From positions 22,316,792 through 22,380,791 of the forward strand of contig JAHRHZ010000133.1 in the NCBI GenBank assembly GCA_024137785.1: a stretch of DNA of 64,000 nt, written 5' to 3'. The position numbers and the translations under genes are program-made. How positions within the stretch are numbered: position 1 is the stretch's first letter; every line of letters starts with the position of its first letter. This DNA is from Ginglymostoma cirratum (lineage: Eukaryota). The notes under the pieces are model-generated. The model worked only from the letters and a program-made list of their open reading frames with translations. It had not been told where the DNA came from and did not search any database. Of this stretch, positions 1-64,000 are shown one piece after another.

Positions 1-118
1 GTCTAGGCCCGAAACATCAGCCTTCCTGCTCCTCTGATGCTGCTTGGCCTGCTGTGTTCATCCAGCTCTACACCTTGTTATCTCAGATTCTCCAGCATCT
101 GCAGTTCCTACTATCTGT
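1..118 (+). mobile_element. Penelope-like short element, 3' part (copy A, cut by window edge)
   Basis: Near-identical to 46661-46775 (gtctaggcccgaaac...ttctccagcatctgcagttcctactatc). Confidence 0.75.
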
Positions 119-847
119 CTCACACTGCCAACCAGTTTGCTGTCAGCATCCATGCCCAAGACCTTATCAGGAAGGCTGGGTCTGGGATGGAAAGACTACC
201 TGCTTACAAGTAAATATTGGCTATCAAGTTAAGCTGATTAAGGGATCGATTAAGGTCTCTTTCGCCTTGCAGACTGGAATTGTCCCGTCAGTGGGCAGGT
301 CCCACAGCAACTGAAACACAACCATCTCAACAAGATAGCCTTGTGGTGAGGCTGTATGTCATGTTGCTCAGGACAACCCGATAAACATCGTGGTGTTTGA
401 GCCACAGGTATGGCCACTGAATGAGTTGTCCCACCACCAACATGAGCAAGCAGCTGTGGCCTTGTAAAGCTTTTTTAACCATCTCTTCTGAAGACAGCTC
501 CATTGTGAGGCACCGTCTCTCTTCACTATTCCTTTTGGCAGCTCCAATCTGAGACAGTAGGGCTGTTGAGGAGTCATCACTGGATGGCAACCTATTGGCC
601 CTGTGGTTCCAGAAAACTGACTGCCCCTCCATCTTTAATGGAACAGCAAGTGTGCCCTCTGGCCACTACTTGTCAGCTTACAGCTCCCAACACAGTGTAA
701 GGTCAAGACCCATGTTTGACCCTGACTTTGACGACCTGAAAGAAAGTGGAAATCCTGCCCCATGTTTCTAAACAAAACAACAGAATTACTCTCTCTGACC
801 GTATGTATATGGTCTTCAAAACAATGCTGTCTGTTCTGACGATTAGA

Positions 848-2012
848 TCATAAGACCGTAAGATATTGGAGCAGGATATGGCCATTCAGCCCATTGAGTC
901 AGCCCAATCACGGTTGATGTGTTTCTCAACCTCATTCTCCTGTCTTCTCCCGGCAGCTCTTGATCCCCAGACCAATCAAGAACCTATCTATCTCTGTCTT
1001 GAATAGACTCAATGACTTGGTGTCAAAAGCGACAATAAGTTCCACAGATTAGTTATTGTCTGGCTGAAGAAATTCCACCTCATCTCAGTTTTAAAGGGTC
1101 AAGCCTTCACTCTGAGACTGTGCTCTCGGTTCCTAATCTCTCTTTTTATTTTATTATTCATTCTTGCACGTGGGTATTGCTGGCCGGCCAGCACTAATTG
1201 TCTGCTTCTCCACGGCCACTATACCCAGGACTGTTGGTATTCTGTAAGTTTCAGTCAGAACCCCGTCATCATTTTCCATCAAGTACAGACCCAGAGTCCT
1301 CAACTGCTCCTCACATGACAAGTCCTTCACCTCTGAGACCTTTCACGTAAACCTCCTCTCGACCCCCTCCACTGCCAGATATCCTTCCTCAGATGCAGGG
1401 TACCTGCTGAAAACTGGTGACAATATTCTGAATATGGTCTGACCACAGCCATTTTACAGCCTCAGCAGTACATCTCTGCGCTTGTAGTCTAACTCTCTTG
1501 AACTGAATGTTAACATTGCATTTGACTTCTTAACTGCTAACTGAACCTGCATGCTAACCTTAAGAGAATCTTGAACTGGAACTCGTAAGCCCTTTTGTAC
1601 TTCAGATTTCCAAAGCCTTCCCCCATTTAGAAAATAGTTTCCACCTTTATTCTTCCTGCCAAAGTGTATAATCTCACACTTTCCCACATTGTATTCCATC
1701 TGCCACTTCTTTGTCTGCTCTCCTAGCCTGTCCAAGTCCTTCTGCAATCTCCCTGCCTCCTCAACACTACCTGATTGTCCACCTATCTTTATGTCATTTG
1801 CAAATATAGCAACAATGCTCTCAGTTCCTTTGTCAAATCATAACGTATAACGTGAATAAATGTGTTCCCAACACTGAACCCTGCGGAAATCCACTAACCA
1901 CGGCTGCCATCTTGAAAAAGACCCCTTTATCCCTATTCTCTGCGTTCTGCCAGTCAGCCAATCCTCTGTCTATGCCAGTACCTTGCCCCTAACATCACGG
2001 GCTCTTATCTTA
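848..2012 (-). mobile_element. CR1-clade LINE 3' fragment (RT C-terminus and tail)
   Basis: ORF 1454-1747 QKDLDRLGE..KWQMEYNVGKCEIIHFGRKN is typical of CR1 ORF2. Confidence 0.85.
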
Positions 2013-2109
2013 TTGCTGGTTATATTGCAAACAGCACTAATTTCTGATTCAGTTTCATTAACCCCTAAAAAACAGCTTTCAGGTAATTTTATTGTTAAGG
2101 TGACATTAT

Positions 2110-2477
2110 GGAGGTTTATAAAATCACAAGAGTTTAGCTAAGGTGAATAGCCAAGGTCTTTTCCTCAGCTTAGGAGAGTCCAAAACTAGAGGGCATAGGT
2201 TTAAAGCGAGAGGGTAAAGATTTAAAAGGGACCTGAGAGGCAACCTTTTTGCACAGAGTGTGGTGCGTATATGGAACGAGGTGTCAGAGGAAATGGTAGA
2301 GATGCGTACAGTTACAACATTCAAAAGACATTTGGTCAAGTACATGGATAGGAAAGGTTTAGAGGGATACAGGCCAAACTCAGGAAAATGGGACTACTTC
2401 AGTTTCGGAAACTTGGTCAGCATGGAAGAATTGGGCTGAAGGGCCTGTTTCTATGCTGTATATCTCTATGACTCTAT
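2110..2477 (+). mobile_element. CR1/HER1-like LINE 3' end
   Basis: Degenerate ORF2 end (actagagggcataggtttaa; ttttgcacagagtgtggtg..tggaac) and ctctatgactcta tail. Confidence 0.8.
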
Positions 2478-2824
2478 TTACAAGGTTACTAACTATATCC
2501 ATAGCGAAAGGAGAATCTTGGACGTTAAGTTGAGTTTTTTCATTAAAACCAATGGAAAAGTAGAGGTATTCCCTACCAGCCAGTCTTAATTTTTATTCCA
2601 AATTTGAGATGATGCATGGCTGTGTCTTAGGTTGTGTTTCATGTTGCTGTTAAAGTATCAAGACTCCAAGCATAAGCAAAATCCATTTAAGATTCTTGCA
2701 CCAATTTTTAAAATGCGGAGGAATTGCTAATACTAGAAGCAACATACGTTCACATTAAAAACCTTGTCTTTGCAAGGAAAAAGAACATATTCACTTATTG
2801 TGCCTTTTCAACTGAACAAAAGAT

Positions 2825-3095
2825 CGCGGGTTAGCCATTCCTTGGTGCATTCTATATGGCAGTACTTTGACCAATTAGAGTTGAATTGTTTGAATTTAAA
2901 CAAAAGCCTGACTGTTACTTGATGCATTCTCCATGGCAACACCTCTACCAATTACAGTCCAGTTGCCAAGCAATCAGCACCCTCCTTTCATGCTGTATGA
3001 ATTGCTGTTCCCTTTGAGACTTGATATTCTTGTGATTATGTCCTGATGAGTGCAAGGTGAAAAGCTTTGACTGTATTTCTCTTTTTCAGCAATAT
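2825..3095 (+). mobile_element. Older Penelope-like pseudo-LTR fragment with a degenerate hammerhead motif
   Basis: Repeated CCAAT-like blocks, then gtc-CTGATGA-gtgcaaggt-GAAA-agcttt-gac at 3040-3071. Confidence 0.5.
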
Positions 3096-3204
3096 TATAA
3101 AGACACTAAAGTTTTGTTAAAACCTCTTTTGGGAACAATCTAAAATTAGGGGGCAGAGTTTCAAGATAAGGAGGAAGGCTGAACTTTTCCATAAATAGTC
3201 CAAT

Positions 3205-3521
3205 GAATAGAATTCCTACAGTGTGGAAACAGGCCCTTCAGCCAAACAAGTCCACGCTGACCCTTGGAGCATCCCACCCAGACCCAAACCCATCCCCCCA
3301 TAACCCACCCAAGCTACACACTACGGGCAATTTAGCATGGCCAATCCACCTAACCTGCACATCTTTGGACTGTGGGAGGAAACCAGAGCACCTGGAAGAA
3401 ACCCACGCAGACGCAGGGAGAATGTGCAAAATCCACACAGACAGTCACCTGTGGGTGGAATCGAACCCAGGTCCCTGCCACTGTGTTGCAGCAGTACTAA
3501 CCACCAAGCCACCATGCTGCC
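3205..3521 (-). mobile_element. HE1-type tRNA-derived V-SINE
   Basis: Minus-strand tRNA-like head with B box (ggttcgattcc), V-domain (ggtttcctcccacagtccaaagatgtgcaggttagg...gctaaattgccc) and LINE-like tail. Confidence 0.85.
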
Positions 3522-4231
3522 TGAATGATAAAACTCAACTTAACATCCAAGTGCCAATTTTGGTGAGTTTCACAACGGGTTTGTCTGTGAGGCCTAGTGA
3601 GTATTCTCGTTTCCAAAAGTTTGTCTCATTACCTATGCACCACACCTTCAATGGCACCCCACAGCAGGTGGGAAAATTGGCACCTGCCGGGACTGCCAGG
3701 ATTCCTGGCTCCAGTGTCACCTTTAAAGCTCAGCCATGCACTGGGCCAAGCACAGACAATCTGCAGCTGCTGTGCACGGTTTCTGCCATTTACCATGGAT
3801 ATGCTGGGGAGAGGGAAATTGGCTCTCCACTTTGTCAACCTGGAGGTCCTGTCAAATGGGAGGTGAGTGTGGTCACTGCCCATGAAGCATGTAATGAGGT
3901 GTTGGACTGATGGAGGTCTGGAGGAGCAGGCGGTAAGCTGATGTTGCCAAGATGCTGCTCCGACTTCCATGTCGGGAATAGACGCCTTCTGGTTTGTCTC
4001 CGGTGAGTGGGAAAATGGAAGACTCTGTATCAATTAGGTGAAATGAGGTAATAAAGAGAATGCTAATGCATGCAAATGAACAACTCACCACTCACTATTC
4101 ATTACATCATTGGGAATTGGGACTTTTTTGCTCTTAACATCAGGAATCTCTTTCATGCTGATCTCATATGACTCTTCCAAATTTCTTGCCAGTGCCACAT
4201 TATTTATTGTTTGGGAACCTTCCACCTGGGG

Positions 4232-4480
4232 TCTTCCATTTAAAACAGAAATGGGGAGGAATTTCTTATCCTAGAGGGCCATTACTGTTTGGACTTCTCT
4301 GTCACAACGAGCAATGAAGGCAGTTCAGTATATTCAAGGCTGAGTTTGACAGATTTTAGTTTGACAATGGAATCATAGACTATGAAAGTCAGGTAAGGCC
4401 TCATCAAATCAACTTTGGTCTTATTGATCAGGCTTGAGGGGCTGAGCGGATTACTTTGGCTTCTATTTCATACGTTCTTT
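4232..4480 (+). mobile_element. Degraded CR1 3' fragment
   Basis: Resembles the CR1 tail at 34990-35250. Confidence 0.5.
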
Positions 4481-6639
4481 TCCAGCAGGAGTTCAGCCAA
4501 TACGCTAGATATTGGCCATTCAGTTTCTGACTGAAATAACCATCAATTTTAGAGGAGGCGGCTGGGATAAGGTAGGGGTAAGAGAGTGGATGCAGTGGTT
4601 GAGTGCCACATGCAGTGTCATGGGTAGTAGCAGTTGATATTTTAATTAAGGATCTCTCCCTGGCTCCAGATACTCTGATGTAATCAGCACCAGTGTCCCC
4701 TGCAACTACGTTCTGTCATGGCAAGAATCAGCCCCTGCATTTTCAGGACCCTTGCAGTATAGTATTTTTATAGTTGCCGTCGGTGGCAAAACTGTCTGCG
4801 ATGTTTGTCAGTACCCTGTGAAATTGATAACTGCATCTGGTATCCATGGATTCACAATTAAACACAAAGATTTAGAAGTTGTAGTCAGGAATTGGCAACT
4901 CATCCAGAGTTCACTGGTCCTGTAGTTCCTGAAGACAGCACACTTTAGAAATCACTGAACTAACAAGAATCTGCCCTTTCATGTGCAACATCACTGTGGA
5001 ATCTGTCTGAAATGCTATGCTTTGTTAATTAAAAGTAACTGGCTTTTTACTGTCATAACTATGGTTGAATAATCTCCCCGGACTGTAAATGCTAGTTGTG
5101 TAATGTGAAATGCTTCCATATCACATAATACTATAATGAGTATGTAGAAGCATTTTTTCTTACAAGTATGTTTGATAGTTCAGCTTTTAATCTGTACAAC
5201 TCAGTGTTTCATTCACTTTCTGTGAAATTTGTAAAGTCAATGCCTTTTACTTCCTGGTTTGCTGTCTATGAGAATTTTTCAATATGATTGGTTTCTTACC
5301 TTCTTGGCGATATCACCATTGCCGGAAATTTCTTTGATTTGGCAGCTGACTCAGATTGACGTTGAGAAATGTGAAATCCTGCTAGATCTTTTTGGGTAGC
5401 TTTCTTTAAAGTCAACCTTAAGTTCCATAGCTTCAATGCAGATCAGAGTGCTCAGCCCCTGTTACAACTTAAAGCTTCACCTGTAACCGAGATGCAGTTG
5501 TCTCAGTCAAGTCAGTTTCATCAATTATTTTCCTTGGGATGTTCTCAAGTTAGAGGAGGAACAACAAGGCCAGTGCTTTCTTTAAGGGGCAAACATAGAT
5601 TAAATACTAAAACGCTGTGAATCAAGGGGCAACATATAATGTTCTGTACGTGAAAGAATCATTTGTTATAAATAAGTGGGTGATTTGCAAAATATTTTTA
5701 CTCGGGTCCAGATACTTTTATTGAAAGATTGTGTCTTCTGCAAAAAAAACTGCTGCTCCCGATTAGCCAGGATTACATTCCATTTATTCTTCAAGTTAAT
5801 ATGTTTCAATTTCTGCAGTCTAGTTTTAAGTTGAGAATACATTCAAAAAATGATGATTTCTAAAAAAAAATTGTAAGACATGATTTGATAACAGCAAATT
5901 CATTTTGTTAAATGCATGTTTAATGTAAATATATATGACTGACCCATAAAGAGGTGAAATCCTGCTGAAATCAGAGTATTTTAGAAATTGCTTCCATCTG
6001 ATAACACCAAGATTCAACTTCTTTGTTGAGCCACAAATGTAGGTTTTAATGCAAACTAAGAGGGAGTTTTTGAGCTGCTGCAATGTCTTTGTGCACTTTA
6101 AACTGGGAGATGCTTCGTACAGTATGTGAGTTCAGTACTACAGCTGGGAAGCAGCTGCTTCCTTTGTAACAGCATGTGCACTGAAGTGTGCAGCTCCTGT
6201 CATCACCTGAATACCTTTAATCAAAAAGAAGTATTTCATTCCTACAGTGACCAAACTTTGCCAACTGTGTTTTCCACCTGTAAAATTAAACATACTTTGT
6301 CATAGTTTGGTAGATAAATGTTAACACAAAGCTATTGTTACTGAGTAAAATTAGTAAACTAGTATAAATATTAGTCAGATTTTGATTATGAACAGTATAA
6401 GAATTAATAAAAACTGTTTCTCCCATTCCATGAAACATACATTAATGTGCCATACTTGTGAATTCTTAAAGCTGACGTCCTATCCAGTCTTTAATATGAT
6501 TAATTCCCATAAAGGATATTTGGCATAATTTTGCATCAAATAATTTAAAGAGAATAATTCATGATGAGTTTACAATTAAACTGTGTGATTGTTAAAGAAT
6601 GAGAATCGTAACAATGCAATGGGTTAACACACCACAAGC

Positions 6640-6870
6640 TGTGATACTGAGCTGCATTGACCAAGGAGGTCCCAGACTTAACCTAGGGGCTGTAAGGCGT
6701 TTGCTTTATCTGAGACAGGCTGGTGTTCAGAGCACTGCAATTGACTTCAGCGTCCTCGGGCTTTCATGGGGAGGGAGAAACATGCCAGGGATTCCTCTCC
6801 TGATTACTGATCCAGTAACCCCTGCTGCAAAGTGCACATGTGGAGACATTCAGTAAGGACAGAATCAGCT
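6640..6870 (+). mobile_element. Old tRNA-derived SINE fragment (LF-SINE-like)
   Basis: Motifs gatactgagc..accaaggaggtcccag and ctcctgattactgatccagtaacccctgctg; recognised from memory only. Confidence 0.35.
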
Positions 6871-7974
6871 GCGATTTCCCTCCCCAAACCCCCCTCCCCC
6901 AGCCCCTTGTAGAATAGTCACTTCCCACACATGAAGAACAGCCAGTTTGGATGAGGTACTTGGGTGAACTGCCAGTGACATTCATGCCAAACTTTCACAA
7001 TGAGTCGCAGCTTCAGAGAAAGAAAAGAGAAAGAGAGGAAACATTTTACTGCATCAGCAGCCTGGATTACATTTGAGCTAAATTTTTGAATCTGTATTTG
7101 AAGTACTGGCATGCACACAGTCCATGCAGTCACATGGTGCCTTTGTTGCAACAAAATTCCACATTAAACTTTACCAACAAGATTTCAGTCTTACCTGTGT
7201 GAAGTAAAATACTTTTAATGAAATGGTCTCAAGTACTGGTTTGTATAGGATGGTAACATGTAGGCATAGCACTGAACATTTTCCCCTCTCAGCATAATTT
7301 AGACTTGTTTAGCAAACAAAAAAGTAACTGTTTAGTTTGCAACCTTTTGTGTTAAGTACCAGCTGGGATTTGTTGGCATTTTATATGGGAGGTTTTATAG
7401 ATTCATAATAAGAAACTACATGATTGCAAATGAAGGGCAGATCAATCCTGAAAGCAGGGTGAACTCACAGATTTGTAGCAATGTTTTTTGTAGTAGCTTT
7501 GAATGAGTGGGCCAGAGTTAGTCAGTCTTTTCTACATTGGAGTCAATAGGTAGACTTCTACTACAGCCTTCAAGACCCCTATATGGGAACAAGTGGTGGC
7601 CTTGAGTACTTGCCAACCAGCAGGTCTGACTCAGCAAATTCCCCAGACATGACTTCCTAATTGGTCACCACAAGACCTGCCATCCAATTAAGGGGCATCA
7701 GATGGGATGGAGATTCTGCCAACCCAATCTGTAGGCTGGCAGTTCTATAGCTTCAGCAATCCAACCAGGAGAGGTGGGCACCGCTGAGGCAGAGGATCAG
7801 AAAGACACTTTGATATGGAGGCAGTTTGGAGATATAAATAAACATGTCCCAAATTAGAGGAGCCAAGCAGGCAGACTGAACTGGATGGCCAACTGGGCTA
7901 TGGGTAGAAGGAGGAGGACTTCCACTGCCTACAGCCCCCAATTTGGGACAGGGCCCTTCCAGCTCTAGTCTTCT

Positions 7975-8845
7975 TTTTACTTCAAAAATATACTTTATTC
8001 AAAACATGGTTATATAGTCACCTACATAGTCACAAGAGCAGTTTGGTTCTGTGCCATCTTTACATGTGGAGAACAAACAAACCCAAGGTGTTTCTTACTT
8101 TTACAAGACTATATTTACACATATTTGAGGCAATGGGATGGTCTGATACCTGAATGGACACCCATTTAGATTTGGTAGAAGGACCTTAGACAGTGGTGCT
8201 TCCCCCACCAAGCCTTGGTGGCAGTTGGCCCAAGCTTTAGTGCATCTTCCAGCACATAATCCTGCAACACTCGGTCAAGGTGAACTCCTTGGAAGACCAC
8301 CAAGTTTCAAAAGAGCATCTTTCACCGAGTTGATGGCCCTCCAGGCACAGTCGGTGTTTGTTTGGGTTGCATCCCAGGGAAGAGACCGTAGAGCATAGAG
8401 TCCTGCATCACAGAGCAGCTTGGGATGAACTTCGACAAAGACCATTGCATCTTTCTCCAGACTTCCTTTGCAAAGGCAGGTTCCAAAGGAGATATATGAC
8501 AGCATTTACCCGAACCCCCCCAGCCGCTCTGATGGTGGCATGCAGCAGCGCAGAGTGTCTGGATGTACGTGAGGTACTTCACTGGGAGTACCCCTCTCAC
8601 CATCAGCCAAGCAATGTCTTGGTGCTTGTTGGAAAGCTCTGGTGATGAGACATTCTAACAAATGACTTTGACAGTCTGCTCAGGGAATAACCTAACAGGG
8701 TACACCCTCTCCTTTTCCCACAGGGTTTCGAGGGTGCTATGTGCTGACCACTTCCTGATGGACTTATGGTCATAGGTGTTTCTCCATGAAGGACAGGTGA
8801 TTCAGCATGCTGCAACTACTTGGAGAATTCCACAGCAGCCTCTAG
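7975..8845 (-). mobile_element. Tx1/L1-clade LINE 3' fragment
   Basis: Frameshifted minus ORFs VRGVLPV..AFAKEVWRKMQWSLSKFIP..LYGLFPG..AWRAINSVKDAL; minus-strand aataaa tail near 7995. Confidence 0.7.
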
Positions 8846-9689
8846 ATCTAGTAGTCCTTGAGAGAGTTGCAGCAAACTACTTCATTCAGTTTGTGGCCTC
8901 CCAACAAGGCAGTGGAGCAGATCTGCTGTTGGCCTGGGGTGATTGCTATTCGTTGGGACTCTAATTATTCAAATCGGCTGTCCACCTCCTTTCATTGCAC
9001 AGTGATCTACATCTGGGTCCAGCACAAAGGAAATTTCCTGTTGGCAGTGCGACTACATTGGGAGTCACTCTACGTTCACCGCTCCTGGCTTTCCTCCCAG
9101 CCCGGCATTCATAGAATCATTCTGGAAAAGCCCTGACCAATGGAACAAAAATAAAATGAAGAAAGACATAACTTAGCATCATGTGTTTCATATTCTCACA
9201 CAAAGTCAAAATTTAACCCCCCCACCTCCAAATTATCTGCGTAGGAAAAGAAATCTGAATTCCAACTCAGTTACTCTGTCAAAACATAATTTTAAACCCT
9301 ACCAGCCTTGATCATAAAATGATCTGACAATGTCAACGAGACCATTTAGAAGAGACAAGCAGAAATGAACTACTTGTCCCAAAATTAATAAAAAAACGGT
9401 GAAGTGGTTACAGAAATTGGGCCATGGATAATTTTCTGAGGTGCATAGCCCAAAACACGCATTGATAAACATTCCATCCAGAAGCTGACCTAAAGTTGAG
9501 CCATTCTACAGTTTGGATGAGCTGCTGCTATTGGTGGTTCCTGCTGCAGTCAGCCTATTACAAATGGTCCTCCCAGTATTAGCCCTATGATAAATCCTGG
9601 GTGGGGCAGTGGAAAACAATGGAAGGCTGGCTGCTCCGTGGTATCAGTTGCTCAGTTTGCTGAGTCAGACGGTTGTGAGAGAGCAGTTT

Positions 9690-9960
9690 AAAGTTAGCCA
9701 CATAACTCTGAGCCTGGAGTCAAATGTAGTCCAGACAAGGTGAGAATGTCAGATGTTTTTCCCTAAAGGACATTGATGAACCAGTGTTTATTTTTGTTTA
9801 AAGAACAATTGATTATGATTAATTGGTCACCATTATGCTGTCTTTTTATTCCAGATTTTCTTTCTGTTGAATTCAAATTTCTCCATCTACCATGTTGGAA
9901 TTTGAACTCAGAACTTTAATCTGGGTTCTGGATTATTAGCCCAGTGACATTGCCACCGTC
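9690..9960 (-). mobile_element. tRNA-derived SINE (same family as 47520-47885)
   Basis: Reverse complement of shared motifs (ggttc..caaat B-box, tgtgactccag). Confidence 0.55.
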
Positions 9961-10004
9961 TCCCCATAAAATGAAATGACCAATTATATGCCTCTTTCCC
10001 CTCC

Positions 10005-10872
10005 ATCATAAGGTCAGAAGTGGAGTTGTTTGCTGATGAGCATGCAATGTTGAGCAGTATTTGTGACTCCTAAGATACCGAAGCAGTCCACGTCCACGTA
10101 CAGCAAAAAACATCTAGGCTTGGGTTGACAAATGGCAAGTACCATTTGTATCACACAATTGCCAGGTGGCAACCATTTCAACAAGGGAATATATTAGTAT
10201 TGCAACTTGATGTTCAGTGGCAATTCTATTACTGAAACTCCACTATAAATAACCTAAGGATTGCCAGTCAAAAACTGAATTGGACCAGCCATGTTAACAC
10301 TGTAGTTATAAGAGCAAGTCAGAGGTTAGGAATTCTGCAGCAAGTAGCTTACTTCCTGTGTCCCCAGTGTCTGCTACAAGGCACATGCCAGGAGTGTGAT
10401 AGAATACTCTCCACTTGTCTGAATGGGCGCAGTTCCAACAACAGCCCAAGAAGCTTGACATCTTCCAGGGTAAGACAGCCTGCTTTACTGTCACTCTATC
10501 CAGCACCTTCAGCATTCACTCCTTCCACCAGCAGGGCACAGTGGCAGCAGTGTGTGCCATCTACAAGATGCACTACAGTAACTCAAGAAGTCTTCTTCGT
10601 CTGTAGTTTTTAAAGTCACAATCTGTACCACCTCGAAAGACAAAGGCATCAGATATATGAAAAATCTCCCAAGTCATATACCATCCTGAATTGAAACTAT
10701 ATCACTGTTTCTTTGCTGTCACTGGGTCAACATGCTGGAACTCCATTCATAGGAACACTGCGGATATCTATATGTCAAAGATTGCAGCTCACCACCACCT
10801 TCTCAAGGGCAATTAGGGATGGGTCATAAATGTTGATCCATCCAGTGATGTCGACATGTCATGACTGAATAA
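10005..10872 (+). mobile_element. CR1-like LINE 3' fragment, second subfamily
   Basis: Degenerate LFAD motif (ttgtttgctgatga), KWQV-like segment, tail gggcaattagggatggg..ataaatg..atgactgaataa. Confidence 0.7.
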
Positions 10873-11045
10873 TGCTCTCCACTTCACTGCCACTTGTCCA
10901 CAAGCTCCAGCCTTGACCCCTCCTGATTGTTTCTCCTTTTCTCCACTACCTCCACCTCCTTTGCTACTTCAGATCCCTAGTAGTCCCTTATCCCAAATGT
11001 CTCTGTCTTCTGAACTCTCCTGATCCCAGGCATCGATGATAGGCT

Positions 11046-11645
11046 GAGCTAACAAGGTGTAGAGCTGGATGAACACAGCAGGCCAAGCAGCATCATCGGA
11101 GCAGGAAATCTTGACGTTTCAGGCCCGAAACNNNNNNNNNNNNNNNNNNNNNNNNNNNNNNNNNNNNNNNNNNNNNNNNNNNNNNNNNNNNNNNNNNNNN
11201 NNNNNNNNNNNNNNNNNNNNNNNNNNNNNNNNNNNNNNNNNNNNNNNNNNNNNNNNNNNNNNNNNNNNNNNNNNNNNNNNNNNNNNNNNNNNNNNNNNNN
11301 NNNNNNNNNNNNNNNNNNNNNNNNNNNNNNNNNNNNNNNNNNNNNNNNNNNNNNNNNNNNNNNNNNNNNNNNNNNNNNNNNNNNNNNNNNNNNNNNNNNN
11401 NNNNNNNNNNNNNNNNNNNNNNNNNNNNNNNNNNNNNNNNNNNNNNNNNNNNNNNNNNNNNNNNNNNNNNNNNNNNNNNNNNNNNNNNNNNNNNNNNNNN
11501 NNNNNNNNNNNNNNNNNNNNNNNNNNNNNNNGTTTCGGGCCTGAAACGTCAAGATTTCCTGCTCCGATGATGCTGCTTGGCCTGCTGTGTTCATCCAGCT
11601 CTACACCTTGTTATCTCGCATTCTCCAGCATCTGCAGTTATCACA
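11046..11645 (+). mobile_element. Fold-back Penelope-like element (copy B) spanning a 400-N gap; 11-bp TSD gatgataggct
   Basis: Arms 11046-11131 and 11532-11617 are reverse complements; TSD at 11035-11045 and 11646-11656. Confidence 0.8.
11132..11531. other. Assembly gap (400 N)
   Basis: N run. Confidence 1.
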
Positions 11646-12806
11646 GATGATAGGCTTTCTCCTTTCCTAATTATGTTTCTCTTCCTACTTACCTCCTTTC
11701 TGTGCACCCTGACCACTCCTCTGTAAACCTGTATATACTCATGCTGCTGACTCTTTAGTGTGTACTTTACCTTTTTTTTTGTCACAATGACATCAAGAAG
11801 GTCGTGGTTTCACTATGCAAGAGAGCCATATGCTGAGCATAGAGACACACTGATGGACAAACTTGCAGAATTCATTGTTAAATTTCTTGCGATGCATTTA
11901 TTTCCTTACTGATTGTTTTGCATGCAAATCTTAATCAATTTTATTTTCTAGTCTTGTAATCCTTAATGTTCAAAAGGATTGTAACTATGTTGTACTCATC
12001 TCTTGTTGTCCTGTTTTATACTTTAGCACTGCTAATCAAAAACAGTGAAACAGAAGTGTGGAACTCTCCCCTCACATGATGTGAATAAACAAGCCAGGAA
12101 CATCATTCATTTCAGTAGATTAGATTATTCGTAGTATTATTTGTTGACAGTGTCACCGAATAGTCATGGCAACACAGGAAGCACAGGTAAACACTAAAAT
12201 GCATCTTTCTGAGTTGTCTGTAATCAACAATTCTAAAGGAGGCTATAGAGTAATGCAGAAACACTTATGGAGCTATAGATATTTCCTTTATTAACTCTGA
12301 ACTGTGTGAGAGCTCAGCACAGTACCCTCCCTTTTATGAATGTTTGTTCTTTCAGAGGATCTTTTGAAAGGAGAGAATAAGTAACTCATAGGATTTGTTT
12401 ACCACCCTCTTCCCCTTTTCAGCTGCGAGTTCAATCCTTTCAACGAACATAGTGACCAAGGCTGAACCACATGCTTTTTAAAAGGGTAAAAATGCTTTCC
12501 GGTTTCATTGACGGTTACAATATGATTCAGACCCATTTACAAGTCTTACCAACGCTGGAGAGTTCTCAACCTCAAGCCAGAAAGATAGTGAAAGAAAGTG
12601 AATATTGGATCCCCATTTCTAACCTGTCACTTTGATGTAAAGACATTATTAGTAAATGAAGGTATATTGATTGTGGCTCCAGGGTCAGGATTAACCAGAA
12701 TGGTCACTGCTCTGTTGAAGCAGTGGGTATTCTGCCTTGCAGCTATGGCCTTTTTGGAGGTCAGGTGCCCTGCGCCCGTTTGCACAGAGGAATTAGACAG
12801 AACATG

Positions 12807-13098
12807 NNNNNNNNNNNNNNNNNNNNNNNNNNNNNNNNNNNNNNNNNNNNNNNNNNNNNNNNNNNNNNNNNNNNNNNNNNNNNNNNNNNNNNNNNNNNNN
12901 NNNNNNNNNNNNNNNNNNNNNNNNNNNNNNNNNNNNNNNNNNNNNNNNNNNNNNNNNNNNNNNNNNNNNNNNNNNNNNNNNNNNNNNNNNNNNNNNNNNN
13001 NNNNNNNNNNNNNNNNNNNNNNNNNNNNNNNNNNNNNNNNNNNNNNNNNNNNNNNNNNNNNNNNNNNNNNNNNNNNNNNNNNNNNNNNNNNNNNNNNN
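12807..13098. other. Assembly gap (292 N)
   Basis: N run. Confidence 1.
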
Positions 13099-39329: not shown

Positions 39330-42300
39330 GTCAATCTCTTCAATTTCTCAGTAAATGCTGAAGTGATTTGTCTCAGCTACAGGGCTGATGGGGTCTGTAG
39401 AAAAAAAGAATCACGGTGAGATTGAAAGTCTAAAATAACGCCCCCTTTAGGATTTTTCAAATATTATCATTTAACCCTGCCTGAACTTGCACTTATCCAT
39501 AGACATTTCTTTTCAGAAGCTGACGTATTAACATAGTTTGATGAAACTGAGATGTAAATGTGCACATTAATTATCTTGATATCTGGTAGTGCTGTGTAAC
39601 TTCACCTTATTTGACTTCAGCAAGTGAAGAAGAAGCAAATTGAATAGTACACATCAGTCATAAAGGTAGTGAGTCAATGATGGCTCATTACGTCGCAGGT
39701 ATTCTTCTGCTCTAAAACCATGATTGTGAGCAGTTCACCTCAGATTAACGGCCAGCAAGCCTTTCAATTGTGAAGCCTACGTTTTTGTGACAATGCTTGA
39801 AACATAGAGGTAAGAGAATTTCATTTTGGAGAGAAACGTCTTATATAAACTGACACTTCAGGAGTATAGGTGCTTCCCGCATACAAGAAGTGACTTTGTT
39901 AGAACATATTTTATAGAACGTGCTTTCTTCTGTGTAATATAAAGCTGCTGTTGATTCTTTATTTTCAATATTAATTAAAACAAGTAAGGATTGGAAAGGA
40001 ATGGCTTCGAACCAGCATACTTGAAACATAACAAGAATGGAGAGAGTGCTGTACACTACTGATATTGTAAGACTCTGAAAACTTGATTCAGTGGCCTTAG
40101 GGACGAACCTGACACACCATCTCTACAACCAGTATCTTCTTTCATTTGCACTTCCTTGACAGTTAGGCTTTGTGGCTTTTGCCTTGGGATTTGGGAGCAG
40201 TCTGACTGGTCTGTTGTTTCAATCCAGTATTTTACCAGCAGGTACAAATTTAGCTCTGATCCCACTCCTACATTGAATGCTTGTATTTAATTCTGTGTTT
40301 GGCTCCTAAAACGAATGTTATAGTGCAAGAGTGAGCAGTGCTTGTGTGAAGAAATGTTGCATTAATTCTTACTTCTATAGTTGCATCTTTTAACTTGATT
40401 CCTAAAGATTATTACTTGTTTGTCTTACAGATATGTCCTTATGTAGATAGTACTTACAGAGACTCAGGCAAATTGAAATGGGTGTTTTAAATGAAGTTCG
40501 AGTAGGGACTGTTGGGCATGGGAATGATGTTGGGTGTTATTGATCAAACAATTATCACTTTACCCCTGTCTTGTATAAAATTGCCCTGTTGTTGTTGCTC
40601 AGCAAATAATAATTTTAAACTCTGCCAATGCACAGTGCAGGTTGCTTGCTGCCTACTATAATGACAGAGCAACAACTCTCTGTGGAGTCAATCAGTCCCA
40701 TAATTGAGATATTTTCCACTCTGCTCCTGATTCACTGCTCTTCTAAATGACACTTGCAGGAGTACTTGGAGGTCAGGCACTTCAGTTTATTGACCTGAGC
40801 TGGTGGTTTCAAGGATTTGTAAGGTAGGCTAGGCAGCTGAGTACAAAACCAAAACAAGTATTTTCTGCAAATATTAAAAACTATATTTTAAAAATGAAAA
40901 ATTTTATGTGTGCTGCTATTATGCGCAATGTTTGTTACGTAATGAATATCTGAAAACTTTGCAGGAAAGATTTTAAAAAAGATCCATCCCAAAAATTTTG
41001 ACTTCAGGATTTACTGCATTTTAAATCCATTAATATAATCTCTAATCCAATCAAGTTACTTATCACGACTGAATGAAAGTAGGGCATTGATTACATTTTG
41101 TATATATCATCATGGATGATTAATAGCAAACCATCTTAATCACATCAGATTTATCTTTAAAAGAAAGACATCCATTCACTCAATCAACCATCTTGCACTG
41201 AAATATATATCTATGCTGCACTCTGTAGACTACAAGCTAAAATGAAAGATGTGCGTGGTGACGTATTGTAATGGGGAATACTTCATTTTACTGCAGCAAT
41301 ATACATGTCAAGATAGCAAGTGACAATGTTTTTGGACTTGGGCTAATGGATCTACCCCTGGAAAGGGGTCTTCATTCTGATTTGCTTTATGGATCCTGAG
41401 AGATTTTCGTCTGACTGGCAGACAGACAAATACAAAGTAACCTTTTTAATCCGTATTCTTCAGGTCTTATGGCTTTAATAAATAAAAAAAAAGGAAAAAT
41501 GTTCTTGACTGTGAATAAGGCTTTAGAGGTCAGCAGAAAAATGAAGTGCACTTCAGGCAAGATTTGCCATTGGGGAAGGATGGATTTTTTTTCTTGGTAT
41601 GGAAATGGGTAGTGTGTATGCAGGTTGGACGAGTTGGTTGCCACAATAAGGCTCCTTTCATACAGGTGTGTTTACGCCCCAGGCGTGTTGGCCACAGTCC
41701 ATTCAATGTACAGAAGTTAAATTGAACAATAACAACTGAATCTCGAAAGGTGAGCATCAGAAGAGATGCCTGAGAGCTGTCTCCAAGCCAACGAAAGCCT
41801 GTTGCAGTTGTCAGAGCTTGTTGATGTTGCAGTGAACAGAGCAGTTTTGCACCAGATTTTGTGGTTCTGCCTTAGGAAAGAAAGTAAAATGGAACAGAAG
41901 AACAAAGTCCTGGTACATAAATCAGCAGTTGCTCTTTGCCAGATCAAAGGAGTGACATTCTTGCTCCTGGTCTGCTTGTCCACTTCAGGTGGTTGATGGA
42001 CAGCTAACAGCTGGCCCTCAGTCGTTGATAACTGAACCATGTTTCCTTTTGTGGAATTAATAAGGAAATCTATCATAATTGAAATAGAAAAAGTCAAAGG
42101 AAAATTGAAGGTATTAAATTATGTGAGGACCTTTACTTTAAGCCCAAATCTGGAAGAACTAATTTTCCTCATCTTGTTAATTATGACCAGATTACATCAA
42201 AACTTTATCTGTCAACTTGCGCTTCTTTTGTTATTAAGTCATCATATAAATGTTGTCACGTCAAGTTCACTTCTGGAATGAACAAGAATGTTCAGGTGTT

Positions 42301-45300
42301 AAGGTTTAAATTATTTTGTCTTTGCTGACTTGTCAGCGGAGTCCTACACTTTCCCCTTCAATGATCGTTTAATTTGTTGTTTTCTCTACAACTGTAATTA
42401 TGATGTCTCAACCATGGATATCTATGGTAAGATTTTAAAAATACAAACTTGCCCACACAAAACGTTATCTTTAAATGCAAATCAGCTAAACCAGCTCAGA
42501 CAATTCTGCAATCATTTTTATCTGACTAAAGGGAAAGGTTTGCTGGATCAAATTACAATTTGCCTTAAATGCTGTATTTGCAGTTTTCAAATATATTGTT
42601 TATTTTGAAAACTTATAAATAATTAACACAAAAAGCTGAGGCAACCATTTAATTAACTGAATTGCAGCAGTGTTGTACTTGATATTATTTTTATTACATT
42701 AAATCGAGTAGTTTTTGGAGCACAAAATGTTTATTAAATATGATCCTGATTGATGTATTAGAACTGTAATCATCTACGAATTAAAATGCAACTAAATTAA
42801 AAATCGTTAGATAATAAATTTCAAACGATGTTGAAATTAAGTAATACATTTAATTAAAATATCAATGAAGTAACACTTTTTTTTAAAGAAAGGCAGGAAC
42901 GTTCATAAAGCAAGGTGCATAAAGTAGATTTATTTGGTTCGTGAATATTACTTCTGGGAGGTTGAAATTTAGTTTATGAATGATTTGCTATACTTGAATA
43001 TGAAGATGACAAGTATATAGCTTCCATGCAAATGAGCCACAGTTGATGAATTGTACAGTTTATAAAAATTAATGTATGTTGACAAATTTCTGTTCATACA
43101 GGACATTATTGCTATTGTTTGCAAAAAGTGGCTGCATCAAACGTATGAAATGTCAAACATAGATCACGAGTTAAAGTTGTCCAACTTCCAAATTCCATGA
43201 CAACATTACACCACTCAAAAATACAGAAGGGCAGAATTTCTTCCCCCCTGCTGCAGCTGTCAGTTTGCACCCATCCCATCCCAAATCCGAGGGATGAAGT
43301 TTTTGAATAATCCCCAGGGGTACCCTTCTCTGTTGTAGTATAACAGAGAAGCCTGACATGTGCAACAGTTATCCTGTGGCTTACCAATTCCATTTCTAAG
43401 AATAGTATTAGAGCATTGACAATTAAATTCTGTGGGGAAGGGGCCTTCGTTAAATTCAGAACACACCAGCTCTCAACCCCACAGGCATAGAATGGCCAGA
43501 GAACACCCTAATACATGCCTTCTAAAGGTACTGGCAAGATTTAACTCTGGCAGTCCTAACAACCTGAAGCACACACCACTATATATGCATTCCCACTGTC
43601 ATCCCCCCCCCACCTGTGAAATTTGCTTTTAATTTGTAAAAGAAGCAGAAATTCAGTGGATTCGGATTCAACCCATTTTCCAATCCCTGACAGTGTTACA
43701 TTGAATATTGAAGCCACTGACTCACAAAGGAGTATGATCTATGTATGTTGAGTTCACACTGGCACCTCATCCAAGCAACCATTATTCATGAATGGGCTCA
43801 TTCAATATGAAGGGTAACATGGCTGTACCTAATCCAGTCCTCAGCTGGCATTTTCATCTGTACTCACTGGATGACACTCTGAAATACAAACTCTAGCTAT
43901 CTTGCTGATTAAATACTTTCGTATCATACAATGCAATTAGATCACCCACTGAGCTACCAAGGCTTGTTCTTAGTGCAATATGATTTTGCAATGTGTTCTA
44001 AATGTGATGGAATCAAACAGTATTTGAAGTTAGTGCTTCTACACTGTTATATCTTACTGTTAACAGTTACTGTATTTGTACTCTGCCTTCATTTATTCAT
44101 TCACATCGTTCTAACTGCATACTGTACTTCTTCAATTACAATCAGAATATTGACTATGAAATGATAAAGTGAACATTAATCAACAGCCCATATCAAATTC
44201 ACATGTTTTTACTAACTAACATCACATACTCAAACAAACTTTTATTTCACGTTCTTAATGAAGGAACATTGGTGATTGCTTAAGGCATTGAATAAATAAA
44301 ACTCCCTGTTGATCCTATTTAATTTAATGTTTATATTTGTAACTGTAAATTTATACACTGTAAAATTAGATTATTAAAATGTCTTATTGTAGAGGCAGTA
44401 TAGTTGTTCTACAATACAGTGTATTCATGTTGAATTTTCCATTTTTCTGATGATGTTTAAATTCTTTAAATACTTCCATGAAAATATCACAATTTTGGGG
44501 GTATTTTTAACTGTTTTTCTAATGTGATTCCAAAATATAAATTTATTTTTAACAATCAAGTACTGTTTATAGGTTGTTGAAGTGTCAGGGCTCACAGCAC
44601 ATTCTCACATGTAGAAAAGACAAAAACATTGCTTAATTGTAGATTTGCACAAAAGATGAATTACTGTATTAGTACATAGAAGGAACAAGTTTGGACGTGA
44701 TCAAGATATGCTAGTCATCTTCATTTCTGGCTTAACATTTGCATTGGGTATATTTTTAAACTTGCATTTATATAGCACCTTTTCACATCTCTTGGGATGG
44801 CCCAAAGTGCTGTACCCAAAATGGATTATTCTGAAGTGCAGCCACTGTTCCATGACTGGTAAATGAAGGATAAATCATTGGAGACATTTGGGCCCTTGCC
44901 AGATTCTGACTCATGCACTGCACACAAGATGCCCTCACAAAGTATACTCACTGTCATTTTCTTGTGTTATCAGTGTACTTCATGTTGCGCCCACGAATCT
45001 TAAGTGACCATTTAAAGCAACTTGCATTATGAAAATAGTGACTGTGAGCAACTTGATAATAGATAATGGTCCTTGGCTGTAATTTGGTCCACCCAGTGCC
45101 TCAAATTCTGCATTAGGGGATTCCATGAGATGATAATTAGTGCACAAGATCCTTCTGAAGGGAAACTCGAAGCTTGCCACTTTACTCAGTAGGCATTACA
45201 CTTAGCAAGGGAGATAAGTCATCATACAGTCACAAGAGCAGAAAATATCCACTATCTCTAGGATCAGGTTCTTACACTAAGAAAAAGTGTACAGCAGAAG

Positions 45301-45940
45301 TCAGATTTGCTGCTCCGTAGATCTGTTAAAGTGTGATACAGTCCTGATTATTGGAGGTAACAGCAGGTTTTTTTTAAAAGAATGGATTCTTAGGATGTGG
45401 GTTTGCTGGCAAGATTGGCATTATTGTCTGTTACTGGCCCCACAGCGGTAAATGTCATGAACAATATGGTTAATTCTGTGAACAAATACTACCATAGGGA
45501 TAAGGTCTTTGGCAGTTTATAGTTGTGTTACAGCGACCCAGCACGGATCCAGAATTTGTGAAAGGATGCAAACCTCTTGCTTAAAATGTGAATGTGAACA
45601 ATATTGTAACAAGTCTGAAAGATGCCATGTGAACATACATCAAAAATAAGTCACCAATACAAAATTGCTTTTTTACAACCATAACGACCATTTTTCACTA
45701 TTGACAAAATAAAATCATTCTTCAAAACCCCTTTAGCCAGAAAAAATTTTTAATGACTCCTGGGATTTCTGCTGAATGGGTGAACGTTCCTCTTGGGGGA
45801 TTTGGCATAAAGTGTTGGAACAAATTAAATTATGGTCTGTTCAAGGGTTCATATGGAATTCAACAAAACCATGCTGATGATGTCTACTATTGGTAGCAAA
45901 ATTGAATCTGCCTTGGCAACTAACAGGAATACAAACCAAA

Positions 45941-46278
45941 GGCATCATGGTAGCTCAATGGTTAGCACTGCTGCCTCACAGCACCAGGACCTGAGTTCAG
46001 TTCCATCCTTGGATGACTGTCTGTGTGGAATTTGATATTCTCCCAGTGTCTGCTTAGGTTTCCTCTGGGTACTCCGTTTCCTCCTACAGTCCAAATATGT
46101 GCAGGTTAGGTGAATTGGCCATGCTAAATTGCCCCATAGTGCCCATGGATGTGCAGGCTAGGTGGATTAGCCAAGGGAAATGCAGGGTTACAGGGCTTAG
46201 GTCTGGGTGGGATGATCTTTGGAGGATCAGTGTGGATTTGATGGGCTGAATTGCCTGCTTTCACACTGTAGGTATCCT
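45941..46278 (+). mobile_element. HE1-type V-SINE
   Basis: Homologous to 3205-3521 (head, V-domain and tail). Confidence 0.85.
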
Positions 46279-46562
46279 GTGAAAACATTCTGATAGCTCG
46301 GACCAAAATGTATGATAAGGGTGGCTTTTAAGAGATGGATCCACCAGAAAGTTGTAATCCTTGTTCATTGATTTTATATTGAGATAGATGCAGTAATGAC
46401 GAGAAGTTCTGTTGTCCCAGGATTCCTCATTTAATTTATCTTTGCATTTTCCAGCTGCAGCTTCCCAATAAATTCTCTTTCGGTGAGAGAAAGAATTTGA
46501 AATTGGTTAAAACAATGCACAGATTTTGAAACATAAAGATGAACCAGGACTACTCTCACTCA

Positions 46563-46776
46563 CTGAGATAACAAGGTGTAGAGCTGGATGAACACAGCAG
46601 GCCAAGCAGCATCAGAGGTGCAGGAAGGCTGACGTTTCAGGCCTAGTTTTCTGAAGAAGGGTCTAGGCCCGAAACGTCAGCCTTCCTGCTCCTCTGATGC
46701 TGCTTGGCCTGCTGTGTTCATCCAGCTCTACACCTTGTTATCTCAGATTCTCCAGCATCTGCAGTTCCTACTATCC
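46563..46776 (+). mobile_element. Fold-back Penelope-like element (copy C): 84-bp arms, hammerhead core, 17-bp TSD
   Basis: Arms 46563-46646 and 46663-46746 (2 mismatches); TSD ctactctcactcactga at 46550-46566 and 46777-46793. Confidence 0.85.
46651..46678 (+). ncRNA. Minimal type-I hammerhead ribozyme core candidate
   Basis: CTGAAGA-a-gggt(ctag)gccc-GAAA-c-GTC; palindromic ACGT helix III; helix I weak. Confidence 0.55.
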
Positions 46777-46959
46777 CTACTCTCACTCACTGACTGATTA
46801 TACACAATTTCAGGGACGCTGTTTTCAAGCATATCACCAGATTTTAAACGCAGAGACTAGGAAGAGAATTCAATTGAGTGGAAGGCGTAATTTCTATACA
46901 ACTGTTTTGTATGATGCACAGCCGCCAATTATTAAAATCAGATATACCAAAGGCCAGAA

Positions 46960-47240
46960 ATAGTGGTGTGTTGAGATCTCAAAAGCTTTTAAGGCTGAAG
47001 GAGATTACAGCGATACAGCTGGGCAAGACCATGGAAGGATTTGAAACAGGATGAAAATATTTAACCTGGGCCCTGCTGGATTGTGATCCAATGTAGATCA
47101 GTGAGTACGGAGAATAGGACTTGGTGCAAAGTCAGACACAAACAGCTAAGTTTGAATGATCTGAAGTTTATGTGGGGTGGAAGATGGGAAATTGGCAGGA
47201 GAGCTCTTGAATAGTAATGCCTAGTGGTAACAAGGGTAGC
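46960..47240 (-). mobile_element. L2-like LINE 3' fragment
   Basis: Minus ORF 47061-47249 ..VLTDLHW.. resembles the L2 PVL.xLHWL motif. Confidence 0.5.
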
Positions 47241-47519
47241 AAAAAGCATGTTGGCAACTGATGAACTAATACGGGGTAGATATTAAGGGAAGTATGGGTG
47301 AAAATTTTTGAGATTTTGGCCACAATATGTGGATCTTCTTTAGATACAGGCACAGTTTCAAAAAGCTGAAGATTAGCAAATGTTACAGTCTTGTTCAAAA
47401 GAATTCAAGGATAAACCTAATGATCACAAGCCCATTTGTTTAACCTTCATGATGGGAAAGTTATTAGAAAAATAATCTGGGACAAAATTAACAGACACTG
47501 CCCTGTGGAATTGTTCGCC

Positions 47520-47885
47520 TTAGTGGTAATATTACTGGGCTAGTACTTCAGAGGTCCAGGCTAATACTCTAGGGTTATAAGTTCAAATCCCACGATGGCA
47601 GCTGACAGAATTTAAATCATTTAATCAATCAAGAATTTGAAGCTAGTGTCAGAAATAGTAACTATCACTGATTGTTAAAAAGACCCATTTGGTTCACTAA
47701 TAATTTTTTTTAGGGAAGAAAATTTGCTTTCTTATCTGGACTAGACTATATGTGACTCCAGACCACAGAAACATGATTGGCTCTTAATTGCCATTTGAAA
47801 TAGTCTAACAAGTCACTCAAATTAAAAGCATTTAGGGAGAGGGGAATAAACACTGGCCTTGCAAATGGCATCCACTTCCCATGAT
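47520..47885 (+). mobile_element. tRNA-derived SINE with a CR1-like tail
   Basis: tagtggtaat A-box, gttcaaatccc B-box, tail similar to 10805-10870. Confidence 0.65.
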
Positions 47886-47974
47886 GGCAGGGCAAGCTGA
47901 GTGGACAGTTAGAAGACATAATGAATTCTGAACTTTTTAAATAGAGGCGTAGAGTCCTAAAGTAAATTATAGTG

Positions 47975-48065
47975 CATAAAACAAAGTACTGCAGAAGCTG
48001 GAGATCTGAAATAAAAACAGAAACTGCTGGAGAAGCTCAGCAATCTGGTAGCATCTTGTGGAGGG
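47975..48065 (-). mobile_element. Older relative of the Penelope-like element tail
   Basis: actgcagaagctggagatctgaaataa...agcatc is a diverged reverse complement of the copy A-E tail. Confidence 0.5.
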
Positions 48066-48139
48066 ATGCTGCAAGATCTGCTAAGTTTCTCTAGTTCTTT
48101 TCTGAAGTTATAGTGAATCATTTTACAAAATAATGGTTC

Positions 48140-48730
48140 GACCACAAGTGGAGTATTGTGCCCCTTTATGAGCAGTACACATTTTAGGAAGGATGTGAAT
48201 GCATTAGTGACGGGGTGGAAAAGATTGACAAGAATGATTTTGGCTATGGGAGACTTCAGCCAGACTGGAGAAATTGGGATCCTTTTTGGAGAATGTTGAG
48301 ATCTGACAGAGTAGTTCAGTCAAAACTATTTCTGTTGGAGCAGATTTGAGTATCAGAGAACATTTATTTCAGAAGAGTAGCCAAATAAAGGAAAACTTTT
48401 TTTTATAGTGTAAGACATTAATATTTGGAATTCACTGCCTGAGCGTGTAGAGGAGGTAGGTTCAGTTGTGGCTTTCAAAAGGGAATTGGATACTTATCTG
48501 AAGATGAAAGAATTGCAGGGTTATGGAGAAACCAAGGGGGATTGGGACTAGCTGATAGAGCCAGTGTGGATAAAACATGCCAAATGGCCTTCCTTCAGTC
48601 ATTCTAGGAGGAAGTAGGCTGTGGATCAAGCGCTGGAAAATGGGAATAGAAATAGTTAGGTGATGGTTTTTGACCAGCACAGATATGATGGGCTGAAAGG
48701 CTTTTTTCTGTGCTGTGGAGCTGTATAACT
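48140..48730 (+). mobile_element. Degraded CR1 fragments
   Basis: gagtattgtg, ttttaggaaggatgtg, tggaattcactgcct and gatgggctgaa motifs. Confidence 0.6.
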
Positions 48731-49511
48731 CCAGGTGGCTTTGATGTTGGAGAAGATGTGAGATCACAAATTCATTTCAATCAGGAATACAACATGGTTG
48801 AAAACAGTTTTCAACCTAAAACTCAATTCAATATATTAATCTAATGAACCTAGATATTCAATTTCTGGATAAGAGTGGAAACCCTATCTATTGATGCACC
48901 CTTAACCTATTTCAGCATTCTTTAGGCAGTCACCTGCAACATGGCTAGTGCAATGGGCGAGAGAGGTGTGGTATTACTGCAACACATAGCCAAAGCTTTA
49001 ATTGTTACTTCATCACTGGCAGTTGGTCACTCTGTCATCAGCTGACATGGGGGAAATTAATAGGCCACACGTGCACCAAGCATGGGTGCAGACTTCCCGT
49101 TACACCTGTTTCATGAATTGCACTGAGTTGACAGTGACAGAAATAGTGAGATTTCCAGGAGGTGCTATTGTTCCTTTAGTTCAGCTTTTGACTGTGAGAT
49201 CTGCTTCGATTCACACCAGATACAAAATAAAAACACTTCTGTTTGCAGTGGAAATAAAATCATGAGGTAAGAGCCCAGGTCAGTTGCTGTCTAGATTCCA
49301 TTACTGCCCAATAATGGTAGGTGGCAATGTCACCCCTTCAGTCCTGAGATATTCACCCCAATTATGTTTTTATATCAGATGGAAGAAGCATAATAATTAT
49401 TGTAATCTCAGTAAACATGAGTAAAGAAGTTAATAATCAAGACACTTCTGTAAAGCTAGTGATTACAGTTGCAAATTTCAATACCATTAAAATGCAGTCA
49501 AAGTTTACTTT

Positions 49512-49655
49512 TCAGATTTTTTCTGTTGAAGGGTCTAGGCCCGAAACATCAAGCTTTCCTGCTCCTATGATGCTGCTTGGCCTGCTGTGTTCATCCAGCT
49601 CCACACCTTGTTATCTCGGATTCTCCAGCATCTGCAGTTCCTATTATCTCTGATA
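49512..49655 (+). mobile_element. Penelope-like element (copy D, no inverted arm); 13-bp TSD caaagtttacttt
   Basis: TSD at 49499-49511 and 49656-49668; core reads CTGTTGA..GAAACATC. Confidence 0.8.
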
Positions 49656-50304
49656 CAAAGTTTACTTTAAAGCTGGATTGATATTCTGCAACTTTGCAAA
49701 ATATTATCTTGGAGTATAAGGAAAGTTTCGCTGACTATCAGTTACTACCTGTACCCTAATCCCTTGGAGTATTGGGTAGAGGTCAGGCAGATTCTCCACA
49801 CTTTTTGAAGGGAACAGATTTATTTGATTGCATGGACTTTACCCTTCCTACATTGTACGCACTTGGGTTCTGAAAGAAGTAAAGGCATGCAATTTTGTCA
49901 ACCTCAGATTCTAGCCAAATGGATAACTTCTTTTTCGTTAAGGCGGATGTTACTTTGATAAATGCACAAGATGTGAGAGCAGAACAAAAAGAGGATCATT
50001 TATGTTTTATCATGATCTCCATAGAGACCAATAACTTTAAAAAAAAATTCTAACTTGCAGTTAATAGCAGAAACTTTGACATGGCAAGATTTCACTTTTC
50101 AAGACTTCTGATGTGACAAATGACAAAGTACTATTGATTATCTTTGGAGGCACTTTCTACTTTAAACCACAGAACTTTTTTTTTAGCAAAACCAAAGAAA
50201 CATGCTTCACAAGTATACAATATATTGTCCTTTTAAGTAGACAGACTATTCATTCAACTCACCTGAAACCAGTCCAAAGTGATTCCCAACTTCTAAGGGA
50301 ATAC

Positions 50305-50467
50305 GAGATAACAAGGTGTAGAGCTGGATGAACACAGCAGGCCAAGCAGCATCATAGGAGCAGGAAAGCTTGGCGTTTCGGGCCTAGACCCTTCATCAGG
50401 CCTGCTGTGTTCATCCAGCTCTACATCTTGTTATCTTGGATTCTTCAGCATCTGCAGTTCCTATTAT
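50305..50467 (+). mobile_element. Fold-back Penelope-like element (copy E); 14-bp TSD ttctaagggaatac
   Basis: TSD at 50291-50304 and 50468-50481; the inverted arm carries minus-strand CTGATGA..GAAACGCC at 50372-50399. Confidence 0.85.
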
Positions 50468-52703
50468 TTCTAAGGGAATACTTCTGCTTTTCTTGTTTCT
50501 CATTTGGTAAGTTTAAACCCCAGAACTGACCTTCATGATGAGAGGATGCCTGGAGTCCCTCACTCGAAACTAGAGCCCAAGCTAGGGAAGTCGCACAACC
50601 TTGTTTTACCTCTTCATGAATTTGGCCTTTATCAACCTGAGCATGGGTTCCCACCCACCTTTTGGTCTGGTGAACCACAGAGACTTTTGGGTCTCTTCCA
50701 GGGTATCCTGGACCTTAGAAGACTAACTGGTTCTTCAATTTTATGGGATATTTTTGAAACCTGCCCTCTGAAAACCCCATTCCCTTGGCAACCTGCATCG
50801 TGTGACCCTTGTATCCAGCCAGAAATGCTGATTAGTTATCCTTACAAGCCCAACTCTCCTCCATCTTGGGAATAAATAGACAGTTTAAGGTGCAACTGTT
50901 TACAATCTGAACTTCTCAATGCTTTGCTCGGACTATGGAGAATCTCAGTATGTCTCCAAGTGTAAATGCTTCCCAGTAACACATCGCAGGCCTTCCTTTA
51001 ATTTTTAGTGCCTCATCAGGCAAACTTCAGTACAGGTCACGTGCCTGCATTAATCTTACCCTATATTTAAAGACAAAAGTGCAAAACATCATAATTATAC
51101 AAATCTCATAATTGTAACTTTGTGAAGAAGTACAATGAAATTGCTTCTAATTGCTGTATATTCCCCAGGCCAAGGTAGAGAGAATGAGTTATTGTATTAT
51201 TTATTAATATTTGTTACAAAAACAGATAGAAATCTGACTTTTATTTGCAAGGTAGTAATAAATTTCTGAATTCTGCCTGTTCAGCAATTTTTTTCCCTTT
51301 GTTTCACGAGCAGGAAACATAAAATCCATATTTTATATTTCTGCACACAACCCTATGCTACCCAGGTCAGAATACTTAAAGAGAGGCTGTTTGGGAGTGT
51401 TGTGGCATGGGAAAAGGAAGTTAGATGGTGCAAGACAAAAAAGAATCTCTTAAAGGGATGGACATGTCTTTTGGTTTTCTGTTAGATGCTGAAAAAGATT
51501 ACACATCTGTATAGAACAATCAATTCTGTTCATCTTATTAACCTCAATCAGCTCATCCTTAGCTAGGTCCATGCTGATCTAAATTGTAGAATCCTAGCTG
51601 TTTCAGCTATACCTGATAACTAAGATGCTTAGTTCAACCATCCCTCTAAACTACACTGGAAAGTCATGGTGGGATTTAATGATAGCAGGCTAATAGGGCC
51701 ATTGGTTTATCTGGATGTAGCAAATCATAGAAAATCAGAGGGCAGGAGCACCCTTTCTGAATGGAGGTTCCTTTGCAGGCAGAGCTCTTCCTAATCAGTA
51801 TTCCTGTGTCCAAGTGATCCAACAGCCCCCAGGCAGGAATAGGAAAATCAGGCCAGTAAGTTTACAGGAGCTTGTAGTAGCTGGATTGGTCATACGTTTT
51901 CTCGAGGCTAAACAATTAATTACATGCTCCTTTAGCTTGAACTCTATTTGTAACAACTGCTTTCGTGGAAGATTCAGTGGTGGATATTAATTCTTGTTGC
52001 TCACTTAAGCTTCAAACATTTATATTTCTGCGTAGGAGAAATCAAATCATACTGGCCCGCCAAAACATAAGGAAAATTCTGCTTTTCATACAAACGCAGT
52101 TTACTATATTAAGATATTAACATTCATCAGCCTGTTCCTATTAAGGCTTTCTATCTGTGACAGGACCTAATAGACATGTCTTTCAGTTTAGGGGGTATAA
52201 CCCAGTTTATCAGTTACAAGATTCCACAAACCGGTTAAGCAACTAGTTTTAGAGGATAGTTTTGCTTAAGTTGAAATGACAATCAAACTTGGGCTGTGTT
52301 CCAGATGAGTACAAATTGACATTAAGATTTCAAAGGGCCAGAATGCTAAAAATAGAAGTTGCCAGGTGTGGCGCTGAATTAGTAAAGTCGAAAACAGGGT
52401 GGTATGAATTACAGAAAAAGAGGTTCCATAACCCTTCAACATTGATGCAAGGGAAAGTCAACCTTACATAGGCACCACAAAACTGTTTTTCTTAAAGGTA
52501 ACTGCAGTGGAATTATTATAATTATTGTAACGATCGGTTAGTGAGTGCATTAAACGAAAGTGTATTAAGCTTTCCGAATTACTTAGTTGAAAGTTAGACA
52601 CTTCTATTTGGTTAGCATTTTAAACATTTCTTTTTAAATCTCCGCATGTTAAATGAACCACTGTTGCTACTAACGTAAACATTCTGATGAGTATCCAAAG
52701 ATA

Positions 52704-52720
52704 TGACCTCAATGTGACCC
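52704..52720 (-). promoter_or_regulatory. Perfect DR5 retinoic acid response element GGGTCA-cattg-AGGTCA
   Basis: Plus strand TGACCT caatg TGACCC; a further imperfect half-site (taacct 52723-52728) lies at DR2 spacing. Confidence 0.6.

Positions 52721-64000: not shown

Follow-up and report, generated by a model that had tools for sequence, protein, structure and literature searches.

How does an insertion of some two hundred nucleotides, folded back on itself and carrying a hammerhead motif near its centre, come to lie in a shark genome between perfect direct repeats? The 64,000-nt stretch of Ginglymostoma cirratum DNA analysed here (the window) holds such an insertion, referred to as the 46563 copy, and the original prediction described it as a young, non-autonomous fold-back retroelement with a ribozyme core at the apex of its hairpin. 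Its inverted arms, 46563-46646 and 46663-46746, are 84 nt each, differ at two positions (46619 and 46639) and are separated by a 16-nt spacer, and a 17-bp direct repeat without mismatch (46550-46566 and 46777-46793) brackets the insert. Four public sequencing runs were aligned to 46200-47200, including DNA contigs from a sister organism, organism B (run X5), and RNA (runs X22 and X23). Comparison of arms and repeats, together with an empty site found in X5, bears out the predicted arms, unique 3' tail and perfect target-site duplication (TSD). The call of a real insertion also stands, with its length corrected from 214 to 210 nt (46567-46776), since the last four bases of the left TSD also pair as arm and had been counted with it. 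The parts of the locus are as follows.

46550-46566, no strand: left copy of the 17-bp TSD; its last 4 bases pair with the pseudo-LTR/tail border, and the empty site holds a single copy.
46567-46646, minus strand: inverted, 5'-truncated pseudo-LTR copy without tail; arm pairing runs from 46563, corresponds to sense 46663-46746 and includes the 3' half of the hammerhead only.
46647-46746, plus strand: direct pseudo-LTR-like segment; it begins with helix I's 5' strand and reaches the pseudo-LTR/tail border; loose ends of aligned sequences pile up before 46647/46648 and behind 46747.
46649-46680, plus strand: minimal type-I hammerhead motif, with core 46651-46657, an extra A at 46658 and a helix I of 2 bp.
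46659-46662 with 46667-46670, plus strand: helix II of that motif, with GAAA at 46671-46674, palindromic positions 46674-46677 and a predicted cut after 46678.
46747-46776, plus strand: single-sided tail of 30 nt; at least 990 X5 contigs have loose ends behind 46775.
46777-46793, no strand: right copy of the TSD, marked by the direct repeat and the empty site.

The end of the TSD matches the template just past the pseudo-LTR/tail border, at 4 of 4 bases here (46563-46566) and at 5 of 6 (50299-50304) in a second copy of the family at 50305; the situation in a third copy, at 11046, is unclear. It is possible that this match reflects microhomology at priming. The last base of the tail, 46776, is unlike the letter of the family (2638 of 2707 and 2533 of 2602 X22 reads carry a non-reference letter) and may be untemplated.

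The motif reads CUGAAGA-A-GGGU(CUAG)GCCC-GAAA-C-G-U-C at 46651-46678 on the plus strand. A strict descriptor of the predicted CUGANGA/GAAA/NUH core with short helix II and palindromic helix III found it once in the window, at 46651, and not at all in 200 first-order Markov simulations of window length. Helix II, at 4 bp, falls within the published range of 3-7 bp, and positions 15.2-16.2 are palindromic as published. Helix I has 2 bp (U-A and U-G) where the published descriptor sets a minimum of 3 (G-U allowed); a +A variant, in which helix I has 3 bp, makes up 4110 of 18021 X22 reads (23%), and a 2-bp helix I is listed for Drosophila virilis and Culex hammerheads in the consulted part of PMC4209133. 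The search with Rfam models that had been proposed as a check came out empty: at gathering score there was no hammerhead-family match in the whole window, and at E<=10 no hammerhead family was among the 25 matches over 46500-46850. These were 23 microRNA-hairpin models, one lncRNA and one cis-regulatory model, every one under gathering score, and we rejected them as matches to hairpin shape. Within the 40 of 217 variant rows listed, the X22 reads vary in the core at N7 (48%), in helix II by a U-G to U-A change (21%), in loop II and at two CpG sites (9% and 10%), a pattern to be expected from neutral decay together with selection acting on master copies, as judged from a listing outside which most rows lie. 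No pile-up of read ends was seen at 46678 in the RNA runs X22 and X23, which in fragmented libraries is weak evidence. Taken together, architecture and motif consensus support the predicted assignment to a Penelope-type pseudo-LTR end bearing a minimal type-I hammerhead, with self-cleavage as a prediction only. Cleavage of hammerheads as dimers is said to have been treated by Lunse et al. in 2017. A second hammerhead-like motif, belonging to another family, lies at 3040-3071 on the plus strand, with a CUGAUGA core, GAAA, a palindromic AGCU loop 3, a helix I of 3 bp and a weak helix II; it matches a loose pattern and fails the strict one. Weaker look-alikes start at 19969 (plus) and 26795 (minus).

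Whether the motif could work where it sits was approached by RNA folding. The predicted fold of the fold-back is one long stem (-176.5 kcal/mol, z -24) in which 46663-46678, that is the 3' side of helix II, GAAA and the cleavage triplet, is paired within the stem and not in a loop. Helix II has a pairing probability of 0.000, and imposing the hammerhead fold takes 25.8 kcal/mol in the fold-back vs 6.4 in the direct arm alone. The idea of a hammerhead core presented at the hairpin apex does not survive this prediction; the ribozyme motif of the 46563 copy would be a passenger, locked in the stem.

Five copies of the family lie in the window, at 1, 11046, 46563, 49512 and 50305, and the four with both flanks visible have TSDs of 11, 17, 13 and 14 bp (11046, 46563, 49512 and 50305, respectively). 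The number of copies and the TSD range of 11-17 bp given in the original prediction hold; its count of four complete copies does not, the 11046 copy being gapped, the 49512 copy armless and the 50305 copy short in its direct part. The siblings of the 46563 copy are these.

1-115, plus strand: sibling cut by the window start; one difference in 115 nt from 46661-46775, a CpG change in the helix III palindrome.
11035-11656, no strand: fold-back sibling with an 11-bp TSD and a 400-N gap at the apex (11132-11531).
49499-49668, plus strand: armless sibling with a TSD of 13 bp, in which A6 and 16.2 of the core are changed.
50291-50481, no strand: fold-back sibling with a 14-bp TSD; whole core in the inverted arm (U16.1 changed), direct part beginning at the equivalent of 46706.

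The hammerhead core is intact in the 46563 copy only, the other four of the five having a change in core or helix or lacking part of the core. In the 50305 copy the inverted arm is long, at 95 nt, and the direct part short, at 69 nt. The same 16-nt near-palindrome stands at both edges of the N gap in the 11046 copy (11046-11645), in opposite orientation; the gap probably marks a perfect fold-back, with helix II at its centre, which the assembler collapsed, and the 400 Ns may be spurious. Since a collapsed palindrome is suspected, we rejected the near-identity of the arms of this copy as proof of a single template. An older, diverged relative of pseudo-LTR and tail lies at 47988-48098 (on the minus strand 73% over 56 nt, on the plus strand a weak match of 71% over 34 nt), and is possibly an old fold-back. 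Elsewhere in the window we noted a high-depth repeat left of the insertion site (46200-46290), a SINE-like copy at 45987-46134 paired with 3325-3474, and a second N gap at 12807-13098. The segments 905-1837 and 34000-34518 are presumably LINE-like reverse transcriptase remnants.

The outer ends of these copies are fixed. All three inverted arms in the window start at the pseudo-LTR/tail border, and all five direct copies run into the tail or to its end. Among the 24 of 1091 rows listed for X5, loose ends fall at the border in at least 271, at least 298 and at least 263 contigs, and the tail-end pile behind 46775 comes from the same listing. The inner ends vary, and the apex differs in every window copy, no two being alike. 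In direct-arm coordinates the inner ends are 46663 and 46647 (46563 copy), about 46645 (49512 copy), 46651 and 46706 (50305 copy) and, by inference from the gapped 11046 copy, about 46666 on both sides. Six of the seven mapped ends, two of them inferred from the gapped copy, thus lie within 46645-46668, a span of 24 nt at the hammerhead. Such clustering could be the result of stalled reverse transcription, of a transcript start close by, of a short template that is non-autonomous, or of pairing between hammerheads.

Reads and contigs from the rest of the family extend this picture. The alignment contains 678 joints, and among the 15 listed are 12 arm-to-arm skips, which are 12 different pairs with 1-6 contigs each; another 277 joints have intervening letters (12 listed). 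The listed joints are selected and scattered over the pseudo-LTR, and so are no test of inner-end clustering. Depth at 46644, beside the apex of the 46563 copy, is 0.11% of that at 46655 in X5 and 1.8% in X22, rough shares given that short-read contigs lose long palindromes and that X5 counts are lower bounds; 68% of X22 reads at 46644 show a different letter. No dominant apex is visible in the family. With an apex that differs from copy to copy, one copy without an arm and so small a share of X5 depth for this apex, the original notion of a fold-back that spreads as a unit is not upheld. Loose ends upstream of 46648 share a C-rich tract (4301 reads at an agreement of 0.55 in X22, 18 reads at 0.86 in X23), and this shows that there are parent copies of greater length; the pile-up ahead of 46648 is itself partly forced, the reference having no upstream element sequence. 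In X22, 122 reads carry a joint of 46651 with 46744 on opposite strands, that is a full inverted pseudo-LTR and the tail alone, a pure inversion without duplication, and the listed skip from 46598 to 46756 likewise has inverted sequence that is absent from the direct arm. Two further joints were seen in X5. One, from 46744 to 46648, is a 97-nt head-to-tail pseudo-LTR tandem in 12 contigs and could bring two hammerheads into the tandem order required for cleavage as a dimer; the other, from 46775 to 46565, sets the tail end beside the start of an inverted arm in 41 contigs.

The age of the insertion can be judged from organism B. Record 9 of X5, a 1538-nt DNA contig, joins 46243-46549 directly to 46777-47200, with one copy of the 17-mer and no insert, and is an exact empty site. 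Its flanks differ from the window at 17 of 731 nt (2.3%), with 2 gaps, while the arms of the 46563 copy diverge at 2 of 84 positions (2.4%, 95% interval 0.3-8.3%). The exact empty site in the sister organism means that the insertion is young, which supports the recent activity originally proposed, and the divergence values are compatible with insertion around or after the split from organism B. A contig of run X1 (46232-46591) reaches 25 nt into the insert, under our 31-nt acceptance rule, and was not counted; the overlap hints that a second sample of organism A has the insertion too. The family is very abundant, with matches in 49,952 of 12.9 million X22 records (0.39%; these records are about 24% of that run, a polyA library) and in 106,900 X5 contigs, summed contig depth not being taken as copy number. 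Of the matching X22 reads 97% continue into unlike sequence, and depth is zero on the flanks of the 46563 copy, so these reads come from other family copies.

A direct link to Penelope coding sequence was sought. Neither DNA scans nor protein searches nor a motif scan of the window tied a reverse transcriptase or GIY-YIG ORF to the element, and membership among the Penelope-like elements (PLEs) therefore rests on architecture and motif: direct and inverted pseudo-LTRs with variable 5' truncation, a 30-nt tail at one end, a variable TSD and a hammerhead in the pseudo-LTR were all found. As expected for an animal repeat, DNA pattern scans gave 0 matches in metagenome contigs (twice), prokaryote genomes and viral contigs. 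The six-frame motif scan of the window returned two isolated motif-B look-alikes and no PLE motif pair, a scan that weak ORF remnants may escape. An open frame of 41 codons spans direct arm and tail at 46654-46776 (plus), and searches with this frame returned 12 and 13 protein matches, including one unrelated repetitive protein at 37% identity; we rejected the frame as the start of a PLE protein, the other matches being short products of gene models whose flanks were unrelated. For the remaining two sense frames there was one match each among 6 and 11 candidates, neither of them a reverse transcriptase, and Pfam on 10 of the 18 matching proteins showed no reverse transcriptase or GIY-YIG family. 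A copy with T at 46655 would have a start codon at the hammerhead core, near the position of the anole ORF start, and the +A variant breaks the 41-codon frame. Translated pieces of the element occur in shark gene models, namely Stegostoma tigrinum ZNHIT3 isoform X2 and Mx1-like isoform X2 and Rhincodon typus LOC125487055, either by exon capture or by annotation error.

Starting from the TSD, the empty site, the fixed outer ends and the variable inner ends, all seen directly, and from the predicted block on folding, we consider it likely that the 46563 insert is a dead, heavily 5'-truncated PLE insertion from an abundant, recently active family, probably primed from both target strands. On this best reading the remnant consists of about 100 nt of pseudo-LTR with the minimal hammerhead motif, plus the 30-nt tail. 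By analogy with published PLE biochemistry, the GIY-YIG endonuclease of the element would nick both target strands, here 17 bp apart, and an uncleaved RNA would serve as template. Reverse transcriptase would extend both nicks from two internal starts, which would lie at the tail end and at the pseudo-LTR/tail border; both cDNAs would stop early near the hammerhead and would then be joined head to head. If two primings with early stops and a join are the route, the hairpin would be made anew at each insertion and would not be a replicating unit. It should be considered that not all observations fit this reading equally well. The inner ends cluster more tightly than random truncation of a 3-kb element would give, which also fits a short dedicated template; all three fold-backs carry exactly one tail, whereas Poseidon in vitro showed no strand difference in start site; and a helix I of 2 bp lies below the published descriptor minimum.

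The alternatives differ in how much of this account they would replace. One concerns the mechanism of inversion only, with the same element: a single cDNA might fold back and prime on itself, as was proposed for palindromic junctions of rotifer Penelope elements (PMC3846280). The 11046 copy has the look of a perfect palindrome with a self-complementary 4-mer at its centre, another such 4-mer terminates the inverted arm of the 46563 copy, and the listed joint from 46608 to 46702 is a nearly perfect mirror, so that self-priming, while doubtful, deserves some weight. It leaves unexplained why the inverted arm always lacks the final 30 nt up to the end of the tail and borders on the TSD. Moreover, where an inverted arm holds sequence missing from the direct arm, as in the 50305 copy, the 46651/46744 joint and the 46598/46756 skip, two primings are needed; these asymmetric copies favour two primings over a single self-primed fold-back, although later deletion could also yield them. 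Another alternative changes the template. A short, linear, non-autonomous RNA of about 130 nt, comparable to a SINE or a retrozyme monomer, or else the 5' leader of a PLE transcript, might run from the hammerhead to the tail or beyond and be mobilised by PLE proteins in trans, with fold-backs still arising at insertion. The inner-end clustering, with its two inferred ends, fits this, as do the head-to-tail joints from 46744 to 46648, the proposal that retrozymes derive from pseudo-LTRs (bioRxiv 10.64898/2026.07.22.740005), the finding that product length in vitro tracked the template's 5' end (PMC11167929) and, weakly, the fact that 5 of 6 'FLK' gene-model proteins differ in the preceding residue from what the shared tract predicts. 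The shared upstream tract, which continues in many reads and contigs, and the partly forced pile before 46648 count the other way. The window copies, moreover, are dispersed, not tandem, and retain the core upstream of the cut, which means that a self-cleaved monomer was not the template. On balance we regard a short template of either kind as unlikely.

Two readings would give the hairpin or the motif a function of its own, and a last one would deny both. The hammerhead might act as a pairing site and a stopping point, with two RNAs paired through the helix III palindrome and held by a protein dimer. Each RNA would then template one nicked strand from its own internal start, and the cDNAs would stall at the paired hammerheads and be joined. 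Such pairing would account for the one-sided tail, for an inverted arm that overlaps the direct one, for inner ends clustered at the hammerhead and for the published result that insertion does not require cleavage. A 4-bp palindrome is, however, worth only -3.1 kcal/mol by prediction, the clustering comes from seven ends, and stalling or a nearby transcript start would fit equally, which makes pairing quite improbable in our view. A hairpin element that is non-autonomous, fixed in structure and retrotransposed whole, its apex holding a functional ribozyme, would account for three of the four window copies with both flanks being fold-backs with TSDs, and the joints between tail end and inverted-arm start in X5 could be tandem whole units. 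The absence of a shared apex in the window, the small depth share of this apex in the family and the folding cost all oppose it; the spread of apices largely refutes this reading, and we give it very little credence. A MITE, a fold-back DNA transposon or a hairpin of microRNA type, in each case resembling a hammerhead by chance, would have a long inverted repeat, as here, and Rfam microRNA models do score on hairpin shape. The one-sided tail, TSDs of 11-17 bp, the armless copy, the absence of the motif in 200 simulations and Rfam matches that all stay below gathering score leave this with a negligible probability, and the symmetric terminal inverted repeats and fixed TSD length of a MITE or fold-back DNA transposon were not what we found. 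Insertion of a truncated PLE, probably primed twice, is the reading we carry into the comparison below.

That PLE ends carry minimal hammerheads, inverted 5' copies and tails is already in print, and the object itself matters little. Its family is of more use for the question of how inverted pseudo-LTRs and one-sided tails are formed, since clean TSDs, empty sites, fixed termini and a possible clustering of inner ends at the hammerhead could separate twin priming from self-priming, and could reveal a role, if there is one, of the ribozyme motif in stopping or in pairing. There is also a practical side: fold-back palindromes of this kind break short-read assemblies, as at the gap 11132-11531, and leak into shark gene models.

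The priming scheme invites comparison with LINE-1, where twin priming from both target strands gives 5' inversions whose inverted and direct parts do not overlap. Here the overlap reaches 84 nt, unlike LINE-1, and a second template or strand displacement would be needed. In the literature consulted on Penelope elements and hammerheads we found no description of this shark family, and the term twin priming was not found in connection with Penelope inverted pseudo-LTRs; a Penelope-like expansion in whale shark introns is reported (bioRxiv 10.1101/443036). Published PLE insertions have a shorter inverted 5' pseudo-LTR, a one-sided tail of 30-40 nt and a TSD (PMC3846280, PMC8557442, PMC8969392, PMC2377424, for this and all following sources in the parts consulted), and in Pen2a_Av of the rotifer Adineta the inverted pseudo-LTR is shorter than the direct one, with a 31-bp tail on one side and a TSD of 9-10 bp (PMC3846280). 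The family described here is like such EN+ PLE units in its head-to-head pseudo-LTRs, one-sided tail, variable TSD and strong 5' truncation (PMC3846280, PMC8557442). It is unlike them in that the 210-nt insert has no coding sequence and that TSDs are 11-17 bp, where those of the rotifer examples measure 8-10 bp.

Cervera and de la Pena (2014, PMC4209133) described solo hammerheads and pairs on opposite strands from truncated PLEs. The motif shares with their minimal hammerheads the CUGANGA box, the extra base between 9 and 10.1, G10.1-C11.1, GAAA, NUH and the palindromic 15.2-16.2, in a layout nearly the same as that of the Acropora Neptune motif, and departs from their descriptor in its 2-bp helix I, with 3 bp in the +A variant; among the names in the species list of their Fig. 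S3, as consulted, we found no cartilaginous fish. For the Anolis carolinensis Poseidon element, PAc, both target strands are nicked and extended and uncleaved RNA is used (Frangieh 2024, PMC11167929). Its ORF begins at stem II, reverse transcription starts 111-118 nt inside this ORF, and the tail lies between the two start sites. The fixed outer ends of the present family match these start sites: the distance from the start of helix II to the 3' end is 118 nt here, and two termini bracket the tail. In the anole study, as in X22 and X23, there was no read-end pile-up. Unlike PAc, the 46563 copy has no start codon at stem II, and only one of its arms carries a tail, where no strand difference was seen in vitro.

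Non-LTR retrozymes are the remaining point of comparison. By definition these are 150-450-nt repeats in tandem, whose hammerheads are mostly canonical and whose RNAs are circular (PMC7229834; bioRxiv 10.64898/2026.07.22.740005). The present family resembles them in being short, non-coding, related to pseudo-LTRs and equipped with a type-I hammerhead, and differs in that its window copies are dispersed, inverted and bounded by TSDs, with a minimal motif. No head-to-tail tandem with complete hammerheads was found in the window, and no joint of circular type stands out among the 15 of 678 joints listed, from data in which one library was polyA-selected. The preprint (bioRxiv 10.64898/2026.07.22.740005) covers one cartilaginous fish in the part consulted, and its chondrichthyan retrozyme families may include the one described here.
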